NCBI GenBank assembly: GCA_965224085.1
Contig: CBDCYI010000005.1
Location: 288,001 to 352,000, forward strand
Length of the DNA stretch: 64,000 bases
Reading direction: 5' to 3'
Source: Candidatus Marinacidobacterales bacterium
GTDB taxonomy: Bacteria > Acidobacteriota > Vicinamibacteria > Marinacidobacterales > SMYC01
In this document: in pieces, positions 1-64,000 of the stretch
How the letters are laid out: each line of letters starts with the position of its first letter
Numbering within the stretch: position 1 is the stretch's first letter
Made by a program: the position numbers and the translations under genes
The notes under the pieces: model-generated
Seen by the model: only the letters and a program-made list of their open reading frames with translations
Told to the model about the DNA's origin: nothing
The model's database searches: none

Positions 1-2
1 CC

Positions 3-1241
3 CAGGCATACCGAGGGCCTCTTGCTTCCAGTGAACTCGAGGCGCTGATGAAGCTGTTCGAGGTGGGCGAGAAGGAAGGTGGCTTCGAGTCCGGAATCAG
101 GACGGCGCTCCAGGGGATTCTGGCGAGCCCCCTTTTCACGTTCCGTTTCGAGAAGCCGCCCGCGAGCGCCGACCCCGGCCAGCCCTACCGAATCGGCGAC
201 GTGGACCTGGCTTCACGCCTGTCGTTCTTCCTGTGGGGCACCGGCCCGGACGATGAGCTGACGAACGTCGCCCGCCAGGGTCGTCTCTCGGGTCCAAAAG
301 TGCTCGAAGGGCAGGCTCGTAGAATGCTGGCCGACTCCCGCTCGAAGGCGCTGGCCACCCGCTTCGCCGCCCAATGGCTACGATTGCAGGATCTGGAAAC
401 GTTGCATCCGAACGTGCGGACGTATCCCGACTTCGATGATCAGCTCAAGCAGTCGATGCGGCGCGAAACGGAGCTTTTCTTCGGGAACCTTGTCCGGGAG
501 GACCGGAGCGTGCTCGAGCTGCTGACCGCGGACTACACGTTCCTCGATGAACGCCTTGCCAAGCACTACGGCATTCGGAACGTCACCGGCACAGACTTCC
601 GGCGTGTCCCGTACCCCGATCCCGAGCGGAGAGGACTGCTGGGCCACGGCAGCATCTTGACGCTGACCTCCCACGCCAGCCGGACATCTCCCGTGCTCCG
701 GGGCAAGTGGATTATGGAGGTCTTCCTCGGAAGCCCGCCGCCGCCTCCGCCTCCGAATGTGCCGGAGTTGGAGGAGGCCGGAGAGTCGGAGGGTGGCAGA
801 CTGCTTTCGGTCCGCGAACAAATGGAGAAGCATCGTTCGAGTCCCGCGTGCAATTCTTGTCATCGCATGATCGATCCGCTCGGCCTCGCCCTCGAGAACT
901 TCGATGCCACCGGGGCTTGGAGGATCAACGACAAAGGGGTTCCGATCGATGCGTCAGGCGAGCTCTACGACGGGACGCCGCTCCAAAGTCCGGGTGACCT
1001 GCGGCAAGCACTTCAGAACCGTTCGACTTCGTTGATCCGAACGTTCACCGAAAACCTCATGGCCTACGCCCTGGGCCGACGCGTGGAGTACTACGATATG
1101 CCGGCGATCCGTGCGATCGAGCGGGCGGCGGCGGCCAACGACAATCGCATGTCCTCTTTCATTCTCGGCATTGCGAGGAGCCCGGCATTCCGGATGAAGG
1201 CGGCAGTCGCGCAAGACACTGAAGCAAGTGGGAGCCAGTAA
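3..1241 (+). CDS. DUF1592/DUF1588/DUF1585-type (planctomycete PSD/PSCyt) protein with c-type heme motif, 5'-truncated by window edge
   Basis: Frame open from base 3. Family motifs LASRLSFFLW, RTSPVLRGKW, GLALENFD; CxxCH (CNSCH); lies directly upstream of a DUF1552 gene. Confidence 0.9.
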   Translation, partial: QAYRGPLASSELEALMKLFEVGEKEGGFESGIRTALQGILASPLFTFRFEKPPASADPGQPYRIGDVDLASRLSFFLWGTGPDDELTNVARQGRLSGPKVLEGQARRMLADSRSKALATRFAAQWLRLQDLETLHPNVRTYPDFDDQLKQSMRRETELFFGNLVREDRSVLELLTADYTFLDERLAKHYGIRNVTGTDFRRVPYPDPERRGLLGHGSILTLTSHASRTSPVLRGKWIMEVFLGSPPPPPPPNVPELEEAGESEGGRLLSVREQMEKHRSSPACNSCHRMIDPLGLALENFDATGAWRINDKGVPIDASGELYDGTPLQSPGDLRQALQNRSTSLIRTFTENLMAYALGRRVEYYDMPAIRAIERAAAANDNRMSSFILGIARSPAFRMKAAVAQDTEASGSQ

Positions 1242-1265
1242 TCCCTAATCGAGGAGGCCAGTCCC

Positions 1266-2660
1266 ATGGGTTTAATAACCGGAAAACACATTCCACGTCG
1301 TACTTTTCTCCGCGGCCTGGGCGCCACGGTGGCGTTGCCGTTGCTGGACGCGATGGTGCCCGCCCGGAAAGCGTGGGCCGCGACGGCGTCCGAAGCATCG
1401 CTGGATCGAACCCGCCTGGTCGCAATCGAGATGGTCCACGGCGCTGCCGGCAGCTCAAAGTGGGGAGCAACCCAAAACTTCTGGTCACCAGCTGACGTCG
1501 GCCGGGACTGCGACCTCAGCCCCACCGCCTTGAGCTCCCTGGAGTCGTTCCAGGACTACCTGACCATCATCAGCGATACGGACGTGCGGAACGCCGAGGC
1601 CTTCATGCCCAAGGAGATCGGCGGCGATCACTTCCGCTCGAGCGCGGCGTTCCTGACCCAGGCCCATCCCAAGCAAACCGAGAGCTCCGACGTTTTCGTT
1701 GGAACGTCGATGGACCAGCTCTATGCGCAGCGATTCGGCCAGGACACGCCGATTCCTTCGATGCAGCTCTGCATCGAGAACGTGGATCAGGCGGGCGGAT
1801 GCGCTTACGGCTACTCTTGCGTGTACACGGACACCCTTAGCTGGGCCTCACCCACCGAGCCGCTTCCCATGATTCGGGATCCCCGAGTTGTTTTCGACAT
1901 GCTGTTCGGTGCCGGTGGCACGCCCGAAGAGCGGGCAGCCCGCAGGCAGGCCAACAAGAGCATTCTCGACTTCGTCACCGGGCAAGTGTCTCGGCTGAAG
2001 CGGGAGTTGGACCCGCCCGACCGTCGGCGAATGGACCACTACCTCTCGGACATCCGCGAGATCGAGCGGCGAATCCAGAAGGTCGTAGCGCGTAATAGCA
2101 GCGGAGAGATGAGGGAGCTACCCGAGGCGCCCGCCGGGGTGCCCGATTCCTTCGATGAGCACGTCAGGCTGATGTTCGACCTACAGACGCTGGCCTTCGA
2201 GGCGGACATGACCCGCGTGTTCTCGTTCAAGATGGGCCGGGATACCTCCCACCGCGTCTACCCGGAAAGCGGAATCGACAAGGCATTCCATCCCACTTCC
2301 CACCATCGCGACAAGGAGAAGAACATCGAGGAGTTCTTCCAGATCAATCGATACCACGTGGGTCAGGTCCCGTACTTCCTGGAGAAGCTTTCGAGCATCC
2401 GGGAGGCCGATGCCAGCCTACTGGACAAGACGATGGTCATCTACGGATCGCCGATGGGCGATCCCAACGTCCACAATCACAAGCGATGCCCACTCATCGT
2501 GGTCGGAGGCGCCAACGGCAAGCTCGACGGCGGCCTCCATCTGAGGGCGGCGCCCGGAACACCTATGGCGAACGTGATGTTGACCCTGATGCACAAGCTA
2601 GGCTTCGACGACATGGAGAGCTTCGGCGACAGCACCGGCCCATTCTCGCTCTCCGTCTAA
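1266..2660 (+). CDS. DUF1552 (HXXSHH) domain protein, Tat-exported
   Basis: Twin-arginine signal RRTFLRG...ALPLLDAM; HPTSHH motif; GAGG RBS. Confidence 0.92.
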   Translation: MGLITGKHIPRRTFLRGLGATVALPLLDAMVPARKAWAATASEASLDRTRLVAIEMVHGAAGSSKWGATQNFWSPADVGRDCDLSPTALSSLESFQDYLTIISDTDVRNAEAFMPKEIGGDHFRSSAAFLTQAHPKQTESSDVFVGTSMDQLYAQRFGQDTPIPSMQLCIENVDQAGGCAYGYSCVYTDTLSWASPTEPLPMIRDPRVVFDMLFGAGGTPEERAARRQANKSILDFVTGQVSRLKRELDPPDRRRMDHYLSDIREIERRIQKVVARNSSGEMRELPEAPAGVPDSFDEHVRLMFDLQTLAFEADMTRVFSFKMGRDTSHRVYPESGIDKAFHPTSHHRDKEKNIEEFFQINRYHVGQVPYFLEKLSSIREADASLLDKTMVIYGSPMGDPNVHNHKRCPLIVVGGANGKLDGGLHLRAAPGTPMANVMLTLMHKLGFDDMESFGDSTGPFSLSV

Positions 2661-2703
2661 GACGACTGAGGGAGGTCGGAGGTCATCCGCGAAGGAGGAG
2701 CGA

Positions 2704-4539
2704 ATGCACAGGTCGAAGGCAGGATTGCGAGAGACCCTACGGGTAAACTTGTTGGGTCCGCTGTGCCTGACGGCACTCTTCTGGACCACGACCGCAGAGC
2801 TTGTTGGCGCGCCCGAATCCATCGCCACTTCAGATATCACGGTCGCCGGCGCGGCCATGGGAGACGACATTGAGAAGGTACGTTCCTTGCTCGGACAGGG
2901 CGCCGATGTGAACGCGGCCCGCGGGGATGGCATGACCGGCCTTCACTGGGCGGCGAGCAACGGCAACCCGCAGATGGCGGAGGTCCTGATACGCGTGGGG
3001 GCCAACCTGGAGGCGGTGACCCGGGTCGGCAAGCACACGCCGCTTCACGCGGCAAGCACGGCCGGGAGAGCCTCGGTGGTCAAGACCCTGCTCGAGGCCG
3101 GAAGCAACGCGAACGCCACTACCACGACCGGGGCGAGTCCGATTCACTTCGCGGCCGCCGCGGGTAGCGCCAAGGCCGTCGTGGTCTTACTGGAACACGG
3201 CGCGGACTCCAATGCGAAAGAGCCTCATTGGGGACAGACGCCGCTGATGTTCGCCGCCGCGGCGGGTCGGACGGAGGTGATCAACGCGCTGCTCGAGCTC
3301 GGGGCGGATCCGGCGATCACCGCCAAGGTGGTGGACGTTGTCGTGCGGGACAAAGAGGAAAAGGCCGAGCTCCGCCGTCGACTCGAGTACATCGCGGAGC
3401 TCCGGGCAGCGGCGAAAAAAGTCGAACCGTCGCCTTCGGAGAAAGACCAACTGGGCGAGAGCCCACAGAATGAAGGCCAAAAGGCTAAGAAGCAGGCTCC
3501 TGAGGGGCAGCCGGAAGATAGGGACGTGGTGGCGTTGCGGCGACTAGCCGAGTCCCGCAACTACGTAGACCTCATCGGTAGCCAGGGCGGTCTGACGCCT
3601 TTGCTCCTTGCAGCTCGAGAGGGCCACACGGATGCGGCGCTTTACCTCATCAAAGGCGGCGCCGACATCAACCAGGGGAGTGCGGCGGACCACACCACCC
3701 CCATGCTAATCGCCATGATCAACGGCAACTTCGACCTGGCCATGCTGCTCTTCGAGCGTGGAGCAGATCCCAACATGACGAGCGACGCCGGGGCCACCCC
3801 GCTCTACGCCGCCCTGAACATGCATTGGGCACCCAAGTCGCGCCATCCCCAGCGCGTGGACTACCAGCAGCAGGAAACCTCGTACTTGGAAGTGATGGAG
3901 ACGCTGCTGAAGGCTGGAGTGGACCCGAACGTTCGGCTGAAGAAGACCTTGTGGTACACGACGTTCAACGACGACAACCTGGGTGTAGACCGAACTGGCG
4001 CGACACCGTTCTGGCGCGCTGCCCACGCACTCGACATCGAAGCCATGCGCCTGCTCCTCGCCTACGGGGCGGTTCCGAACGTCTCCACCATCAAGGTGCC
4101 AGGACGGCGCCGGAGGAACGGTGATGAGACCGATCACTCCGGGTTGCCACCGGTTCCCGTCGGCGGACCGGCCGTGTACCCCATCCACGCCGCCTCGGGA
4201 GTAGGCCACGGTCAGGGCTACGCCGCGAACGACCACCGCCATGTGCCGGACGGCTGGCTTCCGTCGGTGCGGTTCCTGGTCGAAGAGCTCGGCGCCGACG
4301 TCAACGCCAGGGATCACAACGGCTACACGCCTGTCCACCATGCCGCGGCCAGGGGAGACAACGAGCTCATCCATTACCTCGTGTCGAAGGGCGCGGATGT
4401 GACCGCGGTGAGCCGTAGAGGACAAACGACGGTCGACATGGCCAATGGCCCGGTTCAGCGCGTGCAGCCGTTCCCGAAGACGGTGGCACTCCTTATGAGC
4501 CTGGGCGCGAAGAACAACAACAAGTGCGTGAGCTGCTAG
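2704..4539 (+). CDS. Secreted ankyrin-repeat protein with C-terminal CxxC
   Basis: Many GxTPLHxAA...GAD(V/P)N repeats; hydrophobic N-terminus; ends KCVSC; AGGAGG RBS. Confidence 0.92.
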   Translation: MHRSKAGLRETLRVNLLGPLCLTALFWTTTAELVGAPESIATSDITVAGAAMGDDIEKVRSLLGQGADVNAARGDGMTGLHWAASNGNPQMAEVLIRVGANLEAVTRVGKHTPLHAASTAGRASVVKTLLEAGSNANATTTTGASPIHFAAAAGSAKAVVVLLEHGADSNAKEPHWGQTPLMFAAAAGRTEVINALLELGADPAITAKVVDVVVRDKEEKAELRRRLEYIAELRAAAKKVEPSPSEKDQLGESPQNEGQKAKKQAPEGQPEDRDVVALRRLAESRNYVDLIGSQGGLTPLLLAAREGHTDAALYLIKGGADINQGSAADHTTPMLIAMINGNFDLAMLLFERGADPNMTSDAGATPLYAALNMHWAPKSRHPQRVDYQQQETSYLEVMETLLKAGVDPNVRLKKTLWYTTFNDDNLGVDRTGATPFWRAAHALDIEAMRLLLAYGAVPNVSTIKVPGRRRRNGDETDHSGLPPVPVGGPAVYPIHAASGVGHGQGYAANDHRHVPDGWLPSVRFLVEELGADVNARDHNGYTPVHHAAARGDNELIHYLVSKGADVTAVSRRGQTTVDMANGPVQRVQPFPKTVALLMSLGAKNNNKCVSC

Positions 4540-4679
4540 ACTTAGCCTAATACCCCCGATTCCGGTCGATTAAGGCCCGGGACAAGCCCGGCGCGGAGGG
4601 GAGGCATCATTGTCACCTTTCGGTCCCTGCCCGGCCACGGCGGCAGCGGGACCGCCCGGGGAACATCATTCCAGATAAG

Positions 4680-5345
4680 CTAAAAATCCACCTCGAAGAT
4701 GACTCCGAATTTCTTGTCGTAGTCTACGACCTCGCTCGGGTTCGGCGACACGTTGAGCATGAGAAAGCTTGCACCACCTGGAGCAAGGATGTAGCGATTG
4801 AGAGAGTGCCACGTGCCTACTTTGTAGGCCCAGCCCTTGGTTCCATCAATCAGGAACGCATGCACGTCCTCTGGCCGGGGGACATCCTCCGGATCATTGG
4901 GGTCGGTAGGAGCTGATACCGCCACCACGGAAAGGGGTCCCTGAAGCGGTACGAAGCTTTGCGTCACATTGAAATGACGCTCCAGTTGCGTGAATCGCAA
5001 GCCCAGGCTCGGCTGCCAGATAACGCGGAGCACCGGCTTCCCGTCAACAATGGTTTCTATAGGGAAAAACAGGCGCTTGTCAGCCGGCCGCTCCTTTGCC
5101 TCGATGACTTCGCCAAATGGCCGGAACGACTCTGCAGTCATCAATTCGATTTTTAGCTTGTGTACCTTGAGATTTGGATTCGCCGGATCCTGCGACAGGG
5201 CCGGATCCTCGGACAGCGCCTCCTCTCTAGGCTGAGATGCGTCTGCCACTGTCGCCCGCATAACGCCTCCCATTCCCTTCTCGCTGTAGGCGACAACACC
5301 GCTCAGCAGCACGAGACAACCTATAACCGAAAAACGTCTCACCAT
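4680..5345 (-). CDS. Ureidoglycolate lyase (AllA)-like protein with N-terminal signal peptide
   Basis: Motifs ESFRPFGEVI, LERHFNVTQSF, GTWH. Start re-placed at ATG 5345 behind AGGAGG; signal-like MVRRFSVIGCLVLLSGVVA. Confidence 0.75.
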   Translation of the reverse strand: MVRRFSVIGCLVLLSGVVAYSEKGMGGVMRATVADASQPREEALSEDPALSQDPANPNLKVHKLKIELMTAESFRPFGEVIEAKERPADKRLFFPIETIVDGKPVLRVIWQPSLGLRFTQLERHFNVTQSFVPLQGPLSVVAVSAPTDPNDPEDVPRPEDVHAFLIDGTKGWAYKVGTWHSLNRYILAPGGASFLMLNVSPNPSEVVDYDKKFGVIFEVDF

Positions 5346-6339
5346 CCACCTCCTCTTTCTGGTCGACCCGTTGATCGCGAGCGACATCCTAGGTCCCAGA
5401 CCGGATCGCCTTGCCTTGCTCGAGCTGGTTGGCGCGGCCATACTTGCGGCACGACCGCGCCAGCCCGCTCTGGGTGGCTAGAGATCCTATGCCTTAGAAC
5501 CGGTAGTTGAACTGCAATTGCAGCCCTCGAGGTTCGACGAAGCATTGGTTCCTCTCCTGTTTGCTAACCGTTCCGTCAGTGTAGTCGGCTAAGTAGTGGG
5601 GGTTGGTAATCTCAAGAGGACCGTAGCAACTCGCACACCAGTAACGGCCTGAGCTTGCATAGTTTACTCCCGGCTAAAATTCGGCGCGGGCGGCGGCAGG
5701 TCGATGACACCTGACACTCTCCCTAGGTACCGCATCTTAGCGTTCGAGTCGACGGTAAGTCAAAATAATTATGCTTCTAACGCTAAAAGCGAAGGTAACC
5801 CCAACTTGGTTGAAAGTTGAAACGGCTCCTAAAACCGTGGCTGGATTTCTGTTGAAGAGAGCACCGTCCTGTCAGTTTTCGGGATCGTCAAGGCCAATCC
5901 GTCTAACTGCCGCGATTCAGCCATTAGCAACATTGATAGAGCGATAAATCGAAAATAGTATTGACCGGCGATCCGAACAAGCGTAACATCGGCGCCGCGA
6001 CGAGAATCGGTAAGGGTGGGCTAGAAATCGCACCAGTATTCTGAGCGTCTTCAGCAATGGCAAACTGGCATGTCCCCCCGGCTGGTGCCGGTCCTACATC
6101 AGACAAGAAACTGGATGTAGTTTCGGATCAGCGGGATGAGTCAATAAGGAGGTGTTGCCCTATTCACAAAACGGCGACGCAGACCTCAACCCTACTAAGC
6201 TTTGGCCGGAGCCGGAAAAAAGGCGAGTCCGGCGTTACGCTAGTAACGAGTCGGTCGGAGGACGCGCGGCAGTCCACTTTTCGTGCTTCCTCGAAGGGTC
6301 TCTGGACGCGACTCCAACGATAGGAGAGGAGAAAACCCG

Positions 6340-7176
6340 ATGGAACGACAACCGAAAATCACGCAAGGACGGCTGCTGAGCGTGTTCTTGGTAGCCCTGG
6401 TAGCCAGTCCATTGGCGGCCACTGAGGAGAAGAACAACCTCATTTCACTGCTTGAGGCGGGCAAACCCGCCATCGGCATCTGGACCTCGGTAGGCTCGTC
6501 GCGGATGGCGAAAGTGCATGCCACCAGCGATTTGGACTTTATCGTCGTTGATATAGAGCACGACGTTCAGGACTTTCCCGCGTTGCGTCGCTTTCTACTC
6601 GAAGTCCAGGATTTTCATCACCGCTTCCGGACGGAGGCGCGACCGGCGCCGGTTGTCCTTATCAAGACCGGCCATCGGGCGACTTGGAATGCGCAGTTTG
6701 AAATCGCTCAATCTCTGAAGGCGGGACCAGCGATGGGTGTGTGGGTGCCGTTTGTCGAAAGTCGGGCGGATTTGGAGCAGGTTATCTCCGCGGTTCGGCA
6801 CGCGGAAACGTTGTACGGGTCCGGCATTAATGTACCCCTTGGGGAGGCGGACGTGTGGCCGCTCAACCCCAAAGGGCAGATCCTCGTGGTGGCTATGATC
6901 GAGTCTGAGAAGGGCGTGCGCAATGCGAGGGAAATCATTGAGACGCCGGGAGTGGGAGCTATCGCCACGGCCCACGTCTCGCGAGAAGATGCCGCTCTCA
7001 TCCACAAGATCTGTTTGGAGGTCGGGGTGGTCTCGGCGGCGAATGCTAGGCCGGATACGATCAAAGCCAGGGTTGATGCGGGTTACAAGTTGATAAGCCT
7101 CGGTTGGGACTTCGGAATGTTACATCGTCATCTGTCCGAGACTCTCAAAGGTATGCGCACCGCGTTGTCGAAATAG
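6340..7176 (+). CDS. HpcH/HpaI aldolase/citrate lyase-family protein with signal peptide
   Basis: LDFIVVDIEH, VPFVES, VAMIES..GV.NA.EI..TPGV motifs; ATG 6340 after AGGAGAGGAG; signal LLSVFLVALVASPLAA. Confidence 0.8.
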   Translation: MERQPKITQGRLLSVFLVALVASPLAATEEKNNLISLLEAGKPAIGIWTSVGSSRMAKVHATSDLDFIVVDIEHDVQDFPALRRFLLEVQDFHHRFRTEARPAPVVLIKTGHRATWNAQFEIAQSLKAGPAMGVWVPFVESRADLEQVISAVRHAETLYGSGINVPLGEADVWPLNPKGQILVVAMIESEKGVRNAREIIETPGVGAIATAHVSREDAALIHKICLEVGVVSAANARPDTIKARVDAGYKLISLGWDFGMLHRHLSETLKGMRTALSK

Positions 7177-7336
7177 CTTGTTCTATGCGGCTCTGTCGGA
7201 GCCGACAGGAGAGGGCATACCGACACAGCCGGCTCTCAAGGAGTAAGGTTTCATCAGTAGAAGCTGTCGCCGGAGTCATTGAGTGGGAGGCTCTGTGCAT
7301 TTTACTTATCCCGGATAGGTTATTCCCTGCCAGGAG

Positions 7337-8740
7337 GTGAACATGGCGCCCGAAGACGTCGCTTATTCTAGTATGACCGAGCTGTCCCGCCAGGTCCGAT
7401 CCAAAGAGGTGTCGCCGGTGGAGCTCACTGAGCTTTACCTCAGCAGGATCAAGCGGCTAGATCCTCAACTGCTGGCGGTCATCACGTTGACCGAAGAGCT
7501 CGCTCTTCGTGAGGCGCGGCAAGCGGAGCAGGAGATAGCGAACGGTCAGTATCGAGGACCGCTCCATGGCATTCCATATGGCGCCAAGGATTTGCTGGAC
7601 ACCAAGGGTATCCGCACTACCTGGGGGATCAAATATCACGAGAACCGGGTGCCGGGCGAGGACGCCACAGTGGTCACGAAGCTTCGCGAGGCCGGCGCCG
7701 TTCTGGTCGCCAAGCTGGTGACGGGCGAGCTGGCTCGAGGAGCCCGATGGTACGGCGGCACGACCCGCTGTCCCTGGGACACCGCGCGCTCCAGCGGCGG
7801 TTCCTCAGCGGGACCGGGCGCTGCCACGGCGGCGGGCATGGTAGGTTTTTCCATTGGCACTGAGACCTTCGGCTCGCTTCTGGGCCCGTCGGCCGCGAAT
7901 GGCCTGAGTGGCCTCCGACCCACCTATGGCCGGGTGAGCCGGGCGGGTGCGATGGCGCTGGGGTGGAGCATCGACAAGATCGGTCCCATGTGCCGCAGCG
8001 TTGAGGATTGCATGACCGTTCTAGAGGCGATTAGCGGTTCGGACCCGCGCGACCCTTGCGCGGTTGACATGCCGCTTCAATGGGATCCCGGCGTGCCGGT
8101 GGGCAATCTTCGGGTGGGTTTCGTCGAGGAGGAGTTCCAAGCCCTGAGCGGGGAGAAAGGGACCGTCCTGGGCCAGGCGTTCAAGGATATCGAGAAGCTT
8201 GGGGTGAGGCTAAAACCGATCCAGCTTCCTGACTATCCGTATCAGGAGGTTTTTCAGATGGTGAGGGGGGGGGAGGCTGCGCTATTCCATGAAGACCTCA
8301 TTCTCGAAGATCACCTTGCCACACTCAGTGACGACGCCCCCAGGGCATGGAAGAACCTGCTGCCGATGGCTCGACTAACTCCGGCGGTGCTTTATCTCAA
8401 AGCCCAACAGATTCGCACTCTGATGCAGGCGGATGCCAGTCGGATCCTGCAAGAGGTGGACGTGTGGATCGCACCGGCGGGCGGGCCAGCCCGTCTGGTT
8501 GAGCGACCCCGTTCGGAGGGGCCGGCGGCCCCGCCATCCGCCCGCCCACCGCGGGCGAAAACCAGTCCAATGACGAACCTCAGCGGCCACCCGGCCATCT
8601 GCATTCCGGCGGGTTTCGTGGAGGGACTTCCAGTGGGAATGCAAATTGTAGGCCGCGACTTTGACGAAGCGACGACTTGTAGGCTTGCGCTGGCGTATCA
8701 GGCAGCCACCGGCTGGCACGAGCGCCATCCCAATTTGTAG
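7337..8740 (+). CDS. Amidase-signature family protein (GatA/AtzE-like)
   Basis: GPLHGIPYGAKD, GGSSAG, GTETFGS (Lys-Ser-Ser triad), GLRPTYGRVS. Confidence 0.92.
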   Translation: MNMAPEDVAYSSMTELSRQVRSKEVSPVELTELYLSRIKRLDPQLLAVITLTEELALREARQAEQEIANGQYRGPLHGIPYGAKDLLDTKGIRTTWGIKYHENRVPGEDATVVTKLREAGAVLVAKLVTGELARGARWYGGTTRCPWDTARSSGGSSAGPGAATAAGMVGFSIGTETFGSLLGPSAANGLSGLRPTYGRVSRAGAMALGWSIDKIGPMCRSVEDCMTVLEAISGSDPRDPCAVDMPLQWDPGVPVGNLRVGFVEEEFQALSGEKGTVLGQAFKDIEKLGVRLKPIQLPDYPYQEVFQMVRGGEAALFHEDLILEDHLATLSDDAPRAWKNLLPMARLTPAVLYLKAQQIRTLMQADASRILQEVDVWIAPAGGPARLVERPRSEGPAAPPSARPPRAKTSPMTNLSGHPAICIPAGFVEGLPVGMQIVGRDFDEATTCRLALAYQAATGWHERHPNL

Positions 8741-8764
8741 CCAATAGAAGAAAGGGTAGACGAG

Positions 8765-9043
8765 ATGAGTCAGGTAGAACGACGAACTTTTGCCGCGGCC
8801 CTAGGGGGCCTCATGTTGTCTCCGGCTTTACTTGCGACCGCGACCCAGGAGATCCAGGATACGGAATCGATCTCACGACAAACCCTGGCCGCGATCCTCG
8901 AGCTAAGTGGCCAGACGATGACCGAGGAGCAGATGAACCGCACCCGCCAAGCGCTCGAGATGCTGATCCGGGATTTCGAGCCGATCCGGAAGTTCAAAAT
9001 GCCCCCGGGCGTCGAGCCTTCGACTTGCTTTCGGGCGCGCTGA
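8765..9043 (+). CDS. Small Tat-signal protein, possible GatC/AtzG-like amidase partner
   Basis: ERRTF twin-arginine plus hydrophobic stretch; helical body ending IRKFKMPPGVEPSTCF; 24 bp after the amidase. Confidence 0.6.
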   Translation: MSQVERRTFAAALGGLMLSPALLATATQEIQDTESISRQTLAAILELSGQTMTEEQMNRTRQALEMLIRDFEPIRKFKMPPGVEPSTCFRAR

Positions 9044-9349
9044 GCCGATCTCGCCGGGTCGACATTCTGTTCACTTCTGGGGGGTTCTCGCCGGGACCCC
9101 GCATTCCCAACCGTCAGGGCTAGCGTCGTTATTTTCATTCCCCCCCTGCCACGGTAGTCGTTGTACCGCCAGCTTACACTCGAGCTGAACGCGTTGAGTC
9201 CGCCCACGCACCCTGATTGGCTTTAGCGGGTCGGCTACGCGCACATGGCGCTCGCTGGCTCGACCTCGAACGAGGTCTACTTCACGATGCGGCGCCGATT
9301 TACAAGCGACCGGGCGTGTTGTAGGGTGTTGGTCAACAAAAGGGGTTCT

Positions 9350-10051
9350 ATGCAAGCTTTGACGTTCAGGGTGGGTCTGATCGTGCCGTCCTCCAACACC
9401 GTAATGGAGCCGGATATGCACTGGCATCTCGGTGAAACATGTGCGGTCAGCACATCGCGGACGATGCTTGAAGAAGCCACGCGGAAGGCCGAAACCCGGA
9501 TGTTGCGGGAAGACCTGCCACGCTCCATACGGCTGATCGCCACGACCGACCCGCACGTGACCGTCTTCGGTTGCACCTCGGCGGGATCGCTTGGTGGGGT
9601 CTCCCACGACACGCAGATCAGAGAAGCCATCGAACGCGAGACAGGCGGACGAGGAGTGACCGTTGTCGCTTCGGTCTTGTCCCAGCTCGATAAGCGCCAG
9701 GTGCGCCGGTTGGCGGTGTTCACCCCCTACCTGCAGGAGCTGACCGAGTCCGTGACGGGCTGCCTTACGGAAAGCGGATACGCACTCGTCAAAGTCGCGG
9801 GCATGGGCATTCTCAAAAACCGCGACATCGGTGAGGTGACACCGGCTGAGATAGAAGACTTCGTCGTCGGCCACATGGATGGAATCGATGCCGACTGTGT
9901 TTTCCTTTCGTGTACGAACTGGCAGGCGATCGGCGCGATCGAAGCTTTGCGCGCGCGGTTCGGCATACCCGTTATTTCCAGCAATCAGGCGACGATCGAG
10001 ACGGTCCGCGAGGCAGTCGCCGAATCAGCCACGACCGCAACAAGAATTTAA
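9350..10051 (+). CDS. Asp/Glu racemase / maleate cis-trans isomerase family protein
   Basis: RVGLIVPSSNTVMEPD; both catalytic Cys motifs GCTS and SCTN; TPY; PVISSNQA. Confidence 0.88.
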   Translation: MQALTFRVGLIVPSSNTVMEPDMHWHLGETCAVSTSRTMLEEATRKAETRMLREDLPRSIRLIATTDPHVTVFGCTSAGSLGGVSHDTQIREAIERETGGRGVTVVASVLSQLDKRQVRRLAVFTPYLQELTESVTGCLTESGYALVKVAGMGILKNRDIGEVTPAEIEDFVVGHMDGIDADCVFLSCTNWQAIGAIEALRARFGIPVISSNQATIETVREAVAESATTATRI

Positions 10052-10183
10052 ACTGTATCCGTACAGACCGCACCGACACTCCATGGGGGGCGTCCGGTGT
10101 TTGAGTTCCCGCGAAACGCGAGTTAGGACAGGTCTTGGAGCACTCGTTCACGTTGGGGTGCGTCCTACGCTAATAGGTTACGG

Positions 10184-10285
10184 ATGACCGTTTATTGGAT
10201 CCTGGCGTCCGCGCTGGCCATCGCGCTGGTCCCGTTGATACTAACGCTGGCACTAAAACGGATCGAGCGTAAGGATCGCCGCTAA
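10184..10285 (+). CDS. 33-aa single-TM accessory peptide of sodium:solute symporter (not in ORF track)
   Basis: MTVYWILASALAIALVPLILTLALKRIERKDRR; its stop overlaps the symporter start (TAATG). Confidence 0.7.
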   Translation: MTVYWILASALAIALVPLILTLALKRIERKDRR

Positions 10286-11721
10286 TGGACTACGTGCTCT
10301 TGGCGGCTTTCATCGTCTATTCGCTGTTCGTCCTTTCGGTTGGAGTCTGGGGCTATCGGAAGGAATCCTTCGCCGCCTATGCCGTCGCGGACCGGTCGAT
10401 CGGCACGCCTCTCGCCACGGGCGCGTTCGTCGCCACGTTCCTCTCAGCGATTACGGTCATCGGGGTGTCGGGCTATGCCTCGCGCTACGGCTGGTCCGCG
10501 GCCGCGCTCACCTGCTATGGATACGCGCTGGGATGGATACTGTTGGTTGTCGCAGCCAAGAAGATGCATCGATCGGGGTTGACCACCGTCCCGGAATTCT
10601 TGCGAACGCGATACGAATCCATCGGCCTGGGCGTCTTTTCGGCGGTGGCGATCATCTCGCTCTATTCCATCACTCTCATCGTTCAGCTGCTCGGCGTCGC
10701 GATAACGCTGAACATGCTGATCGGCTTTGCCATGCCCCTGGCGATTCTGCTCGTCGGAGTCATCTTCGTGACCTACACCGTGCTGGGCGGTCTCACCTCG
10801 GTTGTTCGAACGGACATGATTCAGGCGGTTCTGCTCGGCGGCGGGGTTTTGGTCGGGGCGACCGTCGTTCTCTGGAAGACCGGTTTTGCCGTGATCCATG
10901 CTCCTCCGGAGCCGTTATCTCATTTCTTCGGAGGCAGCGTCTCGAACGCGAGCGACCTCATCGGCTGGGCCTTGGTCTGGGGGCTGGGCATACCGACCCA
11001 GTCCTACTATCTGCACCGTTTCTATGCCAGCCGCGACACCAACGCCGCGCGTATGCAGATTGCCCTGGGTAGCCTCGTGATCATGGTGCTGCTGCTTTCG
11101 GTGATCATCTGCGGCGTCGGCGCCGGAATGCTGATTCCGCCCGATCAGGTGGGCGATGGAGCGTTCGCCTATCTTTTTAAGAACGTCATCGGAGGGTGGG
11201 TCAGCGTCTTCATCCTGCTGGCCGTCACGGCTTCCGTTCATTCGACCACGGACGGATTGCTGCATGTGGTCGGTCTGTACTTTGCGGTCGACGTATACAA
11301 GTCCGCCAGGAACGAGGCGAGCGAAGCGCAACTGCTCCGCGTCAGCCGGCAGGCGACACTTGTTTTCGGGATGACGGTCACGCTGCTCGCGGCTTACGTC
11401 TCCTTGAACCCGGTTCCGCTGATCAGCTTGATCGGCGCTATCGCGTGGGGCGGCATGGCGTCGACGTTGTTCGCGCCACTGTTCTTCGGACTGTTCTGGC
11501 GGAGGGCCACGCGCGCCGGCGCGATCGCGAGCTCGGTGGGGGGGTTGACGTTTGCGGTGGGCGCTTTCTACCTGAAGCAGTTGGGTGTGTTTGCATTTCA
11601 CGAGATCTATCCGGGAATTATCGCTTCTTTCGCGTTGATGGTTGCGGTCTCCTTGGGCACGCGGCCGAACACGGAGCAAGCCATCAACCGGTTCTTCGCA
11701 GCGAGCGTAGGAACCGACTAG
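10285..11721 (+). CDS. Sodium:solute symporter (SSS) family permease
   Basis: Polytopic membrane protein; YAVADRS, TVPEFLRTRY, YTVLGGLTSVVRTD, GLFWRRATRAGA motifs. Confidence 0.92.
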   Translation: MDYVLLAAFIVYSLFVLSVGVWGYRKESFAAYAVADRSIGTPLATGAFVATFLSAITVIGVSGYASRYGWSAAALTCYGYALGWILLVVAAKKMHRSGLTTVPEFLRTRYESIGLGVFSAVAIISLYSITLIVQLLGVAITLNMLIGFAMPLAILLVGVIFVTYTVLGGLTSVVRTDMIQAVLLGGGVLVGATVVLWKTGFAVIHAPPEPLSHFFGGSVSNASDLIGWALVWGLGIPTQSYYLHRFYASRDTNAARMQIALGSLVIMVLLLSVIICGVGAGMLIPPDQVGDGAFAYLFKNVIGGWVSVFILLAVTASVHSTTDGLLHVVGLYFAVDVYKSARNEASEAQLLRVSRQATLVFGMTVTLLAAYVSLNPVPLISLIGAIAWGGMASTLFAPLFFGLFWRRATRAGAIASSVGGLTFAVGAFYLKQLGVFAFHEIYPGIIASFALMVAVSLGTRPNTEQAINRFFAASVGTD

Positions 11722-12051
11722 GAGTTGGGGCTCTCTCGAGACCTCTGCGTTCGTTCTTTGCATGCGAGAAGTGCGGTCGTCATAGATGGTGCAAATATGC
11801 GAAGCTTGACGCGCATGTTCCGGGCCGTTTGACGGACATTCAGGAGGTCGCGGGTTTGACATTCGTCAGCTCCCACCAACTTACAGGAATTGAGAACGCG
11901 AAGATCAACTCCCGATCTTTCTCAATATTTGAGCGCCCGCCGTCGAGCAGCATCGAGGGCGTATCTCCGTCGATAGTGAGCTTGGACGGGGCACGCGTTT
12001 CTTGATTCGTCTCCCGCTCGATGGAATCGAGTCCACGGATACGGCGTCCGC

Positions 12052-12728
12052 TTAGGTGCCCGCTGCTCTTTTGGTAGCCGCGGTGAGGTGCATGCCGATG
12101 AGCCTCGCCACGATGACCGCCAAATACAGTTGCCCGCAAAGGGCTTCGACAACGGCGAGCGAACGAGCACCAGAGCTCACCGGCGTGATATCGCCGTAGC
12201 CGAGCGTGGTCAAAGTCACGAAGCTGAAATACACGAGTTTCGACGTCCGTTGAAGAGGCGACAGTGGCTCTGGCAGGATGTCGAACGAACCGGGGTATCG
12301 CCTGTTCGACGAGGACATAGAGCGAAGACCACATCAGCCCCAGCAGCATGTACACGGCGAGAACGCCGCAGATTCTCGCCGCCGTGACGCGGCCGCTTCG
12401 GAGACAATCAACAAGAACGATCCAGGAGGCGAACCCCAAGGAGGCAAGAGAGAGGACCTCGGACAACGTTGCTACGGCGTGGCCGCCCTGCCAGAACTGC
12501 AACCACCGGAGTAACAAGGCCGGCACGACCAGCGTAACGGCTACGAGAAAGTGGTGACGCCGTCGCGCTCACGGAGAACAGCGCTGATACTAAGACCCCG
12601 GTGAAAAGCAGCTGCAAAAACATCGGCGCGAAAGCACGATGCTCCACGAACGGGTACGCGAGAAAAAGGAGCAAAATCGAGACGAGAAGCGTCACGAGAC
12701 GTTTCGGATCATTAGCGTCATTGGACAT
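12052..12728 (-). pseudogene. Potassium channel (ion transport 2) gene split over three frames
   Basis: YFSFVTLTTLGYGDITP filter in 12052-12318; upstream TM segments in two other frames; GGAG RBS before ATG 12728. Confidence 0.75.
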
Positions 12729-13112
12729 AGGAGCTCTCCATTCGCTTTAGTTCTGGTGCCGTGTCGCGGCGTTTTTTGCCAACACGAACGATAGTCAAAC
12801 TGTGTACGGTCTTTGGTCCTTGAATTGCTACGACTCCACCTCCGAGGACCGAAAGGCCCGCAACCGGTGTCGGATCTGGGCTCTAGTTGCCCTCTACATA
12901 GCCCATAAATCCGTGCAACCCCGCCCTATCTGCTCTGAAATCACGGTTTTCGCAAGCTTGACGCTGGCTCGGTGCAAGTAAGTCGCCGCGCGCGCGCACC
13001 GGAAGTGTCCTGTCTCGAATACTTACAGCGATCTCCTCAAGAATAGTCACGCGAACGGCTCACCGCCGGGAGATGCCCCATCCGAGGGGCACCAGCCGCA
13101 ATCGTCTCGAGA

Positions 13113-13835
13113 TCACGCTTGGGGTGCGTTCAGGAGACGGTCGAGAAGGCCAAGTTCAACGGTGAAGTCTTGGTCATCGATTTCTAGTTCGACTTTTGCC
13201 GCGATACGGAGTAACTCTTCCCGGTCACGTGATCCTGGGACGAGCGCTAGAGCGTACTTACGAACGTCCGGTTCGTTTGCGCGTAGCAACGTCTCCACTT
13301 CTTCTCGTCCAAGCGCGACCTTTTGTGCAGCCAAGCGCTCTATCGCGATGCGCCTCACGTCAGCATCGCGAGCCGAATCAAGGGCGTCGACTAGCGGTTC
13401 CAGGACGTTCTCGGTCGAACTCTGGTGGCTCGCCACGTTCAATAGCTCGGAGGTGTCACCACGGAGAGCCATCGGTAGCGTTGATACGAGAAAGATGCTC
13501 GCGCTCTGTCGAATGAACGAACCGCGGCCCGCCTCTCGATCTCCTGGTGCGACGAGAAAAGTCGGCACACGATCCACACTCTGTTGATAGACGTCGAGAA
13601 TGTCGGGGTCTCGCATGGAAGTGCCAAGAAAAACTGCAAGCTCAGTATCATTTTTCGATGTGCGCCGAAACTCGTGGTTGATGTCTGGGTACGGCGGTAG
13701 ATTGATCTTCTTCTCGCGTGAGGGCAGTACTGCCGCGCTTTGAACGACTAGATTCGGTGTGACCTGAATGTTGACTCTGCCATACAAAGGCATCGCGTGC
13801 CTCAGCTTAACAACACGATTGTCCTCATTGGCGTG
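13113..13835 (-). pseudogene. 5'-truncated SIR2-like + HEAT-repeat protein remnant
   Basis: VLPSREKK..PPY..F...AVFLGTSMRDPDI resembles the SIR2_2 C-terminal half; DADVRRIAIERL/EPDVRKYAL HEAT-like repeats. The ORF's first part is just the antisense of the neighbouring pseudogene. Confidence 0.5.
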
Positions 13836-13839
13836 TCGT

Positions 13840-15485
13840 AGAGTGGGCACATCGCGCCCAAGCCCGAGGATCCCGACATTGTGATCGCCGGAGCCATCGG
13901 AAGTGGGCCGGGTGGAGTCGGCATACTCAAAAAGTACAATCACCGCACTGGACTGGGTGGTGGCCGAGTCATCAACGTCTGGCCGGAGGATACGCACAGC
14001 TCGCACAGCGTCAAGGATCAGAAGTACCGCTTCAATTGGATCTACCCGATCCTCTTCTCGCCGCATGATCCCGATATCCTCTACGTGGCCGGGAACGTGG
14101 TCTTTCGGTCGATGGACCTGGGGCAGAGCTGGGGACATCATCAGTCCCGACCTCACGAAAAATGACATGAGCGTGATGGTGCCGGTCAGCGGGGGGCCGA
14201 TCAGTTCTTTGGGGTTCGGGCAAACCTTCACCAGCGTCATCATGTTGCTCGCCGAGTCGCCTCTGAGAGCCGGTGAGTTATGGGCTGGCTCGGACGACGG
14301 TCTCGTTCAGCTGTCCCGCGACGGCGGCAAAACGTGGACGAACATCTCGTCGGCGGATTGGCCCGTTTGGCTCCGAATCAACACCATCGATCTCTCGCGT
14401 CACGATCCCGCGACCAGCCTACCTGGCCGCGAATCGTTACCTCATGGACGATCAGCGCCCGTATCTCTTCAAGACCACCGACTACGGCGAGACATGGCAG
14501 GAGATCACTAACGGATCGGCGAAAACGACTTCGCGCGAGTGATCCGCGAAGACCCGGTCCGCCCAGGTCTGCTCTATGCCGGGGCCGAAAGGGTGTGTAC
14601 GTGTCCTTCGATGCCGGTGCATCCTGGCAGTCGCTGCAGCTCAATCTGCCGGCGGCCCCGGTTCACGATCTCCTCGTGAAAGACGCCGACGTGGTGATCG
14701 GCACACACGGGCGCTCCTTCTGGATCCTGGACGACGTGGCACCGCTTCGTCAGATCACGGACCGAAGTGACACGGTCTTCGGTGCACCTGTTCAGCGTCA
14801 AACCCACGTACCGTCTCATGGGCCGCCGCTCCGCCAGTGTTAGAGCAGGGGAAGCTCTTCGCGTATACGGCTACGGACGGGCCGCCGGTGATGCCGTCGC
14901 TTTCCGGGAGGTCGAGGGTCCGAATGGCGAGATCAAACGTTACTACTTGAACGCCGGACACAACCCGCCGGATGGGGTTGCGGTGACCTACTATCTGAAG
15001 GAGAGGCCAGCGGAGGAGGTCAGTCTGACCTTCAAGGACCAAAATGGCGATGTGATCAAGCGCTTCTCGACCAGTGCGGACCCGCGGGTGCCTGCGCAGG
15101 CGGGGACGAACCGCATCGTGTGGGACATGCGCTACCCCAACGCGCGCCAGCTTTCCCCGGGTGCGGCGCTTTCCTCAATGGAGTGGAGGAGCGCGAGCGG
15201 CGCGCCGGGCAGGCACGGATCAAAGACGCAGCCGAGCGCATCAAGACAAGACTGGCGACGATTGAGACGGGCCTGACGCGCGTCGTCGGTCGAAATCCTA
15301 TGCACCTGCCTCCCAAGGGACTGCACCAGAAGCTTGCGACCTTGACGAATGCGATCGGCAACGCCGACGGCGCACCGACCCGCTGGACCTATACCGTGGT
15401 CGAAGAGCTGTCGGCCCGGCTGGCGGAGCACGTCAAGGAGCTGAACGCCCTCGTAGATTCAGACCTCACGGCTTGTCTCAAGTAG
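13840..15485 (+). pseudogene. VPS10/BNR-repeat glycosyl-hydrolase-like gene remnant (5'-truncated, several frameshifts, internal deletion)
   Basis: Segments in different frames match the intact copies: KYRFNWIYPILFSPHDP, SRDGGKTW, KTTDYGETW, GTHGRSFWILDD, NRIVWDMRYP. Confidence 0.85.
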
Positions 15486-15620
15486 GCGCAGACCCGGCAT
15501 GCCGGCGCGCCGGGTCCACCACTTGCAGACGGAAGCGGGCCTGTCACTCCACCAGCCTCAGCCTGCTTACACAACGCACAAGCTTGGATTTTCTATCTTT
15601 TCCGCGGCCGAGCTGCCGGC

Positions 15621-18125
15621 TCACTCTTTGGCCAGGTCCTCGTACAAGCGACGGGCCTCCCGCCAAATCCCGAGTACCTCCCGCTTTTGCTCCGGGTTGT
15701 CAAAGCAGACGTTGATAAAAAAAGACGACGAACCCAATTCCTGCTGGCAAGCAGCTTCCTCCAACATCGGCAGTATCTCGTCAATCCACTCCACGAAGTA
15801 CCGAGCATCTTCAGGTGATCGCACCGGCTTGCCCCGCTGGGTGACGTAGATGGGGCTGGTATGGGCGTACACGTAGCCGTCCATGACCAGGTGCTGTCTC
15901 TCCGGTCCGGTCACGCGCGCCGCCAGCCAACCGCTTCGGTCCACCGCGAGACTCCGGTCGAGCTTCACGTGATACGGATCGTCGGCGCTGACCGACAGCA
16001 CGACCTCGCCGTTTTGCAGGATGTCGAGCTTTTCCATGGGAACCACGGAGCTTGCTTCGGCTTCAACCCGGACCGAACTGGGGCCACCTCCGGGAAGGCG
16101 CAGCTCGTCACCCGCCTCCTGCCCCTCGACTCGCAAGAACAGCAACGGCCCGTTCGTGACGAATGTCCGGCCCGTCGTAAGTCCGCGAATCCAGTCCCCG
16201 TACGTCAAGGTAGAGCCGCTTTGCACGTAGACGCGCACGGTCCCCACGGCGGCGCTCCGCCAGAAATTCGGGAACGCGTCGGTGCCCGCGGAGGCGGGAA
16301 TTCTGAAGCCAAGGTTCAATGCCCGATACCACTCGCTGGCGGTGGCGCGCTCATCGGACGGGATGCTCATCACGTCGTAGTAGTCCAGCTCGCCGAGGGC
16401 GACGGTGACTGGAAACTCCTTTGAGCGCCTGGGAAAATTACCCTCGTCCCCGTAAAAAGGATGAACGTATCCGCCCACGGCGCCCTGAGCGTGCACGGCA
16501 TCCAGAACCTGGGTGTTGGTCGGATGGTAAGCCTCATGGGGCGAACCGACATAGGACGTGTACGAGGGGAAGAAGTATTCCTTCAGGTTCAGCAGCGACA
16601 GGTGCCCGGGAAAGCTCGGACGGAACTCCTGGTTGAAGTACAGTATGCGACTCGAGTTGGACAGGGGGTGTGGCTTGCCCTCGAAGTACTGGAGATCGAT
16701 GATGCGGCTGTTGTGATTGGCGATCAGGTCGTTGATGACGTGCACATCTTCGGCTTCAGCCTCGAGCAGGAGCGATTTCGGCGTCGAGCCGAAAATTCCG
16801 CCGTAGTTCATGTGGATGTGGTTGTCCCCGGAATACCAGCCCCGTGCGGGCAAATCCATGAATCGTTCGAGGCTGAGCTCCACGGTTAGGGTCTCGCCCG
16901 CCACGATCTCCACTTCCTTCGACTGGGGGTGATACTCGAAGCCCTTCATCACCTCGACCGAGGCCCGTCCCGCAGGGAGGTCGATCATGAAGTGGCCGGG
17001 AGTATGGAAGTAGTGCTCGGTGTTGCCGGGTAGGCGGTCATATCCGGCCACGTTGGCGCGGTGATAAGCCTCGAAAGGCGCGTAGCTCTTGCCATCGCCG
17101 GCCCGGACGTAGGCACGGGCCGGAGTCTTCTCGCCGGTCACGCCGTCACGAATGACGACGCGAAGCCGCCCTATGGGATGCCGGTATTTGAAGTCTGTGA
17201 TCTCGATCGCCGAGGGGGCCGCGCCCACAGCGGATATGGTCCAGAGCTTGAATCTATGCTCGGCGTTGGAAACGTAGGCGATCCGACCACCATCCGGAGA
17301 CCAGCGGGGCGTGAAAAGCTCCGCTCCCTGCCGGGTCAACTGCACCGGATTGCCCGAGGCCGTGTGGATCATCCAGATTTCGTTGTGCCCCGTGCGATGA
17401 GAAATGTAAGCGATCTTCCTCCCATCGGGTGACCAGTGGGGTCGAGTGTGATAGAGGGTTTCTTCCTTCAACAACTGCTTGAGTGTCTTGTCGGCCACGT
17501 TTATGGTCCAGATGTCCCCGGTGCCGTAGAGACTGTCGCGGCTGCTGAGGAACACGATCTGTGCTCCGTCCGGAGCCCAGCTGGGCTCGAAGTTCTGGTG
17601 CTCGTCTTCGAGCAAGGGCTTCTGTGGTCCCCCGGCCGGCGAGATCCGCAACAAGTTCAGGCTCTGGCCGTCGGCCATGGAAGCGTAGACGATGCTCTCA
17701 CCGACCGGCGACCAGGCTGGGTTCACGTTGATCTGACCCGCGCGGGTGAGCTGACGGGGGTTCGCGCCGTCGGCGTCGACGACCCAAAGGTGAATCGCCT
17801 CATCATCGTCTCGAGTAAAGACAAGTTGCCGGCCGTCCGGCGACCAGGACGGCTCGGAGTCGTATTGGGGGGCGGACGTCAACTGCTTTGCCTCACCGCC
17901 GTCAGCGGAGATCTTCCATATGCTCCCCTGTATCGAGAAGGCGATCTCGCGGCCGTCCGGCGACCAGGACGGCGACCATGGTCCTGTCGTGACCGGCGGC
18001 AGGAAGATCATTTCCATGTAGCCGCGCGCGCCGGGGTAAACGAACTGGCTGTGCGGAAAGGCCGCAGAGGAGAGGGCGAGCAACAGCGGCAGGAAGGATA
18101 GGCGTCTCAGTCCGTGAGCTCTCAT
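15621..18125 (-). CDS. TolB/PD40 beta-propeller + CehA/McbA-type (PHP-like) metallohydrolase, secreted
   Basis: Repeated PSWSPDG; WYSGDNHIH, YVHP, AGTD metal motifs; start ATG 18125 behind AGGAGG with signal peptide. Confidence 0.85.
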   Translation of the reverse strand: MRAHGLRRLSFLPLLLALSSAAFPHSQFVYPGARGYMEMIFLPPVTTGPWSPSWSPDGREIAFSIQGSIWKISADGGEAKQLTSAPQYDSEPSWSPDGRQLVFTRDDDEAIHLWVVDADGANPRQLTRAGQINVNPAWSPVGESIVYASMADGQSLNLLRISPAGGPQKPLLEDEHQNFEPSWAPDGAQIVFLSSRDSLYGTGDIWTINVADKTLKQLLKEETLYHTRPHWSPDGRKIAYISHRTGHNEIWMIHTASGNPVQLTRQGAELFTPRWSPDGGRIAYVSNAEHRFKLWTISAVGAAPSAIEITDFKYRHPIGRLRVVIRDGVTGEKTPARAYVRAGDGKSYAPFEAYHRANVAGYDRLPGNTEHYFHTPGHFMIDLPAGRASVEVMKGFEYHPQSKEVEIVAGETLTVELSLERFMDLPARGWYSGDNHIHMNYGGIFGSTPKSLLLEAEAEDVHVINDLIANHNSRIIDLQYFEGKPHPLSNSSRILYFNQEFRPSFPGHLSLLNLKEYFFPSYTSYVGSPHEAYHPTNTQVLDAVHAQGAVGGYVHPFYGDEGNFPRRSKEFPVTVALGELDYYDVMSIPSDERATASEWYRALNLGFRIPASAGTDAFPNFWRSAAVGTVRVYVQSGSTLTYGDWIRGLTTGRTFVTNGPLLFLRVEGQEAGDELRLPGGGPSSVRVEAEASSVVPMEKLDILQNGEVVLSVSADDPYHVKLDRSLAVDRSGWLAARVTGPERQHLVMDGYVYAHTSPIYVTQRGKPVRSPEDARYFVEWIDEILPMLEEAACQQELGSSSFFINVCFDNPEQKREVLGIWREARRLYEDLAKE

Positions 18126-18621
18126 TTCGCTGCCTCCTGAGGCTTGGAACCGGAGACCGAGCGGGTGTTCCCGCACGGTCGTTTCCCGGTCTCGGAGAAG
18201 GGATCCTAACATGATGGAAGCGGTCATCGTTCTCGACGCGCACGATCGAGTGCCGCGAGTGCCGTAAGACTTTTGAAGGCGATACGGGTTTCTGGCGGAT
18301 GATTGGAACCGACCGGAGCGACCTGGACGCCATGGTTGAAGGCATGGGACGCGAGTACGAGATTTTGAAGGTTCAAACAGTTTCCCGCGTGCCGGGTGAT
18401 TCAGAGCACCATTGAGACCGCACTGGCGTGTGTCAAGAGACATCGGATCGACGTGTCGTCCATTGATCGGATTCGGGTCCGGGCCGTCCCAAGGGCCTGC
18501 AACGGCCCCTTTTCGAATCCCCGGCCGAAGACATGTGGGCGGCGCAGTTCAGCACTGCCTATTCCGTCGCGGTAACCCTTAGGGGGTAGAGCCGGGACCG
18601 GAATGGTTTGCTGCACGGACT

Positions 18622-18957
18622 TTGGGTGACCCGATGGTGTGGAATCTGGCCGCGCGGGTGAAACTCATTCCTGACCGGAAGGCTCTCGCGCGGAATCGAC
18701 GACATTCCGGCCAGGTGCCTGTTGAGGTGGAAATCGAAGCGAAAGGCAGCAGGTTCCGCGAGCACCTTCTCACTGCGCGCGGGGAATCGTCCCACCCGCT
18801 TTCACAGCGCTTGGGAAAGTTCCTTCGGCTCGCCCGCTGGCGGATTCCCGAGGAGCGGGCGGCGGCTCTCTGGGATGAGCTGGGTCGTCTCGACCGAGTC
18901 GGTTCGGTGCGCGAGTTGGCGGCCGGCATGGCGAAAGGGCGAGCGATCCTTCGGTGA
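18622..18957 (+). pseudogene. C-terminal fragment of MmgE/PrpD family protein
   Basis: VEVEIE..G.RF....ARGE..HPLS...KF..LA...LDRVGSVREL pattern; no N-terminal domain. Confidence 0.55.
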
Positions 18958-19010
18958 TCCTGAACGCTACGTAGACGACGGGACGTGCAACCCCGGCGCA
19001 GGAAAGGCGT

Positions 19011-20384
19011 TTATTTCTCGGACACGGCAAGGACGTGGCTCCTCGTTCTGAAGTACAGCTTGCCCTCGGAGATAGCTGGCGTTGCCATCGCGACCTCGTC
19101 GAGAGAATTCGTGGCGAGGAGCTCGAACTCCGGTCCAGCCCGAACCACGAACACATCGCCGAGCTCGCTGGTAAAGTAGATCTTCCCATTGGCAGCGACC
19201 GGGGAGGCGGAGAATCCCATTCCGCCGCTGCCCAGACGCTTCCGGTAGACGCGCTCGCCGGTCTCGGCTCTGTAGCAGCTCAGCACGCCGTTGTCCCGAC
19301 AGTTGTAGAGATACTCACCATAGATCAGCGGTGTCTGCATGTAGGCACCTCCCCGGTCGACGCTCCAGGCAACGTAGTCGTTTGAACGAGAGCCTCCCTC
19401 GAGAGAAATGTCCCCCTGGGCATCGAGTCGAATCGCGTAGATCGGCGCCATGGAGCCATGCGCGTTGGTGAAAAAGGCCAGATCATGTGCCACGACCGGC
19501 GAAGGAACCGGGATGTCACCTCCACCTCGAAGTCGCCAAATCTCCTTGCCTGTCGTCGCGTCGTATCCCCCGATGTGCTTCCATCCGTTGACGAGGAGCA
19601 ACGTTCGATCGCCCCGTCGGTGAACGGTGGGCGTACTCCATGTGGGGACGTCGTCGCGCGGTGTGCGCCAGAGCTCTCGGCCGTCTTCGAGGTCGAAAGC
19701 TGCAAGAAAGGAGCCCTCAATGACGTCGCACTGAACGAACACCACATTCCCATGGATGATGGGAGAGCTGGCGAAGCCCCACCCGCGATCCGGTTCCCGG
19801 AAGAAGGCTGCGTCGAGAACACCGAGGTCCTTCTTCCAGAGCAGTTTGCCAGAGAAGTCGTAGCAGTAAAGGCCCTCGGAGCCGAAGAAAACCACGACGC
19901 GCTTGCCGTCGGTCGCGGGAGTGGGATTGGCTTGAGTCGCCTTGGGGTGGCGTTTCACTCTGGGCGCGCCCTCGTGCGCCGTCCGCTCCCACAGAATCTC
20001 GCCCGTGTTTTTGTCCAGCCGGTAGACGCGCCAAGCATGCACGGTGTCGTCCTGAACCGACTCGAGTCTTCCTAAACTCTCCGGGAGTCCAACCCGTAGG
20101 TTGGATTCCTTTTTCCAGCTAATCGCCGACGTGACGAAGAGACTCGAGTCCCAGATGACCGGCGAGGAATGCGCCAGTCCTGGGATTCGTGTTTTCCACT
20201 GGATGTTCTTGGGTTCTTGGGCACTCCAAACGGTCGGAGTCTCATATCCTTCGGCGATACCGTTTGCGTTTCGGCCGCGAAAGCTCGGCCAGTTTTGCTC
20301 CCCCTTTTCGCCTTGAACTGCTCCAAGGCGCGCTGTGGACGCCAGGATGAGGCTGATTGTCAGGAAGACTGTTCTATGGGTCAT
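19011..20384 (-). CDS. PQQ-binding-like beta-propeller (BamB-like) secreted protein
   Basis: NWPSFRG, HSSPVIW, TPATDGKRV, GxELWR repeats, SASPVAANGKIY. Confidence 0.88.
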   Translation of the reverse strand: MTHRTVFLTISLILASTARLGAVQGEKGEQNWPSFRGRNANGIAEGYETPTVWSAQEPKNIQWKTRIPGLAHSSPVIWDSSLFVTSAISWKKESNLRVGLPESLGRLESVQDDTVHAWRVYRLDKNTGEILWERTAHEGAPRVKRHPKATQANPTPATDGKRVVVFFGSEGLYCYDFSGKLLWKKDLGVLDAAFFREPDRGWGFASSPIIHGNVVFVQCDVIEGSFLAAFDLEDGRELWRTPRDDVPTWSTPTVHRRGDRTLLLVNGWKHIGGYDATTGKEIWRLRGGGDIPVPSPVVAHDLAFFTNAHGSMAPIYAIRLDAQGDISLEGGSRSNDYVAWSVDRGGAYMQTPLIYGEYLYNCRDNGVLSCYRAETGERVYRKRLGSGGMGFSASPVAANGKIYFTSELGDVFVVRAGPEFELLATNSLDEVAMATPAISEGKLYFRTRSHVLAVSEK

Positions 20385-20516
20385 CGTTCACTCCTCTTTT
20401 GGATGGGTCGCGACCGACCCGCTTCTTCCCCGATATTAAACGAGCCGGCCGCGGGGCGCCTGGGAGCGGCGCTTCACGACGACCCCTCCCACCGACCGGG
20501 GATCAGTTCTTCCGCG

Positions 20517-20590
20517 GTAAGCTCGAAATCAAGAACGCGAAACGCAAGACTGCTACTGACTTCCAAACGTGCCAAACGCGTACCGAACGC
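20517..20590 (+). repeat. Dispersed ~75-bp repeat, copy 1 (copy 2 at 46736-46812)
   Basis: GTAAGCTCGAAATCAAGAACGCGAAAC...ACTTCCAAACGTGCCA...GCGTACCGAACGC shared with few differences. Confidence 0.85.
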
Positions 20591-20798
20591 CTCGGTTATG
20601 GATTGTCAGCCTTGGCCACTCGCCGTCTGGACATAGTTATATAAGAGATCGACCACATAGTCATTGAAAGAAGCACCCCGCTCCGGAAGCTTTCAGGTTT
20701 ACGTGGCTAGTAGTAGCCCAGCCCGGCGTCTTCGACGATAATCAGCCCGTGTGGACGCCCCGCCATCGCGCGGTCGTCAACAGTGTTCAATCAGGAGC

Positions 20799-21968
20799 AT
20801 GATGATCATGAAACCTTCGTTGAAACTGGTCACCCTGGCATTGGTGCTTCTTGTTGGCAGCCAAGCCGACGCCCAGACTGCCAACGCTAGGCCGGCGCCG
20901 GGCTCGCCGACGGCAGACAATCTTCCCATCTACGAGGTGGATTCCACCTGGCCTCCGACGCTTCCGAACGACTGGATCCTGGGGGATATCAGAGGGCTGT
21001 TCGTCGACGACAACGATCACCTCTGGGTGCTCCACATGCCGTCGAGCCTGACGCGTCAGGAGATCGGGGCGGCCCTGGAGCCACCGATCGCCGATTGCTG
21101 CTTCCCTGCACCGCCAGTTCTCGAGCTCGATCCTGAGGGCAAGGTTCTCCGCACCTGGGGTGGCCCCGGCGAGGGCTACACCTGGTATGACCGGGCACAC
21201 GGGATCTACATCGATCACGACGGGTTCGTCTGGACGGGCACGAGCAATGGGTTCGACGTGATGAAGTTCACGCAAGACGGCGAGCATGTTCTGACGATCG
21301 GCGAGCCGGGCGTCAACAAGGGGAGCGACGATCCGGACCACCTGGGCGGACCCGCAAATTTCTACGTCGAGCCCAAAACGAACGAGATCTTCATCGCGGA
21401 TGGATACCGCAACAAGCGCGTGGGGGTCTACGATGCCGAGACCGGGAAATATCTCCGTCACTGGGGCGCGTACGGAAAGCCGCCGGACGACACCTACGAA
21501 TATGACTATCCGGTCAAAGTGGACGACCCGCCGCTGCAATACTCCACCCTTCATGGCATCGTCGGCTCGAAGGACGGTCTGATTTATGTAGCCGACCGCC
21601 GCGGCAACCGCATCCAGGTCTTCCGGCAGAACGGCGAGTACCTCATGGAGCGATTTGTTCGTCCAGAGACCGGCGGATCCGGGAGCGGATTCAGCCTCCA
21701 ACTCTCGCGGGATCCACAACAGAGCCTTCTGTACCTCATGGACGGCACGAACCAGCGTGTCTGGTTACTGCGGCGTAATGACTTGCGGATTCTGGACAGG
21801 TTCGGGAAGCCGGGTCGCCAGGCAGGCGAGTTCATTCGAGCACACATGATCTCGATCGACTCGAAGAACAGGATGTACACGGGTGAGGCGGGGAATGGTC
21901 GACGGATCCAGCGGTGGATCCTCAAAGGGACCAAGCCCGCCGCGAGCGTCAAGCCGCCGGCGCAATAG
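20799..21968 (+). CDS. Secreted NHL-repeat beta-propeller protein (PAL-like)
   Basis: YEVDSTWP, IFIADGYRNKRV, IYVADRRGNRIQVF; signal peptide; AGGAG RBS. Confidence 0.85.
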   Translation: MMIMKPSLKLVTLALVLLVGSQADAQTANARPAPGSPTADNLPIYEVDSTWPPTLPNDWILGDIRGLFVDDNDHLWVLHMPSSLTRQEIGAALEPPIADCCFPAPPVLELDPEGKVLRTWGGPGEGYTWYDRAHGIYIDHDGFVWTGTSNGFDVMKFTQDGEHVLTIGEPGVNKGSDDPDHLGGPANFYVEPKTNEIFIADGYRNKRVGVYDAETGKYLRHWGAYGKPPDDTYEYDYPVKVDDPPLQYSTLHGIVGSKDGLIYVADRRGNRIQVFRQNGEYLMERFVRPETGGSGSGFSLQLSRDPQQSLLYLMDGTNQRVWLLRRNDLRILDRFGKPGRQAGEFIRAHMISIDSKNRMYTGEAGNGRRIQRWILKGTKPAASVKPPAQ

Positions 21969-22259
21969 CTTAAATGGGCGTTTTGGGGGCCAATATGAGG
22001 GGGTTACGAGGGGTTTATACCCTTAAAAGACGGCCATTAGAGCCCGAAAGCGACTCGACTGCAGCAGGTTACAGTCGATCACGGACAAAGAATCCACGAA
22101 TCGCTTCATGGCGTCGACGATCCGGTCTTGGGACGTTTTGTTTATTGAATCGGTGTTAATCTGTACGAATCAATGGCTAATTAATTTTTTATTGATCTCA
22201 CACCCACACAAGACGAGATAAACCCAAATAGAACACAATCATTTTATCGGAAGTGAAAC

Positions 22260-24026
22260 ATGAAGAGAAGAGAATTTCTATCTTACACCGCCGCGGCGTA
22301 CGCGGGCGTAGCTTGCACCAAGACAGAATCTGGCGAGCAGGCGACATCCGGCACGCACGATCTTGTTCTAAAAAATGGTCGAATCATAGATGGTTCCGGT
22401 AACCCGTCGTTCAAAGCAGATATTGCGTTGAAAGATGGAAGGATAAGCAAAATTGGCAGAGTAGACGAAGAAAAAGCTGACAGAATCATTGATGTTAAAG
22501 GACTCTTCGTCAGTCCAGGTTTCATCGACGTCCATAACCACTCTGACACTAGCATGTTCGTTGATCCATGGATCGAAAGTAAGATCAGACAGGGCATCAC
22601 CACGGATGTAAACGGTAATTGCGGAGGAAGCCCAGCGCCACTCAATGAGAAAACGAAAGCTAGAGCAGCAAGACGCATGTCACAAGAGGACATTGACTGG
22701 TCGACAATGGATGGGTACTTCAATCGACTCGAGAAACATGGGATCGCCCAAAACATGGTCACTCTCGTTGGGCATGGCACCGTGAGGAACTATGTGATGT
22801 ATGGAAACCAAGGTGCGCCTACCCAGAAGCAACTCGACGAGATGAAGGAACTCGTAAGAGAAGCCATGCAACACGGCGCAGCAGGACTCTCCACGGGTCT
22901 CGCATACTCCCCAGGTTGCTATGCCCACACCGACGAGGTTGTAGAACTAACCAAAGTAGTAGCTGAGTATGGGGGCATCTACGCCAGCCATCTCAGAGAC
23001 TTTAGCTCACAAGTTCTCGGGTGGTCAGGGGAAGAAGGTTCGGTGTATAAAGCTGTTGCTGAAGCCATAGAGATTGGGAGAAGGTCTGGAGTAAGGGTTG
23101 TCCAGCTTTCCCACCTCAGCAGCAATTCACCCTACTCTTCTGACCCAGAACTCGATGAGAAGGTTCGCGACATGATATACAAAGCGAGGGAGGATGGAAT
23201 TGATGTCTTAGCAGACATCCTGCCCAGTGACTGGGGTTCGGTCGCCCCATGGCCAGGACGATCGGTCTTCTCCCCTAGTTATCTCGCAGACGGAAAGGAG
23301 AATCTCCTTGAAAGACTGCGAGACCCAGATCAGAGGGCTGTACTGAAGGAGGAACTACTCACAAAGTCTCTGGCGGAGATGCGTTTCGAGAACACCACAG
23401 CTCGGCTACAACTCATTCGAGCTGGCAAGGGGGACGGTGTGTGGATATTCCCCCCGCTCAATGGGCATTTCAAGAACCCTGAATACGAGAGAAAAACATT
23501 GGACGTGATCGCCGAAATGAAGGGGGTTGACCTACTTGACGCCTTATTTGATCTTCTCATCGAGGAAAACGGAGAGATATCTGTCGCGAACAGGATAATG
23601 GAGGATCGGAATAGCCAGATGATTTGGTCGGTCGCCATACCGAGTAGCGACGGGGGAGGCACGGCCAAGCCGGGTGAGGGTACTAGACGGGTCCGACCGA
23701 CTGCGTATAGTGGATTCAGTGACGCTCTCGTGTGGGTCAGGGAAAAGAAGCTAGTTGCACTCGAGGATATGATCAGGAAGATGACATCGTTTCCGGCACG
23801 TACCCTGCGACTCCGGGATAGAGGTTTAATCAAGGAGGGCTTACAGGCGGATATCACGGTGTTTGATTTCGAGAACGTCAAGAGTCTTTGCACCTACGAG
23901 AACGATGCAAGACCCGCTTACCCAGAAGGGATACCCTATGTCATCGTCAACGGCGTACCTGTGATCGATGATAATCAGTTGACAGAAGCGTTACCAGGAA
24001 AGGTGCTGAGACACGCCGCTGCCTAA
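22260..24026 (+). CDS. N-acyl-D-amino-acid deacylase (D-aminoacylase), Tat lipoprotein-like signal
   Basis: PGFIDVHNHSD, GNCG, GLSTGLAYSPG, SHLRD, SSDG; MKRREFL...GVAC. Confidence 0.9.
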   Translation: MKRREFLSYTAAAYAGVACTKTESGEQATSGTHDLVLKNGRIIDGSGNPSFKADIALKDGRISKIGRVDEEKADRIIDVKGLFVSPGFIDVHNHSDTSMFVDPWIESKIRQGITTDVNGNCGGSPAPLNEKTKARAARRMSQEDIDWSTMDGYFNRLEKHGIAQNMVTLVGHGTVRNYVMYGNQGAPTQKQLDEMKELVREAMQHGAAGLSTGLAYSPGCYAHTDEVVELTKVVAEYGGIYASHLRDFSSQVLGWSGEEGSVYKAVAEAIEIGRRSGVRVVQLSHLSSNSPYSSDPELDEKVRDMIYKAREDGIDVLADILPSDWGSVAPWPGRSVFSPSYLADGKENLLERLRDPDQRAVLKEELLTKSLAEMRFENTTARLQLIRAGKGDGVWIFPPLNGHFKNPEYERKTLDVIAEMKGVDLLDALFDLLIEENGEISVANRIMEDRNSQMIWSVAIPSSDGGGTAKPGEGTRRVRPTAYSGFSDALVWVREKKLVALEDMIRKMTSFPARTLRLRDRGLIKEGLQADITVFDFENVKSLCTYENDARPAYPEGIPYVIVNGVPVIDDNQLTEALPGKVLRHAAA

Positions 24027-24029
24027 CTC

Positions 24030-24170
24030 ACCCACGATATACTCGTCGGTAAATGGCCGGTGCAGATCCGGAGCAAACTCGAATCCTGCCAAGCTCGCCC
24101 CGAGGAGTGGCGTGAGGATCTCGGTCTCGAAGACGCCGTCCAAGTCATTGTCGTAAATGTCTCGCTGACT
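24030..24170 (-). pseudogene. Short internal fragment resembling an Oar-type TonB-dependent receptor
   Basis: DNDLDGVFE...APDLHRPFTDEYIVG resembles the DPNLKxPYTDExxVG segment of such receptors; recognition only. Confidence 0.35.
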
Positions 24171-24290
24171 CACCCTGCCGCCGCCGGCGCGGCTGCTACT
24201 CGGACCGTCGCGGCCGTTCACCGCCTCGTGTACGCGCCTTTAGGCGATGGAGCGCACGGGCTCAGTAACTAGGTAAGGAGGAAATAACAA

Positions 24291-25412
24291 ATGTACGACT
24301 TCTACAAGTGGAAGGTTCCATACCGCGTGCCCATCGTAGATGAGCCGGTTGTTGATGCGATAGTCCGGGTGATGAAGAAGGGTGTCATCTTCCGGGGCGA
24401 CGATACCACTGGTTTCGAGGAAGGCTTGGCCGCTTACATCGGAGTCAAGCATGGCGTGAGTGTTAACGCTGGCACCTCCGCCCAGCTTCTTTATTGGCTG
24501 GCCTGCGGTTACGAACCCGGCAGTGAGATCATTAGCCAGACCAACAGCTACATTGCTGGCTTAACAACAGCCATGCATGCGGGGCTGAAGCCTGTCTTTG
24601 TGGAACCCGACAAGGACACGTTCACCATCGACGTCAACAAGGTCGAGGCGGCCATCACGCCCAAGACCCGGGCCCTGCTCGCTGTGCACCTTTATGGGCA
24701 CCCAACTGAAATGGGACCGCTCATGGAACTATGCGATCGGCACGGCGTCGACGTGTTCGAGGTCATCGCCCATTCCACCGGCGGTGAATACGGGGGACGA
24801 AAGTTGGGTTCCTTCGGCCGGGCGGCCATGTCCACCTTCGGCAGCAAGGTGCTGACCGTCAACGGGCTGGGTGGCATGCTGCTGACCAATGATGAGGAAC
24901 TGGCGAAAAAGGTTTCCATTTTGCGGAAGAACGCCCGGGAAACGTCTGAAGAGTATCTCAATCTGGACGTCCTGCCGTATAACTTGCAGCTCAGTGAATG
25001 CCTGGCCGCTATCGGAGGGGTTAACCTGAAGCGGCTTGACGCGCACGTCGAAAGCCGCCGGCATAATGCCGCCCGCCTGCGCAAGAACCTGCTCGAGGCG
25101 GACCTGCCGATTATCGTGCCGATCGAGAAGGATTGGGGGCGCCATGCTTACCTGCACTTCGTGATCCGGTCCAAGAAGCGGGATGCATTGAAGGCTTTCC
25201 TCATCGAAAAGGGAATCGAGGTGCGCGTTCACTATCCCATACCCGCGTACCTCATCGGTCCGATTCGCACGGCCGGCGGGCACAAGGAAGGGGACTTTCC
25301 TATTTCCGACGAAATGGCCAAGACCGTCCTGTCGCTGCCGGTCGGCCCCTGGTTCACGGACGATCAGATCGACTACGTGGCCGATCAAGTTAAGGCGTTT
25401 TTCAAGAAGTAG
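24291..25412 (+). CDS. DegT/DnrJ/EryC1/StrS PLP-dependent aminotransferase family (atypical motifs)
   Basis: AITPKTRALLAVHLYG, GLKPVFVE, VLSLPVGP; conserved Lys in FGSK; AAGGAGG RBS. Confidence 0.88.
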   Translation: MYDFYKWKVPYRVPIVDEPVVDAIVRVMKKGVIFRGDDTTGFEEGLAAYIGVKHGVSVNAGTSAQLLYWLACGYEPGSEIISQTNSYIAGLTTAMHAGLKPVFVEPDKDTFTIDVNKVEAAITPKTRALLAVHLYGHPTEMGPLMELCDRHGVDVFEVIAHSTGGEYGGRKLGSFGRAAMSTFGSKVLTVNGLGGMLLTNDEELAKKVSILRKNARETSEEYLNLDVLPYNLQLSECLAAIGGVNLKRLDAHVESRRHNAARLRKNLLEADLPIIVPIEKDWGRHAYLHFVIRSKKRDALKAFLIEKGIEVRVHYPIPAYLIGPIRTAGGHKEGDFPISDEMAKTVLSLPVGPWFTDDQIDYVADQVKAFFKK

Positions 25413-25770
25413 GAGCCAGCAGACGGCAACCCGTAGCTAACGTCACTGTCCAATATTTGGGGGAACTTATGACTTCCTCGGCCCGAAGCGTAGGACGACG
25501 GGGCAGGGTGAGGGAAGATCGTCTCAAGAGCAGGCGGACGATAGCCCATGCGCTATGCGGGATTTCTCGCGGTCATGGATTTCTCCCAGAAAAAATGAAT
25601 ACGTATTCTTTTTTCCTCATCACGGTTGGAGCCGGACACAGGATCCACCGTCCAACCATAGGCTACCCACCTAGTCTGGTAGGGCCTTAAAATATTACGT
25701 GGCTTCAATGATTTAGGTACGCTGGACCAGTACGAAGACGTACTTTGGCGCCAAACAGGGAGAAGCAATC

Positions 25771-27432
25771 ATGACCCGGTTAGGTTTTCAGGATCGACCT
25801 GCGACGCCGTTAAGAACGCGGACGGAACGGCGAACATTCATACGACTTGCAGGGAGCGCCGCCGGCTTGGCGGTGTTCTGCTTGGCAATGCTCGGCACGC
25901 CAGTCGGTCAGGCGAGCGGGGCGGCACCTAAACAGCTCACCGTCGGGGAACTCTTCAGCCTCCGAACGCTCGACCCCGGACGGACCCAAGAGGTCACTGC
26001 CTTAATGATCAACAAGGGGTTGTACGACACACTCGTTACTTTCCATGGCGAAGACGTGAAAACAATCCGACCTTCGATCGCCACGGAGTGGTCGGTATCG
26101 GCGGATGGGCTCAGTTATATTTTCAAGCTGCGATCCGATGTCAAGTTCACGAGCGGGAATCCGCTGACCTCCGCGGACGCGAAGTGGTCGCTCGATCGGA
26201 TTATCCATCTCAAGGCGACGACGAAGTTCTATGTCAAAACTCTTGATAGGGTTGAGGCGCCGGACCCGACAACCCTGGTCATCCACTTGAAGCATCCGGA
26301 CCCGTCTCTTCTGGCGAAACTCACCACGCCGTCTCTCGGAGTCGTCGACAGCAAGCTGGTTATGCACAACGGCGGCGATGCAGGCCCGGACGCATCAACC
26401 AAGGACAAGGCCGAGGCGTACCTCAACGCCCATTCTGCGGGGAGCGGCCCCTTCATCCTGGAGAGCTTCATTACCGATCAAGAAATTGTACTGGTAAAGA
26501 ACCCGAACTACTGGCGGGGGCCCGCGAAGTTGGACCGCGTCGTCTTTCGCCACATCAGCGAAGGCACCATGCGGGAGCTGCTGGTCAAGAAGGGTGACAT
26601 CGATCTCGCCCTTAACATCAGTCAAGACCAGCTCCCAGCACTCAAGAAGGCGGGCGTGACGGTAAAGTCGACCCCCATCGCCATGATCTTCTATATTCAG
26701 ATAAACCAGGATCCGGCGGTTTCCAACGACTTCGCCAATCCCCTGGTTCAACAAGCCATACGGTACGCGATCGACTATGACGGACTTATGACGATCGTCG
26801 GCGCGGGCGCGAAGCCTTTGGCCAGTCTGATGCCGTCGATCTTCCCGGGTGCCCCGGATTCAAAGGAGGCTTACAAGACGAACCCCGCAAAGGCGAGAGC
26901 TCTTCTGAAGCAGGCGAACGTCAAGAACCCGAAAGCAGAGATGATCTTCTACGCGAGCTGGATCATTAACGGCATCCCTATTGATCTTATCGCGCAGAAG
27001 ATTCAATCGGATCTCGCCGCGGTTGGCATTAATCTCGTGCTGGGTCCCAAGCCAAACGCGTTGGCTCGCGCGCAGTGGCGGGGTGGCAAGGCGCAGCTCG
27101 GCCTGTTCCGTTGGGTCGCCGATTACGCCGATCCCAGCAACTACATGGGCTTTCTCCCCGACGGGTCAGTCGGGAAGCGTGCGAGATGGACCTCGGAATC
27201 GAGTCCGGAAGCGAAGGAGCTCGCCGAGCTCGGTCATAAGGCGATCACGGAAACAAATGACGCGAAACGTACGGAGATGTACGAGGACGTCGAGCGCCGG
27301 CTGGCGAAGATTGGGCCCTTCGTTCCCCTCTTCCAGCCGGCGGCTCCGGTCGCCTTCAATACAAAAGTCAAAGGGATAACTTTCCACAGCGTGTGGTCAG
27401 TTGATTTCTACCCCGTGAGCAAAGATAATTGA
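25771..27432 (+). CDS. Dpp/Opp-type ABC transporter substrate-binding protein (Tat signal)
   Basis: RRTFI signal; YDTLV, FKLRSDVKFTSGNPLTSAD, GSGPF, NPNYW. Confidence 0.92.
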   Translation: MTRLGFQDRPATPLRTRTERRTFIRLAGSAAGLAVFCLAMLGTPVGQASGAAPKQLTVGELFSLRTLDPGRTQEVTALMINKGLYDTLVTFHGEDVKTIRPSIATEWSVSADGLSYIFKLRSDVKFTSGNPLTSADAKWSLDRIIHLKATTKFYVKTLDRVEAPDPTTLVIHLKHPDPSLLAKLTTPSLGVVDSKLVMHNGGDAGPDASTKDKAEAYLNAHSAGSGPFILESFITDQEIVLVKNPNYWRGPAKLDRVVFRHISEGTMRELLVKKGDIDLALNISQDQLPALKKAGVTVKSTPIAMIFYIQINQDPAVSNDFANPLVQQAIRYAIDYDGLMTIVGAGAKPLASLMPSIFPGAPDSKEAYKTNPAKARALLKQANVKNPKAEMIFYASWIINGIPIDLIAQKIQSDLAAVGINLVLGPKPNALARAQWRGGKAQLGLFRWVADYADPSNYMGFLPDGSVGKRARWTSESSPEAKELAELGHKAITETNDAKRTEMYEDVERRLAKIGPFVPLFQPAAPVAFNTKVKGITFHSVWSVDFYPVSKDN

Positions 27433-27491
27433 TTTCTAGTACGTGGTCTGGAGCGTTCCAGACTGAGGTAAGACCCTGACGGCGTTTTCCT

Positions 27492-28517
27492 ATGGGATAT
27501 CTGTGGCCTTTCATCGGGCGACGTCTGCTTCACCTTGTCCCGACGATGCTTGGCATCACGGTCATCAGCTTCATTCTCTCCCAGGCTCTACCGGCGGACC
27601 CGACGACCCTTAACCTCGGCGAGCAAGCCGCGGCGGACCCCGAAGTGGTCGCCGCCTTTCGCAAGGAGTGGGGGCTCGATAAACCACCCGTCGAACAGTA
27701 CCTACGTTATCTTTGGAACCTGCTCCATGGCAACATGGGCATCTCGATCTCGTCCCGCCGTCCAGTGATCGAGGATCTCGGGCGGGCGATACCCGCAACG
27801 GTGGAGCTGACCGCGATGAGCATGGTGGTCAGCATCCTCTTCGGCATCCCGCTCGGCATCCTTGCCGCCGTCAAACGCGGCACCATTATCGACCAGATCA
27901 GCCGGGTCTTCTCCCTGGTCGGCGTATCTGTGCCTGCGTTCTGGCTGGGCTTGGTCGGGCTAATCGTGTTCTATGGTTGGCTCGACTGGGTCCCGGGACC
28001 CGGCCGAATCAGTCCGGCGATCCCTCATCCCCCGTTCGTGACTGGCTTGCTGGTTATCGATTCGCTGCTCGCCGGCCGAATGGACGCAGTCGAGAACACG
28101 CTGTGGCACCTAGTGCTACCGTCGCTGGTCCTCAGCCTGTACAACCTGGGCACTCTGGCCCGGCTCATGCGCAGCACGATGCTCGAGGTGCTTGGCGAGG
28201 ACTACGTGCGTACGGCGCGTGCGAAGGGAGTGCCTGAGTGGTCCGTTCTCTTCCGACACGCGTTGAGAAATAGCCTCATTCCGATCATCACCGTGATTGG
28301 CCTGGGATTCGGGCGGCTCCTGTCGGGCGCCGTGGTCACCGAGAGCGTATTCGCCTGGCCGGGCCTCGGACTCTACGCTTTTCGCAGTGCGACGTCGTTG
28401 GACTTTCCCGCGATCATGGGCGTCGCAATCGTCATAGCAAGTATATATCTCGTGGTAAATCTTCTCGTCGATATCGTGTATGTCTTCGCGGATCCGCGTA
28501 TCCGGGTCGCTGGTTAA
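27492..28517 (+). CDS. Dpp/Opp ABC transporter permease (DppB-like)
   Basis: EDYVRTARAKG EAA loop; VVTESVFAWPGLG; DPRIR. Confidence 0.93.
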   Translation: MGYLWPFIGRRLLHLVPTMLGITVISFILSQALPADPTTLNLGEQAAADPEVVAAFRKEWGLDKPPVEQYLRYLWNLLHGNMGISISSRRPVIEDLGRAIPATVELTAMSMVVSILFGIPLGILAAVKRGTIIDQISRVFSLVGVSVPAFWLGLVGLIVFYGWLDWVPGPGRISPAIPHPPFVTGLLVIDSLLAGRMDAVENTLWHLVLPSLVLSLYNLGTLARLMRSTMLEVLGEDYVRTARAKGVPEWSVLFRHALRNSLIPIITVIGLGFGRLLSGAVVTESVFAWPGLGLYAFRSATSLDFPAIMGVAIVIASIYLVVNLLVDIVYVFADPRIRVAG

Positions 28518-28521
28518 GCAC

Positions 28522-29364
28522 GTGTCGAAGCAAGTTCCAGTATTGGACATCATTGCGCGCAGTTCGATGCTGAGCCTGATTGCTGTCGTAGTGCTCGTGC
28601 TATGGATTCTGGCCGCCATCGCGGCGCCTGTCATGGCCCCGTACGATCCGCTGCATTTGGACATTCCCATTCGCTTGTCCCCGCCGAGCGCCGAGCACTG
28701 GTTCGGTACCGATCCACTCGGGAGGGACATCTGGAGTAGGGTCCTCTACGGCGCACGGATCTCCATCGCTGTCGGCATTACCGCGGTCGTGGTCGCTGCG
28801 TCTCTCGGGACGGTGATCGGATCCGTGTCCGGGGCCGGGAGCAAGCTCGTGGACGAGATCCTGATGCGCATAGCCGACTTGATGCTCGCGTTCCCGAGCG
28901 TGATTCTTGCCCTCGTGATCACCGCGGCGCTCGGCGCCGGAATCGTCAACGCCCTTATCGCCATTTCCATCGCTTGGTGGCCGCAATACGCGCGGGTTGT
29001 GCGGGGATTGGTCCTCTCGATAAAAGAGCGGGATTACGTGCAGGCGGCGTACGCGATTGGCGCGTCGGAGACTCGGGTGATAATCCGGTATGTGCTTCCC
29101 AACGTTATGCCCTCCATCATCGTCCTCGGCACGCTCGACGTGGGGCACGCAATCCTGACGTTCGCGTCCCTCAGCTTCCTGGGTCTCGGTCCTCCACCAG
29201 AAATTGCGGAGTGGGGGTCGATGATCGCGGCGGGACGCAACTACTTCGAACAGTGGTGGATCGGCACGTTCCCGGGCCTTGCCATCTTGAGCGTGGCGCT
29301 GACGTTCAACGTGCTCGGCGACAGCCTCCGCGACATGCTGGATCCACGAGTGCGCAAGCTGTAG
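28522..29364 (+). CDS. Dpp/Opp ABC transporter permease (DppC-like)
   Basis: HWFGTDPLGRD, DYVQAAYAIGA, LSFLGLG, GDSLRDMLDPR; exact start uncertain. Confidence 0.92.
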   Translation: MSKQVPVLDIIARSSMLSLIAVVVLVLWILAAIAAPVMAPYDPLHLDIPIRLSPPSAEHWFGTDPLGRDIWSRVLYGARISIAVGITAVVVAASLGTVIGSVSGAGSKLVDEILMRIADLMLAFPSVILALVITAALGAGIVNALIAISIAWWPQYARVVRGLVLSIKERDYVQAAYAIGASETRVIIRYVLPNVMPSIIVLGTLDVGHAILTFASLSFLGLGPPPEIAEWGSMIAAGRNYFEQWWIGTFPGLAILSVALTFNVLGDSLRDMLDPRVRKL

Positions 29365-29405
29365 GCGTTTCGGATGGAAACTGTCGACACTATTAGGGTG
29401 GCGCG

Positions 29406-30491
29406 GTGCCGCAATCGCGAGCTAGGTCCTTGACGACGGCCAACAGAGCGGACGCACTCCTCGATGTGAGGGATCTGAAGACGCATTTTTTCGCGGCCGA
29501 GGAAGTGGCCCCCGCGGTGGACGGCGTGTCGTTCACGGTGCGGCGCGGCGAATCGCTCGGGATCGTCGGGGAGTCGGGCTCGGGCAAGAGCGTCACGTCC
29601 CTCTCGATTCTCCGCCTAATCCCCGATCCTCCAGGCAAGATCGTCGGCGGCCAGGTCCTCTTCGAGGGAACCGATCTCCTGACGGTCAGTGAGCGCGACA
29701 TGCGGAAGATCCGGGGCAACAAGATATCCATGATTTTCCAGGAGCCGATGACCTCGTTAAACCCGGTCTTAACCATCGGCAACCAAATCATGGAAACGAT
29801 CCTCCTTCATCAGAATGTCAACAAGAAGGAAGCGTTCGCGCGGACCATCGACATGCTTCAGCTTGTCGGTATCGCCTCGCCCGAGCGCCGGGTGATGGAG
29901 TACCCGTTTCAGTTCTCTGGCGGCATGAGGCAGCGGGTCATGATCGCGATGGCGCTGGCATGCAACCCAAACCTACTCATCGCCGACGAGCCGACGACCG
30001 CGCTCGACGTGACCATCCAAGCGCAGATCATTGACCTTATCGTTCGCCTCAAGGAAGAGTTCGGCATGGCGGTCATCCTCATCACCCACGACCTCGGCGT
30101 CATCGCGGAAACGGTGCAGCGGGTCTGCGTTATGTACGCCGGTAAGTTTGTCGAGATGGCGCCGGTCAATGAACTCTTCGCGAACCCCCAACACCCGTAC
30201 ACGCAGGGCCTCCTGCGCGCGCTCCCAAGTGGCGAAAAGGTACGGCTCCAGGAAATTCCCGGTGTGGTGCCGTCCTTGACGAACCTGCCGGGCGGCTGCC
30301 AGTTCTGCCCTCGGTTTGAGCGCAGCGCGGAGGTCTGCAGGAAGGAAGAACCGCCGTGGGTGGAGATTACGCCGGAACACTGGGTCCGGTGCTGGATAGT
30401 ATCGCACCTCTCGGGTCGTGCCGAGGTGGGGAGGGGCGTTGATTATAGCGTGCGACCCGACGACGAAGACGACGGCCAATTTCGGGGATGA
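29406..30491 (+). CDS. Dpp/Opp ABC transporter ATP-binding protein (DppD-like)
   Basis: [30 protein letters not shown], Cys-rich C-terminus. Confidence 0.93.
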
Positions 30492-30497
30492 TGATCG

Positions 30498-31535
30498 ATG
30501 ACCACCAAGCAAAGCGTCCATGAAAAGGCCCCTGCGGCTATGGGCGAGACGCTGCTTGAAGTCCAGAATCTGGTCAAGCACTTTCCGATCACGGGCGGCC
30601 TCTTCGGCAAGCAGGTGGCCACGGTCGACGCGGTTAGCGGCGTCAGCTTCACTCTCAAAAGGGGTGAAACGCTCGGCCTCGTTGGCGAATCCGGTTGCGG
30701 CAAGTCGACCACCGGACGGCTGATCCTGCGGATGATTGAGCCGACCGGCGGCAAGGTGCTGTTCGACGGTCATGAAATCTTCGGCCTTGACCGACGTAAC
30801 ATGCAGACGCTCCGCCGTCGCATGCAGATTGTCTTCCAAGACCCCTACGCCTCATTGAACCCACGAATGACGATCGGGACCATCATCGGGGACGGTCTCA
30901 AGATCCACAAGCTTGGCACGCCGAAGGAGCGCAAGGAGAAGGTCGCCCACATTCTTGAGAAGGTCGGCCTTAGTGCCGAGCAGGCCGGCAGGTACCCTCA
31001 CGAATTCTCGGGCGGGCAGCGCCAGCGGGTTGGTATCGCGCGGGCCCTGGTGCTCAATCCCGACCTTCTCATCGGGGACGAGCCGGTCTCGGCGCTGGAC
31101 GTCTCCATCCAGGCGCAGGTCATCAACCTGCTCGGTGACCTGCAGAAGGAGTTCGGGCTCTCGTACATCATCATCGCCCACAATCTCTCGGTCGTGCGCC
31201 ACATCAGCGACCGCGTAGCGGTGATGTACCTCGGCAAGATCGTCGAGATGTCGGACGTGAGCGCGCTCTACAAGAACCCGCTCCACCCCTACACCGAGGC
31301 GCTCCTCTCGGCGAATCCGGTCCCCGATCCGACCGCCAAGAAGAAACGGATCATCCTCGAGGGGGATGTCCCGTCGCCCATCAACCCGCCGTCGGGCTGC
31401 CGTTTCCACCCACGCTGTTCCTACAAGCAAAAGCACTGTTCCGAGGTGGAGCCCGAGTTTCGTGAACTCAGGCCCGGTTGCTTCGTGGCCTGTCACTTCC
31501 CGCTCGGGATGCCGGACAAGTGGATAAGTACGTGA
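30498..31535 (+). CDS. Dpp/Opp ABC transporter ATP-binding protein (DppF-like)
   Basis: [32 protein letters not shown]. Confidence 0.93.
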
Positions 31536-31962
31536 GCCCGGAGCCGTCGGTGTCGAGCCCGGCGGCCACGTAAATGGCGGCAGGCCGGAGCCGGTCGCGC
31601 AGCTCAAGGTACTTGGCGTCGATGAACGGGGCGAGCAAGTCGGTGTCGAGCGGGCGAGTGTTTTCTCAGCTCGAGCTCCTGGATGAACTCGTTGGCGACG
31701 GTCTAAAGCTCTTGCTCGGAGACAGACAAGCCGAGATTTCTCAGCGCGGTCTTGGCCGCGTTGATCGAGCGGCTGGAAGCGATGCTACGTCTTTTTGTGA
31801 CGATCTTGCACGTCTCTGTTACCGTCCAGCCCACGGAATCTGACGCAGCCGAGCTGCCGACGATCTCCTGGCCCCACGATCAAAGAACAGTTGCCTGATC
31901 AACAGCGAATGGCGCGAACAACCGTCGATAGGCTCACCGCACCCTGACTGAGCCTCAACGAG

Positions 31963-33555
31963 CTATGGAGACGCGCTTGCAAGGGGAGGCGTGAGCGGCG
32001 GCGGCTTGCGACGCCGCGTCGCTTGCTCGTAGGCGTAGGCGAAGTTCAAGAGCATCGCTTCGGTAAACGGCCGCCCCAAAAACTCGAGGCCGACCGGCAG
32101 CGCGTCCGTCGTAAATCCGGCCGGCACCGTCAACGCAGGAAACCCCGTCATGGGGCTCAGAGCCCGGTTGCTGCCTAAACCATACTTGTCTTCGGTCTCA
32201 GGATTCGTGAGAGCGTCCGCGGCGATCACGCTTGGTTGGTGGTCGGATGTCGCGTAGACGAGTGCGTCGAGCCCGTGATCCGCCATCACCTTCATCACGC
32301 CGAGCGTCAGCTCTTCCTTGGCCAACAAGACTGGCAAGTAGCCGGCGTCGCTCGTCGTCCTCCCAACCGCTTTGATCAGACTACTCGCTCGCCACGGCGT
32401 GACTCTTCCCGACAAAAGGATCCCTTGAAGAGTCTTTACTGGGGAGTTTCCGTGCTCTTCCAGATAGGCATTCATCGCCTGCTCAGTCTCGAAGTTGCGT
32501 TTCTTCAATCTTTCGAAGAGCTCTGCCATGTTCGGGATCACGACGGGGTCGATGACCTCGGAGCCCGACGAGCGCAAATCGAAAATGGCGGCATCCATCA
32601 CCGCCCGGACCTTCTTATAGTCGTCAGTTTCGGGGTCGGTCTTGTCATCCATGGGCTCACGAATGACGCCGATGCGCGCCCCTTTCAGCCCGTCCTTACG
32701 AAGACCGCTCGCGTACGAGTCGGGAACGTGTCCGACAGCATAGGCCGTCAGCGCGTCGTTTTCGTCGTAGCCCGCGAGGACGTCCAAGAGTGCAGCCGCG
32801 TCGCTTACGGTACGCGTCATTGGACCCAAGGTGTCGGTGGCCGGCGTCGCCGGCATCATGCCGTGACGGCTCACGAGCGGGACGGTCGGCCTCAGACCGA
32901 CGAGGCAGTTGATGGCTGCAGGGCCTCGAATGGAACCTCCGGTATCTTCTCCAATGCCGACCATGCCGAAGTTGGCCGCAATGCCGCTACCCGTGCCGCC
33001 CGAGGAGCCGCCCGGATTCCGGTCGGGGTCATAAGCGTTCCGGATCATGCCGAAGGCCGAACCGACATAGCGCGAAGCGAACTCGCCCATAGTGGTCTTG
33101 GCTAGGATGATGGCTCCGGCGCTTTTCATCTTCAGGACGATGGTCGCGTCTCTTTCCGGGACGAAGTCCTCGAAGAGCACGGAACCGTAGCTCGTCGGCA
33201 GATCACTCGTCTCGACTTGATCCTTGAGGAGCACCGGGATGCAGTGGAGGGGGCCAACGAAACCTGAAGACGCGAAGCTCGCGTCCAGCTCGTCGGCTAG
33301 CTCGAGCGCGTGCGGGTTGATCGTCTGGATGGTGTTCAAATTGGGACTTTTCTTGTCGTAGGCTTCGATGCGGTCCAAGTAACTTTGTACGAGATCGCGG
33401 CACTTCAAAGCACCCGCGGTCATGGCTGCGTGAACGTCATCGATGGTGGCCTCCTCGAGCTGGAACTGTCCCGATGGGCTCGACTGTGCGCCGGCGATAC
33501 CGAACGCCAGCAAGAACCACACTGCTGTGTGGGCTAACCACGATCTAAGTTTCAT
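31963..33555 (-). CDS. Secreted amidase-signature family protein
   Basis: GPLHCIPVLLKD, GGSSGG, GEDTGGSIRGP; start ATG 33555 behind AAGGAG with signal peptide. Confidence 0.9.
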   Translation of the reverse strand: MKLRSWLAHTAVWFLLAFGIAGAQSSPSGQFQLEEATIDDVHAAMTAGALKCRDLVQSYLDRIEAYDKKSPNLNTIQTINPHALELADELDASFASSGFVGPLHCIPVLLKDQVETSDLPTSYGSVLFEDFVPERDATIVLKMKSAGAIILAKTTMGEFASRYVGSAFGMIRNAYDPDRNPGGSSGGTGSGIAANFGMVGIGEDTGGSIRGPAAINCLVGLRPTVPLVSRHGMMPATPATDTLGPMTRTVSDAAALLDVLAGYDENDALTAYAVGHVPDSYASGLRKDGLKGARIGVIREPMDDKTDPETDDYKKVRAVMDAAIFDLRSSGSEVIDPVVIPNMAELFERLKKRNFETEQAMNAYLEEHGNSPVKTLQGILLSGRVTPWRASSLIKAVGRTTSDAGYLPVLLAKEELTLGVMKVMADHGLDALVYATSDHQPSVIAADALTNPETEDKYGLGSNRALSPMTGFPALTVPAGFTTDALPVGLEFLGRPFTEAMLLNFAYAYEQATRRRKPPPLTPPLASASP

Positions 33556-33771
33556 ACGCCGCGCTCCTTGCGTCGAGATCGTATCAAAGCCAGGCGGTGC
33601 ACGTAATCTCGCCTCCGAAGGCCGAAGGACGCTGCGGTGCACATCCCTTCATTGGCTCTGTTTCGCGGGAAGAGTGGTTCCGATGGGGATATCTCCATGC
33701 CGACCACCACCTTCGCCAGTTCGGTCACTGAAGCTCGCCGGAGAAACAACTCCGACTCCTGGGAGGCGAGC

Positions 33772-34050
33772 ATGGGGGTGTGGTTTTCCCTCGCGGTCGT
33801 CGGACTCTGCCTCGCTCCGAGCGCGTCGCCCGGGCAAGCGAATCTCCCTGAGACCATCGGAGGTTGTAAGGGCGCGCCGCCACAGACGACGAAAACAGCC
33901 GACCCTTCGAACTATCTGGCGAAGCTCTCGACGCTCGCTCCCGGCGAGCAGCTGCTCCTCGATCCGGGAACCTATTCTCGCGAGCTTCTGGTCCACCGGC
34001 TCAAGGGAGGTTCCGCATCGCTCGCGCGGAATCCTACGACGAGCTCACGC
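33772..34050 (+). pseudogene. N-terminal stub of a secreted right-handed beta-helix-like protein
   Basis: GGAGG RBS, signal peptide, then LAPGEQLLLDPGTY typical of beta-helix N-caps; truncated. Confidence 0.45.
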
Positions 34051-34085
34051 ATTTGGGGGCCCCCGCGGATCCGGTGGTAGTATTT

Positions 34086-34176
34086 GTTCGAGAAATACGC
34101 GATGGGTCACGAGTATACATGGGCAATGGCGCCCATCGAAACCGGGGATGACGGGAAAGGAACAGGTTCCATTAAA
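34086..34176 (+). pseudogene. Orphan copy of the 3' end of an S9 peptidase gene
   Basis: FEKYAMGHEYTWAMAPIETGDDGKGTGSIK closely matches 58903-58992 (FEKYAMGRDYTWERAPVETRDDEKGKGSIK) at DNA level. Confidence 0.85.
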
Positions 34177-34306
34177 TCAACCCCCGGCTTAAGCCGGCTT
34201 AAGCCAGGGGATTGCGCGGGCGCGTCGACTGGAAGTCGACTTCATGCGCCCGCTTCATTCTCAACCCCCCGACTTCAGTCGGGAGTCTCGTCCCCTCTGG
34301 GGACTT
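34177..34306. repeat. Hairpin cluster: two TCAACCCCC-GRCTT(A/C)AGYC-GG palindromes flanking a GC stem-loop (REP/PATE-like)
   Basis: 34177-34210 and 34261-34285 are direct copies of a palindromic unit; GCGGGCGC..GTCGAC..GTCGAC..GCGCCCGC stem lies between; GTCCCC-TCT-GGGGAC follows. Confidence 0.65.
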
Positions 34307-34435
34307 CGACAAATCTTCTCTTCGCCTAAAGGCGATACCGTCCTTGGGCATAAATGCCTTTGCAGAATGGCTGACCATAATCCAGAATCCAGGCTCCTGG
34401 CCTGGCTTAGGTCATCAAGCCCAAAAATATTCCTC

Positions 34436-35533
34436 TCAAGCGCCCCAAACTTTTTCCAAAACGCGAATCCAATTCTCTCCCATTGCCTTGCGAATTTCAC
34501 CGGTAGACCAGCCCCGCTTGATAAGACCCCGGACAACATTGGGCAGCTCAGCAATGCTTTCGAAACCCTTTACATAGGTCCGATAGTAGTTATATATTTC
34601 TGGCGACATCACCGCCGGATTAGCCCCCCTCCGGACCTTATCTGCATCCTCACTAATATTATCCGTGCCCAGTCCGACATGGTCTACTCCCACCAGCTTA
34701 CGGATGTAATCGAATTGATCGAGGTACGTATCCAACCCGACCTGAGGACTATTTTTTAGATGCGAATTTGTTGGGTTACGTGACATTAAAGAGCTCATCG
34801 TAGCGAGGCCAATGACTCCCCCGGTCTTAGCAATGGCCTCGATCACGCGGTCACTGTCATTACGTGGATTATTGTTGAGGGCGAGTACATTGGTATGAGT
34901 GTCAACCACAGGTATCTCAGGCGCCATTTCAATCGCATCCAGGGTTGTCTTCTCGCCGGTATGGCCTCCCACATCAAGCACGACCCGCAGCTTGTGGATC
35001 TCTTCCACCAGGCGTCGACCTGCACGAGTCAGGCCGACGTGAGCTTCAAGACATCCCCCGCCGTAGATATTGACGACGTTGTAGGCGATGCCACAAAGCC
35101 GCAACCCCTGCTCGTAGAACTCGGCCACGGGCGGACGAGGATCCCCCCGCGATCGATTATGCTCGGTGCCCAGGAAGTCAGCCGATTGCGGCCCATAAAT
35201 CTGAGCAATCTTGCCCTGCTTATAGGCTTGCTGGATTTCTCTCACAGTGGTTGCCAACACCATTTTATCGGGAAACGGTATCCTCCCTCCTCCTCCAACT
35301 CGGGTAGTCAACCCTACAGCCTTCAGCTTCTTTAGGTACGTCTCATTCATCGGTCCACCATTACATCCATCGGAAACTATGGTGGATCGAAGGATAGCCA
35401 TCGGATCACGACCAGGACTGCGATCCGACTCATCCAGCTGGAAAGACGCCATGGCCCACGGCTCGGCTGCTCGTACAAGCCCAGCTGTTGCCCCTACAAA
35501 AGCAACATTTCGTACAAAATCTCTTCTTTTCAT
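34436..35533 (-). CDS. Membrane dipeptidase (M19) family protein, Tat signal
   Basis: GLTRAGRRLVEE, THTN, PRNDSD, KTGGVIG, VGVDHVGLGTD, GENWIRV; MKRRDFV signal; GAGGAGG RBS. Confidence 0.85.
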   Translation of the reverse strand: MKRRDFVRNVAFVGATAGLVRAAEPWAMASFQLDESDRSPGRDPMAILRSTIVSDGCNGGPMNETYLKKLKAVGLTTRVGGGGRIPFPDKMVLATTVREIQQAYKQGKIAQIYGPQSADFLGTEHNRSRGDPRPPVAEFYEQGLRLCGIAYNVVNIYGGGCLEAHVGLTRAGRRLVEEIHKLRVVLDVGGHTGEKTTLDAIEMAPEIPVVDTHTNVLALNNNPRNDSDRVIEAIAKTGGVIGLATMSSLMSRNPTNSHLKNSPQVGLDTYLDQFDYIRKLVGVDHVGLGTDNISEDADKVRRGANPAVMSPEIYNYYRTYVKGFESIAELPNVVRGLIKRGWSTGEIRKAMGENWIRVLEKVWGA

Positions 35534-35549
35534 GATTCCTCCTCAACGT

Positions 35550-35686
35550 CCGAAAGCTCACACAGAATCGGTAGTAGAGCCAGACGGCGTGGCTGATGAT
35601 CTCGGGCGCAAATCGATATCCGTGGTAGCTCGGCGTGTCACTTTTCATCGGCCTAGTTTGCCAGACACGGCCTGAACTTGACAGCA
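35550..35686 (-). mobile_element. IS6-family remnant: left inverted repeat and first ~33 transposase codons
   Basis: MKSDTPSYHGYRFAPEIISHAVWLYYRFCVSFR is an IS6 transposase N-terminus; IR-like TGCTGTCAAGTT at 35675-35686. Confidence 0.85.
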
Positions 35687-35761
35687 ATGGCACCGCCCGC
35701 GTGGGCGGAGGTCATCGGGGAGTGACCGAAATCGTTCGTTCACTCGAAAGTACCTGTGCAG
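35685..35761 (+). mobile_element. Non-autonomous mini-element made of the left and right ends of the IS110 at 43094-44771
   Basis: 35675-35727 is a near-identical reverse complement of 44729-44781; 35740-35754 matches the IS110 right end 43097-43111 at 14/15. Confidence 0.75.
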
Positions 35762-36020
35762 CTGTTCAGCCCCAACTACCTGCGCTTCGCTTCCGCACCA
35801 TCCAGCCGCCCGGTAGCGTTCACGTCACCGCGCGATTCGCATTCTAGCTTGCTGAAATCCCGGGCTCCTCCAAGGAGCAGGACGTGAAGGATGTTCTCGA
35901 AGAGGAGACATCGAGAGGTATTAGCCGGTGTTGCAACTAGCTTTCCCATGTAGTAGGAATGCTTGGTTGACCTATGCTTTTCGGTGAGTCGTCTTTGACT
36001 TAATCCAAGGGAGTGAGCAG

Positions 36021-39000
36021 ATGCCCATCATCGCAAAAGGCGCGACGGGCGCCACGGTGTTGGTTTTGCTTTCGGCGGCGCTCGCGGGCCAGCCGTCGCC
36101 AACGGCAGAAGAAGCGTGGGACGTGACCTTGGCTCGCGGCGAGACCCGAACCATCGACTTCACCACCGACGAAGGCACCTGGATGACGATCGATGTCTTC
36201 CCCGATGGCGAGCGGCTGGTCTTCGACCTCCTCGGCCACATTTATACTCTGCCGGTAAGCGGCGGCGAGGCCACCCTTTTGACCACGGACTCCGGCGTTG
36301 CCATCAACTTTCAGCCCGCCCTTTCCCCCGACGGAGGGCGCATCGCTTTCATCTCCGATCGAGGCGGGCAGAACAACCTCTGGGTCATGAATGCCGACGG
36401 CTCCAACGCGCGCGTGGTTGAGCAAAACCTCAAAGTGCGCCACTCCCTTCCCGCGTGGACTCCCGATGGCAACTTCATCGTCGCCCGGCGCGTTCCCCTG
36501 GAGCAGCGACAGCGACGAACACAGGAGCTCTGGCTCTATCACGTCGGGGGGGGAAAAGGTGTAAGGCTCACCGATGCCAAGAAGCATCCTAGCGCGAGCG
36601 GCCCTTCCGTGAGCGATGATGGCCGCTTCCTTGACTTCAGCGTCGAGATGCCCAACATCGAGGATCCGGCGAAGGGCAAAGTCCAGCTCCGCCGCCTCGA
36701 TCTGAAAACGGGTGAGGTGCTCAGAATCACTGAGGGAACCGAGCGCGGAGCCGGGGGCTCCGCCCGCACCTCGAGCGGGGGAGGGTTTACCCCGCGGGTC
36801 TCCCCCGACGGCCGCTACCTGGCATTCGGGCGGAGGCTCGCTTCCGGAACGTTTTCTTTCAAGGGGCACCAGCTCGGGCCGCGCACGGCGCTCTGGATCC
36901 GGGATCTCGAGACCGGTTCCGAAACCCTCGCACTGGACCCGGTGGAGCGCGACCTGCAGCAGCGCAGCCGGGACTGGTCCGGCTATCTGCCCGGTTACTC
37001 CTGGGATCCGACGGGTCGTTTCGTCTACGTGGCGCAAGGAGGCAAGATCCGTAAAGTGGATGTGGAGAGCCGCGAGGTCGAGACAATTCCGTTTCGGGCG
37101 CGGGTGGCGCGAACGATTTCGGAAATGGCCTACCGGCGCTTCCGTATCGACGATGCCGCTCCGCTGAAGATCCGGTTCACCCGTTGGCCCGCCCTCGCTC
37201 CGGACGGAAGCGCGTTGGCTTTTCAGGCGGTAGGCAGGATCTGGCACCAGGAGCTTCCCGATGGCTCTCCCCGCCGCCTTACCTCAACTTCCTTCTCGCC
37301 ACATGAGTACGCCCCCGCATGGTCTCCCGACGGCGAGTGGCTCGCCTTCACGAGCTGGTCCGACGAGGAGCGTGGTCATCTCTTCAAGGTGGGCGCCCGC
37401 GGGGGAGAGCCAGTACGACTGACCGTCGTCGCCGGGGAGTACCTTCATCCCGTCTGGACACCGGATGGCACCGGCATCGTCGTGGTGCGGAGCTCGGGTG
37501 CGACCCTCAGGGGGCGCATGCTGAACGAGAACGCCTGGTACGACTTGGTGCTCGTGCCCGCCGATGGCGGGGAGCCGCGGCACGTGGTGACGGTGAACCC
37601 TCCGATGGGTCGCATCAGCCACCGCCGCCACGTAGTGCAGCCTTCCTTCGGTCCCGAAGGCCGGTTGTATTATCCGGAAATGATCCTTGCGGAAGGCGAG
37701 GATGGCGATGCGCGAACCGAGCTTCGGTCGGTTCGGCTCGATGGCCTCGACAAAAGAACTCACTTGACGCTGCCGTTCGCGGACGAAGCCGTCCTCTCCC
37801 CCGACGGAAACTGGTTGGCCTTCGAAGAGGGTGACAACGTCTACTTGAACGCCGTTCCCACGAACGGTATCGGTGGCACACCCCTCGAGCTGGAGCGTGA
37901 GGAAAAGCCCGTCTGGGCCATCACTCCCCTTTCGCACGAGGGTGGGAATTTCCCGCGATGGGTCGGAGCCACCACGCTCGTCTTCGGAAGCGCGGACAAG
38001 GCCTTCGCCTATGACGTCGACACCAAGCAAACGAAGACCTACGACATCGACCTCGAGCTGCCCCGCGATCGACCGATGGGCACTCTTGCTCTCACCGGGG
38101 CGCGCGTCATCACCATGGAGGGGAACGAGGTCCTCGAGGAGGCGGACCTCGTGGTGAAAGATGGTCGCATTGCAGCCTTGGGGCCGTCCGGCTCGGTGGC
38201 CGTCCCCCCTGCTGCCCGGAGAGTGAGCGTCCAGGGCAAGAGCATCATTCCCGGGCTGGTGGACCTCCACACCCACAATCACCGGAGGCCGAACGGCCTT
38301 TTGCCTCAGCGCGATTTCGAGATGGCTGCCGTGCTTGCCTACGGCGTCACAACGTCGCTGGACAATTCCATGTGGTCGCAAAACGTTTTCCCTCAGGCGG
38401 AGATGGTGGAAGCGGGCGAGCTCGTCGGGTCTCGCACGTTCAGTACGGGAGATCCCCTTTATGCGGGTGATCACGCGCGCCAGAACGAGCTCAAAGGCTC
38501 CGAACAAACTCACGAGGAGGTGAGGCGGCTCAAATCCTATGGCGCGGTGTCGTTGAAACAGTACCAGCAGCCCGAGAGGAGGCAGCGACAGTGGATCACC
38601 GAGGCGGCGCGTCGGGAAGGCCTGATGGTGACCGCCGAGGGCGGTGATTTCCTCTACGTCCTCACGATGATCATGGACGGTCAAACCGGCTGGGAGCATC
38701 CCATTCCGCAAGTACCGGTTTACCAAGACCTGGCCGAGTTCCTCGGCAGGGCCAACGCCTACTATTCGCCGACTCTCGTGGTCGCGGGACCCGGACCCTG
38801 GAACGATCAATACTTCACCCAGGAGGTGGCTCTCTGGAAAGATGCGAAGCTTCGCCGGTTCGCACCCTGGAGAAAGCTCGAAGCGCACACACGCCGCCGA
38901 GAGCTTCGGCCGAAGACGGATTACACCTACCCGCTACTTGCGCAGTCGGTGGCCGATATTGTTGCCGCCGGCGGATTCGGCGCGATCGGCTCCCACGGCC

Positions 39001-39341
39001 AACAGCACGGCATCGCTTCTCACTGGGAAATCTGGATGCTGGCGGAAGCGATGAAGCCCCTCGAGGCGCTTCGGGTGGCCACCATCCATGGAGCCATGAT
39101 GATCGGTGTCCAAGAGGACATTGGCTCCTTGAAGCCGGGCAAGCTCGCCGATCTCCTGGTGCTCAACGGAAATCCCCTCGAGGACATCCGCGAGACCGCC
39201 AATATCCAGTACGTCGTGAAAGGCGGTCGTCTCTATGACGGTGACACCTTGGATGAGATCTGGCCCCGCCAGAGGGAGTTCGGTCGCTTCTTCTGGGAAA
39301 TGGAGGAAGCACGTCCGGACGATGTCAAAGTGATCAAGTAA
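36021..39341 (+). CDS. TolB/PD40 beta-propeller + amidohydrolase fusion, secreted
   Basis: SPDG repeats; IIPGLVDLHTH, GSHGQQHG, GSLKPGKLADL. Confidence 0.9.
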   Translation: MPIIAKGATGATVLVLLSAALAGQPSPTAEEAWDVTLARGETRTIDFTTDEGTWMTIDVFPDGERLVFDLLGHIYTLPVSGGEATLLTTDSGVAINFQPALSPDGGRIAFISDRGGQNNLWVMNADGSNARVVEQNLKVRHSLPAWTPDGNFIVARRVPLEQRQRRTQELWLYHVGGGKGVRLTDAKKHPSASGPSVSDDGRFLDFSVEMPNIEDPAKGKVQLRRLDLKTGEVLRITEGTERGAGGSARTSSGGGFTPRVSPDGRYLAFGRRLASGTFSFKGHQLGPRTALWIRDLETGSETLALDPVERDLQQRSRDWSGYLPGYSWDPTGRFVYVAQGGKIRKVDVESREVETIPFRARVARTISEMAYRRFRIDDAAPLKIRFTRWPALAPDGSALAFQAVGRIWHQELPDGSPRRLTSTSFSPHEYAPAWSPDGEWLAFTSWSDEERGHLFKVGARGGEPVRLTVVAGEYLHPVWTPDGTGIVVVRSSGATLRGRMLNENAWYDLVLVPADGGEPRHVVTVNPPMGRISHRRHVVQPSFGPEGRLYYPEMILAEGEDGDARTELRSVRLDGLDKRTHLTLPFADEAVLSPDGNWLAFEEGDNVYLNAVPTNGIGGTPLELEREEKPVWAITPLSHEGGNFPRWVGATTLVFGSADKAFAYDVDTKQTKTYDIDLELPRDRPMGTLALTGARVITMEGNEVLEEADLVVKDGRIAALGPSGSVAVPPAARRVSVQGKSIIPGLVDLHTHNHRRPNGLLPQRDFEMAAVLAYGVTTSLDNSMWSQNVFPQAEMVEAGELVGSRTFSTGDPLYAGDHARQNELKGSEQTHEEVRRLKSYGAVSLKQYQQPERRQRQWITEAARREGLMVTAEGGDFLYVLTMIMDGQTGWEHPIPQVPVYQDLAEFLGRANAYYSPTLVVAGPGPWNDQYFTQEVALWKDAKLRRFAPWRKLEAHTRRRELRPKTDYTYPLLAQSVADIVAAGGFGAIGSHGQQHGIASHWEIWMLAEAMKPLEALRVATIHGAMMIGVQEDIGSLKPGKLADLLVLNGNPLEDIRETANIQYVVKGGRLYDGDTLDEIWPRQREFGRFFWEMEEARPDDVKVIK

Positions 39342-39360
39342 TCGCCAAAGGGAGGTCGTC

Positions 39361-39640
39361 ATGAGACGTCTTTTATTGATTCTCGCACGGATCGTTTTCC
39401 CGGTCATGGCAACGGCGCAGACGCGTCCCATGACCTACGAGGACATCCTCGGTGTCAAGCGCCCCGCCGACCCGCAAAATCTCCCCCGACGGATCCCGCA
39501 TGGCCTTCGTGGTGAGTGAGCGGGACCAGAAGGAGGACGTCTACAACGAGGACCTGTAGGTGGTCGCCGCTCCGGAAGGGAATCTGGTGAGGCTGACCTA
39601 TGCGCAGAAGAGAGATCACTATCCGAGGTGGAGCCCGGTG
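39361..39640 (+). pseudogene. N-terminal stub of S9 peptidase-like gene (frameshift, stop, truncated)
   Basis: GGAGG RBS; signal peptide, RPMTYEDIL, ISPDGSRMAFVV, in-frame TAG, PRWSP. Confidence 0.7.
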
Positions 39641-39879
39641 GGAGACACTCCTCAACCGCCTTGCCCTGTTTGCTCGAGTTCTGCTACGCTCACCCGGACT
39701 CAATCGGAGTGCACCGTCCCATCCCAGTGGGGAAATTTCGTGCGGACCGGGGCCGGACACGTTTGAATTTTCCTAATCCTAGTTTCGCCAGAAGGACACT
39801 AGCAAGCCTCCGCGTCGAACCGGCGATGCAAGGCTCACCAAGCCTGCTTATCTCTGTAAACAAACGTCTGGAGGAAGGC

Positions 39880-42800
39880 ATGAGAGGTGCAAGAGTATTT
39901 TTCTGGCGCTTGAACCTGGCTCTAGTGGTGACGGTCGGCCTGCTATGCAGCCCGAACCGGGCTCAGGCACAGCTCGTTGATGAAACTATTCTCGACAACC
40001 TTTTGTTGCGCTCCATCGGCCCCGCCGTCATGGGCGGACGCATCCATGACCTGGCCGTGGTGGAAGATCGTCCCTGGATCTTCTACATCGGTTCGGCTTC
40101 GGGAGGACTTTGGAAGACCACCAACAACGGAACCACCTGGGATCCAGTCTTTGACGATCAGGGGACTTCCTCGATCGGCGACCTCGCTCTCGCGCCTTCC
40201 GATCCCGAGATTGTCTGGGTGGGTACTGGAGAGCCCAATAACCGGCAAAGCTCGAGTTTCGGCGACGGGGTCTATAAGTCGACGGATGGCGGGAAGACCT
40301 GGAAGCACGTCGGCCTGCGCGACACCCATCACGTCGGACGCATCGTGATCCATCCCCAGGATCCCGACACCGTTTACGTCGCCGCTCTGGGACACCTGTG
40401 GGGACCCAACGAGGAGCGGGGCCTTTTCAAGACGACTGACGGGGGAAACACCTGGGAAAAGATCTTATATATCGATGAAGACACCGGAGTCGTCAACGTA
40501 GCCATGGACCCGGTGAATCCCCGGATTCTCTACGCCGCCGCGTACCAGCGACGGAGGACACCCTGGGGATTCAGTGGAGGGGGGCCGGGAAGCGGCCTCT
40601 ACAAGAGCTCCGACGGCGGGAAGACATGGAAGAAGTTGACCGAGGGCATTCCTGATGGCCCGACAGGCAGAATCGGTATCGATGTCTATCGCAGCGATCC
40701 CCGAATCCTCTATGCGCTGATAGAAAACCGTGAGGGAGGGGTTTTCCGATCGGAGGACCGGGGCGAAAGCTGGAAGAGGGTCAATGAGCTCAACCCCAGG
40801 CCCATGTACTACAGCCAGATATGGATTGATCCGAGCGACTCCCGGCACGTTTACGTGCTGGGCGGGCCCTTTTATGTTTCCGACGACGGCGGGAGGACGT
40901 TCGAGCAAAACACTGCCATGACGCCCACGTTCGATGTGGGAGTGCACGGCGACCACCATGTGCTGTGGATCGACCCCGCCAACGGCAAGCATCTTATCCT
41001 GGGGAGTGACGGCGGTCTCTACTTCTCCTGGGACAGGAGCCGCACCTGGGACAAGGTAAACAATTTGCCCATAGCCCAGTTCTACGCAGTGGGCGTCGAC
41101 ATGCAGAAGCCTTACTTCATCTACGGCGGTGCTCAAGACACTCACTCCTGGGGAGGGCCGAGTGCTACCCGGCACCACATTGGAATCATTAACTCCGACT
41201 GGGTTCAGATTGGCCCTGGCGACGGCATGTACCAGCAGGTAGACCCCGCCGATCCTAATATCATCTACACCGAGTCACAGGGAGGAGACATCGTTCGCCT
41301 CAACCATAAGACCGGGGATCGGAAAGACATCAAACCGCACCCCGGGGACGGCGAGTCGGAGTATCGGTTTCACTGGACTTCCCCCATCCTCATTTCCCCT
41401 CATGACCCGAAGACCGTCTATCTGGGCGGAAATCGGCTCTTCATCTCGAAGGACCGGGGAGAAACTTGGACGGCCACGGAGGATTTAACCCGGGCAGAGG
41501 AACGAGACAAGCTTCCCATCATGGGGGTAGTTCCCGACGAGACCACGCTCTCGCGGCATGACGGGGTGGCGGCCTGGGGTACCATCACCACCGTGGCCGA
41601 GTCTCCGCTGACTCCCGGCTTACTTTACGTGGGCACTGATGATGGCATTGTCCATGTGTCGCGGGATGGGGGTCGAACCTGGACTAGCCTGCAGGATAGG
41701 TTCGCCGGCGTGAATGAAGAAAGAGCTACGGTGAGCCGCGTCGTAGCCTCGCATGCCGAGCCGGGTAGAGGCTACGTCACATTCGACCGTCACCAGCTGG
41801 ATGACTTCTCCCCTTATGTCTTTACCACCGACGACTACGGGAACACCTGGAAGTCCATTGCCGGAAATCTGCCTCGGGTAGGTTGGGTTAATGTTCTCGC
41901 CGAGCATCCTCGAAACCCCAATCTTCTCTTCGTCGGTACGGAGACGGGGCTCTTCGTATCGCTGGATCGGGGCAACCGGTGGATTCGGCTTACAGGTAAC
42001 TTCCCGACCGTCCCGGTAGATGATCTCGTGATTCATCCCCGGGACAACGACCTCGTGGTGGGCACTCACGGCCGTTCCATCTACATCCTGGACGACCTCG
42101 CGCCGCTCGAACAGCTGAGTGAAGAGGTGCTGGCTTCGGAGGTCCACTTGTTTGACATCCGCCCAGCCATGGAGTTCGTGCTCGTCAAGCATGAAAGCTA
42201 CGGGGCCCAGCGGCAGTTCATCGGGGCAAACCCGCCTTTCGGCGCAGTCATCTCTTACTACCTGAAGTCGGAACCAGCGGGAGACGTCGAGCTTTCCATT
42301 GTCGACAGGAGCGGAAAGGCCCTTCGTGAGATCTCCGGGACAAAGCACTCGGGGGTAAATCGGGTGAGCTGGGACCTACGCCTTGCTGCTCCTGAAGGCG
42401 TTGACCAGGCGGTTGGCCCCCTTGTCCCCCCGGGACGCTACACGGTTCGGCTTAAGTTAGGTAAAAAGGAGCTGGCCAAACCGCTCGAGGTGGAGGCTGA
42501 CCCACTCTTTCCGGTCCCGGAGGAAGAGCAGGTTGCGCGCTACGAATTCCTCGTCACCGTGAACGGCTTACGCCAGACGATCCAGGAGGCCATCGATTCG
42601 ACAGAGGCAATTTCAGAACAGGTCCAAAGCCTTCTCGAGGGCACGCAGGGAGATCCTGAGGCACCGGAGGCTGTGATTTCGGCGGCTCGAACCATTGCCG
42701 AGGAATCGGAAAAGATCCGGCGCGCACTGGCGGGCGATGGTGTAGCACCGTTCTTCGCTGGACAGAGCCTGCGCTCGCGAGCAAACCGGCTCTTCACAAA

Positions 42801-43041
42801 CCTCGATGGTCGCGTCTTCTTCACTCCCTTCGGAAACGCTGTCCGTTACCCTCAGGGCACGCTGAGTGGGCCGACGCGCGTTCAGCGGGAGCGGCTGGCG
42901 TCGCTCACCCGGCAGCTGGACGAGCAGCTGGAGTTGCTGAACCGGCTTAGCCAAACCGCGGTTTCGGATCTAAACCGCCAGATGAACGAGGCGAACCTGT
43001 CCCATATCAAGGTGGGTGCACCGGTGCGCAGGCCGCGTTAG
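39880..43041 (+). CDS. VPS10/sortilin-like BNR (Asp-box) repeat glycosyl-hydrolase-like protein, paralog A1
   Basis: RSIGPAVMGGR, many S/TxDGGxTW Asp-boxes, VHGDHH, GAQD, GTHGRS; ATG 39880 behind GGAGG. Confidence 0.9.
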   Translation: MRGARVFFWRLNLALVVTVGLLCSPNRAQAQLVDETILDNLLLRSIGPAVMGGRIHDLAVVEDRPWIFYIGSASGGLWKTTNNGTTWDPVFDDQGTSSIGDLALAPSDPEIVWVGTGEPNNRQSSSFGDGVYKSTDGGKTWKHVGLRDTHHVGRIVIHPQDPDTVYVAALGHLWGPNEERGLFKTTDGGNTWEKILYIDEDTGVVNVAMDPVNPRILYAAAYQRRRTPWGFSGGGPGSGLYKSSDGGKTWKKLTEGIPDGPTGRIGIDVYRSDPRILYALIENREGGVFRSEDRGESWKRVNELNPRPMYYSQIWIDPSDSRHVYVLGGPFYVSDDGGRTFEQNTAMTPTFDVGVHGDHHVLWIDPANGKHLILGSDGGLYFSWDRSRTWDKVNNLPIAQFYAVGVDMQKPYFIYGGAQDTHSWGGPSATRHHIGIINSDWVQIGPGDGMYQQVDPADPNIIYTESQGGDIVRLNHKTGDRKDIKPHPGDGESEYRFHWTSPILISPHDPKTVYLGGNRLFISKDRGETWTATEDLTRAEERDKLPIMGVVPDETTLSRHDGVAAWGTITTVAESPLTPGLLYVGTDDGIVHVSRDGGRTWTSLQDRFAGVNEERATVSRVVASHAEPGRGYVTFDRHQLDDFSPYVFTTDDYGNTWKSIAGNLPRVGWVNVLAEHPRNPNLLFVGTETGLFVSLDRGNRWIRLTGNFPTVPVDDLVIHPRDNDLVVGTHGRSIYILDDLAPLEQLSEEVLASEVHLFDIRPAMEFVLVKHESYGAQRQFIGANPPFGAVISYYLKSEPAGDVELSIVDRSGKALREISGTKHSGVNRVSWDLRLAAPEGVDQAVGPLVPPGRYTVRLKLGKKELAKPLEVEADPLFPVPEEEQVARYEFLVTVNGLRQTIQEAIDSTEAISEQVQSLLEGTQGDPEAPEAVISAARTIAEESEKIRRALAGDGVAPFFAGQSLRSRANRLFTNLDGRVFFTPFGNAVRYPQGTLSGPTRVQRERLASLTRQLDEQLELLNRLSQTAVSDLNRQMNEANLSHIKVGAPVRRPR

Positions 43042-43133
43042 GTTAGGCCATAGCTGCTCCGCAACGTCGCCGAAACCTTCGTGTACTTCCGCTGACGGTA
43101 CTTTCGACTGACACTCCCGGCCGAAGGCATTTT

Positions 43134-44522
43134 TCATGATATGGATTGATCGGGAACGAGGCTGAAGCCGAGTCGGGTAGCTTTGCGTCGGAGATTACTC
43201 AGGAGGCGTTGCTGGTATTGCCTTTCATAGGCGTCCTGACCGAGCTCAATGAACTCCTCTCCAGTCGCAAGCATGCGGAAGTAGATGGTCGCTATTTTAC
43301 GGGCGGTAGCTGTGATGGCCTTTGGAGCACCTCGTCGCGATCGGATTCGTCGATAGAAAGCGCCGAGCGCGGTTTGGGTATTGCGGACAGCGCACGCGGC
43401 GAGGCGAAAGAGTTTTGCAGCACGACTGGAGCTCATTGGGGTTGCCCGGCGAAAGATTCGACCAGCGGACTCCTTATTATTCGGTGCGAGAGCTAGCCAT
43501 GAGGTGAAGTGCTTGTCACTTTTCCACGGGCTCATGTCGCAACCGGTTTCTCCTACGAGCTGCAGAACGGCATAGCTACCTAAGCCGGGAACCCTGGTTA
43601 GGTCCACCCCCGTGAGTCCCAATAGAGACTCAGCGAGCGGAAAGCGCGGCCCGTTGCCGCTACGCGCTCGCCGTGTCCGTGGTTTCGGCTTAGGCCGAGC
43701 GTCCTGAGGCCGGGTCTCCAATTTGGACAGGCATCTCTCGATCCGCTTGTCACAGTCTTCCATTTTCTCTTGATAGAAATCGTACAACTCCACCGACTGT
43801 TGAAGAGCGAAAACATGCTCGCTCCGATAGTTACCTTCTAAGGCTTTCGCGATCGTGGCCTCATCGTTGTGGCAACGTTCATGCCTCAGTTTTGCTAGGT
43901 CACGAGGATCTCGCTCTCCTCTCAAGATCGCTCGGATGATCGCAAGGCCGGTGACTCCGGTCACGTCGCGCAGGACGTGTTGTAGCTGGAGCCCCATTTG
44001 GTTGAGCGCTTTGTGCATATGCTGAATGTGGCGAGCCGCTGACTCCACCAGCGAGCTTCGTTGGCGGGTGTATGCCCTTAGCTCGCAAATCGCCGATTCC
44101 GGCCGAAAGGTTTTTGGGAGTAGCCCGAATGTATGCAGCTGTTGCAGCCACTCCGCATCCGACACGTCTGACTTGCGCCCAGATACGTTTTTCACTTTGC
44201 GAGCATCGACCAGATAGACTTCAAATCCCTCGTCTTCCAACAACTCGTACAGTGAAATCCAATAAACTCCGGTCGACTCCATCGCCACCGTGCACACGCC
44301 GCACGCCTTCAGCCAATTGGCCAGCTCTCGCAGCGAGCATACAAAGCTCTGAAACGTGCGGACATGTTCGCCCTCAGGAGTGCGCCCCTTCGGGACTGCC
44401 GCCACGATTGACTCCGCTCCAATATCAATCCCTGCAGCATCTAGATTTACCGTGTCGAGCTCGTGCTCCAATTTTTTCCGTCTTGCTTGACGACTGCTTT
44501 TTGTCCTGACGCGACGTGCCAT
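43134..44522 (-). CDS. IS110-family DEDD recombinase (transposase)
   Basis: AAGIDIG, AMESTGVYW, RKSDVSDA (DEDD); ESAG catalytic Ser motif; KAITATARK; AAGGAG RBS. Confidence 0.95.
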   Translation of the reverse strand: MARRVRTKSSRQARRKKLEHELDTVNLDAAGIDIGAESIVAAVPKGRTPEGEHVRTFQSFVCSLRELANWLKACGVCTVAMESTGVYWISLYELLEDEGFEVYLVDARKVKNVSGRKSDVSDAEWLQQLHTFGLLPKTFRPESAICELRAYTRQRSSLVESAARHIQHMHKALNQMGLQLQHVLRDVTGVTGLAIIRAILRGERDPRDLAKLRHERCHNDEATIAKALEGNYRSEHVFALQQSVELYDFYQEKMEDCDKRIERCLSKLETRPQDARPKPKPRTRRARSGNGPRFPLAESLLGLTGVDLTRVPGLGSYAVLQLVGETGCDMSPWKSDKHFTSWLALAPNNKESAGRIFRRATPMSSSRAAKLFRLAACAVRNTQTALGAFYRRIRSRRGAPKAITATARKIATIYFRMLATGEEFIELGQDAYERQYQQRLLSNLRRKATRLGFSLVPDQSIS

Positions 44523-44544
44523 TTCTCGCTCCTTTCGGCGCAAC

Positions 44545-44765
44545 CAGGAGAGAGGGGCGATTCAAAACATTCTTTCGAACGGGGTCATGCCTCGCGACAT
44601 GCCACCACGGATACTCCCGCTAACCCTCCAGACCTTGCTGTCAAACGGGCACTGAGCACCATCGTACCTTCGGCCTTGACTCCCGGCTGCACTCGATCGG
44701 AGTCTACTTCCTCCCACAGATCTCAAAGGGTCAGTCTCCGATTACCTTCGCCCGCCCGGGCGATG
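44545..44765 (-). ncRNA. Putative IS110 bridge RNA
   Basis: Structured leader (ATCGGAG...CTCCGAT stem; CCCG...CGGG stem) with loop TTGACAGCAA (44635-44644) identical to the flank at 44769-44778. Confidence 0.6.
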
Positions 44766-44846
44766 CCATTGCTGTCAAGTTGAGCTGGTGACTGACATGA
44801 GCATGAATAGCGTCGACCGATGATCGTCCGGCGCGACCTCCAGTAA

Positions 44847-44886
44847 GTCAATGGCGCGACAGGTTCTCGTCAATGGCGCGACAGGT
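44847..44886 (+). repeat. Perfect 18-bp direct repeat GTCAATGGCGCGACAGGT x2 (22-bp period)
   Basis: 44847-44864 and 44869-44886; a third partial GGCGCGAC at 44830-44837. Confidence 0.85.
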
Positions 44887-45082
44887 CCGGGTCTAGTCTG
44901 CGAGCCACTCGCCGGAAGATTGTTTCCGCTTTGGCAGATGCGGACTTGGCGAACCTGGCAAAGCGTAGAGGACGCTGGGAGAACGACTCGCAACGAGCGG
45001 AGAATGTCCTCAGCTTGAAGGACGAATTGAGTGGCAACGACCTCCTCCAGGGCAAGTTGTACGAGGTGACTGCCACCGGGGG

Positions 45083-45345
45083 CATGGACTCCCCACGCCG
45101 GATCAAGAGAAAACGTTCTTCGTAATAGTCATCCGCGATTCGCTTTTTTTGTGGGCCACCGGGAGGGGTCGTAAAGGGTTCCTTGTCGAAGCATCGCAAT
45201 GGCGATGGGGAGAATGCGGTCCATGACGCCTCTGAGAGCTCTGGCATGGCTGTGGCCTCTGTCACGAAGCCGGTCGTAGTGTTCTTTGAAGTGGGGGTCG
45301 TGCAAAACGGCAGTGCGTGCCCAATGGTGGAGAGCATTATTGAGG
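45083..45345 (-). mobile_element. Remnant of a second, different IS110-family element (transposase C-terminus and right end)
   Basis: NALHHWARTAVLHDP..YDRLRDRGHSHARALRGVMDR..AMLRQGTLYDP; terminal GTGGGGAGTCCAT. Confidence 0.7.
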
Positions 45346-45564
45346 GGCAAAGAGCGAGCTCTCCTTCATTTCCGCCAGCGCATGTGATGTTTCATCGGCC
45401 CCTGTACTGGCGCTCGAAGCGCAACTCCCCACTGGATGTCCATCACAAAAGAATTGCCGGCACGCATGTCCATTCCTGGCGCTAGGAGCGCAGGGCGACG
45501 TATGGCGTTGCCGGCAAGCTGCTGACGAAATCGAAAATAGTCCAAGCTCATCGTGATATTTGCT

Positions 45565-45981
45565 CTACCATGGCAATCGGAGTTGTCGCGCGATGCCACG
45601 AGTTCGTGCTCGGTTTTTTCTCGGTAGTTTCGGGCGAAGCACGTCCGAGAGTTTTTCTCGAATGTAAAGAACATAAGGCGGGTCTAGATATTGACTTTGC
45701 ACTTCCTGGAGCACAGGTGAAAAATAACGAAGGGAGCGAATGGGCTGCAGTGGCTCCTCATGTTCTTGTAGCTCCCTACGAGCGCAACCCAGAAGTAGGG
45801 CACACTCGAATTCGTGTAACGGGACTCCTTGGCGGTAGAGCTGCGTCGCGATGAAGCGGTCGTCGCGCCGTGGCCGCTCAGGTGTGTTCGGAATGGAAAG
45901 ATAGAGGTCCAAAATCGTCCGGACGTAATTGTTTTCTGTCAGAGCATCGCTCGTGAGCGGTTCATTACCCAGCTTCGACAT
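45565..45981 (-). CDS. Mobile-element-associated hypothetical protein
   Basis: YVRTILDLY..PNTP.RP..DRFIA..L...GVPL..ALLLG..RR..PIRSLRYF; overlaps the upstream Zn-finger gene; function unknown. Confidence 0.65.
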   Translation of the reverse strand: MSKLGNEPLTSDALTENNYVRTILDLYLSIPNTPERPRRDDRFIATQLYRQGVPLHEFECALLLGCARRELQEHEEPLQPIRSLRYFSPVLQEVQSQYLDPPYVLYIREKLSDVLRPKLPRKNRARTRGIARQLRLPW

Positions 45982-46378
45982 CCTTTAGCCTCCCGCGTCG
46001 GCCGCAGATACAGCATTTGGCATATCTGATACTGTCAATCTTCGTTTTCATTGAATGAGCCATCGGGCCACTAGCTTGAATTTCACGAACTCCTAGACTG
46101 CCAGAATTACTGGGGTGAATGAACCCTTGCTCCGTCACTATTTTCGCCGCCTGGCGTAGACGATAATTCTGTTGCCGAGCCGCGTGGAGTTTTCGTGAGT
46201 TGAAACCTTTCTGGTAATTTCGGTTATTTTCGCGCTGGTTCTCTCGCCGGGTTTCGTCACGGCAGGTTGGACCGCAGTAGCACTGTCCCTGGTAACATGA
46301 CTTGCAGATGAAGAAAGGCATCCCACAGCTTTTGTTGCGGCAGAAAAGCCGGAGAAGAACGACAGGTTTGGTGGCCAT
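45965..46378 (-). CDS. Cys-rich zinc-finger protein of the type seen in IS21-like/integrative elements
   Basis: C..C...FFICKSCYQGQCYCGPTCR...RENNRNYQ...HAARQQNYR and C-terminal CCICG; start uncertain. Confidence 0.65.
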   Translation of the reverse strand: MATKPVVLLRLFCRNKSCGMPFFICKSCYQGQCYCGPTCRDETRRENQRENNRNYQKGFNSRKLHAARQQNYRLRQAAKIVTEQGFIHPSNSGSLGVREIQASGPMAHSMKTKIDSIRYAKCCICGRRGRLKDVEAG

Positions 46379-46543
46379 TCGGAACTCAGCAAAGTGCTGG
46401 ACGATGGCCGCCCGGATGTGAGAGGCTAGCTTCAACTTGTAGTGGAGCGCCTCCTCCGGGGGCCATCCAAACATCAGAGCCCCGGTCGTTTGTAGCGGCT
46501 GGGGCTCACTATTGTCGCACAGCAGGTTCACCCTCTTCTTGCC

Positions 46544-46613
46544 GGCGCGAGACGATCTGACTGACTCGCGCCAAAGGCGCGAGAGGATGCTGGCCTCGCG
46601 CCAGAGGCGCGGG
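46544..46613. repeat. Tandem palindromes CTCGCGCC-N3-GGCGCG(A/G)G (30-bp period)
   Basis: 46565-46583 perfect, 46595-46613 near-perfect, half-site at 46544-46551. Confidence 0.75.
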
Positions 46614-46735
46614 ATGAGGCCTTGTACACAGACATTTCCTACCGACTCTTCCCGCAACACACGCTTTCGCTGCACTGATGCTTCGGCAAGCGTACAGGGC
46701 GACAAGACAACCCATCTTTTGCACGAGGCGCGCCT

Positions 46736-46812
46736 GTAAGCTCGAAATCAAGAACGCGAAACACAAGATTGCTTACTACTTCCAAACGTGCCAGGGTATG
46801 CGTACCGAACGC
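46736..46812 (+). repeat. Dispersed ~75-bp repeat, copy 2
   Basis: Aligns with 20517-20590; contains the GTAAGC...GCTTAC inverted pair. Confidence 0.85.
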
Positions 46813-46836
46813 GCAGCCAGAGGCAACGTCCACGCA

Positions 46837-49800
46837 TCATTGCTGCGCAGCGGTTCGCGCCGGATCCGCCTCCTGACCGCTGACCGCCTCTTCCGTCAGC
46901 GTCTGGTCCAGCAAGCGCAGTTGCTCCATCACGTGCGCCGATAGATCCTCGAACACGGCATACATCTGCTGGGTCGGTCTCGCGGCCGCCCCTCCCACGA
47001 CCCCAGTGAGCACCGCTAGCCGGTTGTTCAACCCCATGGGGAGCAGGTTGAACGTTGGCTTGGGACCGACGGCGCGCGTCAATGCGCCCTCGATCGCGCT
47101 CAGCTTTTCCCTGGCGCTCGCCGCCGCTGCATCGCCACCGGCGGCCCGCTCCTCCAATTGGCGACGTGCCTCGCGCAGCCGTTCGACCGCGTCGGTCACT
47201 GCCGAGAGCTGATCGCGAATTTGGACCATGAGCTCGAACTGCGCCCGGAGGTCGTCGTCGGTTGGCGCAACCCGTGGGTCCTTCCGGATCTCGAACCAGC
47301 GCTCGTACTCCTGCCCACCCACGGACAGCCGTGTGCCGTAGCGGCCCGGCGGCGCGGTCGGCGCCTGCGCGCGCGGGTACTCCCTACGCAAGAGCGATTG
47401 CGAAGTCAGATCGAGAATCGCCCCGTCGGGGGGTAGCTCGCGTGCGTTGGGATAGCGCATGTCCCACACGAACCGGTTCATCCCCGCGTCGGCCGGCATC
47501 CACAGATCGTCGTCCGCCTGGCTCGAGAATCGCCGAATCTCCTCGCCCTTCGCGTCCAAAATCGTCAGCGTTGCCTCGCCCGACGGCGGTTGCTTCAGGT
47601 AGTAATCGATCATCACGCCTTCGGGTGGATTCTCACCCGCGTTGAGGAAGAACCGCTTGACCCGGCCATCGGGACCTCGTCGGTCCTCGAACCCGACGAT
47701 GTCTCGGGCGCGGGCGAACTGGATGCCCGGACGGAACGACCGCATTGGGGAGAGCGACCGCACGGGCAGGTGGCGGTCGGTCGGCGCGATCTCGAACAGA
47801 TGCGTCGAGGCTGTCGTCACCTCGCGAGTGATCTGGCGCAAAGCCGTCACGTTGTCCATGATCCAGAACCCCCGGCCGTGCGTCGCCAGAACCAGATCGT
47901 TGTTCTTGACGAGCATGTAGAAGACCGGAACCGCAGGCAGGTTGCGCTGAAGCGACTGCCAGGACGTACCCGCGTCGAAGGACACGTACACGCCCGTTTC
48001 CGTCCCGGCATACAGCAGTCCCGGGTGAGCGGGATCCTCGCGAATCACCCGCGCGAAATCCTCGTCGCGAATCCCGTTCGTGATCTTTTCCCACGTGTGA
48101 CCGTAGTCCGTCGTTTTGTAGAAGTAAGGAGCCCGGTCGCTGACCTTGTAGCGGTTAGCCGCCAGATACGCCGTGCCGCGATCGTGCGGAGACACCTCGA
48201 TGGTGCTGATCGTTGTCCACTCGGGCATGTCCTTCGGCGAGACGTCGTTCCAGGTCTCCCCTCCATCCTTTGTCATATGAACCATGCTGTCGTCCGTGCC
48301 GACCCACAGCTCGCCTTTTTCGAGCAGTGACTCCGAAAGGGCCTGCGCCAGACTGACCCAGTACGACGAGGCCGACTGTGTATGGAGGGGGCCGCCCGCT
48401 ATCTTCTGCATCTTATCCTGCCGGTTGGTCGTGATGTCTGGACTGATGGGCTCCCAGGAGTCTCCCTCATCGGTCGTTCGAAAGACATGGTTGCCGGCGG
48501 TGTACAGAACGTTTGGATCGTGAGGCGACAGCAGGATCGGGAAGTTGTAGAAGAAGCGGTACTTCACGTCCTTGAGCGCAAACGTGAACTGGTCGTCGGG
48601 CCAAACGGTGATGTTCCGGGCCTGTCCCGTCCGTCGGTCGTAGCGCGTAATGCGGGTCCGATCGCCGGCGTACACGACGCTGCCATTGGGCTTGACGGCC
48701 GTCTGCCCGCCCTCGCCGCCGGGAATCACCTCCCACCCGATGGCAGCACTGTCGGTCCGGCTCGGCACCGAGACGTGCGAATTGTCGTTCTGGGCCGCGT
48801 AGAGCCGATAGGGCACCTGATCGTCGATGGCAAGACCGAACAGTTCGGGCGTGGGTTGATTGTGTATGGTCGACCACGTGGCGCCGCCATTGAGCGTCAC
48901 CGTGGCGCCGCCGTCGTTTCCCTCGATCATCCGCTGCGGGTTCCGCGGATCGATCCAAAGTGCGTGGTTGTCGCCGTGCGGCGTCGGTAGGGTTTTGAAC
49001 GTCTTGCCGCCATCCGTCGATTTCCAGAGCTGGTAGGACGGGAGATACACTGTGTCTGGGTCTCGTGTGTCGGCGGTCACGTGCATGTACGACGGGGCGT
49101 TACGTCGGAAATCGCGTCTTTCGTTGATCCGTTGCCAGGTCTGTCCGCTGTCGTCCGAGCGGAACAGGGCACCGTCTTCCGCCTCGATGATCGCCCAGAC
49201 GCGGCTCGGACGCGGCGGCGAGACCGCGATGCCGATTTTCCCGACCACCCCCTGCGGCAAGCCTGGATTGCGAGTAATGTCGGTCCATGTATCACCACCG
49301 TCGGTCGTCTTGAACAGGCCGCTGTCGGGTCCCCCGCTGATCTGGTCCCACGGAAGACGCTGCAGTTGATTGAGCGACGCGTAGAGCACATTGGGGTTCG
49401 TCGGGTCCATCGAGAGGTCGAGCGCGCTCGCCCGCTCGCTTTTGTACAGGACCTGCTCCCATGTCTTGCCACCGTCCTTCGTGCGATAGACACCCCGCTC
49501 GGGGTTGGTCCCGAAGATATCGCCCGCCGCCGCCACATATACGATGTTCGGATTCGTGGGATGAATCCGGACCTTCGCGATGTGCCGGGTTTCCCTGAGC
49601 CCTACGTGGGTCCACGTCCGTCCGCCGTCGGTCGACTTGTACACCCCGTCGCCAGGTGTCAGGTCCTGTCGCATTAGCGATTCGCCCATGCCGACGTACA
49701 CAACGGCGGGGTTCGACAGCGACACGTCGATCGCCCCTACGGGCGCCGTCTTGAAGAAACCGTCGGACACGTTCCGCCAGTAGGTGCCCGCGTCAGTGGT

Positions 49801-50073
49801 CTTCCAGACCCCGCCATGTGTCGACCCGAAGTAGAAGACCAGTGGATCTTGCGGGTCCGCCACGACCGCTATCGAACGGCCCCCTCGGTGCGGGCCAATC
49901 GACCGCCATTCGAGTGCGGCGAGAAAGCTCGGATCCACGCTTGGATAGTCGGCCGCCTGGGCTGCGCCCGAGGCGCTGGCTCTGGATTGCCGAGAGTAGC
50001 CCCATTCCGCAGCGACGAGCAGACACGCCGCCGATATCAACGCCACACCGAATCTAGCAGTTCTCTTTTTCAT
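46837..50073 (-). CDS. VPS10/BNR-repeat glycosyl-hydrolase-like protein, paralog B1
   Basis: WRSIGPHRGGRS, Asp-boxes, PHGDNH, AAQND, GGEGG, ATHGRGFW; ATG 50073 behind AAGGA. Confidence 0.9.
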   Translation of the reverse strand: MKKRTARFGVALISAACLLVAAEWGYSRQSRASASGAAQAADYPSVDPSFLAALEWRSIGPHRGGRSIAVVADPQDPLVFYFGSTHGGVWKTTDAGTYWRNVSDGFFKTAPVGAIDVSLSNPAVVYVGMGESLMRQDLTPGDGVYKSTDGGRTWTHVGLRETRHIAKVRIHPTNPNIVYVAAAGDIFGTNPERGVYRTKDGGKTWEQVLYKSERASALDLSMDPTNPNVLYASLNQLQRLPWDQISGGPDSGLFKTTDGGDTWTDITRNPGLPQGVVGKIGIAVSPPRPSRVWAIIEAEDGALFRSDDSGQTWQRINERRDFRRNAPSYMHVTADTRDPDTVYLPSYQLWKSTDGGKTFKTLPTPHGDNHALWIDPRNPQRMIEGNDGGATVTLNGGATWSTIHNQPTPELFGLAIDDQVPYRLYAAQNDNSHVSVPSRTDSAAIGWEVIPGGEGGQTAVKPNGSVVYAGDRTRITRYDRRTGQARNITVWPDDQFTFALKDVKYRFFYNFPILLSPHDPNVLYTAGNHVFRTTDEGDSWEPISPDITTNRQDKMQKIAGGPLHTQSASSYWVSLAQALSESLLEKGELWVGTDDSMVHMTKDGGETWNDVSPKDMPEWTTISTIEVSPHDRGTAYLAANRYKVSDRAPYFYKTTDYGHTWEKITNGIRDEDFARVIREDPAHPGLLYAGTETGVYVSFDAGTSWQSLQRNLPAVPVFYMLVKNNDLVLATHGRGFWIMDNVTALRQITREVTTASTHLFEIAPTDRHLPVRSLSPMRSFRPGIQFARARDIVGFEDRRGPDGRVKRFFLNAGENPPEGVMIDYYLKQPPSGEATLTILDAKGEEIRRFSSQADDDLWMPADAGMNRFVWDMRYPNARELPPDGAILDLTSQSLLRREYPRAQAPTAPPGRYGTRLSVGGQEYERWFEIRKDPRVAPTDDDLRAQFELMVQIRDQLSAVTDAVERLREARRQLEERAAGGDAAAASAREKLSAIEGALTRAVGPKPTFNLLPMGLNNRLAVLTGVVGGAAARPTQQMYAVFEDLSAHVMEQLRLLDQTLTEEAVSGQEADPARTAAQQ

Positions 50074-50399
50074 GGCACGTTCCTTTCGCCAGAGGGCATC
50101 CTGCAAAAGAAGGCCGTGGTTGACCTTGGCCAAGAGTATCCGTCGAAGGGGTTGGCATTCGCCCCTTCCGCCCTTGAACTTGACGTTAAGGCGGATGCAG
50201 ATGATGCGCCCGGCACGATGGAATAGGCGCGGCCTTACGCGCCGGAACGTAGCACGGCCAGTCCTTGAAATCAAAATTCGCAGGGAGTGTTAATAGGCAG
50301 ACCCTGATACTGGCGATGGCCCTACCGGACCGTCCGCAAAATCGGGGCAACGTCAGTTTGCGTTCATACCATGCACTGGGGTAGCGTGTGCGCCGCGTG

Positions 50400-50586
50400 A
50401 CCTTGACGGCCCGCCAGCGACCTCTGCACGCGGTTCCGCGGAAGTAGGATCTTCATCCCGGCACGAGGTTTGAGCGTGGCGGGCGTTCCCGATGAGTTCA
50501 TCATGGCTGCAGCACACGTGACTGAGAGTCAGGCAGAGACCAATCGGAGGACATGATGATGGTAAGGTCGAGAATCCAGTGGGTAA
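50400..50586 (+). other. Structured leader plus RBS and truncated ORF start, possibly an orphan IS110 left end
   Basis: Hairpins CGCGG-TT-CCGCG, GGAT-CTTC-ATCC, GATGA-GT-TCATC, TGACT-GAG-AGTCA; GGAGG then ATG 50553, cut off at the start of the duplicated block. Confidence 0.35.
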
Positions 50587-50638
50587 GCAAGGCTCACCAA
50601 GCCTGTTTATCTCTGTAAACAAACGTCTGGAGGAAGGC

Positions 50639-53600
50639 ATGAGTGGTGCAAGAGTATTTTTCTGCTGCTTGAACCTGGCTCTAGTGGTGGCGGTCGGCCT
50701 GCTATGCAGCCCGAACCGGGCTCAGGCACAGCTCGTTGATGAAACTATTCTCGACAACCTTTTGTTGCGCTCCATCGGCCCCGCCGTCATGGGCGGACGC
50801 ATCCATGACCTGGCCGTGGTGGAAGATCGTCCCTGGATCTTCTACATCGGTTCGGCTTCGGGAGGACTTTGGAAGACCACCAACAACGGAACCACCTGGG
50901 ATCCAGTCTTTGACGATCAGGGGACTTCCTCGATCGGCGACCTCGCTCTCGCGCCTTCCGATCCCGAGATTGTCTGGGTGGGTACTGGAGAGCCCAATAA
51001 CCGGCAAAGCTCGAGTTTCGGCGACGGGGTCTATAAGTCGACGGATGGCGGGAAGACCTGGAAGCACGTCGGCCTGCGCGACACCCATCACGTCGGACGC
51101 ATCGTGATCCATCCCCAGGATCCCGACACCGTTTACGTCGCCGCTCTGGGACACCTGTGGGGACCCAACGAGGAGCGGGGCCTTTTCAAGACGACTGACG
51201 GGGGAAACACCTGGGAAAAGATCTTATATATCGATGAAGACACCGGAGTCGTCAACGTAGCCATGGACCCGGTGAATCCCCGGATTCTCTACGCCGCCGC
51301 GTACCAGCGACGGAGGACACCCTGGGGATTCAGTGGAGGGGGGCCGGGAAGCGGCCTCTACAAGAGCTCCGACGGCGGGAAGACATGGAAGAAGTTGACC
51401 GAGGGCATTCCTGATGGCCCGACAGGCAGAATCGGTATCGATGTCTATCGCAGCGATCCCCGAATCCTCTATGCGCTGATAGAAAACCGTGAGGGAGGGG
51501 TTTTCCGATCGGAGGACCGGGGCGAAAGCTGGAAGAGGGTCAATGAGCTCAACCCCAGGCCCATGTACTACAGCCAGATATGGATTGATCCGAGCGACTC
51601 CCGGCACGTTTACGTGCTGGGCGGGCCCTTTTATGTTTCCGACGACGACGGGACGACGTTCGAGCAAAACACTGCCATGACGCCCACGTACGGTGTGGGA
51701 GTGCACGGCGACCACCATGTGCTGTGGATCGACCCCGCCAACGCCGAGCATCTTATCCTGGGGGGTGACGGCGGTCTCTACTTCTCCTGGGACAGGAGCC
51801 GCACCTGGGACAAGGTAAACAATTTGCCCATAGCCCAGTTCTACGCAGTGGGCGTCGACATGCAGAAGCCTTACTTCATCTACGGCGGCGCTCAAGATAC
51901 TCACTCCTGGGGAGGGCCGAGTGCTACCCGGCACCACATTGGAATCATTAACTCCGACTGGGTTCAAATTGGCTGTTGCGACGGCATGTACCAGCGGGTA
52001 GACCCCACCGATCCTAATATCATCTACACCGAGTCACAGGGAGGAGACATCGTTCGCCTCAACCGTAAGACCGGGGATCGGAAAGATATCAAACCGCACC
52101 CCGGGGACGGCGAGTCGGAGTATCGGTTTCACTGGACTTCCCCCATCCTCATTTCCCCTCATGACCCGAAGACCGTCTATCTGGGCGGAAATCGGCTCTT
52201 CATCTCGAAGGACCGGGGAGAAACTTGGACGGCCACGGAGGATTTAACCCGGGCAGAGGAACGAGACAAGCTTCCCATCATGGGGGTAGTTCCCGACGAG
52301 ACCACGCTCTCGCGGCATGACGGGGTGGCGGCCTGGGGTACCATCACCACTGTGGCCGAGTCTCCGCTGACTCCCGGCTTACTTTACGTGGGCACTGATG
52401 ATGGCATTGTCCATGTGTCGCGGGATGGGGGTCGAACCTGGACTAGCCTGCAGGATAGGTTCGCCGGCGTGAATGAAGAAAGAGCTACGGTGAGCCGCGT
52501 CGTAGCCTCGCATGCCGAGCCGGGTAGAGGCTACGTCACATTCGACCGTCACCAGCTGGATGACTTCTCCCCTTATGTCTTTACCACCGACAACTACGGG
52601 AACACCTGGAAGTCCATTGCCGGAAATCTGCCTCGGGTAGGTTGGGTTAATGTTCTCGCCGAGCATCCTCGAAACCCCAATCTTCTCTTCGTCGGTACGG
52701 AGACGGGGCTCTTCGTATCGCTGGATCGGGGCAACCGGTGGATTCGGCTTACAGGTAACTTCCCGACCGTCCCGGTAGATGATCTCGTGATTCATCCCCG
52801 GGACAACGACCTCGTGGTGGGCACTCACGGCCGTTCCATCTACATCCTGGACGACCTCGCGCCGCTCGAACAGCTGAGTGAAGAGGTGCTGGCTTCGGAG
52901 GTCCACTTGTTTGACATCCGCCCCGCCATGGAGTTCGTGCTCTGGAAGCATGAAAGCTACGGGGGCCAGCAGCAGTTCATCGGGGCCAACCCGCCTTTCG
53001 GCGCAATCATCTCTTACTACCTGAAGTCGGAACCAGCGGGAGACATCGAGCTTTCCATTGTCGACAGGAGCGGAAAGGCCCTTCGTGAGATCTCCGGGAC
53101 AAAGCATTCGGGGGTAAATCGGGTGAGCTGGGACCTACGCCTTGCTGGCCCGGAACGGGCATTCTGGTTGACGTCGCCTGCTCCTGAAGGCGTTGAACAG
53201 GCGGGTGGCCCCCTTGTCCCCCCGGGACGCTACACGGTTCGGCTTAAGTTAGGTGAAAAGGAGCTGGCCAAACCGCTCGAGGTGGAGGCTGACCCACTCT
53301 TTCCGGTCCCGGAAGAAGAGCAAGTTGCGCGCTACGAATTCCTCGTCACCGTGAACGGCTTACGCCAGACGATCCAGGAGGCCATCGATTCGACAGAGGC
53401 AATTTCAAAACAGGTCCAAAGCCTTCTCGAGGGCACGGAGGGCAACCCTGAGGCACCGGAGGCTGTGATTTCAGCGGCTCGAACCATTGCCGAGGAATCG
53501 GAAAAGATCCGGCGCGCACTTGCGGGCCCGCGGGGTGATGGTACAGGAGCGTTCTTCGACAGACAGAGCCTGCGCTCGCGAGCAAGTCGGCTCTTCACAA

Positions 53601-53836
53601 ACCTTGATGGTCGCGTCTTCACTCCCTTCGGGCGAAACGCTGTCCGTCAGGGTACGCTGAGTGGGCCGACGCTCGTTCAGCGGGAGCGGCTGGCGTCGCT
53701 CACCCGGCAGCTGGACGAGCAGCTGGAGTCCCTGAACCGGCTTAGCCAAACCACGGTTTCGGATCTAGACCGCCAGATGAACGAGGCAAACCTGCCCCAT
53801 ATCAAGGTGGGTGCACCGGTGCGCAGGCCGCGTTAG
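50639..53836 (+). CDS. VPS10/BNR-repeat glycosyl-hydrolase-like protein, paralog A2
   Basis: Near-identical to 39880-43041; duplicated block 50587-53899 corresponds to 39828-43096. Confidence 0.92.
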   Translation: MSGARVFFCCLNLALVVAVGLLCSPNRAQAQLVDETILDNLLLRSIGPAVMGGRIHDLAVVEDRPWIFYIGSASGGLWKTTNNGTTWDPVFDDQGTSSIGDLALAPSDPEIVWVGTGEPNNRQSSSFGDGVYKSTDGGKTWKHVGLRDTHHVGRIVIHPQDPDTVYVAALGHLWGPNEERGLFKTTDGGNTWEKILYIDEDTGVVNVAMDPVNPRILYAAAYQRRRTPWGFSGGGPGSGLYKSSDGGKTWKKLTEGIPDGPTGRIGIDVYRSDPRILYALIENREGGVFRSEDRGESWKRVNELNPRPMYYSQIWIDPSDSRHVYVLGGPFYVSDDDGTTFEQNTAMTPTYGVGVHGDHHVLWIDPANAEHLILGGDGGLYFSWDRSRTWDKVNNLPIAQFYAVGVDMQKPYFIYGGAQDTHSWGGPSATRHHIGIINSDWVQIGCCDGMYQRVDPTDPNIIYTESQGGDIVRLNRKTGDRKDIKPHPGDGESEYRFHWTSPILISPHDPKTVYLGGNRLFISKDRGETWTATEDLTRAEERDKLPIMGVVPDETTLSRHDGVAAWGTITTVAESPLTPGLLYVGTDDGIVHVSRDGGRTWTSLQDRFAGVNEERATVSRVVASHAEPGRGYVTFDRHQLDDFSPYVFTTDNYGNTWKSIAGNLPRVGWVNVLAEHPRNPNLLFVGTETGLFVSLDRGNRWIRLTGNFPTVPVDDLVIHPRDNDLVVGTHGRSIYILDDLAPLEQLSEEVLASEVHLFDIRPAMEFVLWKHESYGGQQQFIGANPPFGAIISYYLKSEPAGDIELSIVDRSGKALREISGTKHSGVNRVSWDLRLAGPERAFWLTSPAPEGVEQAGGPLVPPGRYTVRLKLGEKELAKPLEVEADPLFPVPEEEQVARYEFLVTVNGLRQTIQEAIDSTEAISKQVQSLLEGTEGNPEAPEAVISAARTIAEESEKIRRALAGPRGDGTGAFFDRQSLRSRASRLFTNLDGRVFTPFGRNAVRQGTLSGPTLVQRERLASLTRQLDEQLESLNRLSQTTVSDLDRQMNEANLPHIKVGAPVRRPR

Positions 53837-53959
53837 CTTCGCCATCGATCGGTAACATGCTCCGCGACGTCGCCGAAACCTTCGTGTACTTCCGCTGACA
53901 GCAAAGGGGCCAGCCTCACAAAAGGGCGTGGGTCGCCGGTTGCCGAGGCTGGCCCCAAA

Positions 53960-54186
53960 GGTCAAGGCCGTATCGATGTCGGTGATGATCCGATTTGCCG
54001 GATTTCGGGGATAGACGGCGAAGTAGATCTTGCCGGCCACCTTCTCGTAGCCACCAGCCAAGCCGAACTCTCTTCCCGAAAGGACATCCGCGCGCGCGGT
54101 GACCTCCACCTTGACCACTTCCGAGTGAGCCGTGCCGGAAACCAGGCAAGACCACAGATAACCCACAGTCTGGTGTGTCGCAGCAT
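53960..54186 (-). pseudogene. N-terminal stub of a secreted alpha/beta-hydrolase-domain protein
   Basis: GGAGG RBS, signal peptide, frameshift, then EVVKVEVTARADV..FGLAGGYEKVAGKIYFAV.P.NPANRIITDID; truncated. Confidence 0.6.
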
Positions 54187-54298
54187 GGTATCCTCCCAGG
54201 GAAACGGTTTCGTGCCCCGTCCACTTTCCCGGGCTCAGAATGTTTTCCAAAAAACGGCTTGACCAACATTAGAATCCTATCTTTTGAAGGAGGCTCTC

Positions 54299-56404
54299 AT
54301 GAAGAGGATGCGAGTTCGGCGAGGAAGGAGGCCGTTAATGCTCGAGTATAGGGTTGCCGTTTCTTCCGGCGCTTGCCTTGTCGTGGTGGGCTTGGCCCTT
54401 TCACTGTCCCCGCCGGTTCTGGGCCAAAATGAAACGGAAAGCTGGATCCCGGAGCTGGCTCTGAAAGTCAGACGGGTCAGTGACGTTCGCGTGTCGCCTG
54501 ACGGCCAACGGGTCGCTTTCGTGGTGGCACGGGCGGTGATGGAAGGGGAGACGAGCGAGTGGCTGTCGCATATCCATGTGGCGGTGGCGGACGGGTCCGA
54601 GTCTTTCCAGCTGACTCGAGGAGAAAAGTCGGCGACCTCGCAACGCTGGTCACCGAACGGAAAGTGGATTGCCTACCTCTCTTCCCGTGGTGGGAAGCCA
54701 AACCTGTGGCGAATCCGTGTGGATGGAGGGGAGGCCGAGCAGCTAACCGACGAAAAGGGGGGGATCGTCGGCTTTGCCTGGTCGCCGGACGGCTCGCAGA
54801 TCGCGTTTCAAATGCCCGAGCCGGAGAGCGAAGAAAAAGAAAAGGCAAAGAAGGAAAAGCGCGACGCCCGAGTTGTCGATGAAGACTTGAAGATGGTCGA
54901 CCTCTACGCCGTGCCGGTGGAGAAGGGGGCCGACGGCAAGCGGGTGGTGCGGAAGCTCACCCGCGGGGAGTTTAGCGTGGGCGGCCCCTTGGGCGCGCAT
55001 AACACCGGCCCACCGAGCTGGTCTCCCGACGGCAAGTCCATCGCCTTTGCACGTCAAACAACTCCCAAGGTGAACGACTGGCCTCAGGCGGACATCTCGG
55101 TGGTCGACCTAGGGTCTGGCGAGATCCGCACCCTCGTAGCGACCGAAGCGGCCGAAAACCGACCGGTGTTTTCTCCAGATGGGCAGTGGATCGCCTACGC
55201 CGCCAGCGACGTACCACCAACTTGGGGGCTTACTTCGCGGGTGCACGTCGTGCCAGCGTCAGGCGGAAACTCAAGAGCACTGGCCACAAGCCATGACCAA
55301 CGGGCCCGGATCGTCGGCTGGTCCGAGGACGGCGGGCGCATTCTCATCTCCGAGGTCCACCGGACCGTAGAACAAATGCGCGCACTTCCTCTCGACGGTG
55401 GGGCCCCGGTGGCTATCACTCCCGCCGATCTCATGGTCGGCGGCCCGGTCCTCAATGCGAAAGCTACCCACGTCGGCTTTGTCTCGCAGTCTTTCGATTC
55501 GGCACCCGAGGCTTTCGTGAGCCGCGTCGACCCCTTTGCTCCAAAACAAGTGAGCCAGGTGCAGGACTTGCCCGATCTACCCCTGGGCAAAACCGAGGTC
55601 ATCCAGTGGAAGTCGACGGACGGCAAATCCATTGAAGGGCTGCTCACCTATCCGGTCGGTTACGAGTCGGGTACGAGAGTGCCCTTGCTCGTTGTCGTAC
55701 ACGGAGGGCCGTCGGGCGTTTTCGTTCGACGTTTCATTGCCCAAGGCGGAGCCTCGCCAGCCTATCCCATTGCCACTTTCGCCGCGCGGGGATACGCGGT
55801 TTTACGCTGCAACGTAAGAGGCAGCAGTGGGTACGGCCGCGATTTCCGCTACGCCAACTACCAGGACTGGGGTGGCGGGGATTACCGCGACATCATGAGC
55901 GGAGTGGATCACGTGATTCAAATGAAGGTGGGCGATCCGGATCGGCTGGGCGTCATGGGCTGGAGCTACGGCGGCTTCATGACGTCCTGGATCATCACCC
56001 AGACGGACCGTTTTAAAGCCGCGTCGGTGGGGGCTGGTGTTACCAACCTCATGTCCTTTACCGGCACCACGGAGATCCCCGGATTCATCCCCGACTATTT
56101 TGGAGGGGAGTACTGGGATGTCTTCGAACGTTGGCGCTCTCATTCCGCGATGTTTAACGTCAAGGGGGCCTCGACGCCGACTCTGATTCAACACGGCGAG
56201 CGAGACGCCCGGGTCCCTATCTCGCAAGGGTACGAGCTCTATAACGCGCTGAAGCGGCAGGGTGTTCCGGTGAAAATGGTGGTTTATCCCCGCCAGCCAC
56301 ACGGCATTCGAGAGCCGAAGCTCCAGCTCGACGCGATGAAACGAAACCTGGAGTGGTTCGCGCGCTGGATCCCGGCGGGCACCCGCACCACGTCAGGACA
56401 ATGA
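54299..56404 (+). CDS. S9 family (acylaminoacyl/prolyl oligo-) peptidase, secreted
   Basis: WSPDG propeller, VHGGP, GWSYGG nucleophile, HGERDARVP, PRQPHG; start 54299 or 54338. Confidence 0.93.
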   Translation: MKRMRVRRGRRPLMLEYRVAVSSGACLVVVGLALSLSPPVLGQNETESWIPELALKVRRVSDVRVSPDGQRVAFVVARAVMEGETSEWLSHIHVAVADGSESFQLTRGEKSATSQRWSPNGKWIAYLSSRGGKPNLWRIRVDGGEAEQLTDEKGGIVGFAWSPDGSQIAFQMPEPESEEKEKAKKEKRDARVVDEDLKMVDLYAVPVEKGADGKRVVRKLTRGEFSVGGPLGAHNTGPPSWSPDGKSIAFARQTTPKVNDWPQADISVVDLGSGEIRTLVATEAAENRPVFSPDGQWIAYAASDVPPTWGLTSRVHVVPASGGNSRALATSHDQRARIVGWSEDGGRILISEVHRTVEQMRALPLDGGAPVAITPADLMVGGPVLNAKATHVGFVSQSFDSAPEAFVSRVDPFAPKQVSQVQDLPDLPLGKTEVIQWKSTDGKSIEGLLTYPVGYESGTRVPLLVVVHGGPSGVFVRRFIAQGGASPAYPIATFAARGYAVLRCNVRGSSGYGRDFRYANYQDWGGGDYRDIMSGVDHVIQMKVGDPDRLGVMGWSYGGFMTSWIITQTDRFKAASVGAGVTNLMSFTGTTEIPGFIPDYFGGEYWDVFERWRSHSAMFNVKGASTPTLIQHGERDARVPISQGYELYNALKRQGVPVKMVVYPRQPHGIREPKLQLDAMKRNLEWFARWIPAGTRTTSGQ

Positions 56405-56656
56405 GGCGGGGCCATAACTATTCTGACCGGCGCGAGGTGCTTTTGAAGACAAGATTTAAATCCGAGTAGTCTTCTGATAGCAAGCGCTTCGTTTCGGTGA
56501 AGGAAGATCTGCGCCGGCGGACCTCGAAGAGGTCAAGCTGGGTTGCCCGACAGAAGCGAGGAAAGTTCGACGGCCCAGAGGGCCGTTAGCGCCAGTTCTC
56601 GAGCCGTAGCCCTCGAAGGGAGGAAGATTTCGGTTCTGGGCCGCTATTAGCGAGCC

Positions 56657-57550
56657 GCTCGTCGCCGAAGCCACGACTTCCGTATGCCGGGCTCGGCAGT
56701 TCCACTTATGGGCCCAGAAGCGTAATCAATTGGACTCGCTCGTCGGCGCGATTTAGCGTTAACACCTGGTGTGGCGAAGGTGCCCAAAGAAAGAGCCACC
56801 CGCCCCCGAGGAGGGTGTCGCTAATCGGAGTCGCCGTCGCCATCGATCTGCGATTTCTTTCGCTCGTTAGGGTTAGGTGCCACATGATAACAATATCGAA
56901 TCACATGAGTCATGCCATCCTTCTGGCAGGCCTTTTGTCGGCTCCGCTTTGGGCACAGCCGGAGAAGCGCCCGATGACACTCGTCGATCTCCTGGAAGTT
57001 CCAAGTTTGCGCGACCCCCAGCTTTCTCCCGACGGCCGTCACTTGCTCTTCGTTCTGGCCGAGCCCGATTGGGAGATCAACGGGCGGGTGAGACATATCT
57101 GGCGTGCCGATCTGAAGGGCGGCGCTTCTACCCAGATGACGAACGGGTCCGGCGGTGAGTGGAGTCCGCGTTGGTCGCCCGACGGAAAGTCCGTCGCTTT
57201 TCTAGCGCAGCGCGGCCCATCCCAGTCCCCTCAGATCTACCTGATGAACCCTGGAGGGGGCGAGGCCCGGCAGCTAAGTAACCATGTGGCGGCACGTCCG
57301 GTCGAAGACGCTCACTTTCCGCCTCTGTCCGAAATCCACTGGTCGCCGGACGGTGACTGGATCTACTTCGCGGCCTTCGATCCTCCCTCGCGGGAAGAGG
57401 AGCAGCGAGAGAAGAGCAAAGATGACGTCTACGCCTTCAACGAGAACTACGAGCAGAGACATGTTTGGAAGATCTCACCTGCCGACGGTGTCGAACACCG
57501 CATCACCAAGGGGGATTTCTCGGTTCTCGGCTACGCCCTGGCTCGCAACG
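56657..57550 (+). repeat. Duplicated block (S9 upstream region + 5' gene), second copy 63086-64000
   Basis: Long near-identical stretches including ~230 bp of upstream DNA. Confidence 0.9.
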
Positions 57551-58998
57551 GAAAAAAGGTGACTCTCCATCGAGCGCCGAACCCCCTTTGGGATTACACC
57601 AATCGGGGCGAGGTTTGGGTGATGAACGCCGACGGAACCGAGCCTGTCCAGCTCACCCGCAACAACGTTCCCGAAGCTCCCAATTCTTCTGGAGGTTTCG
57701 GGGCGAGGCTTTCTCCTGACAACCGACGGGTTCTCTTCTTGACGAAGTCGAACGAGAAGTTCGAGTTCCAGTACAAGGCGAGTATCTTCGTGGTGCCGGC
57801 GAGCGGCGGCGCGGCTGAACTCCTGCTCCCCGACCTCCCCTATGAGGTGAAACAAGCGAGCTGGTCCATGGAGGGAGACGCGATCTATTTCGTGGCAAAC
57901 ATGGGGGTTCACAGCGAGCTGTTCCGGCTCGAGCTCTCAACGCAAAAGGTCCACCAGCTCACCGATGGAAAGCACAGGGTTCACACCTGGAACTACCAGC
58001 CATCGGCCGACCTCCACGTTTTTGCCATCGACCAGCCCGGGAATCCCGGAGACTTCTGGGTGCTTCCCGCCCTCGGGGCAGGAACTCCTACTCGGGTAAC
58101 GAAGCGCTTTGACTATCTGACACAGGACTTCGAGCTACCTCGCCAGGAGATGACCGCGTGGAAGGGTGTCGACGGAGTACGCATTGAGGGGATGCTTCAC
58201 TATCCGCTGAATTACGAGGCCGGAAAGCGATATCCCCTTGTCATGCAGCTCCATGGCGGCATGGGCAGCTCGAACCAGTACGGTTTCGGTGGATGGCGCG
58301 ATTTTATTGCGATGTTGGCGGCCCAGGGCTACGCGGTCCTGGAGCCAAACTATCGAGGCAGTGGTGGTTACGGTAGCGAGTTCGAGCGCGACATCATGGG
58401 GCACTTCTTCAACAACTCACATCTCGACGTCATGGCTGGCGCCGACCATGTGATCGAGATGGGCATCGCCGACAGCGATCGAATGGTGGTGAGGGGCTGG
58501 AGCAGTGGCGGGTACCTCACCAACAAAATCATCACCTTCACGGACCGTTTCAAGGCGGCTTCCTCCGGGGCGAGCGCCGTCAACTGGATCTCCTTTTACT
58601 CCCAGAGCGACCTTCGCTTTTTTCGCACCGCGTACTTCGGAGGCACCCCGTGGCAGAAGGATGCGCCCGCCGATTTCTACTGGGAGCAATCTCCCCTCAG
58701 CCAGATTGCGAATGTCACCACGCCGACGCTGGTTCTGGTAGGAGAGGAGGATGTGCGGGTGCCAGCTCCTCAGTCGGTCGAGCTGTATCGAGCGCTCAAG
58801 TCCAACGGCGTTCCGACGCGCCTTTACATGGCCCCTCGAGAAGGACACGGATGGAGAGAGCTGCGCCATCAACTGTTCAAGATGAACGCGGAGTTGGATT
58901 GGTTCGAGAAATACGCGATGGGCCGCGACTATACATGGGAAAGGGCGCCCGTCGAAACCAGGGATGACGAGAAAGGAAAGGGTTCCATAAAGCCCTAG
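56884..58998 (+). CDS. S9 family peptidase, secreted
   Basis: LHGG, GWSSGG nucleophile, GEEDVRVP, PREGHG. Confidence 0.92.
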   Translation: MITISNHMSHAILLAGLLSAPLWAQPEKRPMTLVDLLEVPSLRDPQLSPDGRHLLFVLAEPDWEINGRVRHIWRADLKGGASTQMTNGSGGEWSPRWSPDGKSVAFLAQRGPSQSPQIYLMNPGGGEARQLSNHVAARPVEDAHFPPLSEIHWSPDGDWIYFAAFDPPSREEEQREKSKDDVYAFNENYEQRHVWKISPADGVEHRITKGDFSVLGYALARNGKKVTLHRAPNPLWDYTNRGEVWVMNADGTEPVQLTRNNVPEAPNSSGGFGARLSPDNRRVLFLTKSNEKFEFQYKASIFVVPASGGAAELLLPDLPYEVKQASWSMEGDAIYFVANMGVHSELFRLELSTQKVHQLTDGKHRVHTWNYQPSADLHVFAIDQPGNPGDFWVLPALGAGTPTRVTKRFDYLTQDFELPRQEMTAWKGVDGVRIEGMLHYPLNYEAGKRYPLVMQLHGGMGSSNQYGFGGWRDFIAMLAAQGYAVLEPNYRGSGGYGSEFERDIMGHFFNNSHLDVMAGADHVIEMGIADSDRMVVRGWSSGGYLTNKIITFTDRFKAASSGASAVNWISFYSQSDLRFFRTAYFGGTPWQKDAPADFYWEQSPLSQIANVTTPTLVLVGEEDVRVPAPQSVELYRALKSNGVPTRLYMAPREGHGWRELRHQLFKMNAELDWFEKYAMGRDYTWERAPVETRDDEKGKGSIKP

Positions 58999-59427
58999 GC
59001 AGCAGAGAAAGGATTCGAAATGAAAGCGAAGCTGGTCTGGAGCACTTTTCTTACGTCGATCTCCCTGGTACGTCAAGTATGAGCCAAGGTGTTAAATGAT
59101 TCCGCGTGGGACTTATGGCTTGAAAACAATTATTGATTTGCCTCAGGCGAGCATCCAGATACACTGCCTGGCAGGCCTAATGTCACGGTGCGCGGCAGAT
59201 ATCTGGTGCCCCTTCGGCACGATCATCCTTTCGCGGCTCCTCGGCTCGCTGCTATGTTCAACTGGGAGTAACGCGGCCACCCCCGGAGTCGCTGCCGCAC
59301 ATTTCTGCGTAGTAGGTGGAGGAGGATGCGTCGCTGGCCGGAGCTGCCAGGTTCGTGCGACGCACCACCTAGCCGCTGTCTGATTGTCTGAACGTCACCT
59401 AAACGTCACTACCGAGAGGAGGGCGCC

Positions 59428-62400
59428 ATGAGAAGGTTTTCCACGGTCCGTGTGGTACTGGTATCAGCCTTGTGTCTGACGGTCACTGTCGTATGCGGTT
59501 GTTCGCCGGAGTCCGGCGGTGGCCGCTCGGGCGCCGCCCGTGCGGTCGACTATCCCAGCGTGGATGCGAGCTTCCTGACCGCGCTGGAGTGGCGTTCGCT
59601 CGGTCCGCACAGGGGGGGCCGGTCGATAGCGGTCGCAGGAGATCCACAGGATCCCCTCGTCTTCTACTTCGGGTCGACACATGGCGGGGTCTGGAAGACC
59701 ACTGATGCGGGCATCACCTGGCGGAACGTGTCCGACGGTTTCTTCAAGACGGCGCCCGTGGGGGCGATCGATGTGTCGCTGTCGAACTCCGCCGTTGTGT
59801 ACGTCGGCATGGGCGAATCGCTAATGCGACAGAACCTGACACCCGGTGACGGGGTCTACAAGTCGACCGACGGCGGACGGACGTGGACCCACGTAGGGCT
59901 CAAAGAAACCCGCCACATTGCGAAGGTCCAGATTCATCCTACGAATCCGAACATCGTATATGTGGCGGCGGCGGGCGATGTCTTCGGGACCAATCCCGAG
60001 CGGGGTGTCTATCGCACCAAGGACGGCGGCAAGACCTGGGAGCAGGTCCTGTACAAGAGCGAGCAGGCGAGCGCGCTCGACCTCTCGATGGATCCGACGA
60101 ATCCCAATGTGCTCTACGCGTCGCTCAATCAGTTGCAACGTCTTCCGTGGGACCAGATCAGCGGGGGGCCGGACAGCGGCCTCTACAAGACGACCGACGG
60201 CGGTGAGACCTGGACGGACATTACTCGCAATCCGGGCTTGCCGCAGGGGGTCGTCGGGAAGATCGGCGTCGCGGTCTCGCCGGCGCATCCGAGCCGCGTT
60301 TGGGCGATCATCGAGGCGGACGACGGCGCCTTGTTCCGCTCGGACGACAGCGGACAGACCTGGCGGCGGATCAACGAGAGACGCGATTTCCGACGCAACG
60401 CCCCGTCGTACATGCACGTGGTCGCCGACACACGAGACCCGGACACGGTGTATCTCCCCTCCTACCGGTTCTGGAAATCGACGGATGGCGGCGAGACCTT
60501 CAACCAGGTGCCGACGGCGCACGGCGATAACCACGCGCTCTGGATCGATCCGCGGAACCCGCAGCGGATGATCGAGGGGAACGATGGCGGCGCCACCGTG
60601 ACGCTGAACGGCGGCGCGACGTGGTCGACGATACACAATCAACCCACGGCCGAACTGTTCGGCCTCGCCATCGACGATCAGGTGCCCTACCGGCTCTACG
60701 CGGCCCAGAACGACAACTCGCACGTCTCAGTGCCGAGCCGGACCAACGGTGCTGCCATCCCCTTCGAGGCGATTCCTGGTGGCGAGGGCGGGCAGACGGC
60801 CGTCAAGCCCGACGGCAGCGTCGTGTACGCCGCCGACCGGACGGCCATTGCGCGCTACGACCGACGGACGGGACAGGCGCGGAACATCAGCGTTTGGCCG
60901 GACGACCAGTTCACGCTTCCGCCCAAGGACGTGAAGTACCGCTTCTTCTACAACTTCCCTATCCTGCTGTCGCCTCACGATCCGAACGTTCTATACACCG
61001 CCGGCAGCTACGTCTTTCGAACGACCGATGAGGGAGACTCGTGGGAGCCCATCAGTCCCGACATCACGACCAACCGGTTGGATAAGATGCAGACGCCCCG
61101 GGGCCGCCCCCTCACAACGTCGTCGTCCTCGCTGTACTGGGTCAGCGTGGCGCATGCCCTTGCGGAGTCACCGCTCGAACAAGGCGAGCTGTGGGTCGGC
61201 ACGGACGACAGCATGGTTCATATGACAAAAAACGGCGGGGAGACCTGGAACGACGTCTCGCCTGAGGACCTGCCCGAGTGGACACGGTTCAGCACCATCG
61301 AGGTGTCTCCGCACGATCGCGGCACAGCATATCTGGCGGCTAACCGCTACAAGGTCAGCGACCGGACTCCCTACCTCTACAAGACCACGGACTACGGTCG
61401 GACGTGGGAAAAGATCACGAACGGAATTCGCGACGAGGATTTCGTGAGGGTGATTCGCGAGGATCCGGTTCGTCCGGGACTGTTGTATGCCGGGACGGAT
61501 ACAGGCGTGTACGTGTCCTTCGACGCGGGTTCGTCCTGGCAGTCGCTTCAGCGCAACCTGCCTGCGGTTCCGGTCTACTACATGCTCGTCAAGAACAACG
61601 ATCTGGTCCTCGCGACGGCCGGCCGGGGCTTCTGGATCATGGACAACGTGACCGCTCTGCGTCAGATCAATCCGGAGGTCACAACCGCCTCGGCGCATCT
61701 GTTCGACGTCGCGCCCACCCATCGCTACCTACCCGTGCGAGCCCTGTCTCCGATGCGCCCGTTTCGTCCTGGCATCCAGTTCGCCCGCGACCGAAACGAT
61801 ATCGTCGTGTTCGAGGATCGGCGAGGTCCCGACGGCCGGGTGAAGCGGTTCTTCCTCAACGCGGGTGAGAACCCGCCAGGCGGCGTGATGATTGATTACT
61901 ACCTTAAGCAACCGCCGTCGGGCGACGTGACGCTCACGATCGTGGACGCGAAGGGCGAGGAGATTCGGCGATTCTCGAGTCAGGCGGAGGACAATCTGTG
62001 GATGCCGGCCGAGGCAGGGATGAGCCGGTTCGTCTGGGACATGCGCTACCCCAACGCACGCGAGCTACCCCCCGAGGGTGGGCTCGTGGGGGCGGAATAT
62101 CCGCGTGCACAGGCACCCACCGCGCTGCCGGGCCGCTACGTTGCACGGCTGTCGGTTCAGGGGCAGGAGTACGAACGGCCGTTCGAGATCCGCAAAGATC
62201 CGCGGGTCACCGCGACCGACGCGGATCTCGAGGCACAGTTTGAGCTCATGATGCAGATACGAGACCGCCTGACGGAAGTAACCGACGCGGTGGAACAGCT
62301 CCGCGAGGCGCTCGGCCAATTGGAAGAACGGGAGGGCGCCGCCAGTGGTGATACAGCGGTGGCTACGGCCAAGGACAAGCTCCGCGCGATCGAGGGCGCT

Positions 62401-62655
62401 TTGACCCGCACCGTCGGTCCCAAGCCATCGTTCAACCTTCCTCCCAAAGCGTTGAACAATCGGCTGGCGGCGCTCACCAGGTATGTGGGAGGGGCGGACG
62501 AGAGACCGACCCAGCAAGCATACGGCGTATTCGAGGATCTGTCAGGGCGGGTGACCGAGCAACTGCGCCAGCTGGAAGAGATTCTCACCAAGGAGGTCTC
62601 GGCGGTCATCGGTCAGCACGAAGCGGGCGCGGAGCGAACCGCCTCCCGGCCATGA
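59428..62655 (+). CDS. VPS10/BNR-repeat glycosyl-hydrolase-like protein, paralog B2 (lipoprotein-like signal)
   Basis: Highly similar to 46837-50073; signal ends VVCGC; GAGGAGG RBS. Confidence 0.92.
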   Translation: MRRFSTVRVVLVSALCLTVTVVCGCSPESGGGRSGAARAVDYPSVDASFLTALEWRSLGPHRGGRSIAVAGDPQDPLVFYFGSTHGGVWKTTDAGITWRNVSDGFFKTAPVGAIDVSLSNSAVVYVGMGESLMRQNLTPGDGVYKSTDGGRTWTHVGLKETRHIAKVQIHPTNPNIVYVAAAGDVFGTNPERGVYRTKDGGKTWEQVLYKSEQASALDLSMDPTNPNVLYASLNQLQRLPWDQISGGPDSGLYKTTDGGETWTDITRNPGLPQGVVGKIGVAVSPAHPSRVWAIIEADDGALFRSDDSGQTWRRINERRDFRRNAPSYMHVVADTRDPDTVYLPSYRFWKSTDGGETFNQVPTAHGDNHALWIDPRNPQRMIEGNDGGATVTLNGGATWSTIHNQPTAELFGLAIDDQVPYRLYAAQNDNSHVSVPSRTNGAAIPFEAIPGGEGGQTAVKPDGSVVYAADRTAIARYDRRTGQARNISVWPDDQFTLPPKDVKYRFFYNFPILLSPHDPNVLYTAGSYVFRTTDEGDSWEPISPDITTNRLDKMQTPRGRPLTTSSSSLYWVSVAHALAESPLEQGELWVGTDDSMVHMTKNGGETWNDVSPEDLPEWTRFSTIEVSPHDRGTAYLAANRYKVSDRTPYLYKTTDYGRTWEKITNGIRDEDFVRVIREDPVRPGLLYAGTDTGVYVSFDAGSSWQSLQRNLPAVPVYYMLVKNNDLVLATAGRGFWIMDNVTALRQINPEVTTASAHLFDVAPTHRYLPVRALSPMRPFRPGIQFARDRNDIVVFEDRRGPDGRVKRFFLNAGENPPGGVMIDYYLKQPPSGDVTLTIVDAKGEEIRRFSSQAEDNLWMPAEAGMSRFVWDMRYPNARELPPEGGLVGAEYPRAQAPTALPGRYVARLSVQGQEYERPFEIRKDPRVTATDADLEAQFELMMQIRDRLTEVTDAVEQLREALGQLEEREGAASGDTAVATAKDKLRAIEGALTRTVGPKPSFNLPPKALNNRLAALTRYVGGADERPTQQAYGVFEDLSGRVTEQLRQLEEILTKEVSAVIGQHEAGAERTASRP

Positions 62656-63319
62656 TGCACTGGCGTACCCTGTGGTTGGGCATCCGGTGTGCATTCTACT
62701 GAGCGCAGGTTGAGAGCGCGCTCGCTCGCGGCTCAAATAGGAACCTCCCGAGGTTTTCGCCTCTTGGGCATTGAACCGTCATCTCCCTCGGCCATCCTTC
62801 ACTCTGACAGAAGTCGCTGCAAAGAAGCGGTTTGCCGATTCTGGATTTGTTGGCGAGTGCGTAGGTACTTCACCGAAGATGAATCAATGAAAACGTTTCA
62901 CCTTAGTCTGTTCTTTGGCGTCGCTTCCCCGCGTAGTGAGACTTAGAAAGCGTCGCCGAAACCGGCGGGCCACGGAGCAGAACAAGTATATGCCGGGTGA
63001 ACGCCGTCGCCGAGAACGGTTACAGACGAAGGCACCCGGGGCGGCCCCCACTGGCCCCAGCTGACGTTTCTCATTGGCAAGGGCTGCTCGTCGCCGAGCC
63101 ACGACTCCGTATGCCGGGCTCAGCAGTTCCACTTATGGGCCCAGAAGCGTAATCAATTGGACTCGCTCGTCAGCGCGATTTAGGTTAACACCTGTTGTGG
63201 CGAAGGTGCCCAAACAAAGAGCCTCCCGCCCCTGAGGACGGTTGCTTTCCGCTCGCTAATCGGAGTCGCCGTCGCCATCGATCTGCGATCTCCATTCTTT
63301 CGTTAGGGTTAGGTGTCAC

Positions 63320-64000
63320 ATGATAACAATGTCGAATCACATGAGTCATGCCATCCTTCTGGCAGGCCTTTTGTCGGCTCCGCTTTGGGCGCAGCCGGAG
63401 AAGCGCCCGATGACACTCGTCGATCTCCTGGAAGTTCCAAGCTTGAGCGACCCTCAGCTTTCTCCCGACGGCCGTCACTTGCTCTTCGTTCTGGCCGAGC
63501 CCGATTGGGAGATCAACGGGCGGGTGAGACATATCTGGCGTGCCGATCTGAAGGGCGGCGCTTCTACCCAGATGACGAACGGGTCCGGCGGTGAGTGGAG
63601 TCCGCGTTGGTCGCCCGACGGAAAGTCCATCGCTTTTCTGGCGCAGCGCGGCGAATCCCGGTCCCCTCAGATCTACCTGATGAACACGGGAGGGGGCGAG
63701 GCCCGGCAGCTAAGTAACCATGTGGCGGCACGTCCGGTCGAAGACGCTCACTTTCCGCCTCTGTCCGAAATCCACTGGTCGCCGGACGGCGACTGGATCT
63801 ACTTCGTGGCCTTCGATCCTCTCTCCCCGGAAGACGTGCAGCGCGAGAAGAACAACGATGACGTGTACGCCTTCAACGAGAACCACGAGCAGAGGCATCT
63901 TTGGAAGATCTCACCTGCCGACGGCGTCGAGCATCGCATCACCGAAGGGGACTTTTCGGTTCTGAGCTACGCCCTCGCCCGCGACGGAGAGAAGGTCGTT
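63320..64000 (+). CDS. S9 family peptidase, second copy, runs off the window
   Basis: Near-identical to the 5' part of 56884-58998; frame appears open to the window end. Confidence 0.85.
   Translation, partial: MITMSNHMSHAILLAGLLSAPLWAQPEKRPMTLVDLLEVPSLSDPQLSPDGRHLLFVLAEPDWEINGRVRHIWRADLKGGASTQMTNGSGGEWSPRWSPDGKSIAFLAQRGESRSPQIYLMNTGGGEARQLSNHVAARPVEDAHFPPLSEIHWSPDGDWIYFVAFDPLSPEDVQREKNNDDVYAFNENHEQRHLWKISPADGVEHRITEGDFSVLSYALARDGEKVV

Follow-up and report, generated by a model that had tools for sequence, protein, structure and literature searches.

A short non-coding stretch near position 35,700 of the window (the whole 64,000 nt stretch of DNA that was analysed, C5:288001-352000 of a genome of 12 contigs and 6.87 Mb) separates the body of an IS6-family remnant from the last four base pairs of that remnant's inverted repeat, and it raises the question of whether so small a piece of DNA is itself a mobile element and, if so, what moves it. 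A first-pass annotation had taken it for a 77 bp non-autonomous IS110 derivative at an IS6 end. The comparisons below lead us to a 66 bp stretch that is probably a non-autonomous, MITE-like IS110 derivative moved in trans.

The miniature element and its borders

The features of the locus, in order along the window, are the following.

35538..35684, minus strand: IS6-family remnant, consisting of the left inverted repeat and the first 35 transposase codons, with the ATG at 35648
35675..35684, plus strand: AACTTGACAG, left target half; it forms the inner portion of the IS6 inverted-repeat tip, and its AG core occupies 35683-35684
35685..35750, plus strand: miniature IS110-type element of 66 bp, one AG core copy included, starting CAATGG and ending CGAAAG
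35693..35708, no strand assigned: hairpin 1 of the miniature, a 6-bp GC stem with a 4-nt loop; z = -3.9 on the plus strand and -4.1 on the minus strand
35720..35745, no strand assigned: hairpin 2 of the miniature, an interrupted stem of 6+4 bp that covers the private central segment and right-end bases
35751..35754, plus strand: TACC, right target half; these are the final 4 bp of the IS6 inverted repeat, severed by the insertion

The IS6 remnant is cut off beside the start of a dipeptidase gene. Its translation (minus strand, 35538-35648) is identical at 29 of 35 residues to the N-terminus of an intact 234-aa IS6 transposase, which bears out the earlier statement that the 10-mer in front of the element is attached to an IS6 transposase start. 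The intact protein matches Pfam PF13610 (DDE_Tnp_IS240) at 6e-38 and is thus a DDE transposase of the IS240/IS26 type, as the IS6 family requires. The corresponding 806-bp IS6 element is present in about 29 near-full copies in this genome, and its ends, GGTATTGTCAAGTTGA and (transposase-proximal) GGTACTGTCAAATTGA, are short terminal inverted repeats that start with GG, as IS6 repeats typically do; read outward, intact proximal ends run ...AATTTGACAGTACC and then into unrelated DNA. Inspection by eye of IS6 copies, both filled and unfilled, revealed no matching 8-mers that would represent an 8-bp target-site duplication; in the IS6 family such duplications are commonly lost via cointegrate events. 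The carrier in the window is of a different, truncated IS6 type, and an unfilled homologue of that end is found at C5:2215643.

The borders of the miniature were set by comparison of filled and unfilled sites. The 10-mer directly to its left (35675-35684) is AACTTGACAG, and in the various copies this 10-mer varies (AAC/AAT/AAG) according to what lies upstream, whichever insert is present, indicating that it is target DNA. On the other side, intact IS6 ends in ...TTGACAGTACC followed by unrelated flanking DNA, so TACC is the tip of the IS6 repeat and the miniature is 35685-35750. The element proposed in the first-pass annotation is therefore real, as are its 43-nt left end and its right end, but its length is 66 bp and the TACC belongs to IS6. 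By itself AACTTGACAG is not rarer than chance in the window (3 matches at no more than one mismatch, and at least 3 in 39 of 100 shuffles), so its significance comes from its context.

Within these borders, 43 nt (35685-35727) align with the left end of the resident IS110 element (minus strand, from 44771) with 36 of 43 identical, an E value of ~1e-11 in genome-wide blastn. About 12 nt further on lies TCACTCGAAAGTACC, which matches the full IS110 right end, TCAGTCGAAAGTACC, at 14 of 15 positions. Agreement is closest beside the core: the first 8 bases of the miniature (CAATGGCA) are identical in the full element, both end in the same 7 bases, core included (TCGAA-AG), and over the last 11 they match at 10, with base 8 counted from the right end being C in the miniature against G in the resident element. 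The junction dinucleotide common to both sides is AG (GACAG/CAATGG on the left and CGAAAG/TACC on the right); of the AG/GCA recombination core suggested previously, the AG is thus present at both junctions and the GCA part was not reproduced.

The DNA fold of hairpin 1 was equalled in stability by 0 of 200 shuffles, and the hairpin is also present in the full IS110, where the pair flanking the stem is T-A, against C-G in the miniature. Either strand of the miniature is predicted to form a two-hairpin fold with z about -4. These hairpins are internal and separate from the ends (CAATGG... and ...CGAAAG), which are not inverted repeats of one another. The 66 bp contain no ORF and no recombinase gene, and of the IS110 left end they retain positions 1-43 only, without the guide-RNA region whose candidate guides lie at positions 127-134 and 193-200. 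The miniature is short, non-coding and multi-copy, as MITEs are, but strictly it does not qualify as one, since it has no terminal inverted repeats. An Rfam scan by E value of 35000-45500 gave no match, and scans for promoters and terminators found none in 35400-35900 or 43000-44900.

Copies, target sites and footprints

The genome was searched by blastn with an 80-mer made up of the 10-base target half, the element and TACC. It gave 33 matches.

19: full-length miniatures, 96.2-100% identity
1: degenerate miniature copy
2: miniatures truncated at the 5' end
1: fragment of the 3' part of the miniature
10: left ends of the full IS110, 85-87% identity

TTGACAG precedes all 19 intact miniatures and all 10 full IS110 left ends, and the right ends read CGAAAG and then TACC in 21/21 miniatures and 12/12 full IS110 elements. 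With 19 intact copies here and more in eight of 40 relatives, the element is not single-copy and its right end is not a chance match, the two ways in which the first-pass annotation had allowed that it might be mistaken. The insertion site common to the miniature and the full IS110 is AAYTTGAC-AG-TACC, 4 bp from the tip of the IS6 repeat. What both insert into is the IS6 inverted-repeat tip, and another AG of this 14-bp tip is the site of a second, unrelated IS110-type element.

The intact miniatures are distributed as follows.

13 of 19 copies: in the proximal end of the 806-bp IS6
4 of 19 copies: in a repeat tip that already holds the second IS110-type element
1 of 19 copies: in a third context
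1 of 19 copies: in the IS6 remnant of the window

Ten unfilled TTGACAGTACC sites are present in the genome, six of them in the 806-bp IS6 and one in the homologue of the window's IS6 type. The proximal ends of the near-full 806-bp IS6 copies are in the following states.

13 of 29: intact miniature
3 of 29: damaged miniature
2 of 29: full IS110
6 of 29: unfilled, perfect site (GACAG-TACC)
3 of 29: unfilled, GACAATACC (GACAA-TACC)
1 of 29: unfilled, TTTTACAGTACC
1 of 29: TTCGAAAGTACC, of the footprint type

A third full IS110 is located at a partial IS6 alignment. The opposite end of IS6 likewise reads GACAATACC, and in no copy is it occupied by either the miniature or the full IS110. Insertion appears to require the AG core, since the GACAA-TACC proximal ends and the opposite ends are all unfilled.

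These counts bear on the idea, which we consider quite unlikely, that the miniature is a passenger only, which entered an IS6-type repeat once or on a few old occasions, later spread on its carriers (IS6 and larger duplications), also between genomes, and has no mobility of its own today. The presence of 13 of the 19 copies in one and the same 806-bp IS6, perhaps in part through carrier duplication, is what such a history would give, and the outer end present after insertion (GGTACTTTCGA...) agrees at 9 of 11 positions with the original IS6 tip (GGTACTGTCAA...), so that the carrier could perhaps still transpose. Kinship among the IS6 copies speaks against it: the three IS6 carriers of one miniature variant (16C>T/18T>C) differ at 4, 21 and 23 of ~756 positions, a filled IS6 copy and two unfilled ones are separated by 0 differences, and the copies closest to filled ones often have an empty site, another variant or the full IS110 instead. 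Fill state is thus independent of IS6 sequence kinship, which argues for repeated gain (or loss) and not for co-propagation with one carrier lineage. In addition, an IS6 repeat split 4 bp from its tip should be hindered in transposition.

Strong matches to the 80-mer are present in eight of 40 related genomes (G002, G003, G010, G012, G016, G021, G025 and G033) from two families; many of the copies there are 100% identical, and this identity extends across genera. Forty copies were fetched from five of the eight genomes; TTGACAG precedes all 40, and TACC follows 34, with one-base variants of TACC after the other 6. They fall into 13 left-context classes which, with the window's type, make at least 14 contexts (six genomes) whose common part is the 14-bp tip only. 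Some copies in the relatives do share both flanks and are duplicates of larger units, as expected of a passenger, but so many unrelated left contexts with the tip alone in common are not. Together with the occurrence of the same miniature variants in IS6 copies 21-23 differences apart, they support repeated, independent insertion of the miniature at one target, in agreement with the independent insertion postulated before for this locus. Beyond these relatives, the 80-mer had no match in 400 further genomes drawn from across the phylum (two candidates scored per genome) or in any plasmid, and the 43-mer had 0 matches in viral contigs.

At the locus itself, synteny between relative G002 and the window stops at 35543, and because G002 diverges beyond that point it does not provide a clean filled and unfilled pair. 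Part of the stretch is covered by 21 rows of the public runs, and the contigs of four runs were examined here. Those of X1, X2 and X7 (three studies) have the filled arrangement with 0 differences each, one spanning 35577-35700 and another starting at 35726, and X10, from a diverged strain, has no cover at 35778-35947. No joint across the miniature locus was seen in the contigs of these four runs, which as contigs are blind to rare variants, excision events and circles.

The pattern AAYTCGAAAGTACC occurs 5 times in 41 genomes, and a reversed control pattern 0 times. Of the five matches, one belongs to a variant of the miniature and another to unrelated DNA; the other three are recognisable repeat tips without an element (G000 C4:1695360, G010 C1:7453687 and G002 C1:1242186). 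In these three footprints, from three genomes and three contexts, the element's TCGAAAG stands where the target has TTGACAG. That the same two substitutions should arise by chance in three different carriers is, by our estimate, unlikely, and the footprints are best explained as traces of past recombination, either imprecise excision or aborted single-strand insertion being the likely route.

The first-pass annotation had left the choice between a MITE and a deletion scar. That every copy arose by internal deletion of a full IS110 on the spot is extremely improbable, even though a solo 43-nt fragment of the full element's left end at C11:1174774, which breaks where the miniature's left-end similarity stops, could be cited in its favour: the copies are 96-100% identical to each other, have the same 7 left-end differences from the full element and contain the same private central segment, and independent deletions would not converge in this way. 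Their mutual identity and private centre, with the imperfect match to the resident left end, indicate a single origin, so it is the MITE half of the suggestion, in the looser sense above, that holds for this multi-copy element.

The full-length IS110 element and its candidate guides

The only related full-length element found lies in the same window.

43101..44771, minus strand: full-length IS110-family element, 1,671 bp including one AG core; copies 99.7-99.9% identical share its ends
43134..44522, minus strand: recombinase gene, 462 aa; Pfam PF01548 (DEDD_Tnp_IS110) at 7e-25 and PF02371 (Transposase_20) at 2e-8
44638..44645, minus strand: candidate left-target guide UUUGACAG, left-end positions 127-134, in the same sense as the target left half plus core
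44572..44579, minus strand: candidate left-donor guide UUCGAAAG, left-end positions 193-200, in the same sense as TCGAAAG of the full element and the miniature

It sits at AACTTGAC-AG-TACC in an IS6-like repeat remnant (44772-44797), with TACC at 43097-43100, and in its own direction it too is preceded by AACTTGACAG. Its left end is 249 nt long, and the two candidate guides in it are 66 nt apart, each behind CCCG. UUUGACAG matches the IS6 target TTTGACAG at 8/8 positions and the window's CTTGACAG at 7/8. This layout recurs in 16 related IS110 loci (42-53% protein identity). Over all 17 loci the second 8-mer matches the element's own right end at 7/8 in 14, and for the first 8-mer a site 122-142 nt upstream agrees at 7/8 or more in 8 loci; the junctions of the related loci were located by the match itself, so it is the consistency of the positions that is the real evidence. 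Three families had their borders determined independently, by comparison of copies; in these the two guides match at 7-8/8 and 7/8 (the resident family), 8/8 and 7/8 (L009) and 7/8 and 6/8 (L016).

An RNAalifold consensus of the 17 sequences has a covarying 5-bp helix that encloses the first guide and a hairpin ahead of each guide, which places the guides on the 3' side of loops; the minimum-free-energy fold of the whole IS110 left end has a z of -2.05, which by itself is uninformative. Complementarity scans for the right-half guides of target and donor (RTG and RDG) gave many short matches and a column-by-position covariation scan gave no diagonal above ~0.56; these guides were not found. In the window's IS110 the 5' side of the putative target loop contains GGUAC, and GGUGCU follows 10 nt later; either could pair with (A)GTACC. 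The GGUAC position fails as a right-half guide in most of the 11 related loci in which it could be checked, and UGGUGC is conserved whatever the target.

The range of this element is narrower than that of the miniature. Complete copies (at least 99% protein identity over residues 1-462) are found only in G000 (7) and G021 (6); G003 has one 5'-truncated copy and G002 only a fragment, and the protein query found no copy in G010, G012, G016, G025 or G033. The unpublished genome G027 was not used for any conclusion. Among the genomes with no complete resident IS110, G010 has at least 22 miniature matches, G012 has 13 and G016 has 6. The miniature has thus either outlasted its only known relative or spread beyond it, as non-autonomous elements usually do; such persistence would also be expected of a mere passenger. 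It could likewise be taken to mean that another IS110-type element with exactly matching ends is the source or mobiliser, and that the resident IS110 is a cousin that shares its target. The left end, only 84% and not nearly 100% identical to that of the resident element, points in the same direction, as does the 100% identity of miniatures across genera, which suggests a recently active source. However, no closer full-length parent was found in the 41 genomes, and the IS110 relatives present there (41-51% protein identity) have ends unrelated to those of the miniature. Moreover, the bases beside the core are the same as the resident's, 8 of them at the left end and, with the core counted, 7 at the right end, and by the precedent of IS621 these are the bases that guides read. 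We regard such a second source as unlikely. By analogy, the miniature appears to keep exactly the bases that the donor guides should read.

Movement of the miniature and comparison with known systems

The miniature has ends that match those of IS110 beside the core, it uses the same site and core as the full element, and it is found in multiple contexts, with unfilled sites existing as well; these are the properties of a non-autonomous IS110 derivative, which is what we think it most probably is. The two retained ends would form a donor site, with the subterminal hairpin beside them. A full-length element would supply the complex of recombinase and bridge RNA, whose donor-binding loop would read the miniature's ends and whose target-binding loop would recognise AAYTTGAC-AG-TACC. 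By recombination at the AG core the miniature would then enter the IS6 repeat 4 bp from its tip and split it, presumably disabling that IS6 end. We infer the movement in trans, and the identity of the recombinase that acts, from these correspondences.

A double-stranded circle of 66 bp is physically unfavourable. The size of the miniature thus argues against such an intermediate, which is unlikely, and a single-stranded circle or direct transfer of the top strand would seem to fit better. Two preprints describe IS110 elements as excising mainly one strand or as transferring the top strand directly (10.64898/2026.08.31.748434, 10.1101/2025.10.25.684509). A wider proposal, which we put forward tentatively and which on balance we doubt, is that the miniature travels as a hairpinned single-stranded circle or by top-strand transfer, that the footprints are aborted single-strand insertions fixed by mismatch repair, and that the IS110-type elements (including the second, unrelated one) and the miniature are hyperparasites that split and silence IS6 ends across an order of marine Acidobacteria.

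Bridge recombinases are under development as programmable genome-editing tools, for which the minimal donor and the strandedness of the intermediate are open practical questions. A natural 66-bp element at dozens of sites, which keeps about 8 + 7 core-adjacent bases and a hairpin, offers a ready-made minimal donor, and if single-strand travel is true, elements so small would be natural evidence for the copy-out route of IS110 that is debated in preprints. A single 14-bp IS6 tip serves as landing pad for two IS110-type elements and the miniature, and the IS6 copies concerned are probably inactivated. For annotation, the miniature accounts for the additional 66 bp that recur at the IS6 ends of these marine Acidobacteria.

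Classical bacterial MITEs are derivatives of DDE-transposase insertion sequences. Like them the miniature is small, non-coding, multi-copy, structured and (as proposed here) helper-dependent; unlike them it has no terminal inverted repeats, makes no duplication beyond the 2-bp core and inserts in a strictly sequence-specific manner (a census paper on the classical type is PMC11602168). IS4321 and IS5075 were reportedly found by Partridge and Hall in 2003 to target the repeat of another transposon. They share with the present elements the insertion of a DEDD-recombinase IS at one fixed position inside another element's terminal inverted repeat. They differ in belonging to another subgroup, the non-coding region upstream of the gene being of the IS110 type here, and in their carrier, which is Tn21 and not an IS6-family element, and here a miniature derivative shares the site.

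A MITE-like relative of an IS110 element is already in print. MITEPpu9 of Pseudomonas putida KT2440 is described as the MITE-like partner of ISPpu9 (IS110 family), with a transposase proposed to act in trans, and it is listed in ISfinder as MITE-like (PMC12288879). It resembles the miniature in being short, recombinase-less, flanked by IS110-like ends and multi-copy. Unlike the miniature, it is described as containing a small-RNA gene, ssr9, as targeting REP sequences and as lying often beside its parent (PMC12288879), whereas the miniature is 66 bp, has no cargo, targets the IS6 inverted-repeat tip, occurs in several genera and differs by 16% from the sole full-length relative found. Some very small IS110 elements without a 5' untranslated region have also been described, for which a trans-acting bridge RNA was inferred (10.64898/2026.08.14.744561). 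Open-access papers and bioRxiv yielded no description of a cargo-less miniature of such size or of targeting of the IS6 tip, and by that literature the cargo-less, 66-bp, IS6-tip-targeting form is new.

The closest parallel for the proposed mechanism is IS621. Its bridge RNA has left-target and left-donor guides with the sense of the top strand to the left of and including the core, and shorter right-half guides complementary to the top strand, and a 22-bp donor suffices when the RNA is supplied in trans (PMC11208160, PMC11208158). Excision is reported to use the same four guides on two junctions (PMC13626964), and a seekRNA was needed to move 'a cargo flanked by IS ends' (PMC11187229). Common to IS621 and the elements described here are a 2-nt core in both target and donor and 8-nt left guides of the same sense in the non-coding region of the left end, the latter being candidates here. 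The core is CT in IS621 and AG here, and the recombinase here has 462 aa. The right-half guides that IS621 has were not recovered here, and the Rfam scan likewise gave nothing here; the left guides are on the 5' side of loops in IS621 and, in the consensus fold, on the 3' side, after a hairpin, here. In both cases a short donor would be used with the RNA in trans, 22 bp in IS621 and, as we propose, 66 bp in the miniature.

A second IS110-family element at the same IS6 tip

The 14-bp tip of the IS6-family terminal inverted repeat that receives the full IS110 and its 66-bp miniature is also the target of a second IS110-family element in the window's own genome, G000. This element is about 1.49 kb in size and is unrelated to the full IS110 (recombinase about 428 aa, 37% identical), and, on the opposite strand, its core is another AG of the tip (GGTAYTGTCA-AG-TTGA). 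Of the 19 G000 miniatures, four share their tip with it. Copies, all outside the window, are as follows:

C9:13660-15151, second element
C4:27887-29377, second element
about six more copies

In G000, on contig C4 near 1724700 and at C4:29377, the right end of this element runs through AG straight into its own left end, a head-to-tail arrangement resembling that of a tandem copy or a circle junction.

Altered tips, a solo end and a flanking repeat

Three repeat tips, each without an element, read AAYTCGAAAGTACC:

G000 C4:1695360-1695373
G010 C1:7453687-7453700 (related genome)
G002 C1:1242186-1242199 (related genome)

In all three the element's terminal TCGAAAG stands in place of the target's TTGACAG, and these tips are possible recombination footprints. 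A lone fragment of the full IS110 at G000 C11:1174774-1174826 consists of a target half and left-end bases 1–43, at 100% identity, and its breakpoint is the point where the similarity between the miniature and the left end stops.

Directly past the IS6 tip in which the full IS110 is inserted lies a 42-bp stretch that occurs again 10.8 kb away with 97.6% identity, in these regions:

window 43030-43096, beside the host tip
window 53858-53899, second occurrence

By its appearance this repeat is what lies downstream of two paralogous genes, not a piece of a mobile element.

Distribution among genomes and communities

Across window positions 35540-35777, the summed depth of contigs from four public runs, which is not a copy number, is hundreds of times higher at the IS6 end and miniature than at the single-copy flanks, and these repeats are therefore abundant in the communities sampled. 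G000 and G021, genomes assigned to different families, encode the IS110 recombinase with 100% identity to each other, and copies of the 66-bp miniature from several genera (G010, G012, G016 and G021) also match at 100%; such identity suggests that both the full IS110 and the miniature have spread horizontally in recent times.

What the first reader, a model, noticed from the sequence alone, without database searches (positions are those of the whole stretch)
43094..44781. IS110 with a readable bridge-RNA target guide pointing at IS6 inverted repeats
Seen: the recombinase has intact DEDD and SAG motifs. Its upstream leader has, inside a CCCG...CGGG stem, the 10-mer TTGACAGCAA (44635-44644), identical to the element's left junction (44769-44778). 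That junction, AACTTGACAGCA, is the same sequence as the end of the IS6 remnant at 35675-35686. The leader also has matches to the right end: ACTCCCGGC direct (43113/44679), and GACTGAC and GGCCGAAGG inverted. These are candidate donor-recognition segments. Established: IS110 elements such as IS621 use a bridge RNA with target and donor guides, and IS4321/IS5075 target Tn21 IRs. Inference: this is a long-type IS110 programmed to insert at IS6 ends.
Basis: partly seen in the sequence, partly recalled or inferred. Interest (0 to 1): 0.85.

Follow-up and report, generated by a model that had tools for sequence, protein, structure and literature searches.

The report
RNA-guided IS110 that targets IS6 ends
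This is an intact IS110-type insertion sequence whose own guide RNA region spells out the last 14 bases of another mobile element's (IS6) terminal repeat, and every copy in the genome, including about twenty 66-base miniature derivatives, sits exactly there.

Summary
The element is a 1,671-bp IS110-family insertion sequence at window 43101-44771 (minus strand), not 43094-44781. Its transposase is intact, with 462 aa and the DEDD and Ser residues. Empty and occupied sites show that it inserts inside the left terminal repeat of IS6-family elements, GGTA^CTGTCAA, 4 bp from the tip, at a CT (sense AG) core. All 30 left ends and 33 of 34 right ends in the genome lie there.

The leader holds a bridge-RNA-like fold. 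It covaries with the left junction in 15 of 17 homologues, against 2 of 224 mismatched pairs. A 5' guide (GGUAC) reads the repeat tip. A second loop (44572-44579) reads the element's right end. The fourth guide was not found.

New here:
- The guide order is opposite to ISEc21/IS621, although the RNA lies upstream of the gene.
- There are conserved 6-10-bp subterminal inverted repeats.
- There are 66-bp non-autonomous mini-elements (one at window 35685-35750), also abundant in sister genomes.
- A second, unrelated IS110 targets the other IS6 repeat.

Transcription and circle formation are unproven.

The parts
43101..44771 (-). IS110-family element ('IS110-A'), 1,671 bp counted with one copy of the core dinucleotide
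   Evidence: There are 7 full copies at 99.8-100% identity in the genome. Limits come from empty versus occupied IS6 ends and from junction alignments.
43134..44522 (-). Transposase gene, 462 aa from the ATG, intact
   Evidence: Pfam PF01548 and PF02371. NCBIfam NF033542, 257.9 bits against a cut-off of 140. A profile hits IS621 transposase 8wt6_A at E 4.6e-15, with DEDD and Ser aligned.
43097..43100 (+). Tip (GGTA) of the interrupted IS6-type terminal repeat; this is the right half of the target
   Evidence: TACC follows 33 of 34 right ends. A paralogue of the left flank diverges exactly here.
43101..43102 (-). Core dinucleotide at the right end (sense AG, + strand ct)
   Evidence: It is the only block shared by target (..GAC-AG-TACC) and donor (..GAA-AG-CAATGG) at the crossover.
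43106..43112 (-). Right arm of the subterminal inverted repeat (sense GTCAGTC)
   Evidence: In 11 of 11 homologues an exact 6-10-nt inverted repeat sits at the same two places with different sequences.
44523..44771 (-). Left non-coding end, 249 nt, encoding the bridge-RNA-like leader
44570..44579 (-). 3' guide of the second (donor) loop, sense UUCGAAAG (44572-79), plus two following bases AA (44570-71)
   Evidence: Bases 2-8 equal the element's right end TCGAAAG. The same relation holds, with at most 1 mismatch, in 13 of the 19 loci parsed. The pattern is CCG-N6-AG.
44583..44607 (-). Inner hairpin of the second loop
   Evidence: 5 of 7 pairs show compensatory changes among 13 homologues. A variant in run X14 changes both sides of the stem.
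44631..44635 (-). 3' strand of the outer stem of the target loop (sense AGGUC)
   Evidence: Helix 1, alignment columns 140-144 with 184-188; 2 of 5 pairs are compensatory.
44636..44645 (-).
   Evidence: It is identical to the sense-strand left target plus core plus the first 2 nt of the element. Cognate 15 of 17 versus non-cognate 2 of 224.
44648..44661 (-). Inner hairpin of the target loop
   Evidence: Helix 2 is 100% paired; one pair switches GC to AU in 3 sequences.
44664..44670 (-). 5' guide of the target loop, sense AAGGUAC; GGUAC is complementary to sense G+TACC (core plus repeat tip)
   Evidence: Read by eye from the sequences, the same position is complementary to the right flank in L022, L026, L031, L062 and L021.
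44671..44675 (-). 5' strand of the outer stem of the target loop (sense GGCCG)
44730..44736 (-). Left arm of the subterminal inverted repeat (sense GACTGAC)
   Evidence: The mini-element carries GAGTGA/TCACTC at the two equivalent places, a compensatory pair.
44749..44762 (-). First G+C-rich hairpin just inside the left end
   Evidence: It is present in the MFE and centroid folds. It is kept in the mini-element with a U-A to C-G change.
44772..44797 (+). Rest of the interrupted IS6-type terminal repeat (CTGTCAAGTTGAGCTGGTGACTGACA); 44772-73 is the core copy on the target side
   Evidence: It matches the IS6-A left repeat with 1 change. The next ~280 bases have no other copy in the genome.
35685..35750 (+). 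66-bp mini-element: the left ~43 nt and right ~23 nt of an IS110-A relative, with no gene and no guide loops, inserted in the repeat of a truncated IS6
   Evidence: It is flanked by AACTTGACAG (35675-84) and TACC (35751-54).

Best explanation
Window 43101-44771 (minus strand) is an active-looking IS110-family insertion sequence, here called IS110-A. A DEDD/Ser recombinase is directed by a bridge (seek) RNA encoded in the 249-nt left end.

The RNA has two internal loops of one design: outer stem, 5' guide, inner hairpin UGGUG...CCCG, then a 3' guide of the form N6-AG followed by two more bases.

In the first loop the 3' guide UUUGACAG is identical to the sense strand of the left target plus core, so it pairs with the other strand. 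The next two bases (CA) match the first two bases of the element, like the IS621 handshake guide. The 5' guide GGUAC pairs with the sense strand of core-G plus TACC. Together they read 13-14 bp, which is exactly the outermost part of the left terminal inverted repeat of IS6-family elements (GGTA-CT-GTCAARTT).

In the second loop the 3' guide UCGAAAG reads the element's own right end.

Recombination at the CT/AG core puts the element 4 bp inside the IS6 repeat without a target duplication. The other IS6 repeat (GGTA-TT-...) differs at the first core base and is never used.

Mini-elements of 66 bp keep only the donor ends, the first hairpin and the subterminal inverted repeat. They are most likely moved in trans.

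Shown: anatomy, the insertion-site rule, covariation of three guides, conserved RNA helices. Inferred: that the leader acts as RNA, that recombination goes through an excised intermediate, that the core base causes the discrimination between the two repeats, and that the minis move in trans.
For: Family: Pfam PF01548 and PF02371; NF033542 at 257.9 bits; catalytic D33/E82/D119/D122/S352 aligned to IS621.

Copies: 7 intact copies at 99.8-100%.

Site:
- Of 29 IS6-A left ends, 10 are empty and read ...TTGACAG-TACC|flank or a close variant.
- 18 carry an insert between G and TACC: 14 mini, 2 full, 2 partial.
- 1 is a hybrid.
- Genome-wide, 30 of 30 genuine left ends and 33 of 34 right ends obey the rule.
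- The genome holds 10 unoccupied GGTACTGTCAA sites and 45 unoccupied GGTATTGTCAA sites.

Target identity: an 806-bp element whose 234-aa product scores NF033587 213.5 bits and PF13610 E 6.3e-38.

Guides:
- The pattern CCG-N6-AG-NN occurs twice, about 65 nt apart, in most homologous leaders, with different N6.
- The first copy matches the left junction 115-145 nt upstream with 2 or fewer mismatches in 15 of 17 loci, against 2 of 224 non-cognate pairings.
- The second copy matches the right end with 1 or fewer mismatch in 13 of the 19 loci parsed.
- The handshake dinucleotide follows the element's first two bases (CA, TC, CT, CG, TT).

Structure: 97.5% of cells are paired, against 27-53% when partners are slid. 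8 of 16 pairs are compensatory, and 0 of 500 shuffles reach the covariation score.

A second IS110 in the same genome (33% identical) has the same layout, CCCG-UUGUCAAG-UU-UGG.

Architecture matches the published IS621 scheme: guide, hairpin, then a guide ending in AG plus a 2-nt handshake (passages of PMC11208158; PMC13626964).
Against: No direct proof of an RNA. Rfam has no match. The only RNA-library evidence is contigs from two runs of one study covering 44398-44686 and 44510-44705. The tool warns that such contigs may be DNA carry-over and cannot show ends.

No circle junction or empty-site joint was seen in the four runs laid.

No sigma-70-like promoter was found in the integrated copy or across the joined ends.

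The fourth guide (5' side of the second loop against the element's left end) could not be found in any of 14 leaders. The donor loop is therefore only half read.

The single-sequence fold is only modestly better than shuffles (z -1.95; 5 of 200 fold as well).

The outer stem of the second loop was seen by eye only.

Three of the 10 empty IS6-A left ends also carry the TT-type core. The 'core decides' statement therefore rests on association, and one occupied site has a right-repeat-like inner sequence.
Confidence: 0.85

Rival explanations
1. The repeated 10-mer and the second match are DNA-level features, such as recombinase-binding sites or relics of a duplicated end. On this view target choice is made by the protein, not by an RNA guide.
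For: No transcript is proven. The element has conserved subterminal inverted repeats that look like protein or DNA-structure sites. The fourth guide is missing.
Against: The variable hexamers change with the flanks while their frame (CCG...AG) and the surrounding helices stay fixed. Those helices are kept by compensatory changes, as expected of an RNA. The layout matches the experimentally solved IS621 RNA. NCBIfam files the protein as an RNA-guided transposase.
Confidence: 0.05
2. The association runs the other way: IS6 elements insert next to IS110-A or mini ends, or the 66-bp unit is simply part of the IS6 end.
For: 14 of 29 IS6-A copies carry the mini, with identical junctions.
Against: Removing the insert rebuilds an uninterrupted IS6 repeat identical to that of empty copies, tip included. 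The same insert lies in at least 5 different repeat contexts, and in solo repeats without any IS6 body. The window copy has only a 30-bp repeat beside it.
Confidence: 0.02
3. This rival concerns the mini-elements only. They are not moved in trans by IS110-A. They spread passively, either carried by IS6 copies that still transpose with an interrupted repeat or by horizontal transfer of IS6::mini units. Alternatively they arise by recurrent internal deletion.
For: Sister genomes hold many minis but no cognate transposase with this query. G004 has 13 matches and no IS110-A-like protein at E 1e-30. G013 has 37 matches and only a 50%-identical relative with other guides. Minis are 98-100% identical across four genera.
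Against: In G000 minis sit on at least 3 IS6-A haplotypes that differ by 3-4%, each with close empty relatives. Three mini variants share one IS6-A haplotype. They also sit in 4 other repeat contexts in G000 and in at least 5 in G004. Their ends fit the IS110-A donor guide and handshake. All share one internal junction, yet they are 12% diverged from the resident full element, which argues against recurrent deletion.
Confidence: 0.25

Closest known systems
IS621 / ISCro4 bridge recombinase systems (IS110 group)
   Same: A DEDD RuvC-like domain plus a Ser-bearing Tnp domain (profile hits to 8wt6_A at E 4.6e-15 and 9t56_A at E 2.4e-12). The RNA is encoded upstream of the gene. There are two internal loops, each made of guide, hairpin and guide. 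The 3' guides end in AG, pairing with a CT core, and are followed by a 2-nt handshake that matches the donor (passages). No target duplication.
   Different: The protein is remote: no phmmer hit, and 462 aa against 326-341 aa. The CT core lies on the strand antisense to the gene. The long 8-9-nt guide is on the 3' side and reads the left flank, while the short guide is on the 5' side and reads the right flank. This is the reverse of IS621 as described. Subterminal inverted repeats are 6-10 bp here, against the 2-3 bp reported for the IS110 group. No junction promoter was found.
ISEc21 (IS110-type, seekRNA shown experimentally; PMC11187229)
   Same: Upstream non-coding region with short matches to both target strands. 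Its natural target is another insertion sequence, a conserved stretch of IS3-family transposase genes (passage).
   Different: I read ISEc21 in E. coli record NZ_LT903847.1 (L111). There the segment like the sense left flank (CACAGCGAUC) lies 5' of the segment complementary to the sense right flank (CCCUGGAC). That order is the opposite of the order here. ISEc21 targets a coding region, not a terminal repeat.
IS4321 / IS5075 and other IS1111-type elements
   Same: They insert at one fixed position and orientation in the terminal inverted repeats of other transposons (Tn21 family; title in the reference lists). They have subterminal inverted repeats. In their seekRNAs the top-strand complement comes before the bottom-strand match (passage), as it does here.
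   Different: In IS1111-type elements the RNA region is usually downstream of the gene and the transposases are 330-350 aa. Here it is upstream and the protein is 462 aa. I did not examine an IS1111-type sequence myself.
MITEPpu9 of ISPpu9 (PMC12288879)
   Same: A non-autonomous unit flanked by the ends of an IS110-family element, found both beside the transposase gene and alone. It is proposed to move with transposase supplied in trans (passage).
   Different: MITEPpu9 carries an sRNA gene. The unit here is only 66 bp and carries no guide loops, only the donor ends, one hairpin and the subterminal repeat. The smallest active IS110 elements in preprint 10.64898/2026.08.14.744561 are about 800 bp (passage).

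Membership tests
IS110 family (RNA-guided DEDD/Ser transposase elements) | Recombinase with a RuvC-like DEDD domain and a Tnp domain bearing the catalytic Ser | tested here: met
   PF01548 E 7e-25 and PF02371 E 2.3e-8. NF033542 257.9 bits against 140. D33, E82, D119, D122 and S352 align with the IS621 residues.
IS110 family (RNA-guided DEDD/Ser transposase elements) | Sequence-specific insertion at a short core shared by donor and target, with no target duplication and no terminal inverted repeats | tested here: met
   30 of 30 left ends and 33 of 34 right ends lie at one site. Only AG is shared at the crossover. Flanks beyond TACC are unrelated.
IS110 family (RNA-guided DEDD/Ser transposase elements) | Non-coding end encodes a structured RNA whose target loop covaries with the insertion site | tested here: met
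   15 of 17 cognate against 2 of 224 non-cognate. Helices are 97.5% paired with 8 of 16 compensatory pairs.
IS110 family (RNA-guided DEDD/Ser transposase elements) | Donor loop with two guides reading both element ends | tested here: inconclusive
   The 3' guide matches the right end (own 7 of 7; 13 of 19 loci at 1 or fewer mismatch). No 5' guide for the left end was found.
IS110 family (RNA-guided DEDD/Ser transposase elements) | Excised circular intermediate whose joined ends make a promoter for the RNA | tested here: inconclusive
   No joints in contigs of 4 runs. No sigma-70-type hexamer pair in the integrated or joined ends. The consensus used is E. coli-like, and only contigs, not reads, were available.
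IS110 family (RNA-guided DEDD/Ser transposase elements) | The leader is transcribed and bound by the recombinase | not testable with these tools
   RNA-library contigs of two runs of one study overlap 44398-44705, but they may be DNA.
IS110-type architecture as characterised (IS621, ISEc21) | RNA region upstream of the transposase gene | tested here: met
   249-nt left end against a 33-nt right end.
IS110-type architecture as characterised (IS621, ISEc21) | [quoted passage not shown] | tested here: not met
   Here the 5' guide is complementary to the sense right flank, the 3' guide is identical to the sense left flank, and the core reads AG on the sense strand. ISEc21 read here shows the opposite order. 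IS621 was judged from text only.
IS110-type architecture as characterised (IS621, ISEc21) | Subterminal inverted repeats absent or only 2-3 bp | tested here: not met
   Exact 6-10-nt repeats at fixed places in 11 of 11 homologues.
IS1111-type architecture | RNA region downstream of the transposase gene | tested here: not met
   The right end is 33 nt, and both guide loops lie upstream of the gene.
IS1111-type architecture | Subterminal inverted repeats of 7-17 bp | tested here: met
   7 bp here and 6-10 bp in homologues. This is at the low end of the published range.
IS1111-type architecture | [quoted passage not shown] | tested here: met
   The criterion is taken from PMC11187229. No IS1111-type sequence was examined here.
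IS1111-type architecture | Compact transposase of 330-350 aa related over its full length to that of IS1111 | tested here: not met
   462 aa. Relatedness to the IS1111 transposase itself was not tested.
IS6 family (the target element) | About 0.8 kb, a single DDE transposase of the IS6/IS240 type, and short terminal inverted repeats starting with GG | tested here: met
   806 bp and 234 aa. NF033587 213.5 bits against 125; PF13610 E 6.3e-38. The repeats are GGTACTGTCAAATTGAG and GGTATTGTCAAGTTGAC.
MITE-like non-autonomous derivative (the 66-bp units) | No coding capacity, ends shared with an autonomous element, and many copies at different loci | tested here: met
   20 left ends and 22 right ends of mini type in G000. 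At least 7 independent contexts. 6-37 matches in five sister genomes. Actual mobilisation was not tested.

The most novel reading that the evidence does not exclude
This element stands for a large clade of long (about 460 aa) IS110 transposases; more than 8,000 relatives were scored. Its bridge-RNA layout fits neither described type. The RNA lies upstream of the gene, as in IS621/ISEc21. However, the guide order, the strand polarity and the 6-10-bp subterminal inverted repeats are those of IS1111-type elements. The gene-plus-RNA cassette is therefore inverted relative to the recombination site.

Its 66-bp trans-mobilised derivatives define the minimal natural donor. They are too short to bend into a double-stranded circle. 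This would be natural evidence that these elements move through a single-stranded circle or by direct strand transfer, as two recent preprints propose for IS621 and CazIS110-1 (abstracts read).
Probability: 0.35. Interest if true: 0.75.

Novelty: new variant of a known kind. Interest (0 to 1): 0.55.

Why it matters
It is a naturally replicated specificity experiment for a bridge-RNA recombinase. More than 30 insertions in one genome lie at a 14-bp site, and 45 near-identical sites that differ at one core base are untouched. A second, unrelated IS110 takes exactly the other repeat of the same IS6 element.

The guide architecture differs from the two types studied so far, which widens the design space for programmable recombinases. 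It also cautions against annotating guides by the IS621 rule.

The 66-bp mini-elements mark out which cis sequences suffice as a donor. They also bear on the open question of whether the intermediate is cut-out double-stranded or copy-out single-stranded.

Biologically it shows insertion sequences parasitising each other's ends, probably disabling the IS6 left repeat, in sponge-associated Acidobacteriota-like genomes that are full of mobile DNA.

Tried and rejected
Rfam (4,227 families) gave no match at E <= 1 over 42800-45200.

A single-sequence phmmer search against the PDB found nothing at E <= 0.01. Only the 12-sequence profile reached IS621.

Fourth guide. I searched 14 leaders for 5-8-mers complementary to core plus left end. 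No consistent position emerged. I then searched 11 leaders for 6-9-mers, identical or complementary to the joined ends. The only hint was that the 5' strand of the second loop equals right-end bases -19..-13 in the window copy and -17..-12 in L031, that is 2 of 11. I rejected this as chance.

My first idea was that GCCGAAGGUAC (44664-74) is a donor guide resembling the right junction. I dropped it once the conserved second CCG-N6-AG block was found.

Promoters and terminators: 0 found against 0.6 and 1.8 expected. My own hexamer scan of the integrated and joined ends printed nothing.

Read laying showed no joints. Parts of the element without cover in the RNA-library contigs (43698-44397 and 44706-44771) say nothing. 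No raw reads were available, so starts, ends and strand cannot be told.

Pfam found nothing in three neighbouring ORFs (45132-45350, 44873-45337, 45568-45981). My by-eye guess that one was an IS110 C-terminal relic is withdrawn.

IS6 target duplications: I compared the flanks of the IS6-A copies by eye and saw no 8-bp duplications. This test therefore could not tell whether IS6::mini units move as a whole.

Structure prediction, complex prediction, the search of protein representatives and the protein-atlas search were not used, because the family assignment was already clear.

Literature. Searches found no paper describing an upstream-RNA IS110 with reversed guide order, an IS110 aimed at IS6 repeats, or an IS110-derived element under about 800 bp. 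Figures and supplements (for example Durrant et al. Fig. 6d, Extended Data Fig. 10c and Supplementary Tables 1 and 5, and the seekRNA paper's Supplementary Fig. 2) could not be seen and may already show this layout.

What I saw of each paper:
- PMC11208158: passages.
- PMC11208160: passages and section 12.
- PMC13626964: passages including the abstract.
- PMC11187229: passages and section 6.
- PMC12288879: passages.
- 10.64898/2026.08.14.744561: abstract and passages.
- 10.64898/2026.08.31.748434 and 10.1101/2025.10.25.684509: abstracts and outlines only.


Full report
WHAT IS THERE.

The minus strand of window 43134-44522 encodes a 462-aa protein with the two Pfam domains of IS110 transposases: PF01548 at E 7e-25 and PF02371 at E 2.3e-8. 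NCBIfam files it as an 'IS110 family RNA-guided transposase' (NF033542, 257.9 bits against a cut-off of 140). The protein alone finds no solved structure. A profile of 12 relatives finds the IS621 transposase (8wt6_A, E 4.6e-15) and the ISCro4 transposase. That alignment places D33, E82, D119, D122 and S352 (in S-A-G) on the IS621 catalytic residues. The family is very large: 8,000 of 8,000 scored candidates passed E 0.001.

COPIES AND LIMITS.

The window's genome (G000; 6.87 Mb in 12 contigs) holds 7 full copies at 99.8-100% identity, plus fragments. All 7 have an intact ORF. On the sense strand every copy begins ...AA[C/T/G]TTGACAG-CAATGGCATC... and ends ...GTCAGTCGAAAG-TACC, followed by unrelated DNA.

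The true limits come from an 806-bp IS6-family element, here called IS6-A. It encodes a 234-aa transposase (NF033587 213.5 bits against 125; PF13610 E 6.3e-38). I examined 29 of its left ends:
- 10 are empty. Six read ...CTCAATTTGACAG-TACC|flank. Three have GACAAT in place of GACAG. One reads TTTTACAG.
- 18 carry an insert between ...GACAG and TACC: 14 minis, 2 full elements and 2 partial minis.
- 1 is a hybrid.

The IS6-A repeats are GGTACTGTCAAATTGAG (left) and GGTATTGTCAAGTTGAC (right). The insert therefore lies inside the left repeat, 4 bp from its tip. At the crossover the only block shared by target and donor is AG on the sense strand, which is CT on the repeat's strand. In window coordinates the element is 43101-44771 (1,671 bp with one core copy), not 43094-44781.

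SITE RULE GENOME-WIDE.

A loose pattern for the left end gave 41 hits. Thirty are genuine, 10 of full type and 20 of mini type. All 30 follow AA[C/T/G]TTGACAG. The other 11 hits lack the element sequence and are chance hits of a pattern that allowed 5 mismatches.

Of 34 right ends, 33 are followed by TACC and one degenerate copy by CACC. The flanks further left fall into several classes: the IS6-A left repeat, repeats of at least three other IS6-type elements, and solo repeats.

The genome still holds 10 intact GGTACTGTCAA sites and 45 intact GGTATTGTCAA sites. The T variant, which is the right-repeat type, changes the first core base. No junction shows it, although one occupied site has a right-repeat-like inner sequence, so rare use with core correction cannot be excluded.

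THE LEADER.

The 249-nt left end contains the pattern CCG-N6-AG-NN twice, 66 nt apart:
- CCCG-UUUGACAG-CA at window 44636-44648 (sense);
- CCCG-UUCGAAAG-AA at 44570-44582.

The first block is identical to the sense strand of left target + core + the first two bases of the element. Bases 2-8 of the second block are identical to the element's right end.

I fetched 53 homologous loci at 39-59% protein identity, mostly Acidobacteriota and Dehalococcoidia metagenome-assembled genomes. For three multi-copy sets I fixed the limits by comparing copies. Those elements sit in a REP-like repeat, TGTCATCCTG-AG|CGCAGCG. They again have AG at the crossover, and their first block reads AUCCUGAG-CA or UUUCUGAG-UC, matching their own flank and their own first two bases.

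Across 17 loci the first block matches a 10-mer 115-145 nt upstream with 0-2 mismatches in 15 cases. Guides paired with the wrong locus do so in 2 of 224 cases. The two failures, L023 and L058, have 4 mismatches. L023 and L025 are flanked on the left by what looks like another copy's right end.

The second block matches a site within about 110 nt downstream of the ORF, with at most 1 mismatch (usually its conserved first U), in 13 of the 19 loci parsed. Several of the remainder are cut by contig ends, and for L031 and L044 the script picked the wrong block.

The seven bases before the conserved AYUGGUG of the first loop are complementary to the sense strand of core-G plus right flank. In the window copy this is GGUAC against G+TACC. 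By eye, I saw the same in L022, L026, L031, L062 and L021 with 0-2 mismatches. It did not hold in L051 or L054.

The two guides of the first loop thus read AYTTGAC-AG-TACC, which is exactly the outermost 13-14 bp of the IS6 repeat and no further. This fits the fact that DNA beyond the tip varies.

STRUCTURE.

An alignment of 13 leaders (A1) gives three consensus helices:
- an outer stem closing the first loop;
- an inner hairpin between its two guides;
- the inner hairpin of the second loop.

On these 16 pairs, 97.5% of cells pair, against 27-53% when partners are slid by 1-3 columns. Eight pairs have compensatory changes, and 0 of 500 shuffles reach the covariation score.

In a metagenome run (X14) a variant of the second hairpin changes five bases and keeps the stem: CAUGUC/GGCAUG becomes CAUGUU/AACAUG (my reading of its table 3).

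The single-sequence fold is unremarkable (z -1.95). The outer stem of the second loop was seen only by eye. The fourth guide, which should read the element's left end, was not found.

COMPARISON WITH KNOWN BRIDGE RNAs.

The published IS621 RNA has, in each loop, a 5' guide pairing with the bottom strand on the left of the core and a 3' guide pairing with the top strand on the right. The 3' guide includes the CT core and is followed by a 2-nt handshake guide that pairs with positions 6-7 of the other DNA after strand exchange. The LT-RD junction is the left half, at the RNA-encoding end (passages).

Here the RNA design is the same: the 3' guides end in AG and a handshake matches the donor. But the DNA strand that carries CT is antisense to the gene. 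As a result the 3' guide reads the left flank and the 5' guide the right flank.

I checked a real IS110-type element whose seekRNA has been tested, ISEc21, in E. coli record NZ_LT903847.1. Its leader has the left-flank-like segment 5' of the right-flank complement. This agrees with its paper and is the opposite of the order here. That paper states that IS1111-type seekRNAs have the reverse order, and that IS1111-type elements usually carry the RNA region downstream and have subterminal inverted repeats.

The present clade does have such repeats. In 11 of 11 homologues an exact 6-10-nt inverted repeat lies at left-end positions 33-48 and ends 4-6 nt before the right end, with different sequences in different elements.

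The layout is therefore a mixture: upstream RNA as in the IS110 type, with the polarity and subterminal repeats of the IS1111 type. A second IS110 in the same genome shares it (see below). I found no description of this mixture in four literature searches. However, I could not see the figures or supplements where it might be drawn.

MINI-ELEMENTS.

The 'solo' matches are 66-bp units. They consist of about 43 nt of left end (88% identical to the full element: first hairpin and left repeat arm) joined to about 23 nt of right end (right repeat arm and TCGAAAG). They have no gene and no guide loops. One lies in the window at 35685-35750, inside the repeat of a truncated IS6.

The hairpin and the subterminal repeat of the minis differ from the full element by compensatory changes. 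The hairpin has U-A changed to C-G. The repeat is GACTGAC/GTCAGTC in the full element and GAGTGA/TCACTC in the minis.

G000 has 20 mini left ends and 22 mini right ends. They sit on at least three IS6-A haplotypes that differ by 3-4% and have close empty relatives. Three mini variants share one IS6-A haplotype. They also sit in four other repeat contexts. Independent insertion is therefore the simplest reading. Their ends fit the donor guide and the handshake of IS110-A.

Five sister genomes from four genera hold 6-37 matches that are 98-100% identical. Cognate full elements are rare there:
- one 99%-identical copy in G018;
- a fragment in G017;
- none at E 1e-30 in G004;
- only a partial 50%-identical match in G006;
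- only 50%-identical relatives with different guides in G013.

In G004 the 13 loci fetched show at least five contexts. How the minis multiplied there is unexplained. Loss of the partner, horizontal transfer, or hitch-hiking on IS6 all remain possible.

A 66-bp duplex is too short to circularise easily; this is my own reasoning. Two preprints report single-stranded circles or direct strand transfer for IS110 elements (abstracts). The minis would fit that, but this is inference only. A MITE-like partner of an IS110-family element is known (MITEPpu9). The smallest active elements reported are about 800 bp.

A SECOND IS110 ON THE SAME REPEAT.

IS110-B is 1,491 bp, encodes a 405-aa transposase 33% identical to IS110-A, and has about 9 copies. 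It inserts at GGTATTGTCA-AG|TTGACG, in the opposite orientation. Its leader reads CCCG-UUGUCAAG-UU-UGG.

In IS6-A the left repeat has CT at positions 5-6 but AA at positions 11-12. The right repeat has TT at 5-6 and AG at 11-12. Each IS110 can therefore use only one of the two repeats. Nested cases exist, GGTA[mini]CTGTCAAG[IS110-B], at G000 C9:15151 and C9:19402.

EXPRESSION AND INTERMEDIATES.

Twenty public runs from 9 studies hold the element. In the four runs laid, all as contigs, no circle or empty-site joint was seen. Contigs from two RNA libraries of one study (labelled sponge metagenome) overlap 44398-44686 and 44510-44705. The tool warns that these may be DNA. No sigma-70-like promoter was found. 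Transcription, RNA ends and the nature of the intermediate therefore remain untested.

VERDICT.

The finding is real and its reading is essentially correct. Its limits needed correction, as did the stem and the proposed donor segments. It belongs to a known kind of system, bridge/seek-RNA-guided IS110 elements. Elements of that kind that live in other mobile elements are already known (ISEc21 in IS3 genes; IS4321/IS5075 in Tn21 repeats).

What lifts it above routine:
- the mixed architecture, shared by a very large clade;
- the 66-bp minimal donors;
- the clean natural specificity data.

Noticed in passing
G000 C4:27887-29377 and about 8 other places; nested cases at C9:13661-15222 (L076) and C9:19331-20705: A second IS110-family element, IS110-B: 1,491 bp, 405-aa transposase, 33% identical to IS110-A. 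It inserts in the same IS6-type repeat 6 bp further in (GGTATTGTCA-AG|TTGACG), in the opposite orientation, with its own matching guide UUGUCAAG-UU. Mini-elements and IS110-B can occupy one repeat together.
   Followed up: partly
G000 C4:1694568-1695363 (IS6-A copy, left end): This IS6-A end reads ...CTCAAT-TCGAAAG-TACC. The last 7 bases before the tip are the right end of IS110-A or the mini instead of TTGACAG. It looks like a footprint of an excision shifted by a few bases, or of recombination between the similar left-target and left-donor heptamers (TTGACAG and TCGAAAG share 5 of 7).
   Followed up: no
window 44790-44796, compared with 43106-43112 and 44730-44736: The IS6-A left repeat itself contains GTCAGTC (8-mer TGTCAGTC). 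This is the same sequence as the right arm of IS110-A's subterminal inverted repeat. The mini lineage has a different arm. Whether this is chance or capture of target sequence is unknown.
   Followed up: no
window 44590-44596 and 44564, in run X14: A population variant carries five substitutions and a 1-base deletion in the second-loop hairpin. The substitutions keep the stem paired.
   Followed up: partly
window 42386-43096 and 53178-53899: The 3' part of the large ORF 39628-43041 and the DNA after it are duplicated about 10 kb downstream at 91% identity. The paralogue diverges exactly where the IS6-type repeat tip (GGTA, 43097) begins.
   Followed up: partly
window 45077-46200: This stretch belongs to other multi-copy repeats. 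Bases 45366-46200 occur 5 more times at 100% identity, and 45077-45369 occurs 6 or more times at 99%. They are probably further mobile elements and were not identified. Three ORFs here have no Pfam match.
   Followed up: partly
G000 C4:27639-27835 and more than 25 other places: An unrelated repeat of about 197 bp, at 98-100% identity, is scattered over all large contigs. It was seen because one copy lies beside an IS110-B copy. It is probably another miniature element.
   Followed up: no
L023 and L025 (Dehalococcoidia MAGs), left and right junctions: Some homologues are flanked by what looks like the right end of a related copy (gttaGTCGGGAG|CA...). This suggests tandem or head-to-tail arrays of IS110 elements.
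   Followed up: no
G004, G013, G017, G018, G006 (sister genomes): The 66-bp mini-element is 98-100% identical across four genera, with 6-37 matches per genome. Cognate full-length elements are absent or rare there.
   Followed up: partly
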